DNA of 60,811 nt from an uncultured Syntrophus sp. GTDB taxonomy: Bacteria > Desulfobacterota > Syntrophia > Syntrophales > UBA5619. The notes below the pieces were generated by a model, which was not told where the DNA came from, did no database searches, and was given only the letters and a program-made list of their open reading frames with translations. This document shows, piece by piece, positions 1-60,811 of the stretch (its first letter is position 1; every line of letters starts with the position of its first letter). Location of the stretch: contig CAZINF010000002.1 in NCBI GenBank assembly GCA_964540555.1, positions 1 through 60,811 of the forward strand, given 5' to 3'. Position numbers and translations under genes: made by a program.

Positions 1-233
1 ACCGCTGCCCGGGGTGTCTCCGCCTGCGCGTGAGCCGGTCCGGATCAGACCGCCGACCGTGATCGAACCGCCGGTCCCCCGGAAGAGCATCACCGCCCGC
101 ACCTCGGAGGACACGAAGTATGCGGCGCCGACGGAGGTTTCGGAAAAGCCCATCGCGAATCACGATGATCCACTGCAGCGGCTAAAAAAAGTCTTCGAAA
201 CCCTGACCGACTGAAGGCGACCAGGAACGCGGC

Positions 234-1067
234 CTACTTCCTTCCCCCCAACTCCGCGGAGCGGTGTGTCGCGGCCTCCACGGCCGCGATCAGCGTCTCC
301 CGTAACCGACCCTCCCCCAGAACCTTGAGACCGGCGAGTGTCGTCCCGCCGGGCGAGGTCACCATCTCCCTGAGCTCGGCGGGGGGGTTCTCCCCCCGGA
401 GGCAGAGTTTTGCCGCCCCGAGGAGACTCTGGGCGGCGAGCTTCAGGGCCACATCACCGGCGAGTCCCATCCGGACGCCGCCGTCCACGAGCGCCTCGAT
501 GATGAAAAATGCGTAACCGGGACCGCTGCCGCTGAGTCCCGTCACGGCATCCATGAGAGATTCCTCCACCACAACAGCGATCCCGACGGCGGTGAAGATC
601 TGCCGCGCGAGTTCCAGATCCGCCTTGGTGGCAAAGGCGCCCGGCGCGAGGGCGGCCGCCCCCTCTCCGATAAGGGCGGGCAGGTTCGGCATGACCCGGA
701 CGACGCGGACCCCCTCCCCGAGGCGCTCCTCGATAAAGGCCGTGGAGATTCCGGCCGCGATGGAGATGAAAAGCGCCGACGACGCAGCCCCGGCGAGGTC
801 GGAAAGAACCTCCGCCATGTTTTGCGGTTTGACCGAGAGGATGATCAGATCGGCGCCCTGCACCGCTTCGCGGTTGTCGGCCGTAACACGGACGCCGTAA
901 GCCTTTGCAAGCTCTCCCAGCCGCTTTTCATCCGTATCCGCCACCGTCAGGGCTTCCGCCCCGACCATGCCTCCGGAGATCATCCCTTCAATAAGGCCGC
1001 CTCCCATCTTCCCGCCGCCGACGACGCCGATCCTTTTTCCTTCCAATATCCGATTCCCTTTCAACAT
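234..1067 (-). CDS. proC: pyrroline-5-carboxylate reductase
   Basis: 277-aa ORF. N-terminal Rossmann motif GVVGGGKMGG and C-terminal SPGGTTLAG signature are typical of ProC. Confidence 0.9.
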   Translation of the reverse strand: MLKGNRILEGKRIGVVGGGKMGGGLIEGMISGGMVGAEALTVADTDEKRLGELAKAYGVRVTADNREAVQGADLIILSVKPQNMAEVLSDLAGAASSALFISIAAGISTAFIEERLGEGVRVVRVMPNLPALIGEGAAALAPGAFATKADLELARQIFTAVGIAVVVEESLMDAVTGLSGSGPGYAFFIIEALVDGGVRMGLAGDVALKLAAQSLLGAAKLCLRGENPPAELREMVTSPGGTTLAGLKVLGEGRLRETLIAAVEAATHRSAELGGRK

Positions 1068-1254
1068 CCGATCCTCCCGCTTTTTTTCACAAGACCTGTT
1101 TGGGCAACTTGAAAATCAGATCCCCTCCGCGCGCTGAACATTTTTCGGTCGTCTCTTCTTCTACCTCATATCAGGGTATCCATTCAATCTTTAATTGTGC
1201 AACCGGACCGGATTGTGATAGATGTGGACATCATTAATAAAAGAGGGAGGGGAT

Positions 1255-2031
1255 ATGATCAATCTCCAGGGAATCGATGGGCGCAGAATCGCCTGCTGGG
1301 TCAATAATGGAAGCTTTCTTCCCGACCGCAAGACGCTGGTCTTTATCCACGGCTCCGGCGGCGACCATACAAACTGGATACAGCAGTACACCTTTCTGAA
1401 AAATGCATTTAACATCGCCGCTCTCGATCTGCCGGGTCACGGCCAGTCCGAAGGGCCGGGCGAGCGGAATGTCGCCGCCTATGTGGAATGGGTGAAGAAG
1501 ATCCTTGACGGCCTTAAGATCATCAATCCCGTCCTGATCGGCCACTCCCTCGGCGCCGCAATCGCTCTGAGTTTCGTCATCCGTTACGACGGGGCGGCTG
1601 CGGCCGTGGTCCCGGTGGCCGGGGGCCTGAAGATGCCCGTTAATCCGATGATACTGGAGGGACTCAAACAGGACCCCGCCTCCGTCGTCGGCATGGCCGC
1701 CAAGTTCTCAGTCGCAAAGCAGAATAGGGAAAAATTCTCCGCCCTTATCGCGGAAAGTCTCTTGAGGGTCAATCCCGAAATCCTCCATGGTGATTTTTCC
1801 GCCTGCGATGGTCTGGACATCACCGACGCCGTCGCGGGGATCCGGATTCCGGCGCTGGTCCTCTGCGGCGTGGAGGACAAGATGACACCGCCTGCCCTGT
1901 CGCGCTTCATCGGCGATCATATCCCCGGCGCCACGCTCACCCTGATCGAGGGGGCGGGACATTTTGTCATGATGGAGAATCCGGAAGCCTTCAACGCGGC
2001 CCTGACGGATTTCGTGAATTCGCTGCCGTAA
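1255..2031 (+). CDS. alpha/beta-fold hydrolase
   Basis: HGSGG oxyanion region and nucleophile elbow GHSLGA. Start moved to ATG 1255, which follows the strong RBS GAGGGAGGGG. Confidence 0.75.
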   Translation: MINLQGIDGRRIACWVNNGSFLPDRKTLVFIHGSGGDHTNWIQQYTFLKNAFNIAALDLPGHGQSEGPGERNVAAYVEWVKKILDGLKIINPVLIGHSLGAAIALSFVIRYDGAAAAVVPVAGGLKMPVNPMILEGLKQDPASVVGMAAKFSVAKQNREKFSALIAESLLRVNPEILHGDFSACDGLDITDAVAGIRIPALVLCGVEDKMTPPALSRFIGDHIPGATLTLIEGAGHFVMMENPEAFNAALTDFVNSLP

Positions 2032-2056
2032 ACCGAAAGAAAGGAACACAAAACCC

Positions 2057-2356
2057 ATGTTTGTACTGGGAAATTTCATCGCCGCAGTGGCCCGGATCGT
2101 CGATATCGCGCTGACCATCTACATGTGGATCATCGTGATCCGGGCGGTGCTCTCCTGGGTGAATCCCGATCCCTACAACCCGATCGTCCGCCTGCTCTAT
2201 CGGGTCACCGAACCGGTCATGTCCCTTGTCCGGCGCTGGATTCCGTTACGGGGGATGGGTATCGATTTTTCACCCGTGATCATCCTGCTCGCGATCGTCT
2301 TTCTCCAAAGTTTTCTCGTGCCGAGCCTGATGCAGCTTGCTTATTCTCTCAGGTGA
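2057..2356 (+). CDS. yggT: YggT family membrane protein
   Basis: 99-aa two-TM protein with the YggT-like pattern IVIRAVLSWVNPDPYNP. Confidence 0.85.
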   Translation: MFVLGNFIAAVARIVDIALTIYMWIIVIRAVLSWVNPDPYNPIVRLLYRVTEPVMSLVRRWIPLRGMGIDFSPVIILLAIVFLQSFLVPSLMQLAYSLR

Positions 2357-2433
2357 CCGGGATGGCCGCATCGCCGATACCTTCCCAAGTCATAACGGAG
2401 ATCGGGAAGTGAGAAAATGCACGTGAACGCAGA

Positions 2434-4062
2434 ATGGGTATTCTTTACGAAACCGTCAGAGGCCCTCTGATGGAAGAGGAAAGCCGTTCCGAAAACACGC
2501 GGGTTGTCCGGGCGGCCGGAGCCGTGGGGATCGCCACAATGATCTCCCGCATCTTCGGCTTCATCCGGGATATGGTCGTGGCCGGCCTCTTTGGGGCAGG
2601 ACTGACAACCGACGCCTTCTTCGTCGCTTTCAGGATCCCGAACCTCCTCCGGCGTCTCCTCGCCGAAGGGTCGTTGACCGTCTCCTTCGTCCCCGTCTTC
2701 ACCGAATACCTGCGGAATAAAACCCGTGAGGAAGCCCTGGAACTGGCGAACATCACCTTCACGGCCCTGTCGATCATCCTTGTCTTTGTCTCGCTTATGG
2801 GGGTCGCCTTCTCCCCGTTCATCGTGACGATCATGGCGCCCGGTTTTGTCAAGACCCCCTCCCAGTATGACCTCGCCGTCTTCCTTACACGGTTCATGTT
2901 CCCTTACATTTTTCTCATCTCGCTTGTCGCCCTCTGTATGGGGATCCTCAATTCGCTCAGGCATTTCGCCGCCCCAGCCCTCTCGCCCGTCGTACTCAAC
3001 ATCGCGATGATCCTCGCCGCCCTGACGCTTAGAGACCTCTTTGAGGAGCCGATTGTCGCCCTGGCCGCGGGCGTCATGGCGGGAGGCGTTCTCCAGCTTG
3101 CCATGCAGTGGCCCTTCCTTGTCAAAATGGGGGTCCGGCTGAAGCCCGATTTCCGGTTCCGCCACCCCGGGGTGAAGCGGATCGGCCTGCTGATGCTTCC
3201 TGCCGCCTTCGGGGCGGCGATCTACCAGATCAACATCTTTGTCGGAACGATATTGGCGTCTCTGCTGTCCCCGGGGAGCGTCTCCTACCTTTACTACGCC
3301 GACCGGATCGTCGAACTTCCCCTCGGTGTCTTCGCCATCGCCGTGGGAACGGCGTCGCTTCCCAGTTTTTCAGAACAGGTCGCCCTCGGAAAGACCGAGG
3401 AACTCAAGCGGACGACAGCCTTCTCGCTCAGGCTGATTCTCTTTGTCACGATCCCGGCGACCGTCGCCATGATCATGCTCAGAAGCCCGATCATCTCGGT
3501 CCTTTTCCAGCGGGGCGAGTTCGACGTCCAGGCGACGACGCACACGGCACAAGCGCTTCTTTTTTACGCCGTCGGCCTCTGGGCCTTTTCCGTCATCCGG
3601 ATTGTCGTCGCCGTCTTCTATGCGCTGCAAGACACCCGCACCCCCATGAAGGCCGCCATCGTCGCCCTGATCGTCAACGCCGGCTTCAGCGTCGCCCTGA
3701 TGTTCCCTCTGAAACACGGAGGAATTGCTCTCGCCACGTCCATCGCCTCGGCCGTGAACGTCGGAATACTCTGGGTGATCCTGAATCGGCGCATCGGAAA
3801 CATCCTGGATGCGGAATTTTATCGTTCATTCGGCAAGACCGTATTTGCATCGCTGGTCATGGGGGGAATGATCCTCGTCGTCGAGACGATCACCCCCTGG
3901 CAACCCTCCGGGCCGTTCGATGCGAGGCTGATCTATCTTGTCCTGTGCGTCACCGGGGGAGCCGCGGTCTTCTTCACGACCGCCTTCCTCCTGAAGAGCC
4001 CGGAGATCGAAATCATGTTGAGGTCCGTCCGCCGGCGGATCGCACCCGTGAATCATCCTTGA
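2434..4062 (+). CDS. murJ: lipid II flippase MurJ (MviN)
   Basis: 542-aa polytopic ORF with the MurJ N-terminal signature SRIFGFIRDMVVAGLFGAG..TDAFFVAFRIPNLLRRL. An alternative start at 2470 is possible. Confidence 0.9.
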   Translation: MGILYETVRGPLMEEESRSENTRVVRAAGAVGIATMISRIFGFIRDMVVAGLFGAGLTTDAFFVAFRIPNLLRRLLAEGSLTVSFVPVFTEYLRNKTREEALELANITFTALSIILVFVSLMGVAFSPFIVTIMAPGFVKTPSQYDLAVFLTRFMFPYIFLISLVALCMGILNSLRHFAAPALSPVVLNIAMILAALTLRDLFEEPIVALAAGVMAGGVLQLAMQWPFLVKMGVRLKPDFRFRHPGVKRIGLLMLPAAFGAAIYQINIFVGTILASLLSPGSVSYLYYADRIVELPLGVFAIAVGTASLPSFSEQVALGKTEELKRTTAFSLRLILFVTIPATVAMIMLRSPIISVLFQRGEFDVQATTHTAQALLFYAVGLWAFSVIRIVVAVFYALQDTRTPMKAAIVALIVNAGFSVALMFPLKHGGIALATSIASAVNVGILWVILNRRIGNILDAEFYRSFGKTVFASLVMGGMILVVETITPWQPSGPFDARLIYLVLCVTGGAAVFFTTAFLLKSPEIEIMLRSVRRRIAPVNHP

Positions 4063-4105
4063 CCGGGAGCGCAACCCGTAAGCTCCGCCTTGTAAGTGGG
4101 GACAC

Positions 4106-4139
4106 GGGAAGCCCCGCCCTGTAGGCGGAGAGCTTCACA
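4106..4139 (-). repeat. REP-like GC-rich palindromic element, copy A (inverted orientation)
   Basis: gggaagccccgccctgtaggcggagagcttcaca is the reverse complement of the tgtgaagctccccgcccacagggcggggcttccc family. Lies in the murJ/SRAP intergenic region. Confidence 0.8.
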
Positions 4140-4152
4140 AAATGGAGGAACC

Positions 4153-4827
4153 ATGTGCGGCCGTTTTGTCCTGCTAACCGATTTGTCCGTTATTGTTGAG
4201 TCGTTCGGCATTGAGGAGATGGCCTGCCGGTATAGAACGGGCAATACCCTCTCACCCGGTCAGTATATTGCGGCCGTCATTCATGATGATAAAACACGGC
4301 TTGTCGACACCCGCTGGGGGCTTATCCCATCGTGGGCCAAGGACCCATCGATCGGATATAGAATGTTCAATGCCCGCGCCGAGACCATAGCCGAAAAACC
4401 AAGTTTCAAGAAGGCTTTTCAAAACCGCCGCTGCCTGATCCCCGCCGATGGATTTTACGAATGGCAAAAAATAGGAACGGTAAAAAAACCTTTTTATTTT
4501 TCCCTTAAGTCAGGGCAGCCGTTCGGCTTTGCCGGACTCTATGAAACCTGGATGTCACCGGAGAGAGAACCGATCAACACCTGTACGATCATAACGACCC
4601 AGCCCAATGAACTGGTTCGATCCATCCATGACAGAATGCCGGTCATCGTGCCGAAAGACAAGGAGAGACCATGGATCGATCCTCTCAATCGCAACCGGGA
4701 AATGCTGCTGTCCCTGTTAAAACCCTATCCGCCGGATGAGATGTCGATGTTCGAGGTGGATGCGAAAGCACTCTACGTGCCGAAAGCTGCCAACAGCATG
4801 TTGTTCGATTCGGGTCCCATAAGATGA
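4153..4827 (+). CDS. SOS-response-associated peptidase (SRAP/YedK family, abasic-site processing)
   Basis: Starts MCGRF (catalytic Cys2) behind a GGAGG RBS, with SRAP-like blocks through the ORF. Start trimmed from 4096. Confidence 0.85.
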   Translation: MCGRFVLLTDLSVIVESFGIEEMACRYRTGNTLSPGQYIAAVIHDDKTRLVDTRWGLIPSWAKDPSIGYRMFNARAETIAEKPSFKKAFQNRRCLIPADGFYEWQKIGTVKKPFYFSLKSGQPFGFAGLYETWMSPEREPINTCTIITTQPNELVRSIHDRMPVIVPKDKERPWIDPLNRNREMLLSLLKPYPPDEMSMFEVDAKALYVPKAANSMLFDSGPIR

Positions 4828-4841
4828 GGTTTAGACGAGTT

Positions 4842-4878
4842 TGTGAAGCTCCTCGCCCACGGGGCGGGGTTGCCTGGG
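4842..4878 (+). repeat. REP-like palindromic element, copy B
   Basis: tgtgaagctcctcgcccacggggcggggttgcctggg, located 15 nt after the SRAP stop. Confidence 0.8.
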
Positions 4879-4928
4879 TTTACCAAAGACTTTCAACATA
4901 TTGATAGTTTAAGAAAAAATGTCGAAAA

Positions 4929-5339
4929 TTAGAAACCGGTATGCTGCCCCTTCATCCACTTTGCGGCGTCTTCCGGCAGGACTTCCCCGTTCGAGGCTGC
5001 CCGGGCGTACGTTTTGGCTTGATTGATTTCTTTCTCCGTCACAATCCGTTCCAGGACCGCATCGAAAAGAGGATTGAATCGGTCGTTCATTAACCGGAAC
5101 AGACCTGATTTTTCTTTCAGTGCGATCTTGTAGAAACGGATGCACCCGTAACAGGCCGGTGTTCGCACGTCATATTCCGAATGGTTGACACGGTAGGTCC
5201 AGGAGAGGAATCGCATTCCCAGTTTTAGAGGCTCGCGAAACAGCCGGAACCACGGAGCGCGGCAGTAAGCGATGGCAACCAGCTTGAGCGTGCAGGTGTT
5301 GCATACCGCACTCTTCTTGACGTTGGGATCGGTTGTCAT
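4929..5339 (-). CDS. hypothetical Cys-containing protein
   Basis: 136-aa ORF with plausible coding composition, 17 nt from the TauE gene on the same strand. No family recognised. Confidence 0.45.
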   Translation of the reverse strand: MTTDPNVKKSAVCNTCTLKLVAIAYCRAPWFRLFREPLKLGMRFLSWTYRVNHSEYDVRTPACYGCIRFYKIALKEKSGLFRLMNDRFNPLFDAVLERIVTEKEINQAKTYARAASNGEVLPEDAAKWMKGQHTGF

Positions 5340-5355
5340 ATTCTGCCCCAGGGGA

Positions 5356-6138
5356 TTACAACAGTCCGATAGTCATACCTAATCCGATCGTCACCAGCAT
5401 AATCCCGACGATGATCTGAACCGTGTGAAGCGTGATTTTTTTGATCAGTCGCGTTCCAAGGAAGGTCCCTAAAAAAGCCGCCAGTGTCGCCGCCAGCACC
5501 AGCTCCCAGATGCCGCCCAAATCGGCAAACTGGGAAGTGTAAAAGCTTAAGCCGTACACCAGCATGCGGGCGACATCTACAATCACGGCCGACACGGTTC
5601 CGGTTCCGATAAACGCTTCTTTCCCCAATCCGGCCTTGATCAGAAATGCCGATCTCAACGCGCCCTGGTTTCCTGAGAGCCCGCCGAAGAAACCGGAGAG
5701 GAGACCGCCCAGCGGCAGGTATTTGCGGTCGAAGGCAAGCTTGCTGAAGCTCGGCAACAGTTCAAAGAGCGAGAATCCGACGATCAGAAGGCCGATCAGC
5801 AGTTTGATGACGGTGATGTCGTGCTCCTGGCCGCCAAAGCGATAGGAGTACAATGGTGATATACTGGCAAAAAAGCCCAGGAGCGTCGCGCCGATCAATG
5901 CGGCAATCGCACCGGGAATGGCGAAGCGCGCCACGACCCCCCAATCGGCATTCCTGCCCACGAGGAAGACCTTGAAGACGTTGTTTGCCAGGTGCACCGC
6001 GGCTGTTGCCGCAACAGCCGCGGGTAAAGGGAAGAACAGGGCAAAGGCCGGCATGAGCACGGTGCCCAGCCCGAAACCGGAGAACAGGGTCATGGCCGAG
6101 ACCAGCCCTGCTACCAAACACACAACAAGATAGTCCAT
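5356..6138 (-). CDS. TauE/SafE (TSUP) family sulfite/anion exporter
   Basis: 260-aa membrane protein with about 8 TM segments, Gly-rich helices and duplicated 4-TM architecture typical of DUF81/TauE. Confidence 0.85.
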   Translation of the reverse strand: MDYLVVCLVAGLVSAMTLFSGFGLGTVLMPAFALFFPLPAAVAATAAVHLANNVFKVFLVGRNADWGVVARFAIPGAIAALIGATLLGFFASISPLYSYRFGGQEHDITVIKLLIGLLIVGFSLFELLPSFSKLAFDRKYLPLGGLLSGFFGGLSGNQGALRSAFLIKAGLGKEAFIGTGTVSAVIVDVARMLVYGLSFYTSQFADLGGIWELVLAATLAAFLGTFLGTRLIKKITLHTVQIIVGIMLVTIGLGMTIGLL

Positions 6139-6395
6139 TTTTCACCTCACAATCGGATGAAGCTCAAGAAGAAGTTCCGTGATATAATATCGACATTCGT
6201 TATCGACTTGCGATAATGATAATTACAGCCAAGGGGTTTGTCAATAATTTATTTTGGATTTAAATCGATGAACCTCGTCGAAATTGGCTGCTTGTGGTAT
6301 CTGACCATAGGTGGCATTTCAGGTTTTCCCTTCACTTCGGGGGACTCAAAATCTCCGTCCGCAAGGGCATGTCGAAATAAAAGAGCCATAAAAAA

Positions 6396-6417
6396 GGGGA
6401 GCAAAAGCTCCCCTTTT
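6396..6417 (-). terminator. intrinsic terminator (bidirectional design) after the octahaem cytochrome gene
   Basis: GGGGAGC-aaaa-GCTCCCC stem-loop flanked by an A5 run and a T4 run, 28 nt past the stop at 6445. Confidence 0.6.
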
Positions 6418-6444
6418 GGTCTCAGGCAATGATCTTTTTATGGA

Positions 6445-7539
6445 TCATTTGCCCAACCGGTGGATACCTTTGGCATACTGGGCCGCCCAGGCTGCATTCC
6501 GGTCGGAATGGCAGTTCAGGCAGGCGAAGCCCAGCGTGATGTATCCTTTGAAATTCTTCTTGTCCGCAGTCAGCTGGGGCGCCGCCGGGTCAAGGTTAAT
6601 CTTGAAGAGGTGGGTGGCCAGATCGCCCTTCATAAAGCCGCGCTGGATCGCCGTCTCGCCCATGTCCGGCATGTGACAGCTTGTGCACTTCACGTTCGCC
6701 TTCTGGTGCTTGCTGTCTTTGTAACCGGCAACCTGCTTGGAATGGCAGGATTGGCAGGTGGCCTTCATCTCCAGCTTCGCCCGTTTGTGGGGATCGTGAC
6801 AGCCAACACAGGTCATACTTTTATGGGGACCCTGGAGAAGCTCCTGGTACTGCTCCCGATGATCCGCAAAACCCGACGGCTTGGCGGGAATGACGCTCAT
6901 GTCGTTCCCGCGACGGTGACAGGTGGCGCAGGCGGTAGCAGCCTTATCCACCTTGATGTTGGCCTTGCCGGGACTGGCTGCATGGGCGGATCCGGGACCG
7001 TGGCAGGCCTCGCACTGAATGCCGTTGAAGGCCCAGGTCCCGATCAGGCCGGGCTTGCCAAGCTGGTTGCCTTCCTTTTTGTATCCCGTCGTGTGGCAGG
7101 AACCGCAATCGTATGGCGCCTTCTGGCCGGGATTCCAATTTACAAACTCTTCCGTCTCGATGTTGAACTGGTTCTTTCCTTTGATCTTGCCGTCAGGGCT
7201 CTCTGTGATGATGAATCCCTGCTGATCAATATACCTCGCTTTCCATTTGAATCCGCCTATCACGTATAGGATATCGTCCCAGGATTTGACGTAGCCGGGT
7301 TTCGGAATGCCCGCTTCCCGGGCCTCCTTGGCCGTCCTCAACTTGGCCGGGTGACCGGTGGCGCGCCAGTTGTCAAACACGTCGGCATGGCAGGCGGCGC
7401 ATTTGTCCGCGCCGACAAAGGTCGCCTGCGCAGCCGCCGGAGTTGCCTGAATCATACCGGACAACCACAAACCTAGGAGCGCGACCGCAAAGAAAACCGT
7501 TTCACACCTCCTCCGCATCCTGAATCTTTTCTTAATCAT
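6445..7539 (-). CDS. secreted octahaem c-type cytochrome
   Basis: Signal peptide plus eight CxxCH motifs: CAACH, CGSCH, CEACH, CATCH, CVGCH, CQSCH, CTSCH, CLNCH. Confidence 0.85.
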   Translation of the reverse strand: MIKKRFRMRRRCETVFFAVALLGLWLSGMIQATPAAAQATFVGADKCAACHADVFDNWRATGHPAKLRTAKEAREAGIPKPGYVKSWDDILYVIGGFKWKARYIDQQGFIITESPDGKIKGKNQFNIETEEFVNWNPGQKAPYDCGSCHTTGYKKEGNQLGKPGLIGTWAFNGIQCEACHGPGSAHAASPGKANIKVDKAATACATCHRRGNDMSVIPAKPSGFADHREQYQELLQGPHKSMTCVGCHDPHKRAKLEMKATCQSCHSKQVAGYKDSKHQKANVKCTSCHMPDMGETAIQRGFMKGDLATHLFKINLDPAAPQLTADKKNFKGYITLGFACLNCHSDRNAAWAAQYAKGIHRLGK

Positions 7540-7861
7540 AAGTACTTCCCCCTTACAAATGAAATGAAATCGATAAATCTCAGAAAGCCGCGAAACCTTT
7601 ATCGGATAAGGATATCAAAGGCTCTCAATGCAACTCATTGGAACGGTAATGATACCTATGAGACCTTTCTCTCTTTTGGGGCCATGTATATTCATTATGG
7701 ACATGCGTTTTAGAAAATATAGGTTTCACAAATCCATTTATGCCTGAATAGGACAACTACACAATAGAAAACTTATTCACAGGTTTGCATTTCATGTGAA
7801 CAGTTCTTCACAGGCGGGATATCCGGAATGGCCGGACAGGAAACGGCAGTTCATGGCAACA

Positions 7862-7905
7862 TGTGAAGCTCCCCGCCCACAGGGCGGGGCTTCCCGGTAA
7901 GGAAG
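7862..7905 (+). repeat. REP-like palindromic element, copy C (fullest copy)
   Basis: tgtgaagctccccgcccacagggcggggcttcccggtaaggaag. The stem is ccccgccc/gggcgggg. Confidence 0.85.
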
Positions 7906-7932
7906 TGTTCCTTTTTTCGATGCGCCCCTCAA

Positions 7933-7959
7933 CCCCGCCCACAGGGCGGGGCTTGCGGG
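7933..7959 (+). repeat. REP-like palindromic element, copy D (core only)
   Basis: ccccgcccacagggcggggcttgcggg, in tandem 28 nt after copy C. Confidence 0.75.
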
Positions 7960-7979
7960 ATGCGCTCCCGGTCAAAAGA

Positions 7980-8639
7980 TTAGCCCTTGCGCAGGGGATG
8001 GTTACTTTCCAACATTTCGAGACAGTCGATAGTCTTTGTCCCTTCTTTGGCGAGGGAATAAGATTTGTCCGTGTCCTGTTCTATGATTCCGGCTTCTTTT
8101 AAAAGCTTTAAATGAAAAACCACTTTCGTGTGGTCATCGATCCCCAACTCGCGGGTAATTTCCATCAGACGCATATTTCCTCTGACGTGCAGCAGTTTGA
8201 TGATGTTTCTCCGGATGGGGTTGGCCAGAGAGCTCAGTGTACGATCGAAGTCCAGATTATTCACGCACGCCTCGAATTTCGCCTCCTCAAGCACGCGCCG
8301 TATGGTCGTCAGGAGAGTTTCGATCTTAAAGGGTTTGGAAATGTAATCGCTCGCCCCCCTTTTCATCGCATCAACCGCGTTCTCGACAGTGGCGAATGCG
8401 GTGATCATGATCACCTTTGCTTTTGGTCGCACTCTTCTCAGCGTAAGGAGCGAGTCGATGCCGTTGATTTTCGGCATCATGAAATCAAGGAGGATGATGT
8501 CAAATTCCCCGGCTTCACTCCCGGCAATCGCCTCTTTGGCCGACGCCGCGCTCTCGGTCTGATACCCCGCTCCCGTCAATACCTCGGTGAGATTCAACCT
8601 GAATTCTGCATCATCGTCCACAATCAGTATCTTTTTCAT
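7980..8639 (-). CDS. response regulator with REC domain and ArsR-type winged-helix output
   Basis: MKKILIVDDD..DIILLDFMMP..KPF receiver domain. The C-terminal half (LANPIRRNIIKLL...MRLMEITRELGI..VVFHLKLLKEAGII) looks like an ArsR/SmtB HTH. Confidence 0.85.
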   Translation of the reverse strand: MKKILIVDDDAEFRLNLTEVLTGAGYQTESAASAKEAIAGSEAGEFDIILLDFMMPKINGIDSLLTLRRVRPKAKVIMITAFATVENAVDAMKRGASDYISKPFKIETLLTTIRRVLEEAKFEACVNNLDFDRTLSSLANPIRRNIIKLLHVRGNMRLMEITRELGIDDHTKVVFHLKLLKEAGIIEQDTDKSYSLAKEGTKTIDCLEMLESNHPLRKG

Positions 8640-10101
8640 ATTGCTCCCTGGTTGGAATTTTTATGGTCGCAGTTGTACCCTTCCCGGCGACACTGGAAAG
8701 TTCTATATGACCACGATGCTGTTTGATGATGCCATAACAGATGGAGAGCCCCAGTCCGGTGCCCGATCCTATTTCCTTGGTCGTGAAAAAGGGATCGAAT
8801 AGCCGTGACAGGTTATCCCCGCTGATCCCCATACCCGTATCCGTTACACGGACTTCGATCAAGCCGTTTTTCTGTGACGAGGAGATGAAAATACTCCCTC
8901 CATCCGGCATGGCCTCCAGGGAATTTGACAAAATATTGATAAACACCTGTTCGAGCTTTCCGCTGTCACCCATAATCTCCGGCACCGGCGCCAGATTCTG
9001 TTGAACGTTGATATTTTTAAATATATATCCCAGCAGCGTAAGCGAACCGCTTATGATGCTGTTGATATTCAGAGGAACAAATACTGCTTCTCGCTGGCGG
9101 GAAAACTGGAGAAGTTCCTGAGCAATGGCTGACGCCCGGTCTATATTTCTTTCAACCGCGTCGAGTTTTTCAACGGCGTCGCGTTGTTCGCTGTTACTTT
9201 TCAATCTGGTTTTGAGTGTCTGGATGCCCAAAGAGGCATTCGTCAGCGGATTATTGATCTCGTGCGCTATGCCGGCTGCAAGCTGTCCGAGCGAGGAAAG
9301 CTTCTCCGTCTGGACGAGGAGCCTTGTCTGTTGTTCTATTTTCCGTCGGGTTTCGATGTCGAAAATATTCAGCGCTTTTATAATGAAGTATGAAAAAAGA
9401 ATGACCGCCACCCCCCGGAGCAACTCCACGGGCACGTGAATGATGGTCAAAAGCGTGCGAAGGTCCATAATCCCCGCCAACAATCCGTAAAAGAGAATTG
9501 CAACGCCCGAGAAAAGGAGGTTCCTCGAAACGGGTCCGCTCATTTTTTTAATTTCGTATGAGTACGTAATGAGTCCATAACCGGTTACCAGCCCTCCTGC
9601 GAGCCCGAGTGTGTATCGTACTCCGACCTCCGTTTGCCATAAGAACAGCAGATCGATGTGTGCCCCATGCTTCCATAAAACGATGGCCCACAGGAGGGCC
9701 AGCATAGAGGGAACCCCTTTGATCCACTTCATTTGCTTTTTATCGAGGGCGCTGATCAACGATAGGCCGAATTGCAGAAGGAAGAAAAAAGAGAGGATGA
9801 TCGTAGCGAGCAATATCAGCTTGATCAGGAAGATTTCCTGCCGCGTCATCTGTTCCCCCTGGATCAATGGGAGGAGTTGCAGCCATTCGTGGAAGCCGTG
9901 GATAAATCCGAACGCTCCCAGCATCCACAGGCTGCTGGAGAGTTTCAAGTCGCTCGCCTTCAAATCTTTTACCGAAATGGAAATGCCCAGAAAAAGGAAA
10001 GCGGCGCCGTAAAAAAAATAGATCGGATAAACAAGGGGGATGTTCGAGAACAGGTTATAAAGAGATAATAAAGTAGTCATACGCCTCGGCATTTCTAACA
10101 A
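8611..10101 (-). CDS. sensor histidine kinase with polytopic N-terminal membrane domain
   Basis: H-box AAGIAHEINNPL with N/G1/G2 boxes (NSLEAM, DTGMGI, GSGTGLGL). About 250 aa of multi-TM N-terminus. Overlaps the RR start by 29 nt. The start is uncertain (TTG 10101, ATG 10092 or ATG 10080). Confidence 0.85.
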   Translation of the reverse strand: MLEMPRRMTTLLSLYNLFSNIPLVYPIYFFYGAAFLFLGISISVKDLKASDLKLSSSLWMLGAFGFIHGFHEWLQLLPLIQGEQMTRQEIFLIKLILLATIILSFFFLLQFGLSLISALDKKQMKWIKGVPSMLALLWAIVLWKHGAHIDLLFLWQTEVGVRYTLGLAGGLVTGYGLITYSYEIKKMSGPVSRNLLFSGVAILFYGLLAGIMDLRTLLTIIHVPVELLRGVAVILFSYFIIKALNIFDIETRRKIEQQTRLLVQTEKLSSLGQLAAGIAHEINNPLTNASLGIQTLKTRLKSNSEQRDAVEKLDAVERNIDRASAIAQELLQFSRQREAVFVPLNINSIISGSLTLLGYIFKNINVQQNLAPVPEIMGDSGKLEQVFINILSNSLEAMPDGGSIFISSSQKNGLIEVRVTDTGMGISGDNLSRLFDPFFTTKEIGSGTGLGLSICYGIIKQHRGHIELSSVAGKGTTATIKIPTREQYEKDTDCGR

Positions 10102-10180
10102 TCAATCCCGGTTTTCGCAACACACGGGGGAGCAAACGGCCGGCGGATCATTGCTGCTCAGTGGATGAAGAAGATGAAGA

Positions 10181-10501
10181 TCACCGGTGACATCGGGAAC
10201 AATTCCTGGGGTCCTGCACGTCAAAGGATGCCTGCCCATTATGGCATCGACCGCAGAATTCTCCTTTGGTGATCTTCCCCATGTCCATCTTGTATGACCC
10301 CTGGGCCATCTGGAAAAACTGGTAATGACAGCCGCTGCACTTGAATCCACGTTCCTTCAAGTGTCTATTATGGCTGAAGATAACCGGCAGGGCATTGGGG
10401 AGCGCAAAGGTCAAATCGCCGCCTCCGGCCGGCTGAGCAGGAGCAACGAGAGGAATCGATAGAGAGCCTATGATTACGGCCGTAACGAACATCTTTTTCA
10501 T
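10181..10501 (-). CDS. periplasmic trihaem cytochrome (c7/c3-like)
   Basis: The MKKMFVTAVIIGSL signal peptide starts at ATG 10501. Three haem motifs: CSGCH, CGRCH, CSRCH. ORF trimmed from 10690. Confidence 0.75.
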   Translation of the reverse strand: MKKMFVTAVIIGSLSIPLVAPAQPAGGGDLTFALPNALPVIFSHNRHLKERGFKCSGCHYQFFQMAQGSYKMDMGKITKGEFCGRCHNGQASFDVQDPRNCSRCHR

Positions 10502-10514
10502 GTGGTTCCATTCC

Positions 10515-11498
10515 TTAGTTCCTCGATCCGGAGATGACGCCGTTTGTATCGTGTATGAATTGCTCTTGTGCCCATGCAACCCGTGACGCCGCAGATAAGA
10601 AAACAGCGGGCAGGGCTCTGTCCGTTTTATCGAGGCGTATGCGGAGCCCGCTCTGGTTTGCCATCTGGATGGCCAACCCGGGGCGCGCATTCAACTCGAG
10701 GAGCACCGGCCCTCTGTCCCGATCCAGTACAAAATCGGCGCCCAGATAACCAAGACCCGTCATTTCCATCGCCTCCGAGGCCGTCATCAACAGTTTGTCC
10801 CAATGGGGCAGGTGAATGCCGCTTACGGGATTTTCCGTGTCCGGATGTCTATTGACGATGCGGGACTTGTGGACAGCGTTCAGGGTGATGCCGCTGCCGA
10901 GGTCGATGCCCGCCCCTATCGCCCCCCTGTGGAGATTCGCCTTTCCGTCCGAGGCCTCCGTGGGAAGCCTCACCATCGCCATGACGGGAACGCCCTTGTA
11001 AACGATGATCCGCACGTCCGGCACGCCTTCCCGATAGGTGACGCTGCTAAAAACCGGATCCGGGTGGATGAGCGCCTCGATGATCGCCGTATCTTCCCCC
11101 CCTTCCAGAGAGAAGATCCCGGAAAGAATCGACGCGATATGATAGTTGAAATCCTCTCTTGACAAGATCTTGCCGCTCTGGGTCACAAAACCGTCGTCTG
11201 TCCTGCCCTTGATCAGAATGATGCCGCTGCCGCCGGAACCTCGAGCCGGCTTCACAACAAACTCACTCAGATGCTCCAGCACACCCGGGAGTCCGGCGAT
11301 GCTGCCGTGATTCTCCACCACATAATAGAGTTCGGGGATTGGGATGCCGAACTTCTCGGCGAGCCTTTTTGTCTGCACCTTGTCGTCTACGAGCGGGAAG
11401 GCGGAACGCGCATTGTAAGCCATGATATATCCGGCATTGCGAAAATTCATGCCGAGCACGCCACTTTCACGGAGTCTGCGGAAGCCGTCGAGAATCAT
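10515..11498 (-). CDS. RimK-related ATP-grasp alpha-L-glutamate-ligase-like protein
   Basis: The segment from MILDGFRRLRESGVLGMN has ATP-grasp blocks (FVVKPARGSGGSGI, DVRIIVYKG, LELNARPG). Its ATG overlaps the upstream stop (ATGA at 11495-11498). Confidence 0.85.
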   Translation of the reverse strand: MILDGFRRLRESGVLGMNFRNAGYIMAYNARSAFPLVDDKVQTKRLAEKFGIPIPELYYVVENHGSIAGLPGVLEHLSEFVVKPARGSGGSGIILIKGRTDDGFVTQSGKILSREDFNYHIASILSGIFSLEGGEDTAIIEALIHPDPVFSSVTYREGVPDVRIIVYKGVPVMAMVRLPTEASDGKANLHRGAIGAGIDLGSGITLNAVHKSRIVNRHPDTENPVSGIHLPHWDKLLMTASEAMEMTGLGYLGADFVLDRDRGPVLLELNARPGLAIQMANQSGLRIRLDKTDRALPAVFLSAASRVAWAQEQFIHDTNGVISGSRN

Positions 11499-13024
11499 GA
11501 CGACCCCTTTAGAAACCGGAAACGGTAAAGCTTGGAGAGTCGGTACCCCGTGTAACGCCCCAGGAGAATCTGCAGCGCGGCCACGGTCAGGACCAGCTCC
11601 GGATAGACAAAGAAGGTGAACTGCAGCGTCTCCCAGCTGATGATCCCGTGGGCGATGACCGAGACCGCGACGCTCCCGACGGCGGCGCGGAACGCTTCCC
11701 AAACCCCGGACTCCTCGATGAGGATGAAAAACCGTTCGATGGTCATGGTGAGAATGACAAAGGGAATCAACCCCACCGCCATCAGCTCCCGTAGGCCCAG
11801 TTTGTTTCCCACGAGGGCAAGCAGGGTAAAGCAGGCGATGACCAATGTCAGGATGACGGACAGACGGGGAACAAGCAGGAGATGAAGTTTGTCTAGAAAA
11901 GACCTTGCCGCGTAGCCGACCAAAAGAACGCCGCAAAAGATAGCGACACCGTAAACGGTGCCGGTACTCCGGAATGCCAGTGCGATCAGCAAAGGCATGA
12001 AGATCCCGAATGTCGGAAAACCCACGACATTGCGGAGTATGGAGATGATCAACGCCCCGATAGGCACCAGAAGAAGGATGCGAAACGTCCCCTGGAACTC
12101 CTGCGGCAGCTGCAGCAAAGACCAGCGATCGAGAAAATGGGCGGACCGTGTGATATGTTCATAGAAGAGGTTCCACTGGCTCACCACCTGCCGGGTTATC
12201 GTCCACCGGATGTCGGACAATTTCCCACCCGTCACCTTGACGACCGGCAAACCGCCTACCGCTAAAGGGAGAAGCGCCGCCGGCGACGGATAGACCTCCC
12301 ACGTCTCTGGATTCAGATGGCCCCAGGTCCCGCCCACCCAGACTTCGATCCATTTCGTCGGCAGGATCTGCACCCCCTCGGTAAGTCTGAGCCCCTCTAC
12401 GGACCTTGCCGGCAGGTTGGCTGCCCGAAAAAGGGTGAGAGCGGCGTCCGTTGGATCATGTTTCTGCTGAACAACCTGCCATCGCCGGAACACTTCATCG
12501 CTCGGCGGCGAATCGCCCCGTGCGCTTTTCAGCGCCGCGACAACCGTCTGAAATCGGATCATCGGCGCCAGGGCTTGCCACTTCAGGGCCGCCCCTTCCG
12601 CCAGTGACTGTTCCTCTCTGTTCATCGTCGGCGGGAAGGGACTCAACAACGGTGATTGGATTGCAGCGCTGCGGCGGGGGAGGGAGTGGATCGTGCCCCT
12701 GTATTGGATTTCCTCCGGCCTGTCTACGCCCGCCCCCGACCAGACGCCTAACCTGTTTGGACCCTGCGTTTGAATGTAAAATGCGTACATGCCGGAAAGG
12801 ACGCGCTCCTCGACAACCATGTTTCCGATCTGTTCGGAAGGGAGCGCCAGGAAGAGCGCGCTCTGCTCATCTTTGGGGGTGACATGCGCGTTGATGAGAA
12901 GCTGCCATGTCTGCCCCTCGGCCACCGGCAAAACCGGATATCCGAGCCATATGATGCGGTAGAGCACCAGAACACACGTCAAAAGGAAGAGCGCGGCGGC
13001 CGGCAAAAAACCAGGACGTCTCAT
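11495..13024 (-). CDS. inactive-transglutaminase-like domain fused to 7 TM helices
   Basis: N-terminal TM, an extracytoplasmic domain of about 300 aa, then seven hydrophobic helices in the C-terminal 200 aa. ATGA overlap with the upstream gene at 13021-13024. Confidence 0.75.
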   Translation of the reverse strand: MRRPGFLPAAALFLLTCVLVLYRIIWLGYPVLPVAEGQTWQLLINAHVTPKDEQSALFLALPSEQIGNMVVEERVLSGMYAFYIQTQGPNRLGVWSGAGVDRPEEIQYRGTIHSLPRRSAAIQSPLLSPFPPTMNREEQSLAEGAALKWQALAPMIRFQTVVAALKSARGDSPPSDEVFRRWQVVQQKHDPTDAALTLFRAANLPARSVEGLRLTEGVQILPTKWIEVWVGGTWGHLNPETWEVYPSPAALLPLAVGGLPVVKVTGGKLSDIRWTITRQVVSQWNLFYEHITRSAHFLDRWSLLQLPQEFQGTFRILLLVPIGALIISILRNVVGFPTFGIFMPLLIALAFRSTGTVYGVAIFCGVLLVGYAARSFLDKLHLLLVPRLSVILTLVIACFTLLALVGNKLGLRELMAVGLIPFVILTMTIERFFILIEESGVWEAFRAAVGSVAVSVIAHGIISWETLQFTFFVYPELVLTVAALQILLGRYTGYRLSKLYRFRFLKGSS

Positions 13025-13545
13025 TTCGGAGTGACCTCGGGGCAAGAAGGCTTTGTGCAGAATGATGTGTCGCATGCGACGACAAAACCATGCATAAGGG
13101 TATTTCTCCCAATAAGAAGAGGGTGTTTGACATTGGAACGGTTATTGAGATTCACCTCCGTCTGCATCCGCTTTGGCCCGATACACAGATCTACCACGAC
13201 GACCGGCCGTTTCTCTTTCGTCTCGGCACTCCTGACGGTCATCCATTTCACGATCGGCAAGCGAATATGTTGGCCCCCGTATTCTTCAGGCAGAGTGAAT
13301 TCGACAATATTTCCTTTTATTGTGAGATTTCTGGCATCGAGGGAAGAGATGGCCGCTCCGGTGTCTATTCGGGCAGGCAGCGTCACCCCCCAGGGGAGAA
13401 GCATCACATTCTCTATAGCGCCAAGCTGGATTTTCTCTTTCGTTTCCGCAAATGCAACCCCCGGATCGATGAACAATATCACCAAACACAGAGCTGTCTT
13501 GATAATCATTTCCTTGAGAGCGGGTATGCGGTCATTTGATGGCAT
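13021..13545 (-). CDS. retropepsin-like aspartic protease (putative 'ATP-dependent zinc protease' family)
   Basis: Signal-like IIKTALCLVILFIDPGVAFA followed by the RIDTGAAISSLDA (D-T-G-A) motif. Start chosen at ATG 13545 behind GGAGAG. Confidence 0.75.
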   Translation of the reverse strand: MPSNDRIPALKEMIIKTALCLVILFIDPGVAFAETKEKIQLGAIENVMLLPWGVTLPARIDTGAAISSLDARNLTIKGNIVEFTLPEEYGGQHIRLPIVKWMTVRSAETKEKRPVVVVDLCIGPKRMQTEVNLNNRSNVKHPLLIGRNTLMHGFVVACDTSFCTKPSCPEVTPK

Positions 13546-13635
13546 GACATCTCTCCGTGAAATATCCGTGTAAGGACTATAGCAGAGGATAATATCTTTT
13601 TCAACATCAACCGCAGGGCCGGTAACGAGACCTGC

Positions 13636-13666
13636 AAACTTCGCCCCGCGGGCGGGGAGCTTCAGA
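13636..13666 (-). repeat. REP-like palindromic element, copy E (inverted)
   Basis: aacttcgccccgcgggcggggagcttcagac, in the divergent intergenic region between the retropepsin and CoADR genes. Confidence 0.75.
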
Positions 13667-13865
13667 CGACCCCTTTGCCTCATAATACAATGTAACCGGA
13701 GGGATGTTGGAGAAGGGACGATAAAATCACATTGACATGCAGGGACGCTTCTCATATCTTCACCCCGCAGACAGGCCGGTTTCTTATCTGGGAAAGAGGG
13801 GAGGGTCTGTCCCGGAGGGGATAAAGGGAAGGACCCATGGGACAGGCATCAATTTCAAGGAGCAC

Positions 13866-15509
13866 ATGATGAAGGTTTGCATCATCGGCGGGGTGGCCGG
13901 CGGCGCCACAGCGGCCGCCCGGTTGCGGCGGTTGGATGAAGCGTCGGAGATTGTCATGTTTGAGAGAGGCGATTACATCTCTTTTGCCAACTGCGGTCTC
14001 CCTTATCATATTTCCGGCCGAATCAAGGAGCGCAGCAGCCTGCTTCTGCAAACGCCGGAAGGTTTCTGGTCCCGTTTTCGGGTTGAGGTCCGATTGGGCA
14101 ATGAGGTCATGGCCATCGATACCCAACACAAGCGGCTGCGGGTCAGGAATCTGAAGAACGGAAAAGAATATGCCGAATCATACGACTACCTGATCCTGTC
14201 GCCGGGGGCCTATCCGTTTGTTCCACCAATCGAGGGAAGCAATGCGGCGATGTTCATGAGCTTCCGCGACATTCCCGACATGGATGCCATGATTGCCAAG
14301 GTCGAGAATCATCCTGTGAAAGAGGCAGTGGTTATAGGCGGGGGATTCATCGGTGTGGAGATTGCGGAGAACCTGATTGCCAGGGGAATTAAAACCCACC
14401 TTGTCGAGATGCTCGCTCAGGTCATGATGCCATTTGATCCGGAGATGGCCAATATCATCCAGACCGGGCTTGCCGGCGGAGGCGTTTGCCTCCATCTGTC
14501 CGACAGCGTCAAAAGGATCGTGGGCGATGCACAGGGCAAGGTCATTCTGGATTCCGGAACCGAACTCACTGCCGAACTGGTCGTCAGTGCCGTGGGTGTA
14601 CGGCCCGATATCAAATTAGCCCGAGAGGCCGGCCTGAAGATCGGCGCCACAGGCGGAATTGCTGTCGATACCAGCATGAAGACCAGTGATCCATTTATTT
14701 TTGCTGTTGGCGATGCCGTAGAGACGACCCACCTGGTGGCAGGGACGCCGGTGCTTGTCCCGCTGGCAGGTCCGACCAACAAACAGGCCCGCATCGCCGC
14801 AGACAACATATGCGGCCTTTCTTCCCGTTATCCGGGGTCGCTGGGTACGTCCATCGTCAAGGTCTTCGATTTGCAGGCGGCCGTTACGGGATTGAATGAA
14901 AAAACAGCCAAGAGCCACAACCTCGCTTATCAGGCCATTCACCTGCATCCCCTCAGCCATGCTGGATATTATCCCGGCGCCGCGCAGATGAGTTTGAAGC
15001 TGCTCTTCGAAGTGCCGGGAGGGAGGATTCTCGGCGCCCAATGCATCGGTACGGATGGCGTTGATAAGAGGATCGATGTGATTGCCACCGCCATCCGCGC
15101 CGGGATGACGGTTTATGGTCTGGAGCAGTTGGATCTTTCCTATGCACCGCCTTTCGGCTCCGCCAAGGACCCGGTCAATATGGCAGGTTTTGTAGGCAGC
15201 AATATATTGCGGGGCCTGGTGACGTCGGTCACATACGACCAGGCCAAAGCGATGGGAAATTCCGTCTTTCTGGATGTGCGAACAAATGAAGAATTCAAGG
15301 AAGGAAGTATCCCGCAGTCGATCCACATCCCCCTCGACGAGCTGCGCCAAAGAATCCACGACATCCCGAAGGATCGTCATTTGATCGTGACCTGCCGGAC
15401 CGGTATACGCTCCTATGCGGCTGTCCGGATCCTCAAACAGTCAGGTTTCGAGCGCCTGTCAAATCTTTCGGGGGGCTATACAACCTATTGCCATTATACG
15501 GCAAAATGA
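13866..15509 (+). CDS. CoA-disulfide reductase / NADH oxidase family flavoprotein with C-terminal rhodanese domain
   Basis: MMKVCIIGGVAGGATAA FAD motif, redox Cys in SFANCGLPY, and a rhodanese tail with active-site loop CRTGIRS. An AAGGAG RBS precedes ATG 13866. Confidence 0.85.
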   Translation: MMKVCIIGGVAGGATAAARLRRLDEASEIVMFERGDYISFANCGLPYHISGRIKERSSLLLQTPEGFWSRFRVEVRLGNEVMAIDTQHKRLRVRNLKNGKEYAESYDYLILSPGAYPFVPPIEGSNAAMFMSFRDIPDMDAMIAKVENHPVKEAVVIGGGFIGVEIAENLIARGIKTHLVEMLAQVMMPFDPEMANIIQTGLAGGGVCLHLSDSVKRIVGDAQGKVILDSGTELTAELVVSAVGVRPDIKLAREAGLKIGATGGIAVDTSMKTSDPFIFAVGDAVETTHLVAGTPVLVPLAGPTNKQARIAADNICGLSSRYPGSLGTSIVKVFDLQAAVTGLNEKTAKSHNLAYQAIHLHPLSHAGYYPGAAQMSLKLLFEVPGGRILGAQCIGTDGVDKRIDVIATAIRAGMTVYGLEQLDLSYAPPFGSAKDPVNMAGFVGSNILRGLVTSVTYDQAKAMGNSVFLDVRTNEEFKEGSIPQSIHIPLDELRQRIHDIPKDRHLIVTCRTGIRSYAAVRILKQSGFERLSNLSGGYTTYCHYTAK

Positions 15510-15833
15510 GATCAAAAGAGGTAACTTCGTTTTATAGTTCATCCGATTTTTGCGTACTTGCAAAAGCTTTCTTTCTTCTTTAATTCGTTAATCCACCCTT
15601 ATGGCATGCAGACATGACTTCAAGTCAACGATACCGCTTATCCATCAAATTCATTTACTTCCGCTTGCAATGTAGGCTGTTTTTTGAATGCGTTAATTGA
15701 CTGATCTTGAAAAGTATGCAATATTACTTGTAGTAGTAGCTCTCTCAGGTGTGTCACGAATGACTGAGCCCGCTGGAGGTGGCTGTTTCTTTCATTGAAG
15801 GTCCGCCGTTATAAAATGGACAGGAGGCAGATT

Positions 15834-16124
15834 ATGTTGAGAAGCGATGAGATTCTCGATTTCCTCAAGCAACACAAGCAAGACCTTGAAGTACGGTTTT
15901 CCGTAAAACGCATCGGCTTGTTCGGGTCTGTCCTTCGTGGTTCCACCAGTGATAAGAGCGACGTAGACATTCTGGTCGAACTGGCTCATCCCACCTTCGA
16001 TCACTATATGGATCTGAAGTTCTTCCTCGAGGATAAACTGGGAAGGCCCGTAGACCTGGTGTTGGCCGATTCCTTAAAGCCGCGCCTCAAGCCAATTATC
16101 ACCCGCGAGGCGGCCTATGCTTAG
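15834..16124 (+). CDS. MNT-type nucleotidyltransferase antitoxin
   Basis: GLFGSVLRG..SDVDILVE minimal nucleotidyltransferase motif. An AGGAGG RBS precedes ATG 15834. Confidence 0.8.
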   Translation: MLRSDEILDFLKQHKQDLEVRFSVKRIGLFGSVLRGSTSDKSDVDILVELAHPTFDHYMDLKFFLEDKLGRPVDLVLADSLKPRLKPIITREAAYA

Positions 16125-16482
16125 AGATATAAGGCTCTATCTCGATGACATTTTAGAAGCCATCCATCAAATTTGAATATACTTAGCAGACCAGAACGAA
16201 GAGGCTTTCACAAAGGACCGAAAAACCCAGGACGCCGTCATCCGAAATCTTGAAATCATCGGTGAGGCCGCAGGAAATCTACCCGAACAAATACAAAAGG
16301 GTGAGTCAGAGATCGATTGGCGCAAGATTACTGGGTTACGTAACATTCTCATTCATGAGTATTTCGGTATCAGTTTGCTAATTGTATGGGATGTCGTTCA
16401 AAACAAACTGAGTCCGCTGGAAATAGTCTGTCAACGACTACTGGTGAGAGCCGCCGAATCGCCTGACCAGGAGACTCAATAG
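16117..16482 (+). pseudogene. HepT (DUF86) HEPN toxin gene interrupted by an in-frame TGA at codon 20
   Basis: The ATG overlaps the MNT stop (ATGCTTAG). The frame reads MLRDIRLYLDDILEAIHQI-TGA(16174-16176)-IYLADQNEEAF...AVIRNLEIIGEAAG...GLRNILIHEY (Rx4HxY). The same frame runs through to TAG at 16480. Confidence 0.75.
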
Positions 16483-17215
16483 CATAGCCTATTCCAAAGT
16501 TTCTCGACAGCTGGCTATGTGCGATAACGGCAAAAGTTTAAATACACGTCTTGAGGGCGGCTGATCGGGCCAGTTCATTGAATACCAAATGGAATGTGGA
16601 ATTTTCAGAGATTGATTTATCTGATAACCGAGGGGATTTGTAACTTCCTGTAGTCAAGCGTCCGACAATTCTGACGGAGATCCACTCTTTCGGACGGTAA
16701 TCAATGCTGAAAATAGGCGATTATCCCCTTGACTTTCCACTCGCATAAGAGCATTTGATAGACATCGTTTCTCATTTAGCTCAGTAAACCCATCAACCTA
16801 CCCCTTAACCTTCTGGAGTCCAGTGTGAAAAGGAGTCATCGGAAGGTGCCCATATCAAGCCTCCAGGGGATCGTTTTCCCTTTGGAGGCAACTTGCTTCA
16901 TGTAAAGCCAGCAATAAAGCCTATTTCTGACATCTGACATCCACGCCATCGTCGCACTTGTCTTCGGAATTGTGTTGTATCTGCGACCCGGGTCATGGGC
17001 TATACTGGTCACATGGACCCCATTCGATAGTAACATGACCCGAAGCTACGGAGCGGCGCTGTTGGCTCTAGCCGTTAGTTCATGGTTTGGGTATCCCCCT
17101 ATTTTGGCGAGTATGGACGAACTGGTTCGGATGTGAATGAGTTTTTCTGGTCAATGCGACGAAGTATATCTGGCAATGAGCTATCCCATTTTTTAAAAAG
17201 AAAGGAGGACTTTCA

Positions 17216-18337
17216 ATGAGTGACGAAGATTGTGGAAAAGGGAATTTGGTGCAGGTAGGACACAAGTACGACGCCATGTTCAAACCCGTCTCTACGCTGA
17301 TTCTTGCTCTGATATTTGTTGCTTGTTTGTTGCCGCAGGTGCATGCCGGATCCACGCTGGTAAATATCCGACAGATCGATTATGGGGCTTACCCATGCAA
17401 CAGCCAGTATCCAGTGTTGAGCACCAGTGGAAAAAAGGTCGCTTTTGAGTCCAATTGCGACTGGGCTAGCAATAATGCGTCGAGCAACAACGAGATCTTC
17501 GTAATGGAGATTGACGGATTAAATCCCGTCCAAGTAACGAGTGGCAGAGACTCCGCGCCTTCATGCAATGTAGCGCTTGACGCGAGCGGGAAACGGTTGG
17601 CGTTTATGTCATTCGCCGACCTGATTCCTGGTCAGAATGAGGACAGGAACTCTGACATCTTTCGCGCGTACGCTGACGGTAAGGGCCTTATGCAATTGAC
17701 AAAAACAGATGGCGGTGTGGATGTCGGTGGCGGAAACAAATTAGCTCACTGCTGCCCAGCCATTGACTACGCTGGACGGACGATTGTTTTTGTATCACCG
17801 TTTGACCCAACGAACGAAAACGAGTTCCTGGAGCATAATGAATTATGGATTGTTAATTGGGACGGCAGTGGGTTGAAGCGGTTGACCAACACGTTTTTCG
17901 GGCAAAGTTCGGGGGCGCCGGTGTTCGATGCGGCTGGCAGGGTGTACTTCGTTTCCGGTGCGAACTGGACAGGGGAAAATCCGGACGGATGGGGTGAGAT
18001 ATTCCGTATTGACCCCCAAACGGGAGAAGTGGAGCAACTGTCGCATATACCGGGTGACAGCGGACCAGACGGGAGCGGGAGGATGGGGGTAAGCGCCTCC
18101 GGACTAAAGGTTATCTTCCCAATGGCCACTTCAAATCTGTCGGGAAGACCTCACATGGAGCTGTTCCTACTGGACACGAAGACTGGGGAGATCGCACAAC
18201 TGACGCTAACTGGAACTGAACGTGGGTGTTTTACAGCGTCGATGTCTGCCTCGGGCAAAATGGTCGCTTACACCTGCGAAGTGCCTAACCAACCACAGGG
18301 AGGGAATTACAGGGTCTTTATTGCGGATGTAGACTAA
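17216..18337 (+). CDS. secreted TolB-like (PD40) six-bladed beta-propeller protein
   Basis: Strong AAAGGAGG RBS, a hydrophobic signal segment, and six repeats of the form SGK.vAF.S....n.eIf..d.dG....qLT. Confidence 0.65.
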   Translation: MSDEDCGKGNLVQVGHKYDAMFKPVSTLILALIFVACLLPQVHAGSTLVNIRQIDYGAYPCNSQYPVLSTSGKKVAFESNCDWASNNASSNNEIFVMEIDGLNPVQVTSGRDSAPSCNVALDASGKRLAFMSFADLIPGQNEDRNSDIFRAYADGKGLMQLTKTDGGVDVGGGNKLAHCCPAIDYAGRTIVFVSPFDPTNENEFLEHNELWIVNWDGSGLKRLTNTFFGQSSGAPVFDAAGRVYFVSGANWTGENPDGWGEIFRIDPQTGEVEQLSHIPGDSGPDGSGRMGVSASGLKVIFPMATSNLSGRPHMELFLLDTKTGEIAQLTLTGTERGCFTASMSASGKMVAYTCEVPNQPQGGNYRVFIADVD

Positions 18338-18452
18338 ATCTTTGAATTTTTCATCGACCATCATTTCAAATGAGCACCGATCTCTGTGGCTATTCTTTCC
18401 AAACCGGGCTTTGGTGCTTCGAAAATAATTCAATAGAGGTCGAACACAGGTG

Positions 18453-18484
18453 AAGGCAGGGTCAGAAATGGCTCTGCCTTTTTT
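18453..18484 (+). terminator. possible intrinsic terminator downstream of the propeller gene
   Basis: aaggcag...ctgcctt stem followed by TTTT. The loop is long (14 nt). Confidence 0.4.
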
Positions 18485-18796
18485 ATGAACATTTTAACCA
18501 GTAATCTTCATCTCGCGTGGTCACCACTGAGTAAGCATTAGTAGGTGTTAGAGTTTCCGACCACATCCCCTTTTTCCAGCTATCGCGCCTGCGCATTACG
18601 GGTACAAAGGTGCTAAAAAAAACGTAGTAGCCTTCCTTATTGACTTCAATAAATGATGGATCATCCTTCGGAATAGTCAAAGGCGTTGATAAGTAGGAAA
18701 ATGAGATAGCTTGTGCTATCGGGCTTCGATCTCATCTTTGATCATGAAAGTACGCATCAACCGGATGAACCGTTTTATCTCGTCCTGACGCATTTT

Positions 18797-19273
18797 TCAG
18801 CTCTTTTTAACGTATCTTTCACTTTCCGGCATTTCCTTGATCAGTTGATCTGCCTCAAGGAGAAGCCTCGTGACAATCTCCGCCCCTTTTTTATAGACAT
18901 GTGAACAGTTCTGGTCCGAACCGCTGAGGTAATAGGCGAAAGGCCGCAAGACGCGGCAGTAGTAACTGCCCATTTCCTTATTGAATCTGTCATGAAGAAT
19001 CCTGATCAGATAACTATAGCCGGACACATCGACCTCCGGATCCGTCCGGCCGTACAGATAAGAAATCAGCATGATACCCGCTTCGGTTACCCCGCAGCGA
19101 TCCCCGTAACCGCCACCGCCGCCCCGGAAACCGCTCGATATCCGCAGTATCTCCTCGGACAGTTCGATGTGCAAAACTTCGGAACAGGCCCTGATGACGG
19201 ATTCCGAACAGTGATACCCCTTGAGACGGTACCCTTCGCTTTTTCCCACAGCCGTTTTTATAATCTCCTCCAC
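18797..19273 (-). CDS. C_GCAxxG_C_C family redox protein
   Basis: 158 aa with CSESV...GFRGGGGGYGDRCGVTEAG and later Cys residues, resembling the C-GCAxxG-C-C signature. Confidence 0.7.
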   Translation of the reverse strand: MEEIIKTAVGKSEGYRLKGYHCSESVIRACSEVLHIELSEEILRISSGFRGGGGGYGDRCGVTEAGIMLISYLYGRTDPEVDVSGYSYLIRILHDRFNKEMGSYYCRVLRPFAYYLSGSDQNCSHVYKKGAEIVTRLLLEADQLIKEMPESERYVKKS

Positions 19274-19528
19274 CGCATGACCTCACAAAATTTTTAACAC
19301 TGCCTAACACAAAAACGATCCGTGTGAACAGCGGTTTTTCCTTTCTTCCCTGACTTCAAGGTTTTACATAGATTCAGCATGCATTTTCTGTGCTGAGTAT
19401 TGATTGACACCCGGATTCGTTCTGCTTATACTTCCACTCCGAAAATAATCTCTTATCGAAAGCGTACCCAAACGAGTCTTGCACAGCAGATAGGCGAAAA
19501 TGAAAATTCCGTTGAGAAAGGAGAGGTT

Positions 19529-19657
19529 ATGAGTAAGGCATTAGGAGGAAAGATCTTGGCATATTTCATTCTACTTGCCCTTTCAATGGTCGGATATCCG
19601 GTCGTTCAGGCGCAGGAGTTTCCCTCGAAACCGGTGACCCTGATAAATCCTTCTTAA
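19529..19657 (+). pseudogene. N-terminal stub of a TctC/Bug family binding protein
   Basis: AGGAGAGG RBS, then MSKALGGKILAYFILLALSMVGYPVVQAQEFPSKPVTLINPS followed by a stop. Only the signal peptide and the first conserved FPSKPVT block remain, versus the intact tctC at 32134. Confidence 0.6.
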
Positions 19658-19816
19658 TTGTACGGTAAACCCAAGTCTTCAACTTGGTTCATGTCTCCGG
19701 AACTGGTATGACATCTCAATGAAGCTAAGGGAGTCGCCCCGTGCACGTGCACGGCAAACCGAATCATTGGAGAAAACATACTACCCTACCACCTCTATCT
19801 TAAGTTAGCGCTTATG

Positions 19817-19839
19817 CCCCTCGAGGGGAGGGTTTTTTT
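19817..19839 (+). terminator. weak GC hairpin plus T7 run
   Basis: The cccctcgagggg palindrome is followed by agg and ttttttt. Confidence 0.4.
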
Positions 19840-20048
19840 CACCCGCCCATCGGCAGAATCTGTCCGATATCCAGTATGACAAACTTCGAAGGGTCCAGGT
19901 TTTGAGCTTTTATGGTCTTCTCCAGTTCGAGGATGGAGTATCCCACCGGTTCATCGCCGAGGGGGAAAGTCCCCCATTGGTGCGGGATAAAGTAACGTGC
20001 ACCCAGATCATGGAAGGCGGCGATGAATTCCTGGACATTGACGCCATT
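19839..20048 (-). pseudogene. C-terminal remnant of an MBL-fold hydrolase
   Basis: The minus frame reads NGVNVQEFIAAFHDLGARYFIPHQWGTFPLGDEPVGYSILELEKTIKAQNLDPSKFVILDIGQILPMGG followed by a stop. An in-frame stop lies immediately upstream, and there is no N-terminal HxHxDH part. Confidence 0.5.
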
Positions 20049-20142
20049 TCACATTGTAAAAATCTCATTGACATGCAAGGCGCTTTCTCTTACTTTCATC
20101 TCTACCTTACCCTGATCAGCCGTGCATGAGGAGGGCATGTTC

Positions 20143-21585
20143 ATGATACAACTCACCACACGCAGACTGGGCCGCACCGAACGGCAGGTCACCACGCTCG
20201 GCCTTGGAGGCCAGGCATCGATTCAGTGGCCCGCGGAAGGGGTTGACCCTGGCGCCATCATCGAAAAGGCCTATCGACTCGGCATCAACTACCTGGACAC
20301 ATCCAACATTTATGGACCCAGCCAGAAGCACTTCGGTGAAGCCTTCCGTCGCCTGGGGCTGTCCCCGGCAGCGACCAATTATGACCCGGAGGCTCGCAGG
20401 CGCGTCTTCATCGCCAGCAAGACGCATATCCGTTCGGCGCGCCGCCCGGAGGGAAAACGGTTCCACACGGATTACAGCGAAGGCATGCTCGACGATTTCG
20501 GAGTCTCAACGGCGGTCGACGACGTCCGCCGCTCCCTGAGTCTGATGTTCGGCGACGTCCGGGGGGGCTATCCGGAAGGGGCCTATCTGGACAGCCTGCA
20601 GTTCCACAACCTCAACACCATGGACGAGATCGACATGCTCTTCGAGGGGTTTGACGACCCCCGCCCGGATCGCGACTGGATCGGATCACTGGCAGCCATG
20701 CTCGACCTGCGTGAAGGGACGAACCGAACCGGCTGTAATCCAAAAAATGAAAAGCTGCTCCGCCACATCGGCATCACCGGGCACTGGAACTCGGCAGCCC
20801 ATATTTACGCGATTCAGCGGGACAGCCGGCGTCTCCTCGACACCCTGCTCGTCACGATCAATCCCAGCGACGGCAAATACATGGCACACCGGCACAACGC
20901 GATAGCGGTGGCGGCCGCCGCCGATATGGGCGTGATCGGCATGAAAGTTTTCGCGGACGCAGCCTACTATCACAAGGATGTGAAGTTCTCCGACCATCAC
21001 GACGATGTCTATCGGGGGGTCGGCTCCCCCGAGCTGCCGAGCCGCGATCTGATCCGCTACGCCCTTTCCGTCGAAGGGGTAAGCACCCTTATCGTCGGGA
21101 TTGGCCATATCGATGACGACACCGGCAAGTGCCAGCTCACCCGGAATCTCGCCGCCGCCCAGATCGAGAATCCGCTGGACGAAGAGGAGATGGCAGCCGT
21201 CGAGGCAAAGGTCACCGCGGCAGGAAAGGATCGGGCCAATGCCTCCTTTCAGCGCAAGGCGGTCGGACTCACTGCGCCGCGCAACGTCGGCGTCGAAGCC
21301 GACAGCTCCATGCCGATGCTGGGACGTGTCGCGGTCCGCATCACATGGGACACCGCCTATGCCGGCGCTGCCCCGATCGAGCGCTACGAGGTGCTTCGCG
21401 ACGGCGCGGTCGTGGGCAGCGTCCCTCACACCCCCCAGTTCAATGCGCAGCGATTTCGCTACGACGACATTTTCGACAAAGACCGGCAGGCAGGCCCCCA
21501 CGGTTACAGCGTCCGGGCCATAGATGCGGACGGCGCCGCAGCAGACAGCGGAACAGCGACGGCAGACCCCAGAACAGAGGCCTAA
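20143..21585 (+). CDS. aldo/keto reductase with extra C-terminal beta-rich (FN3-like) domain
   Basis: AKR N-terminus (LGLGG...AYRLGINYLDTSNIYG). The last approx. 110 aa (RVAVRITWDTAY..YEVLRDGAVVGSV..YSVRAIDADG) resemble a fibronectin-III-type module. GAGGAGGG RBS. Confidence 0.8.
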   Translation: MIQLTTRRLGRTERQVTTLGLGGQASIQWPAEGVDPGAIIEKAYRLGINYLDTSNIYGPSQKHFGEAFRRLGLSPAATNYDPEARRRVFIASKTHIRSARRPEGKRFHTDYSEGMLDDFGVSTAVDDVRRSLSLMFGDVRGGYPEGAYLDSLQFHNLNTMDEIDMLFEGFDDPRPDRDWIGSLAAMLDLREGTNRTGCNPKNEKLLRHIGITGHWNSAAHIYAIQRDSRRLLDTLLVTINPSDGKYMAHRHNAIAVAAAADMGVIGMKVFADAAYYHKDVKFSDHHDDVYRGVGSPELPSRDLIRYALSVEGVSTLIVGIGHIDDDTGKCQLTRNLAAAQIENPLDEEEMAAVEAKVTAAGKDRANASFQRKAVGLTAPRNVGVEADSSMPMLGRVAVRITWDTAYAGAAPIERYEVLRDGAVVGSVPHTPQFNAQRFRYDDIFDKDRQAGPHGYSVRAIDADGAAADSGTATADPRTEA

Positions 21586-21672
21586 GCTCGCCGCACGATT
21601 TCCTGAGCAGGCGCCGCTGTAGCCATCCGGACCTTCGACGGGAGTTCTTGGCGCCGCATCGCAGATCATGTC

Positions 21673-23433
21673 ATGACTGTTTTGTCTGAAGTGATGGAGA
21701 AGCCCTTGGCTCATTCAACGGAAGCGATTAAGTCCTGCTTGATAAACCATTTGGAAGAGATTTCCCCTTCCCCCGTCCAATTCCTTTTCTCTTTACGCAG
21801 GCCGGGTTACCACAACCACCGCGCCCTGAAGAGGCGGTTCAATGAAGAATGGAAATCCCTTCATGAAAGACTGGCTCCGGCGGAATGGCTGGAGGTAAAA
21901 GAGATCCTCTTCCCGACCGATCCGTACGATCTGAAAATCATCCCGAAACTAACCCGCCTGGATCTATCGCCCCCGGATCAGATTTCTCAAATTATTCAGG
22001 ATATCAGCATTGCAAAGATTCTCATGAATATCGTTGCAGAACATCATCCCCCGGTTTCTCCGCAATTGTTCGTCGAACTCCTCAATTTCTATAACCGGAA
22101 GATCCCTGAATTGCTGATTCTGGCTGACCCGGTCCTGAGCATCATCCTTCTGGAAGGGAACCCAGCCCACCGACAGGCCATAAAAACCAGGGCCTGCGCC
22201 GTTTTGATCAACCATTATGAGATTGAAACCCTGATCATTTATATCTCCTGCCACCATGCCTTCTCCTGGGACGAAAAACAGACCCTTTTCCAGAGTCTGA
22301 CGGCATTCCAGAAAATTTACAGGAAGCTTCTGGAGATCCATGAGTGGATCGGGAATAAGGATCAGATCAGCCTAGCCTGGTTCGGGAATGATTTTGACTC
22401 TTTAAAGAAAAAGGAAGAGTTTCGGGGGAATTTTCCCAATTTAGTAGACCAATTTCTGGAACTCCTGCGGAGCGATGCCGGGCAGGAGGCGCTCCAGATG
22501 GGCCGATTCCTGGTTCTCCGTTTTAATAATGAAGATATCCTCCGCCTCCTCCACAATAAAATGGAGACAGAGGATCTAAAAAACGATGTGGCCCTGAAAA
22601 AGTTAATATTTCGCCGGATCCATTCCATTATGAAGGAATTTAGGCGGGAATACATATCCCAAAAGCTCGATGCAAATTTGACTCGGTTTATTTCGGAATT
22701 GGAAGTTCAGAGCGTGGAATCCATGCGGCAGATTACGGATGGGAATGTGCCGCCAACCATTATCCTCCGCGGATCGGCGAAAGAAGGCCGTCCTAAGCCG
22801 GTTTATGCTCTGGATCCCGAACTCGCGGAAAAACTGCACCAATATAACCTAACACTCCTCTTTGACCTCTATCCTGTCCCTCCCCGGGCCCAGAAAATCC
22901 TCTTTCTCGTTAGCCAAATCGCTGAACACCTAGAGCTCACAAAAGAGGATTTGGTTAAATTTATCTTTTATCTGGAGCGGCTGCTGATTTTTCTCCAGCA
23001 ACTGGAAGAGTTGGAAATAATGCTTATTGAGGGTCCCCGCTACGGGATGATTTTAAACCCATTCCAGATGAACTCCCTTTCGTTGATCGTTGAAGGGGCC
23101 TATTTTGCTTCTACCGGATATTGGCTCGGCAGTACAATCCTCCCCAGTGTGATCCGTTGCATCAACCCTCGCGCAATACCCAACTGCCTTGGGGTATTGG
23201 ATCGCCATATTTTTTCTCGGATTTCTTTATTGACCGGCGCCTATTGTGGGGTTCCCTTCGACCTCGACAGCACCAACCGCTACGACTGGGATGAAGAGCC
23301 GGAGAGCTGCCAGATTCGTCCGGGCCACTTTTTAATTGATATTCCGGAGAATCTGAGGCGGTCCTGGGAGAAGCCTCAGGCCTTCCAACGGAGAACTCTT
23401 CAGGAAAAGATCAGAAAAAAAGACTGGGTATAG
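21673..23433 (+). CDS. large hypothetical protein (586 aa), no recognisable domain
   Basis: Long uninterrupted ORF, visibly lower GC than its neighbours. Rich in Leu, Ile, Glu and Lys, so probably helical. Sits 7 nt upstream of the M28 peptidase gene. Confidence 0.6.
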   Translation: MTVLSEVMEKPLAHSTEAIKSCLINHLEEISPSPVQFLFSLRRPGYHNHRALKRRFNEEWKSLHERLAPAEWLEVKEILFPTDPYDLKIIPKLTRLDLSPPDQISQIIQDISIAKILMNIVAEHHPPVSPQLFVELLNFYNRKIPELLILADPVLSIILLEGNPAHRQAIKTRACAVLINHYEIETLIIYISCHHAFSWDEKQTLFQSLTAFQKIYRKLLEIHEWIGNKDQISLAWFGNDFDSLKKKEEFRGNFPNLVDQFLELLRSDAGQEALQMGRFLVLRFNNEDILRLLHNKMETEDLKNDVALKKLIFRRIHSIMKEFRREYISQKLDANLTRFISELEVQSVESMRQITDGNVPPTIILRGSAKEGRPKPVYALDPELAEKLHQYNLTLLFDLYPVPPRAQKILFLVSQIAEHLELTKEDLVKFIFYLERLLIFLQQLEELEIMLIEGPRYGMILNPFQMNSLSLIVEGAYFASTGYWLGSTILPSVIRCINPRAIPNCLGVLDRHIFSRISLLTGAYCGVPFDLDSTNRYDWDEEPESCQIRPGHFLIDIPENLRRSWEKPQAFQRRTLQEKIRKKDWV

Positions 23434-23440
23434 CAATTCA

Positions 23441-24421
23441 ATGAGAAAGATCATGTTACCGATATTGTTGCTGGCATTACTGTTCAGCGCCTTTCTTCTT
23501 TATTCCGTGCTGAAGATCAAGGGATCACCGTCCGTTGTCTTTCACCCGGCGCCCGGGACCAAGAACACGACGCTATACAGGCACGTGGAGGAATTATCGG
23601 TTAAAATCGGCTCGCGCAGCGTTTTCGAGTACGGCAAGTTAACCGCCGCAAAGGAATATATCCTCTCCTCCCTGCGCCAGATGGGCCATACGCCGGCGGT
23701 GCAGGATTTTACCTACCAGGAGAAGGTGTTCAGCAACATCATCGTTGCCCTGCCGGGTAAAACCCACCCCGAAGACGTGGTGGTCATCGGGGCCCATTAC
23801 GATACCGTGGCGGGCTCTCCGGGGGCGGACGACAACGCAAGCGCCGTGGCGGCACTGCTCGAAATGTGCCGCCTCTTAAAGGATTTCTCGCCGGAACGGA
23901 CGTTAAAGCTGGTATTTTTTACCCTCGAGGAGCCGCCGGTCTTTCGCTCGGAACACATGGGGAGTTTCGTCTATGCCCGTGAGGCCAGAAATCGCCAGGA
24001 ACAGATCAGCGCCATGATTTCCCTGGAGATGCTTGGTTATTACAGCGATAAGGAAGGCGGGCAAAGCTTCCCCGTTCCGCTCATGTCCCTGATGTTCCCA
24101 TCCACGCCTAATTTTATCGCCGTTGTCGGAAACCTCTCCTCCCGGAGTCTTGTCAATAAAGTTTCGGATTCACTGAGGAAAGGTAGCAGTGTTCCTGTGG
24201 AGACCCTGACGACGATCAGCTTCGTCCCGGGAGTCGATTTCTCCGATCACCGCTCCTTCTGGAAAATGGGCTACCCCGCCGTCATGATCACCGATACAGC
24301 CTTTTACCGCAACCCCAACTATCATAAGGAGACGGACAGGATCGACACCCTGGATTTCAACAGGCTCTCTTCCCTTCTGGACGGTCTTGTGCAGATGGCA
24401 AAAGACCTGAGCCAAAGATAA
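23441..24421 (+). CDS. membrane-anchored M28 family zinc aminopeptidase
   Basis: N-terminal TM, then VVVIGAHYDTV..GADDNASAVAALLE metal-ligand blocks of peptidase M28. Confidence 0.85.
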   Translation: MRKIMLPILLLALLFSAFLLYSVLKIKGSPSVVFHPAPGTKNTTLYRHVEELSVKIGSRSVFEYGKLTAAKEYILSSLRQMGHTPAVQDFTYQEKVFSNIIVALPGKTHPEDVVVIGAHYDTVAGSPGADDNASAVAALLEMCRLLKDFSPERTLKLVFFTLEEPPVFRSEHMGSFVYAREARNRQEQISAMISLEMLGYYSDKEGGQSFPVPLMSLMFPSTPNFIAVVGNLSSRSLVNKVSDSLRKGSSVPVETLTTISFVPGVDFSDHRSFWKMGYPAVMITDTAFYRNPNYHKETDRIDTLDFNRLSSLLDGLVQMAKDLSQR

Positions 24422-24430
24422 ATACAAACC

Positions 24431-25429
24431 TCAGCCTGCCTGCGGTATCTGATTCCTCCGCTGAAAAAGCCGCTGATACTCCTTCGGGCGGAGGCCTGTA
24501 TGTCGCTGAAAGACCTTCCGGAAGGAACTGATGTCTTCGTATCCCACGTGATAGGTCGCCTCTTCAAAGGTCGAGTGCGGCCTTTCCAGAAGGGATTTCG
24601 CCGCATTGATCCGCACCTTCTGGAGATAGGCGATGGGAGACTCTCCCGTCGACTGCTTGAAGCGGCGCTCGAATGTCCGCTGGCCCATGGCGCATCGCTC
24701 GGCGAGCATGGCGATGGTGATCCCCTCCATATAGTTCTCCTCGATCCATCTTTGGACGGCCAATATATCCCGCTCGGCGTGGCCCTTCGGGAAACGAAAT
24801 GCCGCATACGGCGCCTGGGTGGCGCGTCCGAAGTCCTGAACCATCGCCTTCGAACACTGAACGGCGATCTCGCGGCTGGTCAGCTTTTCGATCAGGTAAA
24901 ACGACAGATCGTTGTAAGCGTTTGAACCCCCGGAACAGTAAAGATCCCCCTCGTCCGTGATCAGGGCCTCGGGGCGGAGATGAACGAGAGGATATCTGCT
25001 CCTGAACAGATCGACATAACCCCAGTGGGTGGTCGCCGTTTTCCCTTTCAGCAGACCGGTTTCGGCCAGGATAAACGCGCCCGTGCAGATGCTGGCGATA
25101 TGGGTTCCGCCGCGGTACTGATCCACCAGCCAGTCAATCACCTCTTTACTCCGCTGGATTGTCCTTTCCACATCGCCGGCGATGGCGGAGATCATGATCA
25201 AATCGGTTTTCTTCACATCACGGATGCCGCAATGGGGCTCGATAAAGAGCCGATTGGCGCATTTCACCGCGTTCCCGTCCGGCGAGGCGACGGTGATCTC
25301 GAAACAGGGCGATGGCTTCTGCCCGCAAGCGATATTCCAGAGCACGCCGGCAAAAAGAAAGGCATCCATCGGGCCGGTGATGCTCGATGCCGCGGCGCCG
25401 CGCAAGGCAAGGATGGTAATTTTTTTCAT
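24431..25429 (-). CDS. GlxA-type transcriptional regulator (DJ-1/PfpI domain + AraC HTH)
   Basis: The N-terminal DJ-1/PfpI fold has a conserved Cys (ASICTGAF). The C-terminal AraC-type HTH carries LAERCAMGQRTFERRFK and GYEDISSFRKVFQRHTG. Confidence 0.85.
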   Translation of the reverse strand: MKKITILALRGAAASSITGPMDAFLFAGVLWNIACGQKPSPCFEITVASPDGNAVKCANRLFIEPHCGIRDVKKTDLIMISAIAGDVERTIQRSKEVIDWLVDQYRGGTHIASICTGAFILAETGLLKGKTATTHWGYVDLFRSRYPLVHLRPEALITDEGDLYCSGGSNAYNDLSFYLIEKLTSREIAVQCSKAMVQDFGRATQAPYAAFRFPKGHAERDILAVQRWIEENYMEGITIAMLAERCAMGQRTFERRFKQSTGESPIAYLQKVRINAAKSLLERPHSTFEEATYHVGYEDISSFRKVFQRHTGLRPKEYQRLFQRRNQIPQAG

Positions 25430-25576
25430 GATCTCCTCTGGGGGATGTGTCGTTTATCCCCCCTTTTTTGTCGATTATGCCACTTCCGCTTTCTAAAGGC
25501 AAGGGATATGTTGGCAACGAAAAAATGTTCCACCACGCGTGCACTACCAATAAAAGAAAGGGATAGGAGGAGAGAG

Positions 25577-26008
25577 ATGAAAATCGAAGAAATAGAAAAG
25601 ATGATGCAAGCCCACTTGGGGTACACCGACGAAGAAGCCAGGCTGTTCATGGAAAACACGCGCAATGCCGACATCCTTTCCAAGGCGGAGGCCCTGATGA
25701 ACAAGACCATCCTCTTCGAAGTCGTAGAATCTCACGGATGCGCCAGCCAGCACAAAGTCGGAGACAAGATCCATTTCGACGGCGCCGGAAATCTCCTTAC
25801 TTCCATGGGTCCCAAGAGGATCTGCTGTTATGCGCTGGAGTCCTTGACCAAACTCATCTTCGGGGCTCAGGAACTCTTCTATGCCGGTGTTGATCCCAAT
25901 GAGATGCGGTTCAAGCGGACAAGCTGCTTCGATGTCGGGGTGAAGTGCGGCGGCTGGGGACAAATTGTCATGGAAATCAAGGTAGTGGATCGAGGCAAGC
26001 AATCATGA
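25577..26008 (+). CDS. small Cys-rich protein resembling the TIGR04076 family
   Basis: AGGAGG RBS. Cys/His pattern C..H.VGD..F.....ICC.A......C.D.G..CGG. The stop overlaps the next start (ATGA at 26005-26008). Confidence 0.55.
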   Translation: MKIEEIEKMMQAHLGYTDEEARLFMENTRNADILSKAEALMNKTILFEVVESHGCASQHKVGDKIHFDGAGNLLTSMGPKRICCYALESLTKLIFGAQELFYAGVDPNEMRFKRTSCFDVGVKCGGWGQIVMEIKVVDRGKQS

Positions 26009-27057
26009 ACCGGAGTAAAGGAGTGATCGGGTTTGCCTGCGCTTACACCCCTGTGCCGCTCATCCACGCGGCCGGGTTTGCGCCATACAGGATACTGCCC
26101 GATCACGAATCCCCCGATCAGGCCGGCCGCCTGCTGCACGACAATCTCTGCCCCCATGTCAAACGCGTGCTCGATCGGGCGATGAGCGGTGCGATCCCCG
26201 ATCTGACGGGGATGGTCTTCATGAACAGCTGCGATTCCATGCGCCGCCTGTACGATGCCTGGAAGACAGTCAGGGCCGACAGGAACGCTGTCCTCATCGA
26301 TCTTCCCACCGTCGCCACGGATGCCTCGGTCCGGTTTTTCCGCGACGAACTGGAGCGCCTGTCGCGGACCCTCGGGCAGTGGGGCGGGGATGCGATCGAT
26401 GACGCCGCGCTTGCCGGGAGTATCGGCCTGTATAACCGTGTGTCGTCTCTTTTGACGGCGCTGAAGGAAAAGGCGGGGCGATCGGAGCTCAGGGGCGGCT
26501 CCGCGGCGCTTCAGGAGGCCTACAACAGGGCCGCCATCTCCCCCCCCGTTGAAAGCATCGCCTTTCTTGAGGAGATCCTGAAGGAGGGCCCCGATAACCG
26601 ACAGGGCGAACCGGGCGTCCCCCTCTATCTTTTCGGGAACATGCTGCCCGATCCGGAGGCCTTCGCCCTCTTCGAATCGTGCGGCGCGGATATCGTGTCG
26701 GACGATCTGTGTACCGGGTCCCGCCTGTTTGCGGCGATGGAAACCGGCGGCGGCGACGGGCTCCTGAAGCTCGCGCGCGGCATCCTCGGACGTCCGGCCT
26801 GCGCGCGGACATTCAGCGCGGAAAGACCCGGAAGCCTGGGAGACGACGTTGCCGCGGGGGCAATACATGCAGGCGCCCGGGGCGTCATCGGTTACACGGT
26901 GAAATTCTGCGATCCCTATCTCGCCCGCCTGCCCGGCGTCCGGGATGCGCTGAAAAAGAAGGGGATCCCCCTTCTCCTGCTCGAGGGCGATTGCACGCTC
27001 CGTTCCATCGGTCAGCATAGAACAAGGATTGAGGCCTTTGTGGAGATGATGAGGTGA
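26005..27057 (+). CDS. 2-hydroxyacyl-CoA dehydratase family protein (BcrC/BadD/HgdB-like)
   Basis: IGFACAYTPVPLIHAAGFAPYR, ...NSCDSMRR and ...FCDPY blocks are typical of the family. Confidence 0.8.
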   Translation: MNRSKGVIGFACAYTPVPLIHAAGFAPYRILPDHESPDQAGRLLHDNLCPHVKRVLDRAMSGAIPDLTGMVFMNSCDSMRRLYDAWKTVRADRNAVLIDLPTVATDASVRFFRDELERLSRTLGQWGGDAIDDAALAGSIGLYNRVSSLLTALKEKAGRSELRGGSAALQEAYNRAAISPPVESIAFLEEILKEGPDNRQGEPGVPLYLFGNMLPDPEAFALFESCGADIVSDDLCTGSRLFAAMETGGGDGLLKLARGILGRPACARTFSAERPGSLGDDVAAGAIHAGARGVIGYTVKFCDPYLARLPGVRDALKKKGIPLLLLEGDCTLRSIGQHRTRIEAFVEMMR

Positions 27058-28289
27058 CGGCAATGATGAAAGAGTATTTTACCGATCTGGAAGCGGGCGT
27101 TGTAAAGGCGATCAGCGACGGAAATTCGAGCCATAGAAAGCTCTATACCCTTGAACTCGCCCGCCTCGGGAAGCGGCTCTATTCGGGGACCGATTCCATC
27201 GCGTGGTGCGGCATCACGGCCCCCTTCGACCTGCTCAATGCCATGGGCGTGACCTCCTGCTTCGTTGAATTCATCGGGGCCATGCTCGCTTCAACCGGCG
27301 TAGTCGGCTCCTTTATCGAAGAGACCGACCATGCGGGATACTCCTCCGATGCGTGCAGTTATCACCTTTCCGTGAGCGGCGCGGCCATCAAAGGGATCAT
27401 GCCGGCGCCGGAATTTCTGATCGGCACGACAAATCCTTGCAGCGGCGGACTTGCCGTCCTGGAAAACCTCGCCCGCCACTTCGGCAGGGAACTCTTCGTA
27501 CTGCACATACCGCAGGATGATTCGGGCGGCAATGTTCGATTCCTCGCCGACCAGATGGGGGAGATGGTGGCCTTTGTATCGCGTATCACGGGCAGGAAAC
27601 TGGACAGCGCGGCGCTCCGGAAAAGCGTGGAAAACTCGAACCGGGCCAGCGCCGTCATGAAGGAGATCTTCGAGCTCGCCCGCCATGTGCCCTCGCCTGT
27701 TGCGAGCAGGGACTTGAGCAATTTTGGCATTGTTATGCCCCTTCTTTTTGGCGGTGAACAGGCTGTGACCATCGCGGGGGCATACCGGGACGAGTTCAGG
27801 AACAGGATCGATGCCGGGAATGACGGCAAATCCGGAGGGAAATTCCGACTGCTCTGGATACAGAACAGGATCCAGTTCAGGCATGGGCTGGAAAAGATAC
27901 TGGAAGAGGAATACGGCGCCTCCATCATCAGCGATGAACTCAACGATATCACCTGGGACCCGATCGATCCTGAAAATCCATTTGAGGGATTTGCCCGGAG
28001 ATCGATCTCCATCCCCTTTAACGGAACCATCGAAAAGCGGATCGGGCATCTTAAAAAACTTGCCCGGGAATACCGGATTGACGGGGCAATCAATCCTTGC
28101 AACTGGGGATGCCGCCAGGGCACGGGCGCGAGGGGGCTCATGGAAAACGGACTCAGAGAGATCGGCGTTCCGGTCCTGAACCTTGAGGTGGACTGCGTCG
28201 ATTCGCGCAAGTTCACGGAGGGACAGCTCCGTACACGGCTGGAGGCGTTCATGGAGATGCTAACTGGAAGAGAACCTCTCTGGGGGTAA
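27054..28289 (+). CDS. 2-hydroxyacyl-CoA dehydratase family protein (second subunit, HgdA/BcrB-like)
   Basis: 411 aa. A GTG start overlaps the upstream stop (GTGA). Conserved Cys positions (SDACSYH, NPCSGG, NPCNWGCRQG). Confidence 0.8.
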   Translation: MTAMMKEYFTDLEAGVVKAISDGNSSHRKLYTLELARLGKRLYSGTDSIAWCGITAPFDLLNAMGVTSCFVEFIGAMLASTGVVGSFIEETDHAGYSSDACSYHLSVSGAAIKGIMPAPEFLIGTTNPCSGGLAVLENLARHFGRELFVLHIPQDDSGGNVRFLADQMGEMVAFVSRITGRKLDSAALRKSVENSNRASAVMKEIFELARHVPSPVASRDLSNFGIVMPLLFGGEQAVTIAGAYRDEFRNRIDAGNDGKSGGKFRLLWIQNRIQFRHGLEKILEEEYGASIISDELNDITWDPIDPENPFEGFARRSISIPFNGTIEKRIGHLKKLAREYRIDGAINPCNWGCRQGTGARGLMENGLREIGVPVLNLEVDCVDSRKFTEGQLRTRLEAFMEMLTGREPLWG

Positions 28290-28300
28290 AATTGATCCGA

Positions 28301-28975
28301 TCAGGGGATAAGGATAACGGCCCGCATGCATGTAGCCGGATCCCTGGACGTTTCGATGGCCTTTCCCCATTCCGGTAGGGAAAACCGGTGAGAGATAAGG
28401 TGCTCGACGCTGATCACCCCTTCGGCAAGCAGTTCCTGGGCAATGACGCAGGAATTGACCGAAGAAAAGCTTCCGATAACCTGAAGATCCTTCCGACAGA
28501 TGTCGAACGGGTTCATTCGGGCGTTCTGGTCGGGCGGGACAATACCGTAGATGACGATTTTCCCTCCCGGGGCGGCGTATTGAAATGCCCGCTCCACAAT
28601 CGACGCGGCCCCCGTCGTCTCGAATATCGCATCAAAGCCCCGCGGCGCAATCCGGCGGAGGTTCTTTTCCTGGGAGTCGTCGGCCACAACCGTTTCATCG
28701 ATCCCCATCCGCAGCGCCACGTCGAGACGGCTTTTCGTTCTTCCGGTGACCACCACGGTTGCGGCCCCCGATTTCGTCGCAAGTTCCGCCAGGATCAAGC
28801 CGTTCACCCGGTTTCACATGGGTCATCTTCGCCCCCACCTCGCCGACCACACCGGAAAATTCATGACCCGGAATCAGGGGATAAACGGCTCCTTTAAATT
28901 CACCTTTGAGCGGATGAGGAATTTCAAGCTGTATCTTGAGCCAGGATTTCCTGTTGAGCCCGAATTTTCTTGACT
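28301..28975 (-). pseudogene. degraded zinc-type (MDR) alcohol dehydrogenase
   Basis: The C-terminal half (NGLILAELAT...VVVTGR...) is intact. Upstream, in another frame, is ...YPLIPGHEFSGVVGEVGAKMTHVKPGER. About 100 aa between these blocks and the N-terminal start are missing. Confidence 0.7.
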
Positions 28976-29027
28976 CACAATCACCCTCCGACTATATCTA
29001 TACGTCAAGAATGATGGCGCTTGTCAA

Positions 29028-29310
29028 GTGGAGAACCTGAACATGGCTGCCCCCGCAAAAACCCCGCCAAAAGTCGGCCTGATGGTTCCGATCAACAACA
29101 CCACAATGGAACGCGAGCTGCTCGCGTGGCTGCCCGCGGGCTCGCTGTGCACCACGCTGCGTATCCCGCGCGGCAAGGGCCTGCTTACGCCGGAAGCGAT
29201 GCCCGCCTACAAGGCGCAGACAATTTCCCTGGTCGCAGCGTTTGCAGACCTCGATATCGATGTCGTGGCCTATGGATGCACGGCCGCCGGATTCATCGCC
29301 GGGCCTGCCC
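29028..29310 (+). pseudogene. N-terminal fragment of a maleate isomerase / Asp-Glu racemase-family gene
   Basis: KVGLMVPINNTTMERE...DVVAYGCTAAGFIAGP, after which homology stops and the ORF runs into Arg-rich out-of-frame sequence. Confidence 0.55.
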
Positions 29311-29415
29311 GACGAAGGCGACCTGGCCGATGCGCTCGGCGAGTGGCTGCCCGATGCGCAGACGCGCCTAAAAGTGCTGGTCGATAACCCCGGCCGGCTT
29401 TACGACTTCGAATGA
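29311..29415 (+). pseudogene. C-terminal remnant of an amidohydrolase-type gene
   Basis: The frame reads DEGDLADALGEWLPDAQTRLKVLVDNPGRLYDFE followed by a stop, a typical amidohydrolase C-terminal ending. Its stop overlaps the HD-gene ATG (ATGA). Confidence 0.4.
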
Positions 29416-30020
29416 AACGGAGGGCTAAGAGAATGCCCGCGAAAAGCACCCGCGAAAAAATCAACGTTCTTTCCATTTTCCCGGAAATAAAGCAGATTCA
29501 ATCACCTGCCTTGCGCCAAGGGGTGCTGAAGGTCTGGAACCTGGCCATCTCGGAGAGCGGAGAAAGAAATCTTGATTCCGTTCCCTTCAATCCTGAAGTC
29601 AGCGGGGTCTCCCTCGTCGAGCATATCCAGTTTGTGCTGAAGACGGCTCTTTTCATCGCCGATCAATTGGAGAAGGCCCATGGGTACAAGATCGACCGAG
29701 ACCTCCTGATCGCCGCCGCCCTTCTCCATGATTTGGGTAAAATCTTCGAATACCGCCGGAAGAGCGGAAAATTCAGGAAAACAGACATCGGTAAATTTTT
29801 CCCCCATGGATTCTGGGGAACCTTTCTCACCTTACGGGAGGGGCTGCCCCTGGAATTGGCTCACTTGGTCTCCAGTCATGCTCACATCTCTCCCGTCGCC
29901 CCTCAGCTCCTGGAAGGGATCATCCTCCACTATGCCGATTTCGCCCATGCCGACGCCCTGCGGTTCAGCCAGGGGCTGGAGACCTTTCTGGAAAAAGTAA
30001 AAGTTAAGGGTAATAGGTAA
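29412..30020 (+). CDS. HD-domain phosphohydrolase
   Basis: The LLHDLGK HD motif and later His residues (HGFWG, SSHAH). 202 aa. Confidence 0.75.
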   Translation: MKRRAKRMPAKSTREKINVLSIFPEIKQIQSPALRQGVLKVWNLAISESGERNLDSVPFNPEVSGVSLVEHIQFVLKTALFIADQLEKAHGYKIDRDLLIAAALLHDLGKIFEYRRKSGKFRKTDIGKFFPHGFWGTFLTLREGLPLELAHLVSSHAHISPVAPQLLEGIILHYADFAHADALRFSQGLETFLEKVKVKGNR

Positions 30021-30079
30021 AAAGTCACAGGTCATGGGTTACAGGGGCTAACTTAGACAGGATCGGGGTATGGTTAGAA

Positions 30080-30523
30080 ATGGTTAGGGCGGATCGCATC
30101 TTAGGGATGATTCTTCTGTTTCTGGCTCTGGTCTGCTTTATTGAAGGGATTCGAGTCTGGGACGGTGCGGGGGGAACCGGATTCATGCCGGCGCTCTTAG
30201 GAGCGATCTTCGCCCTGCTTGGTCCCGGGCTTTTGATTCCCCGGCCTCCGAGTCACGCATCCGATTCCATCTCCTGGCCCCTGAAAGCGGGTTGGCAGCG
30301 ACTCGGCCTGATTTGCCTCTGTATGGCGTTATACACCCTTCTGCTACCCTGGGTCGGGTTCCTCCCGGGGACTGCCCTTTTTCTAACCGTCCTGGTCCGG
30401 GTCATGGGCAGGGTTCGCTTAGGATATGGTTTGATCTTCGGGTGTGTGGTTTCCCTCATCTCTTATGTGGTCTTTAAAGTCTGGCTCAACATGCCATTAT
30501 CTTCCGGTTTTTTGGGGGTTTGA
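30080..30523 (+). CDS. tctB: tripartite tricarboxylate transporter small membrane subunit
   Basis: 147-aa four-TM protein immediately upstream of tctA. Confidence 0.8.
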   Translation: MVRADRILGMILLFLALVCFIEGIRVWDGAGGTGFMPALLGAIFALLGPGLLIPRPPSHASDSISWPLKAGWQRLGLICLCMALYTLLLPWVGFLPGTALFLTVLVRVMGRVRLGYGLIFGCVVSLISYVVFKVWLNMPLSSGFLGV

Positions 30524-30547
30524 AAACAAACACTTCGGGATTATTTC

Positions 30548-32065
30548 ATGTTCAGTTTCGACCAGCTCATGAACGGATTCGCCCAGGCTCTAACTCCGAT
30601 GAACCTCCTCTTTGCCCTGATTGGGTCGATCCTGGGAACCCTGGTGGGTGTCCTCCCCGGCATCGGCCCCACCTCGGGAATTGCCATTCTCTTGCCCCTT
30701 ACTTCTTTCCTTCCCCCAACCCCTGCCATTATCATGTTGGCCGCGATTTATTACGGAGCGATGTACGGAGGGTCCACCACGGCAATCCTGGTGAATATAC
30801 CCGGGGAGGTCTCTTCCGTGGTCACTACTCTGGATGGATACCAGATGGCCCGGCAGGGCAGAGCGGGTCCGGCGCTGGCCATCGCGGCCATTTCCTCTTT
30901 CGTGGCCGGGACCTTGGGAATTATTGGCTTAACCTTTTTTGCCCCTCACCTGGCCGATGTCGCTCTGAAAATCGGCCCGCCCGAGTACTTCGGCCTGGTC
31001 ATCCTGGCGCTGAGCGTGGTGGTCAGCCTGTCGGGACAATCCCTTCTGAAAGGATTTGCCTCCGCCGCGTTCGGGGCCCTCGTGACCTTGGTCGGCATCG
31101 ACATGACCTCCGGACAGAAGCGCTTCACCCTGGGGAACACGGAGCTTGTCGGAGGAATCGACTTTATCGCTGTGATCATCGGCCTCTATGCCGTGGCGGA
31201 AGTCCTCCGCAACATCGAAGCAGCCACCCCTTCGATCTACAATGCTCCCTTGAAAGGCCTCATGCCAAAGCTCAAAGAGCTCCGGGAGTGCACCGGGGCC
31301 ATACTCCGCGCCACGGGAGTTGGATTTTTCCTGGGAATTCTCCCCGGATGCACCCCTGGAGCCATATCCTTCATCTCCTATGACCTGGAGAAACGGGTTT
31401 CCAAGAATAAAGACCAATTCGGAAAAGGGGCCATCCAGGGCGTAGCCGCCCCCGAAGGCGCCAACAACGCGACCACCAGCGGAGGATTCGTCCCGCTTCT
31501 GGCTCTGGGCATTCCTCCTACCCCTGCCCTGGCCGTTCTTCTGAGCGGGTTGATGATGTACGGATTGCAGCCCGGACCTCTCCTCTTCGAGAAGCAACCC
31601 CAGTTTGTTTGGACGATCATCGCCAGCATGTATATCGGCAATGTGATGCTGCTCATTCTCAATCTTCCCCTGGTCGGCCTCTGGGCCAGGATCGTGGCGG
31701 TTCCCTACTACATAATGGGCCCCCTGATCCTCCTCTTCAGTTTCATCGGGGCTTTTAGCGTGCGAAACAATTTCTTCGACGTCTGGACGGCACTTTTCTT
31801 CGGGGTCCTCGGTTACGTCATGGATAAAGTAAAAGTGCCGACTACCCCCCTGGTCCTCTCTCTGATCCTCATGCCCATGCTGGAAAGCTCATTGCGTCAA
31901 TCTCTGGGTATGGCCGCGGGGAGTGCGGTCTTGTTGTTCACCCGACCCCTGACGGTGATCTTCCTGATCGCCGGCGTTCTCATGACCCTTTTCTCCCTCT
32001 ACGCCCGATACCGCAGACCCAAGATGAAAGAATATCTGCTGGGGGATGGGGAGGAGATGAAATGA
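30548..32065 (+). CDS. tctA: tripartite tricarboxylate transporter large permease
   Basis: 505-aa polytopic ORF with the TctA-like signature GVLPGIGPTSGIAILLP...YGGSTTAILVNIPGE. Confidence 0.9.
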   Translation: MFSFDQLMNGFAQALTPMNLLFALIGSILGTLVGVLPGIGPTSGIAILLPLTSFLPPTPAIIMLAAIYYGAMYGGSTTAILVNIPGEVSSVVTTLDGYQMARQGRAGPALAIAAISSFVAGTLGIIGLTFFAPHLADVALKIGPPEYFGLVILALSVVVSLSGQSLLKGFASAAFGALVTLVGIDMTSGQKRFTLGNTELVGGIDFIAVIIGLYAVAEVLRNIEAATPSIYNAPLKGLMPKLKELRECTGAILRATGVGFFLGILPGCTPGAISFISYDLEKRVSKNKDQFGKGAIQGVAAPEGANNATTSGGFVPLLALGIPPTPALAVLLSGLMMYGLQPGPLLFEKQPQFVWTIIASMYIGNVMLLILNLPLVGLWARIVAVPYYIMGPLILLFSFIGAFSVRNNFFDVWTALFFGVLGYVMDKVKVPTTPLVLSLILMPMLESSLRQSLGMAAGSAVLLFTRPLTVIFLIAGVLMTLFSLYARYRRPKMKEYLLGDGEEMK

Positions 32066-32133
32066 AAGACCGTTATGTTCAGTTCCGTTGGATTCGATTC
32101 GGCGGCGAGATCCCTAAAACAAGGAGGTAAGAA

Positions 32134-33108
32134 ATGAAAAAAGCGCTATGGCTGTTTTGTCTTTTGTCCTTGACTCTGACCCTTTTCCCCCTCTCGGCTC
32201 AATCCGCTTATCCCACCAAGCCCATCGAAATGATTATCGGATTCGGGCCGGGGGGAGCGGCCGATGTGACCGCCCGACTGGTGGCGGGCTACGTATCCAA
32301 GAAATGGGGACAGCCCATCAACGTGATTAACATGCCCGGCGCTTCCGGGATCATCGGCACCCGGCACGTCCTCAGCGCCAAGCCGGACGGTTACATCCTG
32401 ATGATGGACAACCATGCGGTCAGCGCCATGCTGGCCGCCTCCCAGATGGACCTTCCCTTCAAGTGGGAAAATCGAACGACCATCGCCCGGGTGACCGTGG
32501 ACCCGGTCTTCTACGCGGTCAAGCAGGATTCCCCTTGGAAAGATCTGAAAGAAGTGGCCGAGCACATCCGAAAAAATCCTAAAGTCGTTCGCTGGGGGAT
32601 CGCCGGGGTCACGGCGGTGGGGGCTTTTGCCATGCCCCAGTTCCTGGAGATCAGCAACCTCCCCTTTGACAGCCTCAACAAGGTGGTCTTCAAAAGCGGG
32701 GCTGAGGTGATTACTGCTCTGGCGGGAGGGCACATCGACTTCGCCGCGCAGCAATACAGCGAATCTTCAGCCCTCATCCTGGGCAAAAAGATCCGGGGAT
32801 TGGCGGTGGTGAACCCGGAGCGCCTGCCCGGCACCCCCGATGTCCCCACGGCCAAGGAGGTCGGATATCCGGGATTGAACGTGTACGGCTGGCAGGGGGT
32901 CTCCGGCCCCGCCAACCTGCCCAAAGACGTGGTGGAAAAATGGGACCAGACCCTGCGGGAGGCCAGCAAGGACCCGGCTTTCCTTGAACAGGCGGCTAAG
33001 ATTTATAAAGTGATTGCCTACTTGGGCCCCAAAGAATTCTGGGAGTTCATGCAGGATGAGTATAAACGGTACCTGCCTCTGGCCATCAAAATGGAGATGC
33101 GGAAATGA
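32134..33108 (+). CDS. tctC: tripartite tricarboxylate transporter substrate-binding protein (Bug family)
   Basis: Signal peptide, then YPTKPIEMIIGFGPGGAADVTARL, which is typical of Bug/TctC. Confidence 0.9.
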   Translation: MKKALWLFCLLSLTLTLFPLSAQSAYPTKPIEMIIGFGPGGAADVTARLVAGYVSKKWGQPINVINMPGASGIIGTRHVLSAKPDGYILMMDNHAVSAMLAASQMDLPFKWENRTTIARVTVDPVFYAVKQDSPWKDLKEVAEHIRKNPKVVRWGIAGVTAVGAFAMPQFLEISNLPFDSLNKVVFKSGAEVITALAGGHIDFAAQQYSESSALILGKKIRGLAVVNPERLPGTPDVPTAKEVGYPGLNVYGWQGVSGPANLPKDVVEKWDQTLREASKDPAFLEQAAKIYKVIAYLGPKEFWEFMQDEYKRYLPLAIKMEMRK

Positions 33109-33115
33109 CTTCCGT

Positions 33116-33235
33116 ATTGGTGTGAGTCAAGCCGCCGTCGCAAAATTAGAAAAGCCCAACGCGAGACCACGTCGCGCTACCCTTTAAAAGATTGCTGAAG
33201 CGCTTGGGATATCCATTGAAAATCTTGACGTTTAA
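33116..33235 (+). pseudogene. fragment of an XRE-type HTH gene with an in-frame TAA
   Basis: IGVSQAAVAKLEKPNARPRRATL-TAA(33185-33187)-KIAEALGISIENLDV. The N-terminal helices and a start codon are lacking. Confidence 0.45.
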
Positions 33236-33366
33236 CAGTAGCTTCCTGTAAGCAGTAAAACGTCAACCTCGACGAAAATGCTGGACTTGAATCCGTTATC
33301 AATGATGTTATTTTAATAAATTGGTATCGTCAAACCGTTACATGAGGGGCTTGGGCCAACGGATAC

Positions 33367-33801
33367 ATGGTTGAGATATTGTGGCGCCTCCGGGAAACCA
33401 GACAGCAAAAGGAGAAAACAAACATCACCCTGTATATCGGGAGAAATCGGTCTACTCGACTCAATTCAATTAAAATCGGTATCAATATCGTAATCGCATC
33501 TTTCCTTTGCTTTCTCCCCGCAATCGCGGTGGCCGGTGAACTCTGCACCATGACCTTTCTGCCCCAGTGGCTCCCCTAGGCCCAGTTTGCCGGCTATTAC
33601 GTCGCCTACGAAAAGGGATTCTATAGTAAACACGGGATTGACCTGAAGATCCTCAAGGGCGGTCCGGACTTTCCCGCCGCCGAGATGCTTGGTAAAAATC
33701 GGACTAATTTCACCACCATGTTTCTCTCCGAAGCGATCCAGCAGCGTGATAAAAAGATCCGAAGACGTTGTCAGGGTCATCCGGGGCGAACTCCCCGATA
33801 A
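33367..33801 (+). pseudogene. NMT1/THI5-like ABC substrate-binding protein gene with an in-frame TAG and a 3' truncation
   Basis: Signal-like IVIASFLCFLPAIAVAG, then TFLPQWLP-TAG(33577-33579)-AQFAGYYVAYEKGFYSKHGIDLKILKGGPD. The conserved block normally reads WxPQAQFAGYY. Homology ends near 33755. Confidence 0.6.
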
Positions 33802-33841
33802 TCTGGTGAATCCGGAGGTCCTCCGCAGAAGGACCCCTTAG
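33757..33841 (+). pseudogene. C-terminal remnant of a D-2-hydroxyacid dehydrogenase
   Basis: The frame reads SEDVVRVIRGELPDNLVNPEVLRRRTP followed by a stop, a characteristic C-terminal ending of that family. No upstream body remains. Confidence 0.45.
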
Positions 33842-33855
33842 AAACGCCACCCGGG

Positions 33856-35604
33856 CTATTCCACCTTGTTTTCAAACGGAAGCCGGATCGATGGGGCTTC
33901 AAAAAGCTTCAGGAACAGCGCAAACGCCACCGCATTTCCCTTCGGATAATCGAAGCTTGCCAGCGTGGCGACAGGGCTTCTCAGCTTCCCGAGCATCTCT
34001 TTCCATCTTGAGGAGTCGGCATGAACGAGGATGTCGAGATTGCCGGAGAGCCTGGGTATCATTTCCGCGACGCCGCGGCGCACGTGGATCGTGAAGGCCT
34101 CGTCCGTATCGGTGAACTTAATGCCGACCCGCTTATCGATCTCGGCGCTTGCCTTCGGATCGAGGTTGACCGCCATCCGGTCGAAGAAAAACGGCAGCGG
34201 GAAGGCCAGAATCATTTGCGGGTTCGGTTTTATCTGGGTCGTGGCGACGAACCGATCGCGTATCTCCAGGGCCTCCGTTAAATAATAGTGGCGGGCATTG
34301 GCGTTGCTTTCCCTCTCCCCCAGCAGGGTCAGCGCCTTGATCCGGATGGCGCGCGCCTCGGTGTTTCCGGGATTCAGGCGAATGGCGTGGCCGGATAGCT
34401 CGAGGGCCGCCTGGGGGTTTCCTTTTTCGACATACCTCCTTGCATAGTCAAGAAGATTGGCCTCGCCCCCGGAAATATCGGCGATCATCCGCGCCTGCTC
34501 TTTCACCGGCAGCGGCTGCAGGTTCGCCGAATCGCCGCTGAACCAGCCCATGGTTCCGCTGTGCATGGAACGGGCCGACCAGGAGACCTTTCCGTAGAAC
34601 TCCTGCAGGTAGGGCGATTTGGCCAGATGAGCGGGCAATACGACGCTCTCCGCGAGCTCATCGGGCGTCATCCCCTGATTGATCCCCCGGAGCGACTGGT
34701 CATGGACGTACTGGATGGCGTCCCGGTAATCGGTTGCGATCCGGTGGATCGCCTCGGCCCCGGCGATCGGCTTGCCGTGGGACGGGATGAGATATTCGGG
34801 CTGCAAGGCGCGGATGATGTCGACCGACCGGTACCAGTTTTTCAGGCTGCGGAACCAGGTTCCCCGGATCGTATAGAGGTTCGGAAAGGATTTGTAGAGG
34901 TTGTCGCCGCACAGGAGTATTTTCCGGTCCGGGAGCCACACGTAGATCTGATCGTCAGTTTCTCCCGGGGCGTGGATCAGCTCGAAGGAAATGCCCGCCT
35001 CGTTCGCCTTCATGCGGTCGCGGAATGTCTTTGTGGGCCTGATGTAGCCGAGGGTCGAATCGGGGCCGAGGCCCATAAACGGCCCGATGCCGACATGGAT
35101 CATCGCTTTTTTGTCCAGGAAATTTCCGTACATCCGCATGCTCCTGGACCCGTTTATCGGAGCGGTTTCGCCAGCCGAGCGGGAGACGCTGTCGTCAAGG
35201 CTTTCATGGGCGTATATCTCCGGCGTCTCCTTTCCGGCAAAGGCCGAGGCGCCGAAGATATGGTCGGGGTGAAAATGGGTATAGATGATCGCTTTCAGGG
35301 GCAGAGGGGTCAGTTTCCGGAGATCGTTCCAGACCTCGTTCCCCTCCTCGATGGTCGTCATCGTATCGACGATGACGACGCCGTCCTTCCCGACCAGCAT
35401 GATGACATTGGCTATCCCGTAGCCGACGGCGGAGTAGATGCCATCGGCGACCTTGTAGATCTTTTTTTCAAATTCCCTCGAATGGTCCGCCAGCTTCCGG
35501 TTTTCGGCAATATCCGGCAGCCCCTTCTTCGTCTTTTGGCAGGAACCGAGGAGCAGCAAAAGGGCGGTGAAAAGGATGACGCCCAGGATAGCCCGCTTGC
35601 CCAT
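33856..35604 (-). CDS. alkyl/aryl-sulfatase (MBL-fold, SdsA1/Bds1-like) lipoprotein
   Basis: Lipobox LLLGSC, the THFHPDH metal motif, and a long C-terminal dimerisation/SCP2-like region. 582 aa. Confidence 0.85.
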   Translation of the reverse strand: MGKRAILGVILFTALLLLLGSCQKTKKGLPDIAENRKLADHSREFEKKIYKVADGIYSAVGYGIANVIMLVGKDGVVIVDTMTTIEEGNEVWNDLRKLTPLPLKAIIYTHFHPDHIFGASAFAGKETPEIYAHESLDDSVSRSAGETAPINGSRSMRMYGNFLDKKAMIHVGIGPFMGLGPDSTLGYIRPTKTFRDRMKANEAGISFELIHAPGETDDQIYVWLPDRKILLCGDNLYKSFPNLYTIRGTWFRSLKNWYRSVDIIRALQPEYLIPSHGKPIAGAEAIHRIATDYRDAIQYVHDQSLRGINQGMTPDELAESVVLPAHLAKSPYLQEFYGKVSWSARSMHSGTMGWFSGDSANLQPLPVKEQARMIADISGGEANLLDYARRYVEKGNPQAALELSGHAIRLNPGNTEARAIRIKALTLLGERESNANARHYYLTEALEIRDRFVATTQIKPNPQMILAFPLPFFFDRMAVNLDPKASAEIDKRVGIKFTDTDEAFTIHVRRGVAEMIPRLSGNLDILVHADSSRWKEMLGKLRSPVATLASFDYPKGNAVAFALFLKLFEAPSIRLPFENKVE

Positions 35605-35640
35605 GATGTCTCGCCTCCGCTTTCTTTATTACCGCCTCTT

Positions 35641-36996
35641 TCAGCGGGTGATCATTTTGTTTGGCAGCCAAAGGGTCAGCTCCGGCCAGATCGAGCAGAT
35701 GACAATCCCTAAAAGAAGGATCAACACAAAAGGGAAAGAACCGACAAGCACCTTGCTTAAAGGCACATCGGGGGCGATTCCCTGAACGACATAAAGATTC
35801 AGACCTACCGGCGGAGTGATCAATCCCACCTCCATATTGATCGTCATGATCACCCCGAACCAGATCGGGTCGAATCCGTACTTGACAAGGACAGGATACA
35901 GGATGGGCGCCAGGATCAGGATGATCGCCACGGGGGGCATGAAGCACCCCAGAACCAGCATGAAGATGTTGATCATGATCATCAGCGACCACTTGGAGAG
36001 ACCCGCGTCGACAATGGCGTTGACGATGGACTGGGTGATGTAGAGCTTGGTCATGACGGCCCCGAAGAGGAAAGATGCGGCGATGATCATCAGGATCATG
36101 GTGCTTTCCTTGACGGTCATATGCAGGACCTTTTCGTAGTCTTTGAGCCTGAGTTTGTAGATGGCCATGACAAGAAAGAGGGCCGCCACCGAACCGACGC
36201 CGGCCGCCTCGCTGGGGGTGGCCCAGCCGCCGTAGAGACTGCCCATGATGATGACAATCAAAAAGATGAACGGCATAACCCGGCTGATGGCCGAGATCTT
36301 TTCCTTCCAGGAATAGGCGATATCTTCAAAGAATTCATTACCTACACCCTCAGATAGGGACGGATTTGCGCCTTCCCTGACCCTCTTCCTCCTGGCCCAC
36401 TGGGAATAGATAACCACCCAGATGCACATCATGATGGTGATTATAATCCCGGGGATGACACCGGCCAGGAAAAGCTTGCCGATGGACGTCTGTGTGGCGA
36501 TGCCGTAGATGATCATGGTGACGCTGGGCGGAATGAGAATTCCCAGGGTCCCGCCGGCGACGATGCAACCGGTGGCCAGGGAATCGGGGTATCCCCGTTT
36601 GCGCATCTCCGGAATGCCCATCGTGCCGATGGCGGCGGCCGTTGCCGGGCTGGACCCGCAGAGGGCCGAAAAAATGGCGCAGGCAACGATATTGCTGACG
36701 GCGAGCCCCCCGGGAAGACGGTGGAGCCACCGGTGCAGACCCTCGTAAAGGTCGGCTCCCGTCTTGGTCGAGGCGATAATGGAGCCCATAAGGATGAACA
36801 AGGGGATGGCCAAGAGACCAAAGTCATTCAGCCCGTCATACATCGTGTGGGCGATGAGGTCGAATTGGTGGCTGTCCATGAACAGCAGGATAAAAAGCAC
36901 GGAGGGAACGCCCAGGGCAAAGGCAATGGGCATGCCGCTGAAGAGAAAGACCAGAGAAACCAAGCCGACGATGATTCCCAGAATGTTAGGATCCAT
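35641..36996 (-). CDS. dctM: TRAP transporter large permease
   Basis: 451-aa polytopic ORF with DctM-like blocks. Overlaps dctQ by 11 nt. Confidence 0.9.
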   Translation of the reverse strand: MDPNILGIIVGLVSLVFLFSGMPIAFALGVPSVLFILLFMDSHQFDLIAHTMYDGLNDFGLLAIPLFILMGSIIASTKTGADLYEGLHRWLHRLPGGLAVSNIVACAIFSALCGSSPATAAAIGTMGIPEMRKRGYPDSLATGCIVAGGTLGILIPPSVTMIIYGIATQTSIGKLFLAGVIPGIIITIMMCIWVVIYSQWARRKRVREGANPSLSEGVGNEFFEDIAYSWKEKISAISRVMPFIFLIVIIMGSLYGGWATPSEAAGVGSVAALFLVMAIYKLRLKDYEKVLHMTVKESTMILMIIAASFLFGAVMTKLYITQSIVNAIVDAGLSKWSLMIMINIFMLVLGCFMPPVAIILILAPILYPVLVKYGFDPIWFGVIMTINMEVGLITPPVGLNLYVVQGIAPDVPLSKVLVGSFPFVLILLLGIVICSIWPELTLWLPNKMITR

Positions 36997-37504
36997 GGCT
37001 CTTCCCTCCTCTCTTCTCGATTATTTCGGAAATCAGGCTGAGATATTGGAGGGATAAAAGGGTCATGCCCAGCGGAAGAAAAAAATAAGGGATAGTCAGA
37101 GGCGGACCCCATAAGGATTCCGAATGCCATCCCTTGGCGGTGGCCTCCCACCACATCCCCCAGCCTTTCCATGCCAGTAGCATGCAGAAAGCAAGGGAGA
37201 TCATCGAGGTGACCAGGGACATCTTTTCGGTAAATCCCTTGGGGAGAAGACGGGTGATCATGTCGATATTGATGTGGGCGCCGTCTTTCAGACCATACGC
37301 CGCTCCCAGGTAAGTGGCCATGACGGTCAGGTAAACGGATGTTTCGATCTCCCAGATGGTGGGTATTCTCAGGACGTACCGGACAATCACCTCGTAAGTG
37401 AGGATGAAGGCGGAGAGCAAAATGGCCAGGCTGCTTACATAATACAGAATGCGGTTGAAATTTTCGATCTTCTGCAACACCTGCCGGAGAAGTTTCATCA
37501 TCAT
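36986..37504 (-). CDS. dctQ: TRAP transporter small permease
   Basis: 172-aa four-TM protein between dctP and dctM. Confidence 0.85.
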   Translation of the reverse strand: MMMKLLRQVLQKIENFNRILYYVSSLAILLSAFILTYEVIVRYVLRIPTIWEIETSVYLTVMATYLGAAYGLKDGAHINIDMITRLLPKGFTEKMSLVTSMISLAFCMLLAWKGWGMWWEATAKGWHSESLWGPPLTIPYFFLPLGMTLLSLQYLSLISEIIEKRGGKSHGS

Positions 37505-37591
37505 AAAGCCTCCTTTATCAATCAGACCGGGAGCGCAACCCGCAGGTCCCGCCGTGTGGGCGCGGATAAGGGGCGCAGTGAAATACGGATC

Positions 37592-37635
37592 GCTTCCTTG
37601 CCGGGAAGCCCCGCCCCGCGGGCGGGAGCTTCACA
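37592..37635 (-). repeat. REP-like palindromic element, copy F (inverted), inside the dctP-dctQ spacer
   Basis: The reverse complement of cttccttgccgggaagccccgccccgcgggcgggagcttcacaa matches copy C over about 44 nt, including the cttcccgg(t/c)aaggaag tail. Confidence 0.85.
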
Positions 37636-37697
37636 AGGGGAGCGCCCCGGCTCCCCCTGCGAATTAGATCACGGGTTACGATCTTGGCTATCCCGAG

Positions 37698-38735
37698 TTA
37701 TTTTACCTGAAGCGCCTTCTCCAGAAGTTCTTTCCCGCCTTTTACCTTGTCGCTGTACTCCTTCCAGGCGGTATTCTTGGCTGTTTCCGCCCAGATTTTG
37801 AACTCATCCGGGGTCATATCGTGGACGATTACACCTTTGGATTTAAAAAGGTCCGTCACCTCGGTATCGTCTCTTATGGCCTCGTCCAGGGCAAACTTCT
37901 CGAGTTCTTTCCCGACTTCCATGACTATCTTCTGCTGTGCCGGAGACAGTTTCTTCCAGGTGACCATGCTCATCACCAGGGGTTCGAACATGTACCAGGT
38001 CGTGGTGACACGCGGGGAAGTGTAGTACTTCACCTGCTCATAGAGGCGGAAGGATTCAAAGGAAGAAGAAGAGGTCATGCAGGCGTCCAGAACCCCGGTC
38101 TGCAGGGCGAAGTAGATATCGCCGGAGGGCATGCTGGAGATGCCGGCCCCGGAATCATGGAGCATCCTCTCGAACATTTTTCCCGCGGCCCGGATTTTCA
38201 CCCCCCGCATATCCTCCGGTTTGATCAGGGGTTTGGATTTACCCGCCATACCGCCGCCGCACCAGGCCCAGGTGATGATCTTCATCCCGTTGTCTTCGCA
38301 AAGCTTCTCGATTTCCTTGCCGATGGGGGCGTCTTTCCAGCGCATGGCCTGGTGATGATCCTTGACGATGCAGGGCATGAGGGTGATGGAGAGCTGGGGA
38401 ATCTTCCCGGCGGCGTAATCGAGGGGATAAACGGACATGTCGAGCGCGCCCTTGAGCATGGCGTCATACTGCGGCACCGCCTTGAAAAGGGCCGAAGCGG
38501 GATAAATCTCGAATTTCAGGGCGCCTCCGGTCTTTTCCTCCGTTTTCTTCGCGAAGAGGCGGCAAAGCCTGTCCCGGAAGTCACCCTTGTCGATGGTCCC
38601 ACCCGGCCACTGGTGAGAGATCTTGATGGTCATCGGGGGGCCGACAGGCTTGACCTGGGCATAGATCTGCGACCAGCTGAAAATAAGCGACAGAAAAACA
38701 ACCACAGCAACCCATTTGATTTTCCGATAGTCCAT
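37698..38735 (-). CDS. dctP: TRAP transporter substrate-binding protein
   Basis: ATG 38735 sits behind AAGGAGGAAAG, followed by the signal peptide MDYRKIKWVAVVVFLSLIFSWSQIYAQ. DctP-family length and blocks. Trimmed from 38879. Confidence 0.9.
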   Translation of the reverse strand: MDYRKIKWVAVVVFLSLIFSWSQIYAQVKPVGPPMTIKISHQWPGGTIDKGDFRDRLCRLFAKKTEEKTGGALKFEIYPASALFKAVPQYDAMLKGALDMSVYPLDYAAGKIPQLSITLMPCIVKDHHQAMRWKDAPIGKEIEKLCEDNGMKIITWAWCGGGMAGKSKPLIKPEDMRGVKIRAAGKMFERMLHDSGAGISSMPSGDIYFALQTGVLDACMTSSSSFESFRLYEQVKYYTSPRVTTTWYMFEPLVMSMVTWKKLSPAQQKIVMEVGKELEKFALDEAIRDDTEVTDLFKSKGVIVHDMTPDEFKIWAETAKNTAWKEYSDKVKGGKELLEKALQVK

Positions 38736-39206
38736 TTTTCTTTCCTCCTTTATTTGGGGTAAGGAACCTTTTGCCGATAGGAGTCGACGCCTTCGTAAAA
38801 AAAGTCGGCAAAGACGAAACTCGCGCTTCACGCTCGAATAGTCGTCTTCGCTAGCGCTCCGCTGCGTGGGCAGGGGCAAGGGGACAGATTTGAAATCAGC
38901 CCCCTCCCCAAATCTCCAATCCGCGCTTGAAGGGATCCGATTTTCAAGTTACGAAAAGGTCTCCCAGAGGCGCTAAGGCGCAGCATCGAATCTCCACCCT
39001 CCGGGCGGCATGTCCAGGCTACGGATGAAAAATCCGGTTTTGTTGCGCCCCGTCGCCCCGCAATCGGGCTCTCCGGGTGGCGCTACCGGTATTGAGGAAT
39101 GAGGCGCACGACGTACGCCTCAGTAATGAAGAATGAAGTGCAGAACAGCAGGGGCCTGCCCCCGTGAAAGAAGGGGCATTTTTACGAATGCCCTCGGCTG
39201 TAGTGT

Positions 39207-39234
39207 ATTGTAAATGTATACGCCGTCCTGTCAA
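39207..39234 (-). promoter_or_regulatory. sigma70-like promoter candidate far upstream of dctP
   Basis: The minus strand reads TTGACA-N16-TACAAT in an AT-rich patch. The predicted transcript start is about 460 nt before the dctP ATG. Confidence 0.35.
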
Positions 39235-39333
39235 GTCATTTTTTTATAATTTTTATAATTATTGATGATGACTGGTATTTTAAAAAGGGAATCCCCCTCC
39301 TGGCGGCATCAACCCTTCCGTGGGCAGCGTGTG

Positions 39334-41331
39334 CTACCAGCCTCCGCCTCCCCCGCCGCCGCCCCCACCGCCTGACGAGCCGCCGCCGCTTCCTCCCGAT
39401 GTTGACCCCGGTGCGGTCGAGGAGGTGGAGATGGCGTTGCTCAAAGCGCTTCCCACCGCGCCCCCGAAACTACCCACCCGTGCGCTGTCGAACGTCGCTC
39501 CCGAGTACCATCCGGGGTGGTAGCCGCTGCCGTCGGGCTGCATGGCAACGGAGAGCAGATCGGCGAACTGCTCGCTCCACGCCTGCTCGACGTTCAGTGC
39601 GAGGGCATACGGCAGGTACTTCTCGTAAAGCTCGGGTGTGCGTTCCGCGGGAATCATGCGCTGGAGGCGGTCCCCCTCGGTGGCGCCCAGGAACATTTTG
39701 AAGCCCTCGATACGATCGAGAATCCGGCGTCCGAGCAGCGTCGGGGCCTTGAGTAGATGATAGAAAGCCATGTTCATGACAACCACCACAACCAGAAGAC
39801 CGACCAGGCCAGGGGAACTCCGGCCAAGGATCGTCAGGACAAAGATCTCCGCGCCAAAGAAGGGGAGTGCGAAGCCGGTCATGACGACGGCCGCCCCGAG
39901 GCTGCCGGCGATTGTCCCCAGCTTTCGAGCCCCTGTGAATACCTGGCGCCAGAGCTTCACGACCATGATGGCGAGAAACACAACCCCGACGCTCCACCCC
40001 GTGAGCCAGATGCCGAGGAACGGGACCTCGGGCTGGTCCAGCGCCGAAAGGAAGCTCGCCGCCACCGCCGCCGCGGATATGACCACCCCGATGACGAAGG
40101 CCTTCCTGTTGGTGACGAAATGGGTCTTCTCGAAGGAGAGAGTCAGGGAACTCCTGAGGGCATTCTTGGCGGCGGCGATTTGGGGGTGATTTTTCTTTTC
40201 GAGGGCGATCTCTCTGCCGGATCCAAAGAGCCGGGCGGCAATTTTTTTCTCCTCAGTGCTGAGCTTGGATGTGCTGCCGTCGGTCCTGGTCAGCGTATAC
40301 TTGCCGTTCGTCTCCCGGATGGAAAGAGCCCCCTTCACGGCCATGTCGATGATGGCCGCGGCGAACGCCTTGTCGTCGTACCCCATCTCGGCCATGAACC
40401 GCATCGAAGCCGGCGACAGGCTGTCGGGCGGGGCGTAGATCGGCATGATGATCCCCCTGGCCGGATCCCTGCCCGCCGAGAACCAGATCAGCACGTAGTA
40501 AAGCAGGATAACGACAATGCCGATGAAGGCAACCAGCAGGGTGAGATTGTCCCTGAGGGAATCGATGGTTTTTTCAAGGACGGAGGGCTCCCGCACATAC
40601 CCTTTCGGCCAGCCGACCGTAATGGTGAATCCCTCGCGGGCGAGGAGTCGGCGCGTCGTTTTGAAAACCGCCTTGGCGTCGGGCATCACCGCCGCACTGA
40701 AGTTTTTTCCCTTTGCGCCCATCGGGCCCGTATAGCCTTCGAGGACCATCCGGTCCGCCGAAACCCCCGGCGGCAGCGCCACCGTCGCGGAGGCCGTCTC
40801 GATGGGAAAGTTCCACCCGTTTCCGGTGACGTTCCAGTAGAGCTCGTCGTGGTCCTTGAAGAAGCCCAGTTGCCGGTCGGTCCTGTAACTCAGCGTGTAG
40901 GTATGCTCGCCCGGCGGCAGTAGATACTCCTTCCTGCCCATGTAGATCCGGATGCCGTTTGAGAGGGTTTCGGTGTGGTGCGCCTCGGGCTTGCCGTCGC
41001 GCGCCACGGCAAGGATCGCAAAGCCCACGACGTATTTGTTCCCGGCGCGGTCCTTGTAAGTCGTGGGAAAATCCCGGTAGATGCCCCGCTTGATCTGGTC
41101 GCCGGCGCTCGTGACCTTGATGGTCTCAGTCACGCGCATGCCCGCGTCTGCATCCACGGTGATGTGGCTCGCAAACGACAGGATCGTTTCGGATGCGCCC
41201 GTAGCTATGCCCGGGCTGATGAGGACGAGGCACAGGATGACGGCCGCTGCGACCCTGAAAACCGACAGACGGGCTCCGGTTGCGGGACTTAGTGTCCGGT
41301 GGTTCCCGGGAATCATCGCCTCGCCGCTCAT
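39334..41331 (-). CDS. DUF2207 family membrane protein with poly-Gly C-terminal tail
   Basis: 665 aa: signal/TM, an extracytoplasmic domain, a cluster of TM helices, and a tail GGSGGGSSGGGGGGGGGGGW. The start shares one base with the lemA stop. Confidence 0.8.
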   Translation of the reverse strand: MSGEAMIPGNHRTLSPATGARLSVFRVAAAVILCLVLISPGIATGASETILSFASHITVDADAGMRVTETIKVTSAGDQIKRGIYRDFPTTYKDRAGNKYVVGFAILAVARDGKPEAHHTETLSNGIRIYMGRKEYLLPPGEHTYTLSYRTDRQLGFFKDHDELYWNVTGNGWNFPIETASATVALPPGVSADRMVLEGYTGPMGAKGKNFSAAVMPDAKAVFKTTRRLLAREGFTITVGWPKGYVREPSVLEKTIDSLRDNLTLLVAFIGIVVILLYYVLIWFSAGRDPARGIIMPIYAPPDSLSPASMRFMAEMGYDDKAFAAAIIDMAVKGALSIRETNGKYTLTRTDGSTSKLSTEEKKIAARLFGSGREIALEKKNHPQIAAAKNALRSSLTLSFEKTHFVTNRKAFVIGVVISAAAVAASFLSALDQPEVPFLGIWLTGWSVGVVFLAIMVVKLWRQVFTGARKLGTIAGSLGAAVVMTGFALPFFGAEIFVLTILGRSSPGLVGLLVVVVVMNMAFYHLLKAPTLLGRRILDRIEGFKMFLGATEGDRLQRMIPAERTPELYEKYLPYALALNVEQAWSEQFADLLSVAMQPDGSGYHPGWYSGATFDSARVGSFGGAVGSALSNAISTSSTAPGSTSGGSGGGSSGGGGGGGGGGGW

Positions 41332-41891
41332 CAGAAACCGACTTTGACCGGCAGCCGCTCGACCTCCGGACTTTCGAGCTCGAAGAAATCGTTCTTCTCA
41401 AATCCGAACCGCGAGGCGATCAGGTTTGAAGGGAACTGCTCGATCGCGGTGTTGAAGTCCCTCACCACCGCGTTGTAATAGCGCCGCGCAGACTCGATGT
41501 TGTCCTCGATTTCCTTGAGCTGGGTCTGAAGCTGTAGAAAGTCCTGATTCGCCTTCAGATCGGGATACGCCTCGGCAACGGCAAACAGGCTCTTCAACGA
41601 ATCCCGGAGCGCGTTTTCCGCCTTCGCCGTTTCACCGGGCCCCGAGGCCTTGATTGCCTGTGCCCGGGCATCGGTCACCTTCGTGAAGAGCGATTGCTCG
41701 TGAGCCGCATAGCCCTTCACCGTTTCCACCAGGTTCGGCACAAGGTCATAGCGTTTCTTGAGCTGCACGTCGATGTCCGACCACGAGGATCGCACCGTGT
41801 TGCGCAGACGGACCAATTTGTTGTAAAGGGAGATCACAGCCACGGCAACGATTGCCGCCACCGCTATGACAATCCATGTGAGCGCCATCAT
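41331..41891 (-). CDS. lemA: LemA family protein
   Basis: MMALTWIVIAVAAIVAVAVISLYNKLVRLRN..WSDIDVQLKRRYDLVPNLV, the canonical LemA N-terminus. Trimmed to ATG 41891. Confidence 0.9.
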   Translation of the reverse strand: MMALTWIVIAVAAIVAVAVISLYNKLVRLRNTVRSSWSDIDVQLKKRYDLVPNLVETVKGYAAHEQSLFTKVTDARAQAIKASGPGETAKAENALRDSLKSLFAVAEAYPDLKANQDFLQLQTQLKEIEDNIESARRYYNAVVRDFNTAIEQFPSNLIASRFGFEKNDFFELESPEVERLPVKVGF

Positions 41892-42021
41892 GTTTTCCTT
41901 CCACTTGGGTTGATGTTGCCGGCTAGTCCATACTGATACCCGCTTTTTTGAATATAACATAGTCTATCGAAAATTGCCAATCATCGGCTGGAACAACATA
42001 GGCATTGACAGCCGCCCCGGC

Positions 42022-42038
42022 ATGCAATAGTGTTGCAT
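42022..42038 (+). promoter_or_regulatory. palindromic operator candidate (Zur/Fur-type) overlapping the znuA promoter
   Basis: ATGCAA-tagtg-TTGCAT sits 11 nt after TTGACA (42005-42010) and covers the predicted -10 (TAGTGT). Confidence 0.3.
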
Positions 42039-42130
42039 CAACATTCTATACAATATCCCTTGCCTTCAATGGGTATACGTTGAAATACCCGACATGTGGC
42101 GGTTGCACCGGCCGGGGAGCGCGATGGATC

Positions 42131-43054
42131 ATGAATGGGAAACATGGGAAGATGAATTCCATAGGGAAGTATATCGCCGGTTTGATTTGTACGGCCCTTA
42201 TCCTCCCGTACACGATGCCGGTCTGGGCCTCTTCCGTCGGTGTCTTTGTCAGCATCGCGCCGCAAAAGTATTTCGCCCGGAAAATCGGCGGAACCCTCGT
42301 CAACGTGTCCGTCCTTGTTCCCTCCGGCGCCGATCCCCACACGTATGAACCCAAGCCCAGGCAGATGGTCGAGCTGTCGAAAAGCGCGCTCTATTTTGCC
42401 GTGGGCGTCGATTTTGAAAAGGCCTGGCTAAAGAAGATCGCCGCCACCCATCCCAGGATGCGCATCATCCATACGGACGAAGGGATTGCCAAAATCCCCA
42501 TGAGCGATCCACACCGCCACGACGGAAACATTCACAGGCACGACAAAAAGGAACAGCCTCTCGCCGGAGCCCCGGATCCCCATGTCTGGCTTGCCCCTGC
42601 GCCGGTGAAGGTTCAGGCCGCGCACATCCTCAAGGCGCTTATCGAGGCGGATCCTAAAAACCGGTTGCCGTATACCGCCGGTTATGACGCTTTTTTGAAG
42701 GAACTTGACACCTTGGACGGCGAGCTGAAGGCGCTGTTTGCCGGACGAAAGGGTGAACAGTTCATGGTGTTTCACCCCGCGTGGGGTTACTTCGCCGAGG
42801 CGTACGGCCTTCAACAGGTGCCCGTCGAGGTCGAGGGGAGAGAGCCAAAGGCCGCTCAGCTCCAGTCCCTGATTCGCCGCGCCCGGGAGCGAGGCGTCAA
42901 AGTGATCTTTGTCCAGCCGCAGTTATCCGCAAAAAGCGCCGAGATGGTGGCCCGTGAAATCGGTGGAGCGGTGGTTCGCGTCGACCCTTTGGCGGAAAAC
43001 TGGGACGCCAACATGCGAGAGGTTGCGCGTAAATTCCGCGCCGCCCTGCAATGA
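42131..43054 (+). CDS. znuA: zinc ABC transporter substrate-binding protein
   Basis: Cluster-9 SBP blocks (GADPHTYEP, FHPAWGYF) plus a His-rich loop SDPHRHDGNIHRHD typical of ZnuA. Confidence 0.85.
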   Translation: MNGKHGKMNSIGKYIAGLICTALILPYTMPVWASSVGVFVSIAPQKYFARKIGGTLVNVSVLVPSGADPHTYEPKPRQMVELSKSALYFAVGVDFEKAWLKKIAATHPRMRIIHTDEGIAKIPMSDPHRHDGNIHRHDKKEQPLAGAPDPHVWLAPAPVKVQAAHILKALIEADPKNRLPYTAGYDAFLKELDTLDGELKALFAGRKGEQFMVFHPAWGYFAEAYGLQQVPVEVEGREPKAAQLQSLIRRARERGVKVIFVQPQLSAKSAEMVAREIGGAVVRVDPLAENWDANMREVARKFRAALQ

Positions 43055-43064
43055 GAGCAAAACG

Positions 43065-43826
43065 ATGGGGGAGACGATCATAGAGGTCCTGGATGTATGG
43101 TTTTCCTTCAACGGGCAGCCGGTTCTCCGCGAGGCGAGTCTGACGGTCCCGCGGGGAGACTTCCTTGTCATCATCGGCCCCAACGGGGGCGGAAAGACCA
43201 CGCTCCTCAAACTGATCCTCGGCTTGTTGAAACCGGACCGCGGCACGGTGCGCGTCTTCGGACAGTCGCCAGGAAAGGCCGCCCACCGCGTCGGCTACGT
43301 TCCCCAGAACGTCCATGTCAACAAGACCTTTCCCGTCTCCGTCCTCGACGTCGTCCTGATGGGGCGTCTCCGGAACGGCAAGGGGTGGTCGCACCACACC
43401 CGGCAGGACCGTATCGCGGCTCAGGCGGCCCTCGAACAGATGGGGATCTGGGAGCACCGGGGCAGAAGAATCGGCGAGCTCTCCGGAGGAGAATTACAGC
43501 GCGTGTTCATCGCCCGGGCGCTGGTATCCGGACCGGAGGCGCTGTTTCTGGACGAAGCCATGGCAAGCATCGATGCCCAAAGCCGCGGCGAGTTCTACGA
43601 CGCTCTGACGGAATTGAACCGAACCGTGACCATCATCGCCGTCAGCCACGACATGATGATCCTTTCGAGCCATGTGAAGTCGGTGGCCTGCGTCAATCGG
43701 GAGCTTTACCATCACGATTCCGGAGAAATCACCCAGCAGATGATCGATCAGGCATATCATTGCCCGGTCGATCTGGTGGCGCATGGCGTCCCTCACCGTG
43801 TGCTGTCCAGGCATGAGGACAAGTGA
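43065..43826 (+). CDS. znuC: zinc ABC transporter ATP-binding protein
   Basis: Walker A GPNGGGKTT, signature LSGGELQR, Walker B LFLDEA. Confidence 0.9.
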   Translation: MGETIIEVLDVWFSFNGQPVLREASLTVPRGDFLVIIGPNGGGKTTLLKLILGLLKPDRGTVRVFGQSPGKAAHRVGYVPQNVHVNKTFPVSVLDVVLMGRLRNGKGWSHHTRQDRIAAQAALEQMGIWEHRGRRIGELSGGELQRVFIARALVSGPEALFLDEAMASIDAQSRGEFYDALTELNRTVTIIAVSHDMMILSSHVKSVACVNRELYHHDSGEITQQMIDQAYHCPVDLVAHGVPHRVLSRHEDK

Positions 43827-43827
43827 T

Positions 43828-44676
43828 ATGTGGGAAGCGCTTCAGTTGGAGTTCGTACGCAATGCCATCGCGGCGGGCCTTTTGGTCAGCCTCGTTTGCG
43901 GGGTGATCGGGACCCTCGTGGTGGTCAACCGCATCGTTTTTCTGGCCGGAGGAATCGCCCATGCCGCCTACGGCGGGATTGGTCTGGCCTTCTTCATGGG
44001 GTGGCCTTACCTGGCGGGGACATTGGGATTTTCGCTTTTTTCCGCCGGCGTGATGGCCGCCGTCACTCTCAAGGCCAGGCATCGGGCGGATGCCATGGTG
44101 GGAATCATCTGGGCGGTCGGCATGGCGGTAGGCGTCATACTCCTTGATCTCACCCCGGGCTACCAAGCCGATTTAATGAGCTATCTCTTCGGCAGCATAC
44201 TGGCGGCGCCGTCGTCCGACCTGTGGCAGATGGGCCTGATGGCGATCCTCGTCATCGCCGTCGTCGTCTATTACTACCAGGATTTCCTCGCCATGTCCTA
44301 TGATGACGAGTTTGCCCGCCTGAGGGGGGTTCCTGTCACCTTTCTCTATTGTCTGCTGCTGGGGATGATCGCCGTCACGGTGGTGATGATCATCCGCGTG
44401 GTCGGACTGATTCTCGTGATCGCCCTCTTGACCATTCCGCCGTTCATCGCGGAAAAATTCACCGGGTCCCTCAAGACCATGATGGCGGCCTCATCGATCC
44501 TGAGCGGCCTGTTCACCCTGCTCGGTCTCTGGTTGTCGTATCTCTTGAATCTGACCTCGGGCGCCACGATCATCCTCGTTGCGGCCGCGGGTTTTTTCAT
44601 AGCGACCCTATTGGAGAAGCTAGGGCTGCGGAGGTCATCCGAACTGTCCGCCGGGGCTGCATCATCGTCCGGATAA
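43828..44676 (+). CDS. znuB: zinc ABC transporter permease
   Basis: Polytopic ABC-3 family permease. The start lies 1 nt after the znuC stop. Confidence 0.9.
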   Translation: MWEALQLEFVRNAIAAGLLVSLVCGVIGTLVVVNRIVFLAGGIAHAAYGGIGLAFFMGWPYLAGTLGFSLFSAGVMAAVTLKARHRADAMVGIIWAVGMAVGVILLDLTPGYQADLMSYLFGSILAAPSSDLWQMGLMAILVIAVVVYYYQDFLAMSYDDEFARLRGVPVTFLYCLLLGMIAVTVVMIIRVVGLILVIALLTIPPFIAEKFTGSLKTMMAASSILSGLFTLLGLWLSYLLNLTSGATIILVAAAGFFIATLLEKLGLRRSSELSAGAASSSG

Positions 44677-44864
44677 AAGGGGAGGGACGTATAAAACCAT
44701 ATTGTGTGACAAGCGCCTCAATGTCCTCCTCTCTCTATTCCCCAATGCCGCAAGCCAAATCAAGGAAACCCGAATTAGGCTTAACATCGATAATTGCAAA
44801 CGCTTTTTCAGCAAAGAAAGAACCACCCGTGATCGAATATCGGCTGTGTACTTCTTCCCATCAT

Positions 44865-45503
44865 TCATGACAGCAGTTCCTTCATGATGATCAGGACGAT
44901 CGCCCGCGACGAGACCGGAAGTTCGGTCAACTCGTCGGCACGGACTTCGCGGATCTTTTCACCGGGAAGGGTAAGTTCTTCACACAGGAAGACACAGCGG
45001 TCTCCCCCGAGCTTCGGGATCAGCTCCGCGGTCCAGCGGATCGCCCCTTCTCTCCCCCCGAGGATGGCCAGTTTACCGGTCTCCTTGAGATCGGCGGCCG
45101 ACACCTCCGGGTCGTGGCTGTGGGCCGTGATGATCCGGGCGTCCTGCCAGTCGAGGGCGAGTCTGGCAAAGGCGACCTGGATGGAGCTGATCCCGGGGAT
45201 CACCTCGCAGTTCTCCCTGCCGAAGCGCCGGATCACCGGCTGTGCGAGGCTCGCGATCCCCGGATCGCCCGTGGCCAGGAGAACCACCTGCCGCCCTTCG
45301 TCACGGCGGGCGGCGATGGTATCGATGATCCCGTCGACATCCTTCCCGGAATCGATCCGCTCCGCGGCGACCTCCGGGAAGAGGTCCTTCAGCCGCCGGG
45401 AGACGATCAGGACGTCGGCCTTCCGCGCGGCGGCCTCTACCACCGGCGTGATGTAGGATTCGGCCCCGGGGCCGCAGCCGAGGATGATGATCTTTTTCTT
45501 CAT
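44865..45503 (-). CDS. cbiE: precorrin-6Y / cobalt-precorrin-7 C5-methyltransferase
   Basis: MKKKIIILGCGPG...LATGDPG tetrapyrrole-methylase blocks. The ORF is trimmed to ATG 45503. Confidence 0.8.
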   Translation of the reverse strand: MKKKIIILGCGPGAESYITPVVEAAARKADVLIVSRRLKDLFPEVAAERIDSGKDVDGIIDTIAARRDEGRQVVLLATGDPGIASLAQPVIRRFGRENCEVIPGISSIQVAFARLALDWQDARIITAHSHDPEVSAADLKETGKLAILGGREGAIRWTAELIPKLGGDRCVFLCEELTLPGEKIREVRADELTELPVSSRAIVLIIMKELLS

Positions 45504-45511
45504 ACGTTCCG

Positions 45512-46210
45512 TCACGGCTTCTCTTCTTCTCCGCCCTCTGCCGCCATGCCGCAGAGGGCGTGGACAACACTGATCGCAAGCGGGCTTCCTCCCCGGTGGC
45601 CCACCGTCGTAATGAAAGGGACTCCGAGCGATATCAGTTCCTCCTTGCTCTCCACAACATGGACGAAGCCTACCGGCAGCGCGATAACGAGGGAGGGTCG
45701 GAAACCCTCTTCGATGATCATCCGGCTGAGTTCCATGAGCGCAACCGGGGCGTTTCCGATGACCGAGATCGCTCCATCGAGAAGCGGTTTCGCCTTCTGG
45801 ATGGCATGGAGAGAGAGAGGGAGCCCGGATCGCCTGGATTTGCGCGCCACGTCCACGTCGGCGACATGGCAGATGATGCTCTCCCGCCTGTAGAATCCGC
45901 ATACCTTCCGGAGGCGGGCGAGGGAAATCCCGGCACGGATCATGTTTGCGTCGGTATAGATCGACCGGCAGGCCTGCAGGGCTTTGATGCCTGCCTCGAC
46001 CGCATCAGACGAAAAACGAACCGCATGGATGATCCCGACATCGCCGACGGCGTGGATCATCCGCCGGACGATCTGCCACTCACCGGGCGGGAAAGGGTGC
46101 GGCGGGGCTTCACGGTCGATGATCTCCATCGATCGTGCTTCGATCTCCGAACCGCTCATGGGATGCTCAAGGAAAGCCCTTATCAACGGTCGCTTAGGGG
46201 TCACATTCAT
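45512..46210 (-). CDS. cbiC: precorrin-8X methylmutase
   Basis: The SMEIIDRE...VRRMIHAVGD...IYTDANM...VIGNAPVAL blocks of CobH/CbiC. Confidence 0.85.
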   Translation of the reverse strand: MNVTPKRPLIRAFLEHPMSGSEIEARSMEIIDREAPPHPFPPGEWQIVRRMIHAVGDVGIIHAVRFSSDAVEAGIKALQACRSIYTDANMIRAGISLARLRKVCGFYRRESIICHVADVDVARKSRRSGLPLSLHAIQKAKPLLDGAISVIGNAPVALMELSRMIIEEGFRPSLVIALPVGFVHVVESKEELISLGVPFITTVGHRGGSPLAISVVHALCGMAAEGGEEEKP

Positions 46211-46738
46211 TCAGTATTCCACCCCCTTTTGGGCTGTCCGGCCGGCATCTAATCCGTGCTTCACGCAGCGGATCTCGGAGACCGTGTCGGCGGCGGCGAT
46301 GAGCCGCTCGGTCGCACCCCGGCCGGTCAGGACGATGGTCACGCCGGGGGCCGCCTCCTTGAGGAGGCGAAGGACAAACCTCTCCGAGATCAGATCTCTG
46401 GCAACGGCATAACAGCCCTCATCCAGGATAACCAGACCGTAGCGACCCGAGCAGGCCGCCTCCGATGCGATGCGGAGTCCCTCCTCCGCCGCACGGCGGT
46501 GGTCCGCAAAGAGGGGATCGGTCTTAGACGGAACGAAACCGCAACCCGTCACGAAGATCTCGATACCGGGGAGCCTGCTCAGAACAGCAAACTCGCCGGT
46601 CTTTACATCGGACTTGACGAACTGAATGATCGCCACCGGGATCCCGTGGCCGTGCGCCCGGAGGGCCATCCCCAGGGCCGCCGTCGTTTTTCCCTTGCCG
46701 TCGCCGGTAAAAATCAGGATTCTTCTTTTTTCGTCCAT
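46211..46738 (-). CDS. cobO: cob(I)yrinic acid a,c-diamide adenosyltransferase
   Basis: The P-loop-like motif FTGDGKGKTTAALGMALRAHGHG and FVKS block of CobO/BtuR. Confidence 0.9.
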   Translation of the reverse strand: MDEKRRILIFTGDGKGKTTAALGMALRAHGHGIPVAIIQFVKSDVKTGEFAVLSRLPGIEIFVTGCGFVPSKTDPLFADHRRAAEEGLRIASEAACSGRYGLVILDEGCYAVARDLISERFVLRLLKEAAPGVTIVLTGRGATERLIAAADTVSEIRCVKHGLDAGRTAQKGVEY

Positions 46739-46739
46739 A

Positions 46740-47702
46740 TTACATATCCGTCAGTAACGCCGCGGCGATCCAGCGTACCGCCAGAAAAGCCGCCGCAGCG
46801 ATGATCGTAGCCATGAACATCAGGCGGTTCGCCGCAGGGATGTGCCCCCGCACAAGCGGTACGACTGGATCGCCGATCTCGGGCTGGTTTACGGATCGTC
46901 CCCGACGTACCATGACGCCTCCGAGGCGCACCCCCAGAGCCCCCGCTATGGCCGCCTCCGCGATCCCCGCGTTGGGACTTAGATTTTTTCTCCCATCGCG
47001 CCAGGCGATGCGCCACGCGGCGGAGGCAGGAAACCCCAGGAGTGCAGCGGCTGCAGTCAGGATCGGCACCGCCAGCCTCGCGGGAATATAGTTTACGGCG
47101 TCGTCGATCCGTGTGGCGGTCCTCCCGAAATCGATGTACGATTCATTCGTGTAACCGATCATCGAATCGAGCGTATTGACCGCCTTGTACGCCATCGCCC
47201 CGACCGGCCCGGCGAGAACCGCAAAGAAAAGCGGCGCAATGATCCCGTCCACCGTATTTTCGGCAACGCTCTCCACGGCGGCACGGACAACCTCCGTTTC
47301 GGTCAGACGTTCCGTATCGCGGCCGACCATCCACGAAACGAGACGCCGCGCCTCCGCCAGATCGAATTTCTCGAGCGCATGGTAGACCGCGATGCTGTGA
47401 CGGGCGAGGTCCCGCGCGGCGAGGGTCATGTAGAGTACGACGATCCCAACCGCATCCCCCAGGAGGGGGTGGATCTGCCCCGCGATCCCGATCAGGGCGG
47501 CCGTCGCAAGAGCTGTGATCGTGATGACGGTCAGTGCCGTCACGGCCCCGGCAACACGGGCATCAGGGATCGCCTTCCGTGCCGGCCCCTCCAGGGCCGT
47601 GATCAGTAGGTCGATCAGGCGCACCGGGTGGGGAAACCACCGGGGATCCCCGAAGGCGAGATCGAGCAGAAGGGCGATCACAATCTGATATTCCAGTTTC
47701 AT
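46740..47702 (-). CDS. cbiB: adenosylcobinamide-phosphate synthase
   Basis: The ALLLDLAFGDPRWFPHPVRLI N-terminus of CobD/CbiB. 320-aa membrane protein. Confidence 0.9.
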   Translation of the reverse strand: MKLEYQIVIALLLDLAFGDPRWFPHPVRLIDLLITALEGPARKAIPDARVAGAVTALTVITITALATAALIGIAGQIHPLLGDAVGIVVLYMTLAARDLARHSIAVYHALEKFDLAEARRLVSWMVGRDTERLTETEVVRAAVESVAENTVDGIIAPLFFAVLAGPVGAMAYKAVNTLDSMIGYTNESYIDFGRTATRIDDAVNYIPARLAVPILTAAAALLGFPASAAWRIAWRDGRKNLSPNAGIAEAAIAGALGVRLGGVMVRRGRSVNQPEIGDPVVPLVRGHIPAANRLMFMATIIAAAAFLAVRWIAAALLTDM

Positions 47703-47959
47703 ACACTACAGTCCCATCAGTTTACAGATCTCAGCCAGTAGCAACGTAACTAATCGTATATACATATATTTTAACTTGACAAACGATAAGACAATAAAGC
47801 ACTATGCGCCATGGTTGTCAATGACTTTCAATCACGTACCCTTTGATTACAGGGGAATCTCCGACACTCTCTGATTCTTCCTCATTGCCTTTTTCTCCCC
47901 GAGGGTATATGAAAAAGCCATTCCATTTCCTCTGAAAGTCGAAAATCGGGACTTCGTCT

Positions 47960-48700
47960 ATGGTGGGCGTTACTATGGATCAAAACATGCAGAACCTCGC
48001 TGAGCGAACTAAACAAGCCGTTGCCCACTATTGGCAAACGCGCTCTACCCAGAGACACAAGCAGGAAGAGGGAGGCAGAGCGGATCAAGGATTGCGAAGC
48101 GCCGTCACCGGCGGCGCACAGATGGACGGCTTTATTGACCTTTTCACTGAGCTCATCCAGTCTGCGGGTATGACGGGGCAATACATTTTTCGGAAGAGGG
48201 CTGTCGAGCTGCCCGGCTTCTTCAGGCCAACCAAAGAATGGGACTTGCTGGTCGTAAAGGACCGGATGCTGATAGCCGCGATAGAAGCCAAATCACAAGT
48301 GGGTCCCTCCTTCGGTAACAATTTCAATAATCGCACTGAGGAGGCGATGGGAAGCGCGCTGGATCTCTGGACCGCTTTCCGCGAGCGGGCATATCTTGAC
48401 AGCCCGCAGCCTTTTTTAGGATACTTCTTCATGCTTGAAGATTGCGCGGCATCCAATAAGCCTGTCGCCGTCAAGGAGCCCCATTTCAAGGTCTTCCCGG
48501 AGTATATCGGCGCCTCGTACATGAGACGGTATGAATTGTTTTGCCGGAAGCTCGTACTGGAGAGGCACTATACCGCTTCGGCATTTATCACCTCCACCAG
48601 CGTTGAGGGCCTCGCGGGCGCGTATGCGGCACCTGCTCCCGATCTCTCTGTGGATCGGTTTGCGAGAATGCTGGTTTCACATGTAAGGACCTTTGTGTAA
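47960..48700 (+). CDS. type II restriction endonuclease, XhoI/PaeR7I-like
   Basis: The block LPGFFRPTKEWDLLVV...IEAKSQVGPSFGNNFNNRTEEAMG matches my recollection of the PaeR7I/XhoI family. Followed 5 nt later by a methyltransferase gene. Confidence 0.65.
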   Translation: MVGVTMDQNMQNLAERTKQAVAHYWQTRSTQRHKQEEGGRADQGLRSAVTGGAQMDGFIDLFTELIQSAGMTGQYIFRKRAVELPGFFRPTKEWDLLVVKDRMLIAAIEAKSQVGPSFGNNFNNRTEEAMGSALDLWTAFRERAYLDSPQPFLGYFFMLEDCAASNKPVAVKEPHFKVFPEYIGASYMRRYELFCRKLVLERHYTASAFITSTSVEGLAGAYAAPAPDLSVDRFARMLVSHVRTFV

Positions 48701-48704
48701 GCCT

Positions 48705-49649
48705 ATGACGTCAACCACTCACAGACTCATCCATGGCGACGCCCGTGACCTTTCCTTCCTGAAGGACGAATCGGTCCATCTGGTCGTTACCTCCCCGCCA
48801 TACTGGAACCTCAAGCGTTACAACGAGAATCCAGATCAACTGGGCCATATCCAAGACTACGAAGCCTTTCTTGCCGAACTGGACAAGGTCTGGCGGCATA
48901 TCTTCAGGGTCCTTGTTCCAGGCGGACGGCTCGTTTGCGTCGTCGGCGACGTCTGTGTCGCCAGACGTGACTTTGGGCGGCATCTTGTCTTCCCCCTCCA
49001 TGCCGACATCTGTGTCTTGTGCAGGAGGATCGGATTTGACAATCTGAATCCGATCGTCTGGCACAAGATTTCCAATGCCTCCTATGAAGTGTCCAACGGA
49101 TCAAAGTTTCTCGGGAAGCCCTACGAGCCCAATGCCATTATCAAAAACGATATGGAGTTCATTTTAATGCAGAGAAAGCCGGGGGGATACCGCAAACCGA
49201 CGGATCTGCAGCGGCAAAAGAGCATGATTGAAAAACAGAACTTCGGCAAATGGTTTCAGCAGATATGGAATCTTCCCGGCGCTTCTCTGAAAAACCACCC
49301 AGCGCCGTATCCGCTGGAACTTGCGGTGCGCCTGGTTCGGATGTTCTCTTTTACGGAAGACACAGTATTGGACCCGTTTTGCGGCTCCGGAACAACGCTG
49401 GTTGCCGCTTTGAGATACGAACGCAACAGCATCGGCGTGGAGATCGATCCGGAATACTGCCGTATGGCGGCGCGTTACCTGAAAGCTGAAAGCTCCGATC
49501 TGTTTTCGAAGGCTGAATTAAGATTCGAAAAGGCCGTCTACGAGAGAGAGCGTTTCATGATCAGAGAGGACGAAGGGCTTTACCATGTTCGGCCCGCCAA
49601 AAAACGTCTCAGTGAGGTAGGTGGGCAACGGGCTCCGGCGGATGGTTGA
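48705..49649 (+). CDS. beta-class N6A/N4C DNA methyltransferase
   Basis: Motif IV VVTSPPYWN comes before motif I LDPFCGSGTT, the permuted order of the beta class. Confidence 0.85.
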   Translation: MTSTTHRLIHGDARDLSFLKDESVHLVVTSPPYWNLKRYNENPDQLGHIQDYEAFLAELDKVWRHIFRVLVPGGRLVCVVGDVCVARRDFGRHLVFPLHADICVLCRRIGFDNLNPIVWHKISNASYEVSNGSKFLGKPYEPNAIIKNDMEFILMQRKPGGYRKPTDLQRQKSMIEKQNFGKWFQQIWNLPGASLKNHPAPYPLELAVRLVRMFSFTEDTVLDPFCGSGTTLVAALRYERNSIGVEIDPEYCRMAARYLKAESSDLFSKAELRFEKAVYERERFMIREDEGLYHVRPAKKRLSEVGGQRAPADG

Positions 49650-49855
49650 TCGCACTATCCCTACCTATACGGCGGCGTATGCGGGATGCGCTTCCAGACA
49701 TGCAGGAGAGGTCTGCCTGAATTGTGCTTAAAAATGCCTTCGCGACGGGTGACTCGACCAAAAGGTGAGCTGATTTCTCAAAAGAGCGGCCACCGATCCA
49801 CCTTCCTTACCCAACCGCATCGCCAGCCACTGTTTTTTGATGCCAGTGATATCCC

Positions 49856-49884
49856 TTGACAAGCAAAAACAGCCCCACTATACT
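49856..49884 (+). promoter_or_regulatory. near-consensus sigma70 promoter for the second R-M unit
   Basis: TTGACA-N17-TATACT, about 40 nt upstream of the methyltransferase ORF. Confidence 0.55.
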
Positions 49885-49923
49885 TCAGTCCATCGAAAGT
49901 AATACCTCATCAAAAAAATACTG

Positions 49924-51327
49924 GTGAAAGCCACAATGCGCAAAGAGCACCCACATACCAACACCGGCAAGCCCGATCGCGTACGTGAGCAACAATCCCT
50001 CGACTACGGTTCCGCCCCCCTTACCGACGCGCTTTTCCGCGACCCGGCTTTTATGGAGAACCGGGAAGTCCCTGTACACCGGTGGGTGCCATGGATTGCT
50101 GGGTTTTCTGCGCGCTTTGTCGAGGATTGCTTCAGGTCATTCCTGCCGGCCCACCCACCCCGAAGGTATCGCGTCCTGGACCCGTTCGCTGGCGTTGGCA
50201 CAACGCTCATTTCTGCTATGCAGGCCGGCCATAACGCGGTCGGCTTCGAGATCAACCCCTATGCCGCGTTAGCTTGCAGGGCCAAAATCGAGGCTGTCTC
50301 CCTCGATTTGCAGCAACTGGACCAAGCGATTGCAGAATATGATCATACAAGCCGCAATGGTAGCCGGACCGCTGTGGGCGCGATTCCCCCGGGTTTCGCG
50401 TCACGCATCCCGTTTTTCAGTCCCAAGGTCGAGGAGCAGGTCCACGGATTCTTCAGCTTCTTAGATCGCGTTGCACCCCAACCACTGGTTGACCTCTTCA
50501 AGGTCGCGTTCGGTGCGGTCATGGTCGGATTCTCCAATTACACCTACGAGCCCAGCCTCTCCACCCGACCGGGCGCCGGAAAGCCCTTAATTGAGCAAGC
50601 CGACGTTCATGCGGCGGTTTTGGCGAAACTGCGGAAGATCCGTTCAGATATCGCTTGGCTTCAGTCGAGGCGCACCTCGTCAGACGCGCCACAAGGTGTT
50701 GTTCACTTGATGAGCTTCATGGAAGCCGGCCGCGTCCTTGAGCCCCATTGCGTGGATCTGGCGGTAACCTCGCCGCCCTACCTGAACAACTACCACTATG
50801 TGCGCAACACCAGGCCTCACCTCTACTGGCTCGGACTGATGGATTCCCCAAATGACCTACGGGACCTTGAACAGAACAACATTGGTAAGTTCTGGCAGAC
50901 GGTTAGGGCGCAAGGCCGCATCGACATCACATTCGATGACAGCGCCTTGGTCGAGGTCCTAAGCGCGATCAGAGAGACTCGAACAGACAAGGGAGTTTAC
51001 GGAGGTGGCGGTTGGGCGAACTACGCCGCGTCCTATTTTAACGATTCATACCGTTTCCTTGAGATTCTCTCCGGCTGCCTGAAGCCAGGTGGAGCCGCTG
51101 TCATCGTTGTTGGGAATTCCATCATCCAGGGACACGAGATCAAAGTGGACCAGGTGCTCGGTCGCATTGCCCTCCAACGCGGTTTTACCCTGGAGCGGAT
51201 CGAGGTGCTCCGTACCAAGCGGGTTGGCGCCAGCATCACCAAGTCAGCCGTCCGAAGGGGTGAGACATCTCAAGCCCATCTCTATGAAAGCGCAGTCGTC
51301 CTGAGGCAGGCAGGAGCCACCCGATGA
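49924..51327 (+). CDS. DNA methyltransferase (N6A/N4C type) with long inter-motif insert
   Basis: Motif I LDPFAGVGTT, then after about 200 aa motif IV AVTSPPYLNN. Start GTG 49924 or ATG 49936. The stop overlaps the next ATG (ATGA). Confidence 0.8.
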   Translation: MKATMRKEHPHTNTGKPDRVREQQSLDYGSAPLTDALFRDPAFMENREVPVHRWVPWIAGFSARFVEDCFRSFLPAHPPRRYRVLDPFAGVGTTLISAMQAGHNAVGFEINPYAALACRAKIEAVSLDLQQLDQAIAEYDHTSRNGSRTAVGAIPPGFASRIPFFSPKVEEQVHGFFSFLDRVAPQPLVDLFKVAFGAVMVGFSNYTYEPSLSTRPGAGKPLIEQADVHAAVLAKLRKIRSDIAWLQSRRTSSDAPQGVVHLMSFMEAGRVLEPHCVDLAVTSPPYLNNYHYVRNTRPHLYWLGLMDSPNDLRDLEQNNIGKFWQTVRAQGRIDITFDDSALVEVLSAIRETRTDKGVYGGGGWANYAASYFNDSYRFLEILSGCLKPGGAAVIVVGNSIIQGHEIKVDQVLGRIALQRGFTLERIEVLRTKRVGASITKSAVRRGETSQAHLYESAVVLRQAGATR

Positions 51328-51962
51328 GCGGTCAGGACAGCGCCAATGATTCCAGGGCGCCAAAGCCCTACAACCCTTTGGAAAAACGCCGGTTAGCGGA
51401 GAGCATTGTCCGCGAGCTTCTCGCACGTCCAGCCGAGCCGCTCCCCCCACCCGAGCTGTTCGTGGGAGCTGGCATATACCTGATTTACTACGCAGGCGAA
51501 CACATATTGTACAAGCCGCTCGCAGCCCTCAACAACACCGAGCCCACCCACCCGATTTACGTTGGCCAGGCCGCCGGTCCCGGCGCTAGAAAAGGCGGCT
51601 TCTCTGAAGGAACCAAGCAGCCGGCCCTCTTCAATCGCCTGAGCCAACACTCCGGTTCTCTCCGCCAGGCGACGAACCTGGACATAGAGGACTTCCGTTG
51701 CCGCTACCTCGTGGTGGACGATATCTGGATAGGTTTGGTCGAGAGCCTGCTCATAGAGCGCTATCGCCCCCTTTGGAACGTCGTTGTCGATGGTTTCGGC
51801 AACCATGACCCAGGCTCGGGACGCCACCAAGGCAAACGCCCTAACTAGGACACGCTGCACCCGGGCAGAGCATGGGCCAGTCGTCTGCAGCCCAGTACTC
51901 TGTCACTTGTTACGATCGAGCAGAAGGTCAGGGCCTACCTGTTAGCTTCGCCACAGCCCTGA
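51324..51962 (+). pseudogene. Eco29kI-like GIY-YIG restriction endonuclease with in-frame TAG at the conserved Trp
   Basis: The GAGIYLIYYAG, PIYVGQA and PLWNVVVDGFGNHDPGSGR blocks, then KRPN-TAG(51846-51848)-DTLHPGRAWA. The family block normally reads ..WD..HPGR.WA. The frame stays open to TGA at 51960. Confidence 0.7.
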
Positions 51963-52133
51963 GCACAGCCGGTATTAATTAACGTTTTTGTAACACTTCA
52001 ATCCGCAATCAACGGTGCCGCAGAAACTCAATTCTCACAAGGTGAAAGAGAGAGAAGTACGATAGAACCGGATGAACACTAAATTTTTCGGCAGACATTG
52101 ATCTTTTTGGAAAGAATGGAGGAAGGAACCAAT

Positions 52134-53138
52134 ATGGATGGATCGTTTTTCGCCTATCAGGTCGTTCGAGGGGGGGAGGCTTTCCAGGGGCGGATCGTGA
52201 AACTCCCTTTCAGCGAACTGCCGCCCGGGGATGTCCTGATCAAAGTCGACTATTCTTCACTGAACTATAAGGACGCGCTTTCCGCTACGGGGAATCCCGG
52301 CGTGACCCGGAAGTACCCCCATATCCCCGGCATCGATGCGGCGGGCGCCGTCGCCGAGTCCACGGCGGTAGCATTCAAAACCGGCGATCCGGTCCTCGTG
52401 ACAGGATACGATCTCGGGATGGACACGGACGGCGGTTACGCAGAGTACTGCCGCGTCCCAGCGGGATGGGTGGTTCCGCTTCCGAAAGGGCTCGACCTCC
52501 GGGAGTCGATGATCCTCGGGACAGCCGGCTTCACCTCCGCGCTCGGGATCCGGCACATGCTCCACAACGGCCTTGCGCCCGAAAAAGGGCCGGTCCTCGT
52601 CACCGGCGCAGCAGGCGGCGTAGGAAGCGTGGCGGTTTCGATCCTCGCGAAGCTCGGCTTCCAGGTCACGGCGGCGAGCGATCTGACCCAAACGGACTAC
52701 CTCAAGGAGATCGGCGCCGCCGAGGTGATCTCCTGGGAGACACTCAACACGGAATCCCCCAAGGCGATGCTCAAGGAGCAGTGGGCCGGAGCGTATGACA
52801 CGGTGGGCGGGAAGACCCTTGAGAACGTGATCAAATCGGTCCGCTACCTTGGCGTCATCGCCAACTGCGGCATGGTCGGCGGCGGGGCGATCTCCACCTC
52901 CGTCTTCCCCTTCATCCTCCGGGGGATCAAGCTGCTCGGCACCGATTCGGTTCAGTGCCCGATGGACGTACGCCTCAAGGTCTGGGAAAAGCTCGCCGGG
53001 GAGTGGAAGCCCGCCCGCCTGGAGCGGTTGGTCAAGACGATCACCCTCGACGATCTGGACGATGCGATCCAGGTCATCCTGAAAGGGAAAAGCACGGGCC
53101 GGACCCTCGTCGTGCCGAAGACGAAGGCGAAAGACTAA
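52134..53138 (+). CDS. acuI: YhdH/AcuI family quinone oxidoreductase (acrylyl-CoA reductase-like)
   Basis: The DVLIKVDYSSLNYKDALSATGNPGVTRKYPHIPGIDAAG block is diagnostic of the YhdH/YhfP subgroup of MDR. Confidence 0.85.
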   Translation: MDGSFFAYQVVRGGEAFQGRIVKLPFSELPPGDVLIKVDYSSLNYKDALSATGNPGVTRKYPHIPGIDAAGAVAESTAVAFKTGDPVLVTGYDLGMDTDGGYAEYCRVPAGWVVPLPKGLDLRESMILGTAGFTSALGIRHMLHNGLAPEKGPVLVTGAAGGVGSVAVSILAKLGFQVTAASDLTQTDYLKEIGAAEVISWETLNTESPKAMLKEQWAGAYDTVGGKTLENVIKSVRYLGVIANCGMVGGGAISTSVFPFILRGIKLLGTDSVQCPMDVRLKVWEKLAGEWKPARLERLVKTITLDDLDDAIQVILKGKSTGRTLVVPKTKAKD

Positions 53139-53241
53139 ACGGAGATCTTTTGCCGATCAGTCTTTTCCCCTCTGGTTCTACCCAAAGCGGAAATCCGCTC
53201 GATGAGGCCCTGTTTTGGTCGTGGTTACGCAGGGGACAAAG

Positions 53242-54216
53242 ATGCGACAAATCAAGTTTAACGAAATCGAGGGTATTCGGGTCGGGCATGCCGAGGATCT
53301 GAAGGCGGCCACGGGCGCGACGGTCATTATCAGCGAGGAGGGGGCGACCGTCGGAGTGGACGTCAGAGGCGGCGCTCCGGGGACGAAGGAAACCGACCTG
53401 CTCGATCCGGTCAATCTCGTCGATAAGGTTCACGCCATCCTGCTCGCCGGGGGAAGCGCCTTCGGATTGGATGCCGCCGCGGGCGTTATGCAGTATCTTG
53501 AGGAGAGAAGCATCGGGTTCGACGTTCAGGTGACCAGGGTCCCCATCGTGTGCGGAGCCGTGCTGTTTGACCTCTTGATCGGCGATTACAGAATCAGGCT
53601 GGACAAGGAAATGGGGTATCGGGCCTGCCTGAACGCCTGCTCTACGGAGTGCCGACAAGGCTCCGTCGGAGCCGGTGCCGGGGCTACGGTGGGAAAGATC
53701 CTGGGCATGGGACGGGCCATGAAAAGCGGCCTGGGCTGCCATGCCGTCGAGGCGGGAGATCTCAAAGTAGGCGCCATGGTCGCGGTGAACTGTCTGGGCG
53801 ATGTCGTGGATCCTCTTTCGGGGAAAAAGCTGGCGGGTCCGCTCAATGAGGATATGCGGACCCTGGCCGATACCGAAGAGATCATGATCGGCGCCTATAC
53901 AGACAAAAAAAACCTTTTCAGCGGCAATACGACGATCGGCGTTATCGCCACCAATGCGACCTTTACAAAGGCGCAGGCGACCAAGCTTGCGTCCATGGCG
54001 CAAAACGGGTACGCAAGAACCATGAGACCGGCTCACTCCATGTACGATGGAGATACGATATTTGCCATGTCAACCGGCCGAGTGGAGGCGGATCTCAGCG
54101 TCGTCGGTCTGCTTGCGGCAAGGGTCATGGAAAGGGCGGTGATCGCTGCGGTCAAAAATGCCGAACCGCTCTGCGGCCTCAAATGCCATGGTGATCTTGA
54201 ATCCTCGACGGGCTGA
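53242..54216 (+). CDS. P1/S58 family peptidase (DmpA-like aminopeptidase)
   Basis: GIRVGHAED..TGATVII and GVDVRGGAPGTKETDLL blocks, plus the NTTIGVIATNA self-processing region. Confidence 0.85.
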   Translation: MRQIKFNEIEGIRVGHAEDLKAATGATVIISEEGATVGVDVRGGAPGTKETDLLDPVNLVDKVHAILLAGGSAFGLDAAAGVMQYLEERSIGFDVQVTRVPIVCGAVLFDLLIGDYRIRLDKEMGYRACLNACSTECRQGSVGAGAGATVGKILGMGRAMKSGLGCHAVEAGDLKVGAMVAVNCLGDVVDPLSGKKLAGPLNEDMRTLADTEEIMIGAYTDKKNLFSGNTTIGVIATNATFTKAQATKLASMAQNGYARTMRPAHSMYDGDTIFAMSTGRVEADLSVVGLLAARVMERAVIAAVKNAEPLCGLKCHGDLESSTG

Positions 54217-54445
54217 ACAGGACTGTACCGCCTTGGTTCCCGATCTTCCGTCAATGAAAAAGGCAAGTTTTTAGGTTCATACGACTAAATGCCCCTTCCT
54301 GGAATCTTTATTTGACGCGCTTTCTGGAAGGGTGTAAATTTCCATCGCAACTTCTTAAAATCGTAAAATTGTTTTGGGGGCTCAAAAACCATTATGGCGA
54401 CCCTAAATTTTGGATTGAGTAATAACAAGGAAGGGTAGAGAATAT

Positions 54446-54946
54446 ATGGGAATAATATTCAAAGAATTTAAAACTGATACATACTGTGAAAATTGCAATA
54501 CAGAATTTCTTAAACAATTCGATGCATTTAGTGAAATCATAGAGCGGCCGTTACAATGCTCAAAGTGCGGTGGCTTGCTATCGTTGGCTTATGATGAAGG
54601 TTTTTATGTCCTAAGAGGTACCAACATAAAAATACCTTTTGAATCTCCTTATGCTAAAATATTTATACGTATTCCTGCATTTGTCGTGATGAGTATTCCC
54701 GTTATTTTGATCATGTTTTGGCTGATCGATGTAATTTCCTATGCCTTGGGCGATGCAATAAAAAGAGCCCTTCTTATTCCAATGTGGTTAAGGCTATATG
54801 GTACTGAATGGCCAGCAATTTTTCCGGGGTTATTGATAGTATATTTTATTTTCCAAGTAGCTGGATTGATTTACAATAATAGAAAATTAGTAGAATATAG
54901 CAAAACCTTAAAAAAAATAGCAGACGAATCAAAAAAAGGCAATTAA
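54446..54946 (+). CDS. zinc-ribbon membrane protein, function unknown
   Basis: A CENC...CSKC pair in the first 41 aa, then three hydrophobic helices and a Lys-rich tail. Lies in a very AT-rich segment. AAGGAAGGG RBS. Confidence 0.55.
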   Translation: MGIIFKEFKTDTYCENCNTEFLKQFDAFSEIIERPLQCSKCGGLLSLAYDEGFYVLRGTNIKIPFESPYAKIFIRIPAFVVMSIPVILIMFWLIDVISYALGDAIKRALLIPMWLRLYGTEWPAIFPGLLIVYFIFQVAGLIYNNRKLVEYSKTLKKIADESKKGN

Positions 54947-55070
54947 AAATACTCTAAATGGAGGCCATTTGATATCAAGGCTTTTATCGATGGAGATTGG
55001 ATAGATGACTTCAGATATTTGAAAGAGGCCATACACGAAAACGACAAATTAAGAGAAACTGAGAAAGCAG

Positions 55071-55697
55071 ATGACCCCAAAAAGGTATAAGAACTTAAAT
55101 ATGACTTCGGGATTGAGTAAAAAAACAATGAGTAATCGTTACCTATGCGGACTTACAACACTGGGCGTAGAGTTGAATCCGCCGTACTTGGGCAAGTGGC
55201 CGCTGAAGATTGGTCAGTACATGCTCAACTTCGGTGCTATTGAAATGCTCTCGTATCAGTACCTGAATGCGCTCGAAGCAACGCGCGCAGAATTCAATAA
55301 GAATCTCGACTGCTTGCTCGGCGGTAGGATAGAGCGTATTCTGACACTTGTAACTGCTGCATCCGCGATCACGGCCGCTGACAAAGACCAGATCAAGGGC
55401 CTCTGGCTTGAGGCGAAGGATCTCGCGATATGGAGAAATAGGATTGCTCACAATCCAGTATTGCCGACGTGGAAACCAGGAAGTAATTCCGATCGCGATC
55501 CGCCGGATCTTATTGGAGTACCGGACATGAGGCAAATAAGGTCCTCGGATGTCAGCGACGCGATATCTCTCGACGGCATGAACAAACTCATTGACGCCTC
55601 TGCCGACCTAGGGAAGCGAATTCACGAGGTGTCACGCAAACTGCCGCAGACCCAAACCATTGCAGTCGATCACGCCGACAAGAGGCGCTCCAGCTGA
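55071..55697 (+). CDS. hypothetical protein with HEPN-like Rx4H motif
   Basis: Predicted helical protein carrying WRNRIAHNP (nt 55434-55451), resembling the RNxxAH signature of Abi-type HEPN domains. The start is uncertain (55071, 55101 or 55128). Confidence 0.5.
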   Translation: MTPKRYKNLNMTSGLSKKTMSNRYLCGLTTLGVELNPPYLGKWPLKIGQYMLNFGAIEMLSYQYLNALEATRAEFNKNLDCLLGGRIERILTLVTAASAITAADKDQIKGLWLEAKDLAIWRNRIAHNPVLPTWKPGSNSDRDPPDLIGVPDMRQIRSSDVSDAISLDGMNKLIDASADLGKRIHEVSRKLPQTQTIAVDHADKRRSS

Positions 55698-55979
55698 ATG
55701 GCAGCGTTCTGCATTCTATAGATAATCTTCGATAGCTCCAATTATTACCTACCGTTTGTTTTGTAGGTGTAACTTAGTCAAGTCCCATTTTAATAGATTA
55801 TCAAATCAAAAGTACGTGTGAACCGGATGAATCAGTTTTTATTTATTTCGATATCAAAGGAGAAGATCGTGAGAGAGACTGATTTGTTGCGGGGGAGGGG
55901 CAGGCCCGGCTCCGACCTGAACATCCACACAAGCCGGACCCGAAGCTGGTAGTCGAGTGCTTTGCCAGGGGGGAAATCC

Positions 55980-58367
55980 ATGTTGTCGCCTACGACTGAA
56001 ATCACACGCTGTTCGAGACGGATAGACGCATTGAAGGAAGCCGTTCAGGGTGCGAAACCCGGGGTTTGCACCGAGCGGGCCATGATCTGGACGCGGTACT
56101 TCAAAGACAAAGAGAATCGGAAGAAGTCGCCCACTATTCAGATCGCGGAGGCCTTGACGGAGGTCCTGAAAAACAAATCGATCCGGATCTATCCCGACGA
56201 AGCGATCGTGGGCAATTATTCGTCCAAGCGGGTTGGAGGCGCCATCTACCCGGAGCTCCACGGCATCCCTGTCATTGCCGAGGCGCACACGTTCGCCAAG
56301 AGAAAGACCAACCCGCTGGAGATGTCGAATAACGAGCTCAGGCAATTGCTCTCCATCGTCCCCTTCTGGCTGCCGCGATTCCTCGCGATGAAACTGGAGA
56401 TGGGATTTGTAAAGAAGCTGGCCTTCATCGCCGATCAATTGACGGCAAAATTCTATCTCATCAACGAACTGGGCGGGGTGGCCCACATAGCCCCGGATTA
56501 TGGGAAACTCATCGCCGTCGGAATGGAGGGGATCGCGGCCGAGGCCGAGGGATACCAGAAGGACGCTCCGCGGGGGTCGGAATCGTGGTGTTTCTATGAA
56601 GGGGTGAAGATCATCGCCGAGGGCCTCGCCCGCTTCGGCCAGCGGTATGCCGGCCTGGCCCGGGAAATGGCCTCGGAAGAAAAAGAGCCCATGCGAAAAG
56701 CGGAATTGGAAACCATCGCTGAGGTGTGTCAGAGGGTGCCCCGCCTGGGCGCCAGGACATTTCACGAGGCCCTCCAGTCCCTCTTCTTCGCCCAGATCGC
56801 CATCAACCTGGAAAGCCTGGACAACGGCATCTGTCCGGGCCGGATCGACCAGTACCTCTATCCCTACTACCGGACCAGTCTGAAGGAGGATCCCTCCTTC
56901 TCTTCACAGCGGGCAAAGGAACTTCTCGCCGCCTTTTCGATCAAGATGGCGGAGATCATCCCCGTCTTCTCGAAACCGATGATGCGGTTCCACGGGGGCA
57001 TGTTCAACGGGCAGGTGGTCACCGTGGGAGGGGTGGACGAAAACGGCAACGACGCCTCCAATGAGCTCAGCGACCTTCTCCTCGACATCATGGATGAGCT
57101 CCGGATGCGCCAGCCGAATTTTCACGCCCGGGTGCACCGATCCTCCCCCGAGGCGTACAGGCATAAAATCAACCTGACATTGGCCTCCGGCAGCGGTTCG
57201 CCCGCGCTCTACAACGACGAGGTGATTATCGAGGCCCTCTGCAGGCACGGCTATCAAACGGCCGATGCGCGAAACTACACCGCCGTCGGATGCGTGGAAC
57301 CCGTTTGCCAGGGGAAGAGCTTCTCCTCCACCGATGCGGCCCTCTTCAACGTCCCCATCATGCTGGAGCTGGCCCTCAATGAGGGACGGCGCTTCGGTTC
57401 CTTTTTCCGGAGCGGCCCGAAGACCAAACCGGCAAGCCGGATGACATCCATGGAGGATGTCCGGGAGGCATTCGAAGAGCAGCTGAATTTCTTTGTCAGG
57501 CGATTGATCGGCGATCTGCACCTGGTGGAGAAGGCCAACCACAAAGAGCATCCCACGCCGTTGAGCAGCGCGCTGCTCGAGGGTTGCCTGAAGTCTGGCA
57601 GATGTTCCACCGGCGGCGGCGCCGTCTACAATTTCTCCGGCGTTCAGTGCGTGGGGCCTGCCGACACGGGCGACGCCCTTTACGCCATCGACCGGGCGGT
57701 TTTTCGGGAGCGGAGAATGACCCTGCCGGGGCTCGTGGAACTCATGGGGAAGGACATCCCTGATCAGAAATGGCTGTTGTACTTCAAAGGCCTGGAGAAA
57801 TTCGGCAATGACGAGCCGGAGGCGGACGGATGGACCCGATACGTCATCGCCGCCTTCGAGAGCGCGCTTAGCGGACATACGAGCGCCAGGGGTGGCCGGT
57901 ATGTGACCGGCCTCTACTCGGTCACGGCCCATCAGTATTTTGGGAAAATCACCGGCGCTCTGCCCCACGGACGCCGGCGGGGCGAGGCCTTCGCCTCCGG
58001 GATCGCCCCGGTGAACGGCATGGATCGAAAAGGCCCGACGGCCCTCTTAAACTCGGTCAACAGCATCGATTTTACCCGGATCGCCAATGGGGCCAACCTC
58101 AATCTCCAGTTTGACCGGGCCCTCCTGAAGGGTGAAAAGGGGGCCTTTCTCCTTGACGCTTTATTGAAGACCTACTTCGAACGGGGAGGAATGCAGGTCC
58201 AGGTGAATGCCTTCGATCCCCAGGTCCTGGTGGAAGCAAGGAATGACCCGCGCAAATATCCCCATCTCCTGGTCCGCGTTTCCGGATATTCCGCCTATTT
58301 CAACGACCTGGCGCCGGCCATGAAGGAGGAGATCATCAGCCGAACCGTGATCGCCTCCATCCATTGA
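55980..58367 (+). CDS. glycyl-radical enzyme of the PFL2/glycerol-dehydratase-like clade
   Basis: C-terminal glycyl-radical motif LLVRVSGYSAYFNDL and thiyl loop AVGCVEP. About 795 aa. Start taken at ATG 55980. Confidence 0.9.
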   Translation: MLSPTTEITRCSRRIDALKEAVQGAKPGVCTERAMIWTRYFKDKENRKKSPTIQIAEALTEVLKNKSIRIYPDEAIVGNYSSKRVGGAIYPELHGIPVIAEAHTFAKRKTNPLEMSNNELRQLLSIVPFWLPRFLAMKLEMGFVKKLAFIADQLTAKFYLINELGGVAHIAPDYGKLIAVGMEGIAAEAEGYQKDAPRGSESWCFYEGVKIIAEGLARFGQRYAGLAREMASEEKEPMRKAELETIAEVCQRVPRLGARTFHEALQSLFFAQIAINLESLDNGICPGRIDQYLYPYYRTSLKEDPSFSSQRAKELLAAFSIKMAEIIPVFSKPMMRFHGGMFNGQVVTVGGVDENGNDASNELSDLLLDIMDELRMRQPNFHARVHRSSPEAYRHKINLTLASGSGSPALYNDEVIIEALCRHGYQTADARNYTAVGCVEPVCQGKSFSSTDAALFNVPIMLELALNEGRRFGSFFRSGPKTKPASRMTSMEDVREAFEEQLNFFVRRLIGDLHLVEKANHKEHPTPLSSALLEGCLKSGRCSTGGGAVYNFSGVQCVGPADTGDALYAIDRAVFRERRMTLPGLVELMGKDIPDQKWLLYFKGLEKFGNDEPEADGWTRYVIAAFESALSGHTSARGGRYVTGLYSVTAHQYFGKITGALPHGRRRGEAFASGIAPVNGMDRKGPTALLNSVNSIDFTRIANGANLNLQFDRALLKGEKGAFLLDALLKTYFERGGMQVQVNAFDPQVLVEARNDPRKYPHLLVRVSGYSAYFNDLAPAMKEEIISRTVIASIH

Positions 58368-58440
58368 CATTAAATCCGACTGACCCCCAAATACGGAATG
58401 GGGATAAATAAACATCCAGATAAATGATAAAGGAGGAGTC

Positions 58441-58803
58441 ATGAAGGTAATCAAGGTTGACCAGATAAAAAAGGAGCTACAAGTAAAGCCGCTTTTTACG
58501 GGCTCCGTTACACAGCAGACCATTATCGATGCGAACCTCAGCAACCGATTTGCGATCAGGCAAGTAAATTTTGACAAAGGCGTCAGAAACAAGTTTCACA
58601 CCCATAGTATTGAACAGATTCTGATTATCACCGAAGGTAAAGGTATAGTTGCCACCGACAAAGAAGAGATTATCGTTGTACCGGGCGATATCGTTTTCAT
58701 TCCGGCAAACGAAAAACACTGGCATGGCGCTACCAGAGACAGTACCTTCTCCCATCTCTATGTGATGGCGCCGGAACAGAAGACCACCCAGTTCGAAGAC
58801 TAA
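58441..58803 (+). CDS. cupin-domain protein
   Basis: G(x)5HxH-like FHTHSIEQ and PGDIVFIPANEKHWHG cupin motifs. AAGGAGGAG RBS. Confidence 0.8.
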   Translation: MKVIKVDQIKKELQVKPLFTGSVTQQTIIDANLSNRFAIRQVNFDKGVRNKFHTHSIEQILIITEGKGIVATDKEEIIVVPGDIVFIPANEKHWHGATRDSTFSHLYVMAPEQKTTQFED

Positions 58804-59056
58804 CTCTTCAGACCTTGTGTTCGGCTGTCTTGGTGACGAAGAAACCAAAAGTCTATGATGAAACTATTTTTTTCAAAGAGATTAATCCTTGCGGGTTTTT
58901 CTGTACAGGCCATCATCCCTTTTCTACGGTCGAGCGCTTTGGACACTGGTATTATTGCAGAGGTCGTGACAAGGAGGCCGGTATTCACTCGTCAGGAATG
59001 GAGGTTTTTTACACGAGATAGAGATCTCGCTATAAAAACAGCTAAATCACACATAG

Positions 59057-59108
59057 AACAAATAAGGATTGAGACGACCCCGGAGGGTCGTCTCAATCCT
59101 TATTTGTT
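59057..59108. other. perfect 24-bp stem / 4-nt loop hairpin
   Basis: aacaaataaggattgagacgaccc-cgga-gggtcgtctcaatccttatttgtt, followed directly by GTTAGAT. Confidence 0.8.
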
Positions 59109-59384
59109 AGATCAACTGGCAAAAGACATAAGTATGGACCCCTTCGACCTCCTTTTCCCGCATCCTCCTTGAGAATGTTCCCGCCGTGCGCAATGTGATA
59201 TAAAAAAAAGGTAACCCTGCATCGAAAAGATATGCAGAAATCGATCCCCCTACTATGCATAACTCTGCCGTGCGGTTAATAACCTCCCCACTCGAAACTG
59301 AATCGTTACTTCCCCCCCCCCCTAATTTTCTATTGACAATAAAATATGGCAAGCTATAGTCTCGTATCGACTTTTTATGGTTAA

Positions 59385-60047
59385 CTAAAGATCTGCCGGA
59401 CTTTTGACCGAAAGGCCCGGCCTGTTTAATACGTGGGTGTAGATCATGGTGGTAGAGACATCCGCATGTCCCAGCAGTTCCTGCACCGTGCGGATATCAT
59501 AACGCGCCTCAAGCAGATGCGTGGCAAAGGAGTGGCGTAAGGTATGACAACCGACCCTCTTATTTATGCCCGCCCGCAATGTCGCCTCTTTCACGGCTTT
59601 CTGGATCAGACTCTCATTGATATGGTGCCGCCGCACCTTGCCGCTTCGCGGGTCCACCGAAAGACTCCCCCTTTCCACCTCGCCGGGAAGCACGCTGTCA
59701 CGAAATTCGCCTCTTTTAGCAATTGTCTCTCGACCATTTGGCGAGGGATGCGGTGTCTTCTCAAAGGCGTAGTGGGGCAAGAACATCTCGTAGAGAATCT
59801 TCAGGGCATGGTTGGCCTGTCTGACCTGCCAGTCAGCAACGCCTTGACGTTGCGCCAAGTCTGCCAGAAAGGCATGAATATCTTTTCCCGACCGGTCCTG
59901 CAAACGCTTTTCCGGCAAAAAACGGGCAAAGGCCTGTGCCCATCGCACATAAAAGGACGAACGGTCAGGGCTTACCCTGTTCTCCTCCGCGCAGGCCCGG
60001 AAAGCTTCCCAGAATTTCTGCTGCTCTTCGTTTGGGGGGAATTTCAT
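59385..60047 (-). pseudogene. intI: integron integrase with in-frame internal deletion
   Basis: The C-terminus ([11 protein letters not shown]...[53 protein letters not shown]) matches IntI. The N-terminal SAM-like segment is present. Length is only 220 aa versus about 320-340, so the centre with the first catalytic Arg and the Lys is missing. Confidence 0.75.
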
Positions 60048-60154
60048 GGCTATGTTCCCTAAAGTGCCATTGTTTCATGATGTTAAGTAGAGAACGGCAC
60101 GATTGTACTATACGGAATTATCTTATCGCAATATAATTTTTCTGTCTACTATAT

Positions 60155-60161
60155 GTTAGCT
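60155..60161 (+). other. attI-side recombination core GTTAGCT
   Basis: The same heptamer forms the right end of the attC-like site at 60564-60570. It lies 5 nt before the first cassette ORF. Confidence 0.5.
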
Positions 60162-60165
60162 GAAA

Positions 60166-60501
60166 GTGGAACAAATGGACCAAGACATGACCAAGACAGT
60201 GATAGGATTTGCGATGGCTCTGGTAGAAAGGCAACATCGGTTTTTCTTGGACGAGTCAATCGACAACTCGGAACATGTACCAGCCATCAGACGAATTGCC
60301 GACACAGCCCATGCATACCTGAAAAGTTTGGGCATCCCCTCAGAGACGTGTAACAAAGTCAAAAAAGAATTGATCGCACGGGCCAGAGATCTCTTTATTG
60401 CGGAGTGGATGAGAACGCTCGATGAAGACGACGGGCCACCAGACGAGGAAGGCCGCAGGGAAGCCATGAGGACTTTCGACCAATTGCTGAAAGGCGAATA
60501 G
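60166..60501 (+). CDS. integron cassette ORF 1, hypothetical acidic protein
   Basis: 111-aa ORF bounded by GTTAGCT (60155) and the attC-like site beginning 6 nt after its stop. Confidence 0.55.
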   Translation: MEQMDQDMTKTVIGFAMALVERQHRFFLDESIDNSEHVPAIRRIADTAHAYLKSLGIPSETCNKVKKELIARARDLFIAEWMRTLDEDDGPPDEEGRREAMRTFDQLLKGE

Positions 60502-60506
60502 AGAAG

Positions 60507-60570
60507 AGCTAACAAGCGGCTCCACCGGATCGCCGGGAAACCCGGCTCCCGTTGAGCCTTGACGTTAGCT
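60507..60570 (+). repeat. attC-like recombination site
   Basis: AGCTAAC (R'') ... GTTAGCT (R'), with inner pairs ggctc/gagcc and gccggg-aaa-cccggc and unpaired bases between stems. 64 bp. Confidence 0.6.
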
Positions 60571-60591
60571 TTTAAAATAAGGAGGCTTTAA

Positions 60592-60811
60592 TTGGCAGAT
60601 TTTATATTGACTATTATTACATCTGCGTCGGTAAGTGCTTTGCTCACCGGACTTCTGTTATGGCTGGCCAAATCATGGATTAGCGAAAGACTAAAGAACG
60701 CAATTAAGTCAGAATATGATCAGAAACTGGAAACTCATAAGGCAGAACTTAAAGCTGAGTCTGACGTAGCAACTGAAAACTTGAAGTCAAGATTGAGCAT
60801 TACAGCAATTG
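60592..60811 (+). CDS. integron cassette ORF 2 (partial), N-terminal TM plus coiled-coil-like protein
   Basis: An AAGGAGG RBS 7 nt before TTG 60592, then LADFILTIITSASVSALLTGLLLWLAKSW followed by a charged helical region. Runs off the window. Confidence 0.5.
   Translation, partial: MADFILTIITSASVSALLTGLLLWLAKSWISERLKNAIKSEYDQKLETHKAELKAESDVATENLKSRLSITAI

Follow-up and report, generated by a model that had tools for sequence, protein, structure and literature searches.

Three genes in a minus-strand cluster, for a predicted secreted protease, a seven-helix (7TM) membrane protein and an ATP-grasp ligase, are followed at once by a trihaem cytochrome gene, which raises the question whether the locus encodes an uncharacterised, redox-linked system. 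It lies in a window of 60,811 nucleotides (the whole stretch of DNA that was analysed) from an uncultured Syntrophus sp. Our analysis indicates that the triad is very probably the RloABC copy of a Syntrophus lineage within the Thermodesulfobacteriota, and that the c7-type cytochrome belongs to a separate sensor-kinase block lying beside the operon in this genome alone.

Composition and identity of the triad

The triad and its upstream surroundings comprise the following features.

13866-15509, plus strand: CoA-disulfide-reductase-like flavoprotein with a rhodanese domain, divergent from the rlo operon (Pfam)
13576-13604, minus strand: candidate sigma-70 promoter of the rlo operon, TTGAAA-17 nt-TATAGT with TG (consensus scan)
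13021-13545, minus strand: rloA-like gene, retropepsin-like aspartic peptidase of 174 amino acids, DTGA at residues 61-64, predicted to be secreted (Pfam, NCBIfam and PDB alignment)
11495-13024, minus strand: rloB-like gene, 509 amino acids, with an N-terminal TM helix, a periplasmic, catalytically dead transglutaminase-like domain and a C-terminal 7TM region (Pfam, NCBIfam, AF2, Foldseek)
10515-11498, minus strand: rloC-like gene, ATP-grasp, alpha-L-glutamate-ligase-like, 327 amino acids, cytoplasmic (TIGR02291 and Pfam)

As read in the sequence, ATGA start/stop overlaps join rloA to rloB (13021-13024) and rloB to rloC (11495-11498). The rloC stop codon, TAA, occupies 10515-10517, and the ATG of the cytochrome gene stands 13 nt further on, at 10501. 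The ORFs and the sequence bore out all coordinates of the original prediction for the three genes, their overlaps, the 13-nt spacing and the kinase/regulator pair beyond the cytochrome. Since the 4-nt overlap is kept in 64 of 74 related loci for rloA/rloB and in 61 of 76 for rloB/rloC, the overlaps are not due to chance, and the A-B-C gene order is conserved across the 80 triad loci. Judged from the sequence, rloA, rloB and rloC form one operon in the order A-B-C and are predicted to be co-transcribed. The close relatives L081, L084 and L082 retain both hexamers of the candidate promoter. The divergent flavoprotein gene stands upstream of the triad in L001, L002, L081, L082 and L084, and is a backbone neighbour of close relatives only.

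The RloA-like protein matches Zn_protease (PF05618; E-value=4.8e-21, 75.6 bits, cut-off 27) and NCBIfam RloA3 (E-value=3.4e-25; its 88.6 bits fall short of the equivalog cut-off, 210), and the structures 2pma, 9g58 and 9g59 in the PDB align with it through DTGA. Residues D61, R113 and R136 are invariant in 90 of 90 RloA sequences, and R59 in 89 of 90. By alignment to 9g58, R59, R113 and R136 are the counterparts of K46, R114 and R137 of RloA, basic residues of the substrate channel that are needed for polyglutamate cleavage (PMC12239564). On these alignments the catalytic Asp and the basic channel residues appear intact. The N-terminus, inspected by eye only, contains basic residues and a hydrophobic stretch, IIKTALCLVILFI, followed by AFA|E. 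No second rloA was found within the window.

The RloB-like protein possesses 7TM_transglut (PF14402; E-value=3e-73, 246.8 bits, cut-off 25) and Transglut_i_TM (PF14400; E-value=1.4e-11, 45.1 bits, cut-off 25) domains. The NCBIfam RloB model aligns over its full length (residues 12-504 to model positions 15-504 of 508; E-value=4e-67) with 227 bits, where the exception cut-off is 900. The AF2 model consists of a helix (6-26), a beta-rich and helical domain (39-279) and a set of helices (308-504). Foldseek matched the protein to the transglutaminase-like structure 3isr (E-value=6e-10) and found no solved structure that resembles the 7TM part. Across sets of 15 and 67 homologues, the periplasmic part lacks any invariant Cys, His or Asp, and the protein has no Cys between residues 18 and 363.

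The RloC-like protein scores 412.4 bits against TIGR02291, "alpha-L-glutamate ligase-like" (cut-off 314.2; residues 7-316), and matches Pfam ATPgrasp_ST (E-value=1.5e-83); its NLHRG and D..E.N motifs align with those of RimK (7qys). The Pfam family takes its name from "sugar-transfer associated", and glutamate ligation by RloC is presumed from sequence relationships.

The domain models thus recovered the Zn_protease, Transglut_i_TM/7TM_transglut and glutamate-ligase-like families, and the three assignments made in the original prediction were right. Because the NCBIfam models, which were trained on Pseudomonas proteins, are matched with 88.6 bits against 210 for RloA3 and with 227 against 900 for RloB, the RloA and RloB of the window would be distant family members rather than close orthologues, and functional equivalence to the Pseudomonas proteins would be an extrapolation.

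In 2009 Iyer, Abhiman, Burroughs and Aravind (Mol Biosyst 5:1636; cited in PMC12096838) reportedly described, by comparative genomics and as predictions only, an amidoligase neighbourhood of ATP-grasp, inactive transglutaminase-7TM and Zn_protease genes. We take the triad to be this same system, to which PF14397, PF14400, PF14402 and PF05618 presumably trace. The view that it is known only from comparative-genomic surveys has been overtaken by genetics and in-vitro work of 2025 and by the NCBIfam RloA and RloB models; it was correct in that no native substrate or product has been demonstrated. Nor is the triad uncharacterised, as had been supposed, having already been described as RloABC (PMC12239564). 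The rlo operon of Pseudomonas aeruginosa PA14 consists of rloA, rloB (PA14_41710) and rloC (PA14_41730) (Lormand et al., mBio 2025, PMC12239564). Crystal structures of RloA have been solved, the enzyme cuts stretches of at least eight Glu in vitro, a triple rloA deletion is suppressed by deleting rloB or rloC, and Rlo is associated with hypo-osmotic tolerance in this species (PMC12239564). The 2025 account placed Rlo chiefly in Gammaproteobacteria and connected it with osmotic tolerance, cell shape, biofilm and beta-lactam tolerance (PMC12239564).

The locus shares with P. aeruginosa RloABC its three-gene order, a retropepsin-like protease with DTG and equivalent basic residues, an inactive transglutaminase and 7TM membrane protein, and a cytoplasmic ATP-grasp ligase. 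It differs in its host, an anaerobic Syntrophus-like bacterium rather than a gammaproteobacterium, and in the promoterless cytochrome/kinase cassette fused to the 3' end of rloC. Function in P. aeruginosa is known by experiment, whereas the clade of the window is known here from sequence alone.

The cytochrome and its kinase cassette

Downstream of rloC, between it and an SRAP gene, lies a block of about 5.6 kb that holds the c7, kinase, regulator, multihaem cytochrome and TauE genes and one further ORF.

10181-10501, minus strand: c7-type trihaem cytochrome, 106 amino acids, first gene of the inserted cassette (Cytochrome_C7 and TIGR04257)
8611-10101 (probable true start 10080), minus strand: sensor histidine kinase with a multi-TM N-terminal domain (HisKA and HATPase_c)
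7980-8639, minus strand: response regulator, REC and ArsR-type HTH_20, overlapping the 3' end of the kinase gene (Pfam)
6445-7539, minus strand: multihaem c-type cytochrome, 364 amino acids (Pfam Cytochrome_C7, C554, c3_2)
4929-6138, minus strand: TauE/SafE-family permease (5356-6138; TauE E-value=1.8e-20) and an ORF of 136 amino acids (4929-5339), the distal end of the block

The small cytochrome has a hydrophobic N-terminus and the haem motifs CSGCH, CGRCH and CSRCH, and matches Cytochrome_C7 (PF14522; E-value=2e-17, 63.2 bits, cut-off 24.8) and TIGR04257 ("nanowire_3heme"; 74.9 bits, cut-off 40). It was placed in the c7 class on the basis of three CXXCH motifs within about 70-80 mature residues and passage of the c7 models. 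In these Pfam and NCBIfam matches and its three motifs it resembles the PpcA-family c7 trihaem cytochromes, but unlike them it is encoded at the head of a cassette with a histidine kinase and a response regulator. The homologues of the kinase are about 489 amino acids long, so its start is probably at 10080 (MTTLL...) rather than at the TTG at 10101. The order of cytochrome and kinase was as predicted, and the gap between them is therefore about 100 nt and not 79. No Pfam match was obtained for the N-terminal 255 amino acids of the kinase.

This arrangement recurs elsewhere. Of 14 cassette loci with a kinase identity of at least 62%, 12 have a c7 orthologue (50-87% identity) located 50-100 nt ahead of the orthologous kinase, and nearly all related loci keep the response regulator behind the kinase. 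L086, L087 and L089 also have a multihaem cytochrome gene after the regulator. Positions 6156 to 4933 of the window are homologous to L086 (77% at the nucleotide level), and L089 carries the same two genes near the same kinase in two blocks (6156 to 5374, 77%; 5309 to 4928, 80%). None of the 14 loci contains Rlo genes, and no rloC was found upstream of c7 in the eight c7-positive loci with at least 1.2 kb of upstream sequence. In L087, L093, L094 and L102 a shared TTGACA-17-TATAAT, some 45 nt before the ATG of c7, is the predicted native promoter of the cassette, and it is followed by the inverted repeat GTTAACT-N6-AGTTAA. A literature search found no description of a c7-kinase-regulator cassette. 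From these comparisons, the cytochrome appears to open a c7-kinase-regulator cassette that is conserved independently, and not to be a fourth Rlo component.

Junctions of the block and the meaning of the fusion

Both ends of the block could be placed by comparison with relatives.

10517-10525, minus strand: left junction, rlo backbone to cassette, within the last codons and stop of rloC (nucleotide alignments)
4878-4932, no strand: right junction of the inserted block (blastn mosaic, sequence view, ORFs, and the gene order of L082 and L084)

By blastn, backbone homology stops at 10556 (L001, L002, L081, L084) or at 10525 (L082), and cassette homology runs from 10517 in all four of L087, L093, L094 and L102. 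The rloC coding sequence stands in the window where the native promoter of the cassette would be. The insertion would have removed this promoter and joined the ribosome-binding site of the cassette to the rloC stop codon, and for this reason transcription from the rlo promoter probably reads on into the cytochrome gene here, as a recent accident of genome rearrangement.

Other genes occupy the same position in the closest contigs. What follows rloC is an ABC-F gene in two of them (92% and 88% RloB identity), BioY with VapBC in a third (87%) and SRAP directly in a fourth (86%). In L081 the start of the ABC-F gene and the end of rloC share 28 nt, and in L084 the gene begins 5 nt past rloC. By gene order, then, the slot after rloC is variable and looks like a general hot spot for unrelated insertions. 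Since the ABC-F gene lies as close after rloC in sister genomes, close spacing by itself says little about function. The fusion of the cassette to the rloC 3' end appears to be confined to this genome, lineage-specific and of uncertain significance, and the attached cytochrome, which made the locus look special, would be a lineage-specific juxtaposition.

Were the fusion adaptive, a redox two-component system placed under the rlo promoter, or itself regulating rlo, could tie envelope remodelling to redox state. Two-component systems of envelope stress provide precedents, as VxrAB controls rloABC in V. cholerae and rloA2 adjoins creBC in P. aeruginosa (PMC12239564), and two assemblies contain the fusion without the cassette promoter. 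However, the fusion is found in this sequence only, the slot receives unrelated genes in general, and the cassette inverted repeat occurs nowhere in the window, the region upstream of rloA included; we regard such regulatory capture as unlikely. It is quite unlikely, too, that the fusion is non-neutral in the sense that the rlo operon and a periplasmic redox sensor have become one transcription unit in this Syntrophus lineage, so that poly-Glu-type envelope remodelling and redox sensing are co-regulated, or that the cytochrome works with, or acts on, RloB or RloA at their periplasmic face.

The original prediction had proposed a redox-linked variant of the triad, in which the periplasmic c7 would work with the protease, the 7TM protein and the ligase. 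Only 13 nt and no terminator-like site separate rloC from the cytochrome gene, which through this spacing and the loss of its native promoter is probably expressed with rloABC here, and RloA, the outer domain of RloB and the cytochrome are all predicted to be periplasmic. The neighbourhood survey nevertheless went against it. The rloC-c7-kinase arrangement occurred in none of 78 species-level orthologous loci that keep rloC, a sample from genomes retrieved by two peptide patterns that represents mostly a Desulfobacterota/Nitrospirota-type clade and hardly includes Gammaproteobacterial loci. In all 78, the 5 kb beyond rloC contained no ORF with at least two CXXCH motifs, and blastp gave no match to the cytochrome of the window anywhere in these loci. 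In the three metagenome contigs that are closer still (RloB identity of 87-92%), neither cytochrome nor kinase followed the triad. A monohaem cytochrome c adjoins the triad in eight loci, all from one subclade; it belongs to a different family and is convergent, on the opposite strand. With the c7 orthologues tied to the kinase cassette, an unrelated ABC-F gene packed as tightly after rloC, and no redox cofactor site evident in RloA, RloB or RloC, a four-component redox-linked system is very unlikely.

That the rloC-cytochrome junction is an assembly artefact joining two genomic regions is highly improbable. The junction is sharp and the relatives are all metagenome-assembled, but the 5.6-kb block is bordered at its two ends by one and the same syntenic backbone, with rloC on one side and SRAP, MurJ, hydrolase and P5CR restarting at 4877 on the other. 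Moreover, the independently produced Logan contig L172 has the same junction and is 100% identical across it over 2830 nt, and other insertions occupy this slot in relatives.

Related systems and a proposed mechanism

RimK/RimB(/RimA), the system of S6 polyglutamylation, has been proposed as the likely evolutionary source of rlo (PMC12239564). It likewise combines an ATP-grasp alpha-L-glutamate ligase with a polyglutamate-cutting retropepsin-like protease, but the Rim proteins are cytoplasmic, without a signal peptide and without an RloB-type membrane protein. That the triad itself serves to glutamylate S6 in the cytoplasm, and is not an Rlo-type envelope system, is scarcely credible, as the matches to the RimK (TIGR00768; 51.7 bits, cut-off 143.4) and RimB (28.9 bits, cut-off 200) models are weak, the protease has a signal-peptide-like N-terminus, and an RloB-type membrane protein gene stands between the protease and ligase genes. 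PgsBCA/CapBCA with CapD/PgdS, which make and cut poly-gamma-glutamate, offer a working analogy only: a membrane-associated ATP-dependent ligase, a glutamate polymer outside the cytoplasm and a dedicated extracytoplasmic cutter. The folds are unrelated (PgsB is Mur-ligase-like) and the linkage is gamma, not alpha, and no homology is claimed.

For the RloABC triad, RloC, the cytoplasmic ATP-grasp enzyme, may build an acidic, amide-linked product, for which a peptide or tail of poly-alpha-glutamate is the most probable identity. RloB, in the inner membrane, would carry this product or present it at the periplasmic face, where RloA, predicted to be a secreted, dimeric retropepsin-like protease whose substrate channel is basic, would trim it. 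This analysis itself observed which domains are present, that the catalytic and basic residues are intact, and that gene order and overlaps are conserved; polyglutamate cleavage by RloA and suppression through rloB or rloC have been shown for the Pseudomonas proteins only. The coupled, membrane-associated system for ligating and processing glutamate that was originally envisaged fits the current working model of RloABC, and the native product of RloB and RloC is brought no closer by the present finding.

The Rlo triad, with intact catalytic features and conserved translational coupling, was found in metagenome-assembled genomes of Syntrophales, Syntrophorhabdaceae, Nitrospirota, Tectomicrobia, Binatia and Nitrospinota. 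This broadens its distribution beyond chiefly gammaproteobacterial hosts and, as Rlo is spread over many diderm lineages, its product would be a general feature of the diderm envelope and no speciality of Pseudomonas.

Triad proteins and their family

The three Rlo-like genes, as delimited in the ORF table, are followed on the same strand by a cytochrome gene and a two-component pair.

Features of the locus
13021-13545, minus strand: rloA-like protease gene, 174 aa
11495-13024, minus strand: rloB-like membrane protein gene, 509 aa
10515-11498, minus strand: rloC-like ATP-grasp gene, 327 aa
10181-10501, minus strand: trihaem cytochrome gene, 106 aa (CSGCH, CGRCH, CSRCH)
8611-10101 (longest ORF), minus strand: histidine kinase gene, probable start 10080
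7980-8639, minus strand: response regulator gene, 3' of the kinase gene

Direct reading of the junction sequence placed ATGA start/stop overlaps at 13021-13024 and 11495-11498, and the rloC stop (TAA, 10515-10517) 13 nt before the cytochrome gene. Together with the ORF table, this bore out the predicted minus-strand anatomy of three genes, the 13-nt spacing and the three haem motifs. The predicted 79-nt gap between cytochrome and kinase genes becomes about 100 nt, since the kinase homologues, of about 489 amino acids, place the true kinase start probably at 10080.

Profile searches recovered the predicted family for each of the three proteins. The protease contains a Zn_protease domain (PF05618; E=4.8e-21), the membrane protein 7TM_transglut (E=3e-73) and Transglut_i_TM (E=1.4e-11) domains, and the ligase an ATPgrasp_ST domain (E=1.5e-83). 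Among the NCBIfam models, the ligase scored 412 bits against TIGR02291, "alpha-L-glutamate ligase-like protein" (cut-off 314). The protease matched "retropepsin-like aspartic peptidase RloA3" (E=3.4e-25) and RloB aligned along its entire length with "osmotic stress tolerance membrane protein RloB" (E=4e-67), each scoring far under the naming cut-off. Except for these narrow cut-offs, the locus agreed with RloABC in its family-level domains, key residues and gene order, and by its profile matches the triad is a distant, previously unrecorded member of RloABC.

The names RloA and RloB are those of Lormand et al. (mBio 2025; PMC12239564). In Pseudomonas aeruginosa, hypo-osmotic tolerance, biofilm formation, beta-lactam tolerance and normal cell shape depend on three secreted, mutually redundant RloA proteases; RloA cleaves stretches of at least eight glutamates in vitro, and the defects of a triple rloA mutant are suppressed by deletion of rloB or rloC (PMC12239564). 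With these genetics and biochemistry in print, the original prediction that the triad was known only from comparative genomics is out of date; its statement that no native product has been demonstrated still holds, as a literature search found no later paper identifying the native product or substrate of RloBC. In a Shewanella transposon screen, an RloB homologue was a hyper-vesiculation locus (PMC12096838). Unlike P. aeruginosa, with its three redundant RloA genes, the window carries a single rloA, with no second copy in 60.8 kb.

The window RloA was aligned through its DTGA motif to PDB entries 9g58, 9g59 and 2pma. Counted through the 9g58 alignment, R59, D61, R113 and R136 correspond to K46, D48, R114 and R137 of Pseudomonas RloA, of which D48 is catalytic, while mutation of the other three impaired polyglutamate cleavage (PMC12239564). 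The four window residues are conserved in 89, 90, 90 and 90, respectively, of 90 RloA sequences from the window and 80 related loci, and this invariant basic channel supports an anionic substrate in the window clade too.

The outer domain of the window RloB contains no cysteine, and no Cys, His or Asp in this domain is invariant across 15 or 67 homologues; the transglutaminase triad is therefore missing. The AlphaFold model (mean pLDDT 73.8) comprises an N-terminal helix, a beta-rich and helical outer domain (about 80-90) and a C-terminal helical bundle, the 7TM part being of moderate confidence (about 58-79). Using Foldseek, the outer domain resembled the transglutaminase-like protein 3isr (E=6e-10). 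Nothing significant among solved structures matched the 7TM domain, which, given the moderate confidence of the model, leaves a role in transport or presentation as something that we infer.

Alignment to RimK (7qys) showed that the window RloC retains the NLHRG and D..E.N ATP-grasp motifs. No direct structural relative was found among PDB sequences, the matches to Ddl and RimK being marginal (E about 2e-3). A RimK/RimB identity for the triad was rejected, as it fell below the cut-offs of the RimK and RimB models. Exact database copies of the window RloB and RloC proteins were not on record, that of the cytochrome alone being found. The putative signal peptide and the transmembrane topology rest on visual inspection and the AF2 model.

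In the proposed scheme RloC would make, in the cytoplasm, an acidic, probably alpha-linked, glutamate polymer or tail, which RloB would move or display at the periplasmic face and RloA would trim. For the window, the analysis established the protein identities, intact active-site and channel residues, outline topology, conserved coupling and the foreign nature of the cytochrome; cutting of polyglutamate by RloA, and relief by RloB or RloC removal of the harm of losing three RloA, come from Pseudomonas only (PMC12239564).

Distribution and organisation of triad loci

At E <= 1e-10, 1415 RloB homologues were found among the candidates scored, the best being 92% identical; the few that bear a source name come from MAGs of Thermodesulfobacteriota, Deltaproteobacteria, Syntrophales or Pseudomonadota. 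Two peptide patterns were scanned against GTDB genomes, one per species; the scan, which sampled mainly the Desulfobacterota/Nitrospirota-type clade, yielded 80 triad loci (L001-L080). Most belong to Syntrophus, Syntrophaceae, Syntrophorhabdaceae and other MAGs of the Thermodesulfobacteria phylum, and the remainder to Nitrospirota, Tectomicrobia, Binatia, Nitrospinota and a few others. Among named genomes, Syntrophus sp. GWC2_56_31 comes nearest (RloB 86% identical), which points to a Syntrophus-like organism as the source of the window. Published RloB matches were 96% in Proteobacteria (PMC12239564); the present survey widens the known distribution of RloABC well past Gammaproteobacteria.

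The A-B-C gene order was kept in all surveyed loci. Overlaps of 4 nt joined rloA to rloB in 64 of 74 loci and rloB to rloC in 61 of 76, which makes translational coupling a family trait. Clustering of all flanking ORFs revealed no conserved fourth partner: no family exceeded 20 of the 80 loci, the commonest being a generic ABC ATPase. Judged from these neighbourhoods, the triad is a self-contained module.

About 20 of L001-L080, many of them in Thermodesulfobacteriota and Tectomicrobia, carry a tandem rloA pair upstream of rloB (L007, L011, L015, L016, L018, L019, L040, L043 and L059 among them); these paralogues recall the threefold RloA redundancy of P. aeruginosa. Upstream of the window rloA, a divergent plus-strand gene (13866-15509) encodes a flavoprotein that resembles CoA-disulfide reductases and carries a rhodanese domain at its C-terminus. 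The five relatives nearest to the window keep this gene in synteny (79-88% nucleotide identity), unlike remoter loci.

The cytochrome and its cassette

The original prediction saw in the attached cytochrome a possible redox-linked variant of the triad. None of the 78 loci retaining rloC has an ORF with at least two CXXCH motifs within 5 kb downstream of it, and BLASTP found no match to the window cytochrome among the surveyed triad loci. In close relatives rloC is followed by an ABC-F gene (contigs with 92% and 88% RloB identity), by BioY and VapB/PIN genes (87%) or directly by a convergent SRAP gene (86%).

The kinase family is well populated, with full-length homologues. Kinase neighbourhoods, from annotated loci and a metagenome scan with the kinase N-terminal domain, were analysed by script; 14 distinct loci combined a kinase identity of 62% or more with 450 nt or more of upstream sequence. 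In 12 of them a c7 trihaem cytochrome gene, its product 50-87% identical to that of the window, lies 50-100 nt upstream of the kinase on the same strand, and in none is there an Rlo gene, which assigns the cytochrome to the kinase and not to the triad. No rloC stands upstream of c7 in the eight c7-positive loci with at least 1.2 kb of upstream sequence, and the c7 gene is absent from remoter kinase homologues (0/38). A redox-linked Rlo variant is not supported; the arrangement reduces to a single, promoterless gene fusion, and a genuine link, in function or regulation, between the Rlo operon and the cassette is very improbable.

The conserved cassette (window 7980-10501; loci L087-L110) comprises c7, the kinase, a regulator with REC and ArsR-type HTH domains and usually, after the regulator, a multihaem cytochrome. 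TauE is often close by, as is PadR in L086 and L089. The N-terminal domain of the kinase (about 250 aa, multi-TM) bears a near-invariant F-G-x-x-H-G-x-x-E-W; a Pfam search gave no credible match to it or to the 136-aa ORF of the inserted block. The literature searched yielded no relevant description of a c7-cytochrome/kinase module, and the cassette is a candidate periplasmic redox-sensing module, apparently undescribed.

The multihaem cytochrome of the window (6445-7539) shares only 23-30% identity with its positional counterparts in most other cassettes, and 45-47% with those in L126, L127, L159 and L162. For the window kinase and regulator, identity to the closest cassettes is 84-90%; from these identities, the multihaem position appears to have been exchanged.

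In eight triad loci of one subclade a gene on the opposite strand adjoins the triad, downstream of rloC in L007, L015, L016, L018, L019, L062 and L075 and upstream in L040. Its product, a monohaem class-I cytochrome c of 113 aa with a signal peptide and the motif CNSCH, is of another family than the window c7; the gene lies outside the operon, and its place there probably reflects inherited synteny.

Insertion junctions and probable read-through

Using BLASTN, the scan locus L001 and the closer metagenome contigs L081, L082 and L084 align to the window from 15533 to 10556 or 10525 (flavoprotein gene, rloA, rloB, rloC) and again from 4877 down (SRAP, MurJ, hydrolase, P5CR). The orthologous cassette of L087, L093, L094 and L102 aligns in every case from 10517 to about 7971 (nucleotide identity 86-90%), and 6156-4933 (TauE and the 136-aa ORF) is matched in addition by L086 and L089. 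These limits define a 5.6-kb block, 4878-10517, occupying the slot between rloC and SRAP. Among close relatives the slot is a hot spot at which gene content changes: it holds an ABC-F ATPase gene in L081, ABC-F in L084, BioY and VapB/PIN in L082 and the 5.6-kb block in the window, and is empty in L001.

The left junction falls within the last rloC codons, the L082 protein ending ...SRSSAALQQ* and that of the window ...SRN*; the TAA stop comes from the TAAGGAAT ribosome-binding region of the cassette. The conserved part of RloC is undamaged, the TIGR02291 alignment spanning residues 7-316. The sequence across the rloC-cytochrome junction is GGATCGAGGAACTAAGGAATGGAACCACATG. An assembly chimera at this point was rejected, since a Logan contig (run SRR13723394; sample possibly the same as that of the window) is 100% identical to window 7946-10775 and spans the junction.

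In the native cassette loci L087, L093, L094 and L102, a TTGACA-17-TATAAT promoter precedes the c7 ATG by about 45 nt, with the inverted repeat GTTAACT-N6-AGTTAAt downstream of the promoter; in the window, rloC coding sequence stands where both would be. The repeat, sought as an operator near rloA, had no match anywhere in the window. No promoter-like site was found on the minus strand from rloC position 11322 to the cytochrome, and no terminator-like site between the two genes. With a candidate rlo operon promoter at 13604-13576, conserved in relatives, the loss of the cassette promoter makes it probable that the cytochrome gene is read through from the rlo promoter.

A REP-like GC-rich palindrome, TGTGAAGCTCCCCGCCCACAGGGCGGGGCTTCCCGG, is repeated between genes in both orientations (4059-4141, 4842-4877, 7862-7897, 7933-7959 and 13630-13664) and is shared by the related contigs L081, L082 and L084; in the window, one copy directly borders the inserted block on its right. 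For the SRAP (YedK-like) gene (4096-4827, plus strand), the probable start is the Met-Cys of MCGRF (about 4153) in place of the GTG that opens the longest ORF.

Follow-up and report, generated by a model that had tools for sequence, protein, structure and literature searches.

At one end of the window, by which we mean the complete stretch of 60,811 nucleotides analysed, a minus-strand gene derived from an integron integrase (IntI) lies divergently to an attI site, a complete gene cassette with its attC site and the start of a second cassette. The cassette array can be read only to 247 bp into cassette 2, where the window ends. The features are as follows.

59316..59384, no strand assigned: conserved 3' flank of the deleted integrase gene (ΔintI) with a promoter-like site, from similarity among copies
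59385..60047, minus strand: ΔintI, 220 aa, derived from a long integron integrase by in-frame deletion (ORF list, TIGR02249, structure alignment)
59385..59666, minus strand: module D, residues 128–220 and stop codon, the C-terminal 93 residues of the catalytic domain (TIGR02249, VchIntIA alignment)
59666..59667, minus strand: deletion junction GAA AGG / GGG / AGT CTT (..E R G S L..), about 675 nt lost
59670..60047, minus strand: module A, residues 1 to about 126, an extra SAM-like four-helix domain plus linker ending ...PGEVER (PF13495)
60048..60157, no strand assigned: attI region, AT-rich and kept in all copies, with the crossover triplet GTT at 60155–60157
60156..60564, plus strand: cassette 1, 409 bp, beginning with the TT of the attI GTT and ending with the G of the R' box (L012 homology)
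60175..60501, plus strand: cassette 1 ORF, 108 aa from ATG (111 aa from GTG 60166)
60507..60570, plus strand: attC of cassette 1, a 64-bp imperfect palindrome AGCTAAC...GTTAGCT (covariance model R1), made up of R'' (60507–13), spacer (60514–17), L'' (60518–34, extra C at 60523), loop (60535–43), L' (60544–58), spacer (60559–63) and R' (60564–70)
60565..60811, plus strand: start of cassette 2, with AGGAGG, TTG at 60592 and an ORF leaving the window

The 220-aa ΔintI product contains both stretches that a preceding sequence-only reading had pointed out. Its best-scoring family is TIGR02249 (integron integrase), matched with 181.8 bits in two separate stretches and hence below the curated threshold of 265 bits; full-length relatives exceed this cut-off with 298–453 bits. 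In the alignment to VchIntIA (2a3v), the C-terminal 91 residues (128–218) pair with residues 227–317. Module D has retained the end of the IntI-specific patch as well as H168, R171, H194 and Y203, which align to 2a3v residues 267, 270, 293 and 302, catalytic residues of VchIntIA, and it is 86–88% identical to the intact IntIs P0111 and P0104. The R-K-H-R-H-Y set is incomplete, however. The segment with the first catalytic arginine (Arg-I; GLRLMEC in relatives) is absent, as anticipated, and so is the lysine, and of the IntI-specific insertion only the C-terminal end is left, the ..ARKYP.AGKEW.WQYVFPAK part being gone. The size of the gap had been underestimated: alignment to the 350-aa Syntrophorhabdus IntI P0111 puts the loss at about 225 residues (33–257 of P0111), roughly twice the 100–120 assumed, and it includes the canonical N-domain. 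Because Arg-I and the lysine are lacking, the protein should be dead as an autonomous recombinase; to judge from its sequence, it cannot act as one on its own.

The N-terminal portion, previously taken for the N-terminal segment of IntI, is instead an extra SAM-like domain that in relatives lies upstream of a complete IntI model. It matches PF13495 at residues 27–90, and residues 1–125 are homologous to the extension of P0261, P0239, P0195 and P0131. The complete TIGR02249 model sets in only at residue 111–126 of the full-length relatives P0261, P0239 and P0195, i.e., it is preceded by about 110–125 extra residues, and each of the three has two PF13495 matches. Family matches thus identify the extension of long IntIs as a second SAM-like domain in tandem with the canonical one. 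Deltaproteobacterial IntIs of "clade 15", about 120 aa longer than others, were described as a gene fusion (PMC2426708). Module A corresponds to their N-terminal extension; whereas full-length relatives (425–435 aa) combine it with a complete IntI, the window gene has the extension without the canonical domain. The window gene descends from a long integrase in which the extra SAM-like domain (A) precedes the canonical SAM-like core-binding domain (B) and the first (C) and last (D) catalytic halves; a single in-frame deletion took out B and C, some 225 aa, and fused A to D. The resulting A-D product has kept His-x-x-Arg, His and the Tyr nucleophile; without Arg-I, the β-hairpin Lys and the core-binding domain, and with most of the IntI-specific insertion gone, it is probably unable by itself to bind and cleave attC or attI. 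Complete A-B-C-D genes found among the relatives reach no more than about 45% identity in module A, and no complete intI lies within the 60.8-kb window. An AF2 model predicts four helices in module A (residues 7–22, 27–43, 54–66 and 72–89; pLDDT 70–89) and a disordered linker (residues 93–144). Module A alone is modelled confidently, while the D part reaches a pLDDT of only 50–59 (pTM 0.39), and AF2 does not support stable folding of the A-D protein.

Assemblies break around this region, which is repetitive in the community, and the internal deletion might have been created by misassembly of the window contig. This explanation was rejected and is given virtually no weight, as the same junction is present in at least nine mutually diverged contigs from independent assemblies (SPAdes, MEGAHIT, Logan, JGI) and also in a metatranscriptome contig spanning 59500–59991. 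One related locus (L010) has 165 additional nt precisely at 59667|59666, and metatranscriptome and metagenome contigs encoding the ..WQYVFPAK part diverge from the window sequence at 59657–59666. In a relative from a second subclade, P0019, a deletion of independent origin has almost identical end points (GEVER|LSVDPRSG versus GEVERG|SLSVDPRSG in the window). Dozens of different internal deletions were seen in relatives along with many partial-coverage matches to A only or D only, which may be frameshifted or contig-truncated copies. An excess of in-frame deletion variants among the relatives could not be claimed, given that the match list is also rich in these A-only and D-only fragments.

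The attI region adjoins ΔintI and ends in the GTT of GTTAGCT (60155–60161), a sequence that had been noted before. It contains two direct repeats that were read from the sequence, TGTACTATA (60104–60112) and TCTACTATA (60145–60153), and weak promoter-like sites on the minus strand. Similarity among seven copies of the locus and L010 stops at 60157–60160, and that of L099 at 60166; six different sequences follow the attI GTT in copies with the same deletion. Likewise, runs from rock metagenomes show loose ends at 60157 and, in single samples, alternative continuations from there. On the other side of ΔintI, similarity among the copies ends 27–70 nt beyond the stop codon. The 3' flank element is conserved in six of the seven, L097 diverging about 27 nt after the stop, and it includes a near-consensus promoter-like sequence on the plus strand (TTGACA-16-TATAGT, 59333–59360; 11/12 positions) that points antisense through intI toward attI.

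The 64-bp palindrome reported to follow the first cassette ORF is borne out, although it begins 5 nt, not six, past the stop codon, and it is far beyond chance. Its attC nature was assessed with a home-made, family-specific covariance model (R1), built with the window left out from 37 independent sites that represent only the major spacer-length class, since MAFFT could not align both classes. As the earlier reading had predicted for an attC model, R1 matches here (60505–60572, plus strand, 76.5 bits, E 6e-22; 10.3 bits on the minus strand), and over the 60.8 kb no other match was better than E 0.1. The site thus has the R''-L''...L'-R' architecture of an imperfect palindrome with unpaired spacer and extrahelical bases, as judged by this model. 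Its bottom strand folds at −20.3 kcal/mol (z −4.4). Covariation counts for attC carry little weight because the search pattern itself makes most inner pairs invariant. RYYYAAC...GTTRRRY is the consensus of the family, and 66 of 80 sites from metagenome-assembled genomes (MAGs) have AAC and GTT at R'' and R', positions that lie outside the search pattern. The exact core occurs in 81 MAG loci, mostly of Syntrophales, Smithellaceae, Syntrophaceae and Thermodesulfobacteriota, and the same family is found in L012 and in the L007 array beside the intact IntI P0104. A naive scan for AAC..GTT palindromes singled out the window site as the only strong candidate in the window; it was dropped in favour of the covariance model because in other arrays it failed to pick up most of the sites. 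No attC family exists in Rfam, and the window is without a match at gathering score; miRNA-type Rfam matches at E up to 10 on a hairpin at 59055–59110 were spurious.

Cassette 1 is a discrete unit. L012 is 72% identical over its positions 564–991 to 60155–60566, the homology being bounded by both GTT triplets, and there the homologous cassette sits between two attC sites; in L012 the R'' of each cassette is complementary to the preceding R'. The 111-aa ORF described after GTTAGCT exists (60166..60501), but the homologous product (L012 585–923, 69% aa identity), which begins with MDQD, starts at an ATG equivalent to 60175, a start that would yield 108 aa. The cassette 1 ORF has no match in Pfam, NCBIfam, PADLOC or PHROGs. 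The second ORF runs off the window behind a strong ribosome-binding site as stated (AGGAGG, then TTG 60592); it encodes a hydrophobic N-terminal segment followed by a charged Lys/Glu-rich one and has no PADLOC or PHROGs match and only sub-threshold matches in Pfam and NCBIfam. Logan contigs of four runs (X1–X4) extend past the window end. Exact-product look-ups with the integrase and the cassette ORF matched no public contig.

The integron reading is therefore upheld: the locus has an IntI-derived gene in divergent orientation, an attI whose crossover lies at GTT 60155–60157, a bona fide attC at 60507–60570 and true cassette-like boundaries. The element is a genuine integron of an already known kind, moderately interesting in its details. 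One might instead see in it a remnant of a Xer-like or phage-type tyrosine recombinase beside an ordinary terminator or REP palindrome, given that models for XerC, XerD and XerA also match the C-terminal 70 residues and that the R boxes are perfectly palindromic. However, TIGR02249 scores about twice as high (181.8 bits) as any Xer model (at most 97 bits), the stretch DPRSG.VRRHH, which is exclusive to IntI, is present in the 220-aa protein, and no T-run terminator is called after the palindrome. The attC family with its R''/L''/L'/R' architecture and strand-specific scoring, the homology running from GTT to GTT and the differing continuations after attI led us to dismiss this alternative as wholly improbable. 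Chromosomal location and a lineage-homogeneous attC family place the element among the sedentary chromosomal integrons; the contig also carries genes for MurJ, a glycyl-radical enzyme and TRAP transporters, among others. The MurJ protein shares 84% identity with its counterpart in a Thermodesulfobacteriota MAG and about 81% with those of Syntrophales MAGs. The host is an uncultured, subsurface, Syntrophales-like anaerobe.

Seven copies of the 220-aa integrase gene, 94–96% identical at the nucleotide level, bear a signature of purifying selection (dS 0.124, dN 0.027, omega 0.22). None of them has a stop or an indel in the 663-bp ORF, 42 of 78 variable sites fall on codon position 3, and the flanks are twice as variable as the coding sequence. 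In module D, dN/dS is 0.08 at a dS of 0.106, near that of A (0.143). An antisense gene (ORF 59544..60062) was discarded as the source of constraint, as the variable third positions of intI codons are its first positions. The verdict that the integrase is probably dead thus holds for autonomous recombination, but "dead gene" is too simple for an ORF that is intact in seven of seven copies with a dN/dS of 0.22. From its sequence, the gene does not look like a plainly decaying pseudogene. One metatranscriptome contig of the A-D form has a 1-nt insertion, which suggests decay in some lineages.

Cassettes had been suspected to be either frozen or mobilised in trans. The first option is contradicted by the six continuations after attI and by the orthologous loci L003 and L006, which share the deletion and the downstream helicase gene and differ in their first cassettes. 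Comparison of these loci indicates that the first cassette is one that changed after the deletion, and junction diversity points to past recombination of the attI x attC and attC x attC types. Mobilisation in trans is the better half of the suggestion: the exchange is presumably due to an integrase acting in trans. That enzyme is hypothetical, since no complete intI lies in the window and no close complete A-B-C-D gene was found. Recognition of attI is usually specific to the cognate IntI.

Taking our data together, we conclude that the sites have stayed intact (an attI crossover between G60155 and T60156, a 409-bp cassette with a canonical attC, and a second cassette) and that cassettes at attI have been exchanged since the deletion, most likely by a complete IntI provided in trans, either by another integron in the same cell or within a donor whose array later came in by homologous recombination. 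The short ORF would meanwhile have been kept by purifying selection, which implies that the A-D protein probably retains a non-catalytic role, possibly in binding attI or docking onto complete IntI subunits. We consider it likely that this explanation, i.e., platform and first cassettes of a chromosomal integron with an in-frame-deleted intI in a Syntrophales-like member of the Thermodesulfobacteriota, is correct as a whole. What the element is, where the deletion lies, the site boundaries, the variety of first cassettes and the selection signature are shown by the data, whereas movement in trans and any remaining function of the protein are inferred. More tentatively, and with considerable doubt on our part, the A-D "mini-integrase" could be a selected non-catalytic IntI derivative with a modulating effect on an integron that other integrases serve. 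It might act by occupation of attI, repression of the platform promoters, or capping or poisoning of IntI tetramers via the retained C-terminal interaction helix. If so, the near-identical deletion in P0019 would reflect convergent selection for the same architecture.

A serious competitor, though not the one we favour, is a plain pseudo-integron in which a functionless remnant persists, the deleted allele having spread recently with gene conversion onto platforms whose first cassettes are older than the allele itself. The intI-attI block (59276–60159) occurs at 4–8 times the depth of its flanks in source-like samples and with several different 3' flanks, and hence is present in multiple copies across the community. 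Gene conversion with functional paralogues as donors could leave a pattern resembling purifying selection, and it could have carried the deleted allele onto platforms that already held different cassettes. The many other deletions and partial matches in relatives indicate rampant decay in the clade, the D part is modelled with low AF2 confidence, and roughly one in three known intI genes is a pseudogene (PMC2426708). On the other hand, a dS of about 0.12 is too high for a neutral 663-bp ORF to have remained free of stops and indels in all seven copies, omega is low in D at a dS close to that of A, and at L003 and L006 the same helicase flank and deletion go with different first cassettes. The opposite view holds that the A-D protein still works within an active recombinase, contributing His-x-x-Arg, His and Tyr to a hetero-oligomer whose partner brings DNA binding, Arg-I and Lys. 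It would fit the invariance of the four retained catalytic residues, the strong constraint on D and the continued cassette turnover after the deletion. We regard it as very unlikely: the window encodes no complementary B-C fragment, the linker is predicted to be disordered, and active sites of IntI, Cre and XerCD are assembled in cis.

Bacteria capture genes mainly by means of integrons, and the reason why so many integrases of these elements are broken is debated. The window locus resembles the sedentary superintegron of Vibrio cholerae (VchIntIA, VCR attC sites) in its chromosomal setting, an intI divergent from the array, an attI ending in GTT, mostly promoterless cassettes of ORF plus attC, a homogeneous lineage-specific attC family, and the C-terminal 91 residues of its protein. 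By contrast, 225 residues are missing from its integrase, among them two catalytic ones and the core-binding domain, its host is an anaerobic Syntrophales-like deltaproteobacterium, and its array is read only to the contig end. Disabled integrase genes next to well-formed cassette sites also characterize pseudo-integrons such as those with inactivated Xanthomonas intI, or with intI2, which carries an internal stop (Nemergut et al. 2008, PMC2426708). It is known that a genome can hold several intI genes and that these often decay; reported intI pseudogenes mostly have frameshifts or stops unshared between relatives. Unlike these, the window gene has a large in-frame deletion joining two domains, conserved in seven diverged copies at a dN/dS of 0.22. 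CALINs, clusters of attC sites without an integrase (Cury et al. 2016, PMC4889954), are similar in that no functional cognate integrase accompanies the array, which relies on integrases encoded elsewhere, but the window locus retains attI and a conserved integrase-derived ORF.

The locus represents a clean natural case in which one defined in-frame deletion is common to at least seven diverged copies, the first cassette went on changing after the deletion and the truncated ORF carries a purifying-selection signature. Should this signature be genuine, fragments of integrases may serve regulatory or stabilising functions in genomes with several integrons; if it results from gene conversion, the locus documents the spread of deleted alleles among paralogous platforms. 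Beyond the locus itself, our analysis defines a tandem-SAM subfamily of long IntIs and a very homogeneous attC family in subsurface Syntrophales-like anaerobes.

The element at the end of the window is an integron, an already known kind of system. All features listed in the sequence-only reading were found in the sequence:

59385..60047, minus strand: integrase-derived ORF of 220 aa (delta-intI)
60155: GTTAGCT, the attI end
stop at 60501, plus strand: ORF of cassette 1
60507-60570: imperfect palindrome of 64 bp, from AGCTAAC to GTTAGCT
from TTG 60592, running beyond the window end: ORF with an AGGAGG leader

The interpretation of these features as an integron holds: attC, attI and cassettes are all genuine. 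On the bottom strand, the palindrome at 60507-60570 folds with -20.3 kcal/mol (z -4.4), a value equalled by none of 200 shuffled sequences. Because Rfam holds no attC model, we built a covariance model of our own from 37 sites of the attC family described below, leaving out that of the window. It matches 60505-60572 on the plus strand with 76.5 bits (E 6e-22) and the minus strand of the same site with 10.3 bits. The second-best match in the 60.8 kb (55644-55714, plus strand; 14.7 bits, E ~0.1) is an imperfect palindrome (GCAGACC...GTTCTGC) located across intI from the array and spanning the end of a 208-aa ORF that is unannotated (55071..55697), stop codon included. It is probably a chance match, less probably a degenerate attC.

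On the metagenome contig L012, a homologue of the cassette ORF (69% identical) lies in an array with four attC sites whose sequence type is that of the window site. The core common to both, CCACCGGATCGCC-N9-GGCTCCCGKTGA, occurs exactly at 81 loci in species-representative genomes, mostly MAGs of Syntrophales, Smithellaceae, Syntrophaceae, 'delta proteobacterium' and Thermodesulfobacteriota. The search pattern did not contain AAC and GTT; of the 80 sites extracted, 66 have them at the expected R''/R' positions. The box consensus reads R-[CG]-[CA]-T-A-A-C and GTT-A-G-[GC]-[CT]. The stem beside the spacer co-varies across sites (GGCTC/GAGCC, CGTTC/GAACT, CGCTC/GAGCT, GGCATC/GATGCC), and an extra C in the top strand of the L box corresponds to a bottom-strand G that is extrahelical, like in canonical attC sites. 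The model also finds sites in three more arrays, namely those of L012, of L007, where the array adjoins an intact 376-aa IntI, and of the MAG contig L037, where three cassettes adjoin another intI with an in-frame deletion. Contigs with the exact 34-nt core have also been binned to MAGs of archaea (Thermoplasmata, Bathyarchaeota, Aenigmatarchaeota, Methanobacteriota) as well as of CPR, Chloroflexi and Planctomycetota; these loci include L022, L026, L038, L040, L051 and L065 and are mostly on short contigs. They reflect either mis-binning or cassettes shared between domains, a situation reported for archaeal integrons (PMC9668308).

Homology between L012 and the window is confined to 60155-60566, bounded by the GTT triplets of attI and R'. 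In L012, the R'' of every cassette is complementary to the R' preceding that cassette (GTTAGCT...AGCTAAC, GTTCGAT...ATCGAAC, GTTATGC...GCATAAC), which is the expected outcome of circular cassettes recombining at G|TT. Based on the homology from GTT to GTT and on this complementarity, cassette 1 was delimited to 60156-60564 (409 bp).

The top family for the 220-aa protein is TIGR02249 (integron integrase), matched in two stretches with 181.8 bits, which is below the 265-bit cut-off. Residues 128-218 form a gapless alignment with residues 227-317 of the VchIntIA structure 2a3v, in which H168, R171, H194 and Y203 lie opposite the His-x-x-Arg, His and Tyr of that protein. For the N-terminal part, the match to 2a3v is at noise level only (4.7 bits) because the long integrase of this clade, as judged from relatives, carries an extra module. 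Its successive modules are:

module A: extra SAM-like domain of ~90 residues plus a linker ending in PGEVER
module B: canonical SAM-like core-binding domain (RFSSLVEALKTEIRTRHYSYRTE...)
module C: first half of the catalytic domain (..GLRLMEC.., KGQKDR hairpin, ..ARKYP.AGKEW.WQYVFPAK)
module D: last 93 residues, to the C-terminus

Complete A-B-C-D proteins (P0261, 425 aa; P0195, 427 aa; P0239, 435 aa) pass TIGR02249 with 298-453 bits, the whole model beginning at residue 111-126, and have two PF13495 matches each. The window integrase is thus a member of a long, tandem-SAM IntI subfamily; deltaproteobacterial IntIs ~120 aa longer than usual have been described as a 'gene fusion' (clade 15; Nemergut et al., PMC2426708).

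The window protein is module A joined directly to module D. Relative to P0111, a 350-aa IntI of Syntrophorhabdus, residues 33-257 are missing; this loss of ~225 residues is twice the 100-120 estimated before, and it comprises the entire core-binding domain, Arg-I, the Lys and most of the IntI-specific insertion. The product thus lacks residues and domains on which catalysis and DNA binding depend. At the DNA level the junction lies at 59667|59666 (GAA AGG GGG AGT). L010, the nearest relative whose sequence covers the junction, has 165 extra nt at exactly this position, and contigs encoding ..WQYVFPAK part from the window sequence at 59657-59666.

Turnover at attI was assessed with seven distinct copies of the 220-aa gene from independent assemblies (window, L001/2, L003-5, L006, L097, L098, L099), which are 94-96% identical in DNA. 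The copies cease to resemble the window at 60157-60160 (60166 in L099), directly past the GTT at 60155-60157, and the six continuations begin with AGC, GGA, CGC, again CGC (a second continuation), AAG and ATG. Resemblance of L010 (85% identity) also stops at 60157, and in four rock-metagenome runs with the window sequence contigs reach 60157 and then enter at least two further continuations. L003 and L006 have the deletion and the downstream gene for a PIF1-like helicase in common and differ in their first cassettes. The first cassette has thus changed after the deletion, and the earlier proposal of frozen cassettes is to be abandoned.

The platform sites are intact, and the cassette exchange was most likely catalysed in trans by a complete IntI. 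Related genomes contain complete IntIs (P0104, P0111) whose D part is 86-88% identical to that of the window and which adjoin arrays of the same attC family. Alternatively, arrays may have been imported by homologous recombination from strains owning a complete IntI.

Is the short gene mere debris? Relatives display dozens of distinct internal deletions, often at microhomologies of 1-3 residues, and their hit list contains many matches to module A only or module D only, perhaps from copies that are frameshifted or cut off by contig ends. Decay of the integrase gene is thus very common in this clade, in agreement with the finding that about one third of known intI genes are pseudogenes (PMC2426708). 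Against this background the 220-aa form is conspicuous: the ORF is intact in seven of seven copies, with no indel across 663 bp. Mean pairwise dS and dN are 0.124 and 0.027 (omega 0.22; module A 0.29, module D 0.08), third codon positions hold 42 of the 78 variable sites, and non-coding flanks vary twofold more than the CDS (15% vs 8%). An antisense ORF was rejected as the source of constraint because the variation pattern matches the intI frame instead. A metatranscriptome contig crosses the deletion junction, DNA carry-over being possible. Several findings count against retained function. AlphaFold2 (pTM 0.39 for the 220-aa protein) is confident for module A only, a four-helix bundle, while the linker appears disordered and module D uncertain. 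Moreover, the intI-attI block is multi-copy, with a depth in the community 4-8 times that of its flanks, and is found with several differing 3' flanks, so that gene conversion with functional paralogues could yield a similar signature. The conserved in-frame A-D integrase is the sole feature that may prove to be more than ordinary decay. It is speculative that the protein may persist via residual binding, to attI or to IntI subunits.

Nearly all module-A relatives (P0008-P0117; L010, L037, L094) have internal deletions peculiar to them, many of these in frame; left end points cluster near PGEVER. P0019, from a different subclade, has an A-D junction almost identical to that of the window, and P0015 and P0016 have an A-C-D form in common. 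More deletion variants co-occur within single samples (runs X2-X4, skipping 59599-59860, 260 nt; X21, 59639-59682, 42 nt; X23, 59493-59670, 176 nt), and in one metatranscriptome contig of the A-D form a single nucleotide is inserted after 59526.

The conserved intI-attI block measures 845 bp and behaves as a multi-copy module. It breaks 27-70 nt past the stop codon (L001-L006, L097-L099; equivalent to window positions <59316), and a run of 11 C at 59306-59316 (G on the intI strand) marks the exact end of similarity to the other copies. The 3' flank of L003 and L006 encodes the PIF1-like helicase, which includes a WYL domain; L001 has this helicase too, together with a 140-bp fragment of the C-terminus of another tyrosine recombinase, and the flanks of the window, L097, L098 and L099 are unrelated. 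A promoter-like site (TTGACA-16-TATAGT, 11/12 vs consensus; 59333-59360, plus strand) in the conserved 3' flank faces antisense through delta-intI toward attI and the cassettes. It is kept in six of seven copies, L097 diverging before it, and could serve the cassettes as a promoter or act as an antisense regulator. The stretch 59208-59275 is without coverage in the Logan contigs of X2-X4, and a joint in X2 omits 59171-59276. Between the cupin gene and delta-intI lies a perfect hairpin (59057-59108; 24-nt arms, 4-nt loop) that occurs once in the window; its word depth of 44-129 vs ~4-25 alongside (runs X1-X4) points to a repeated element in the community.

The contig is chromosomal; besides an Eco29kI-type restriction-modification pair it encodes MurJ, a histidine kinase, TRAP transporter proteins, a cupin and a glycyl-radical enzyme. 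MurJ shares 84% identity with its counterpart in a Thermodesulfobacteriota MAG and ~81% with those of Syntrophales MAGs, and the runs with most of the window sequence are rock metagenomes. The DNA methylase and Eco29kI-family endonuclease genes (49924-51848) are located ~8 kb from the integron; integrons of relatives are also near defence-type genes (GmrSD in L011, BrxC/BrxD in L094, ParE/RHH in L010). A GC-rich repeat of ~115 nt with two CCCCGCCC-N4-GGGCGGGG hairpins is present twice in the window on opposite strands (7854-7974, 37525-37633) and, at ~81% identity, in L003 (4530-4655), a relative's contig that also has this delta-intI; the repeat resembles an element of the REP or MITE type in this lineage.
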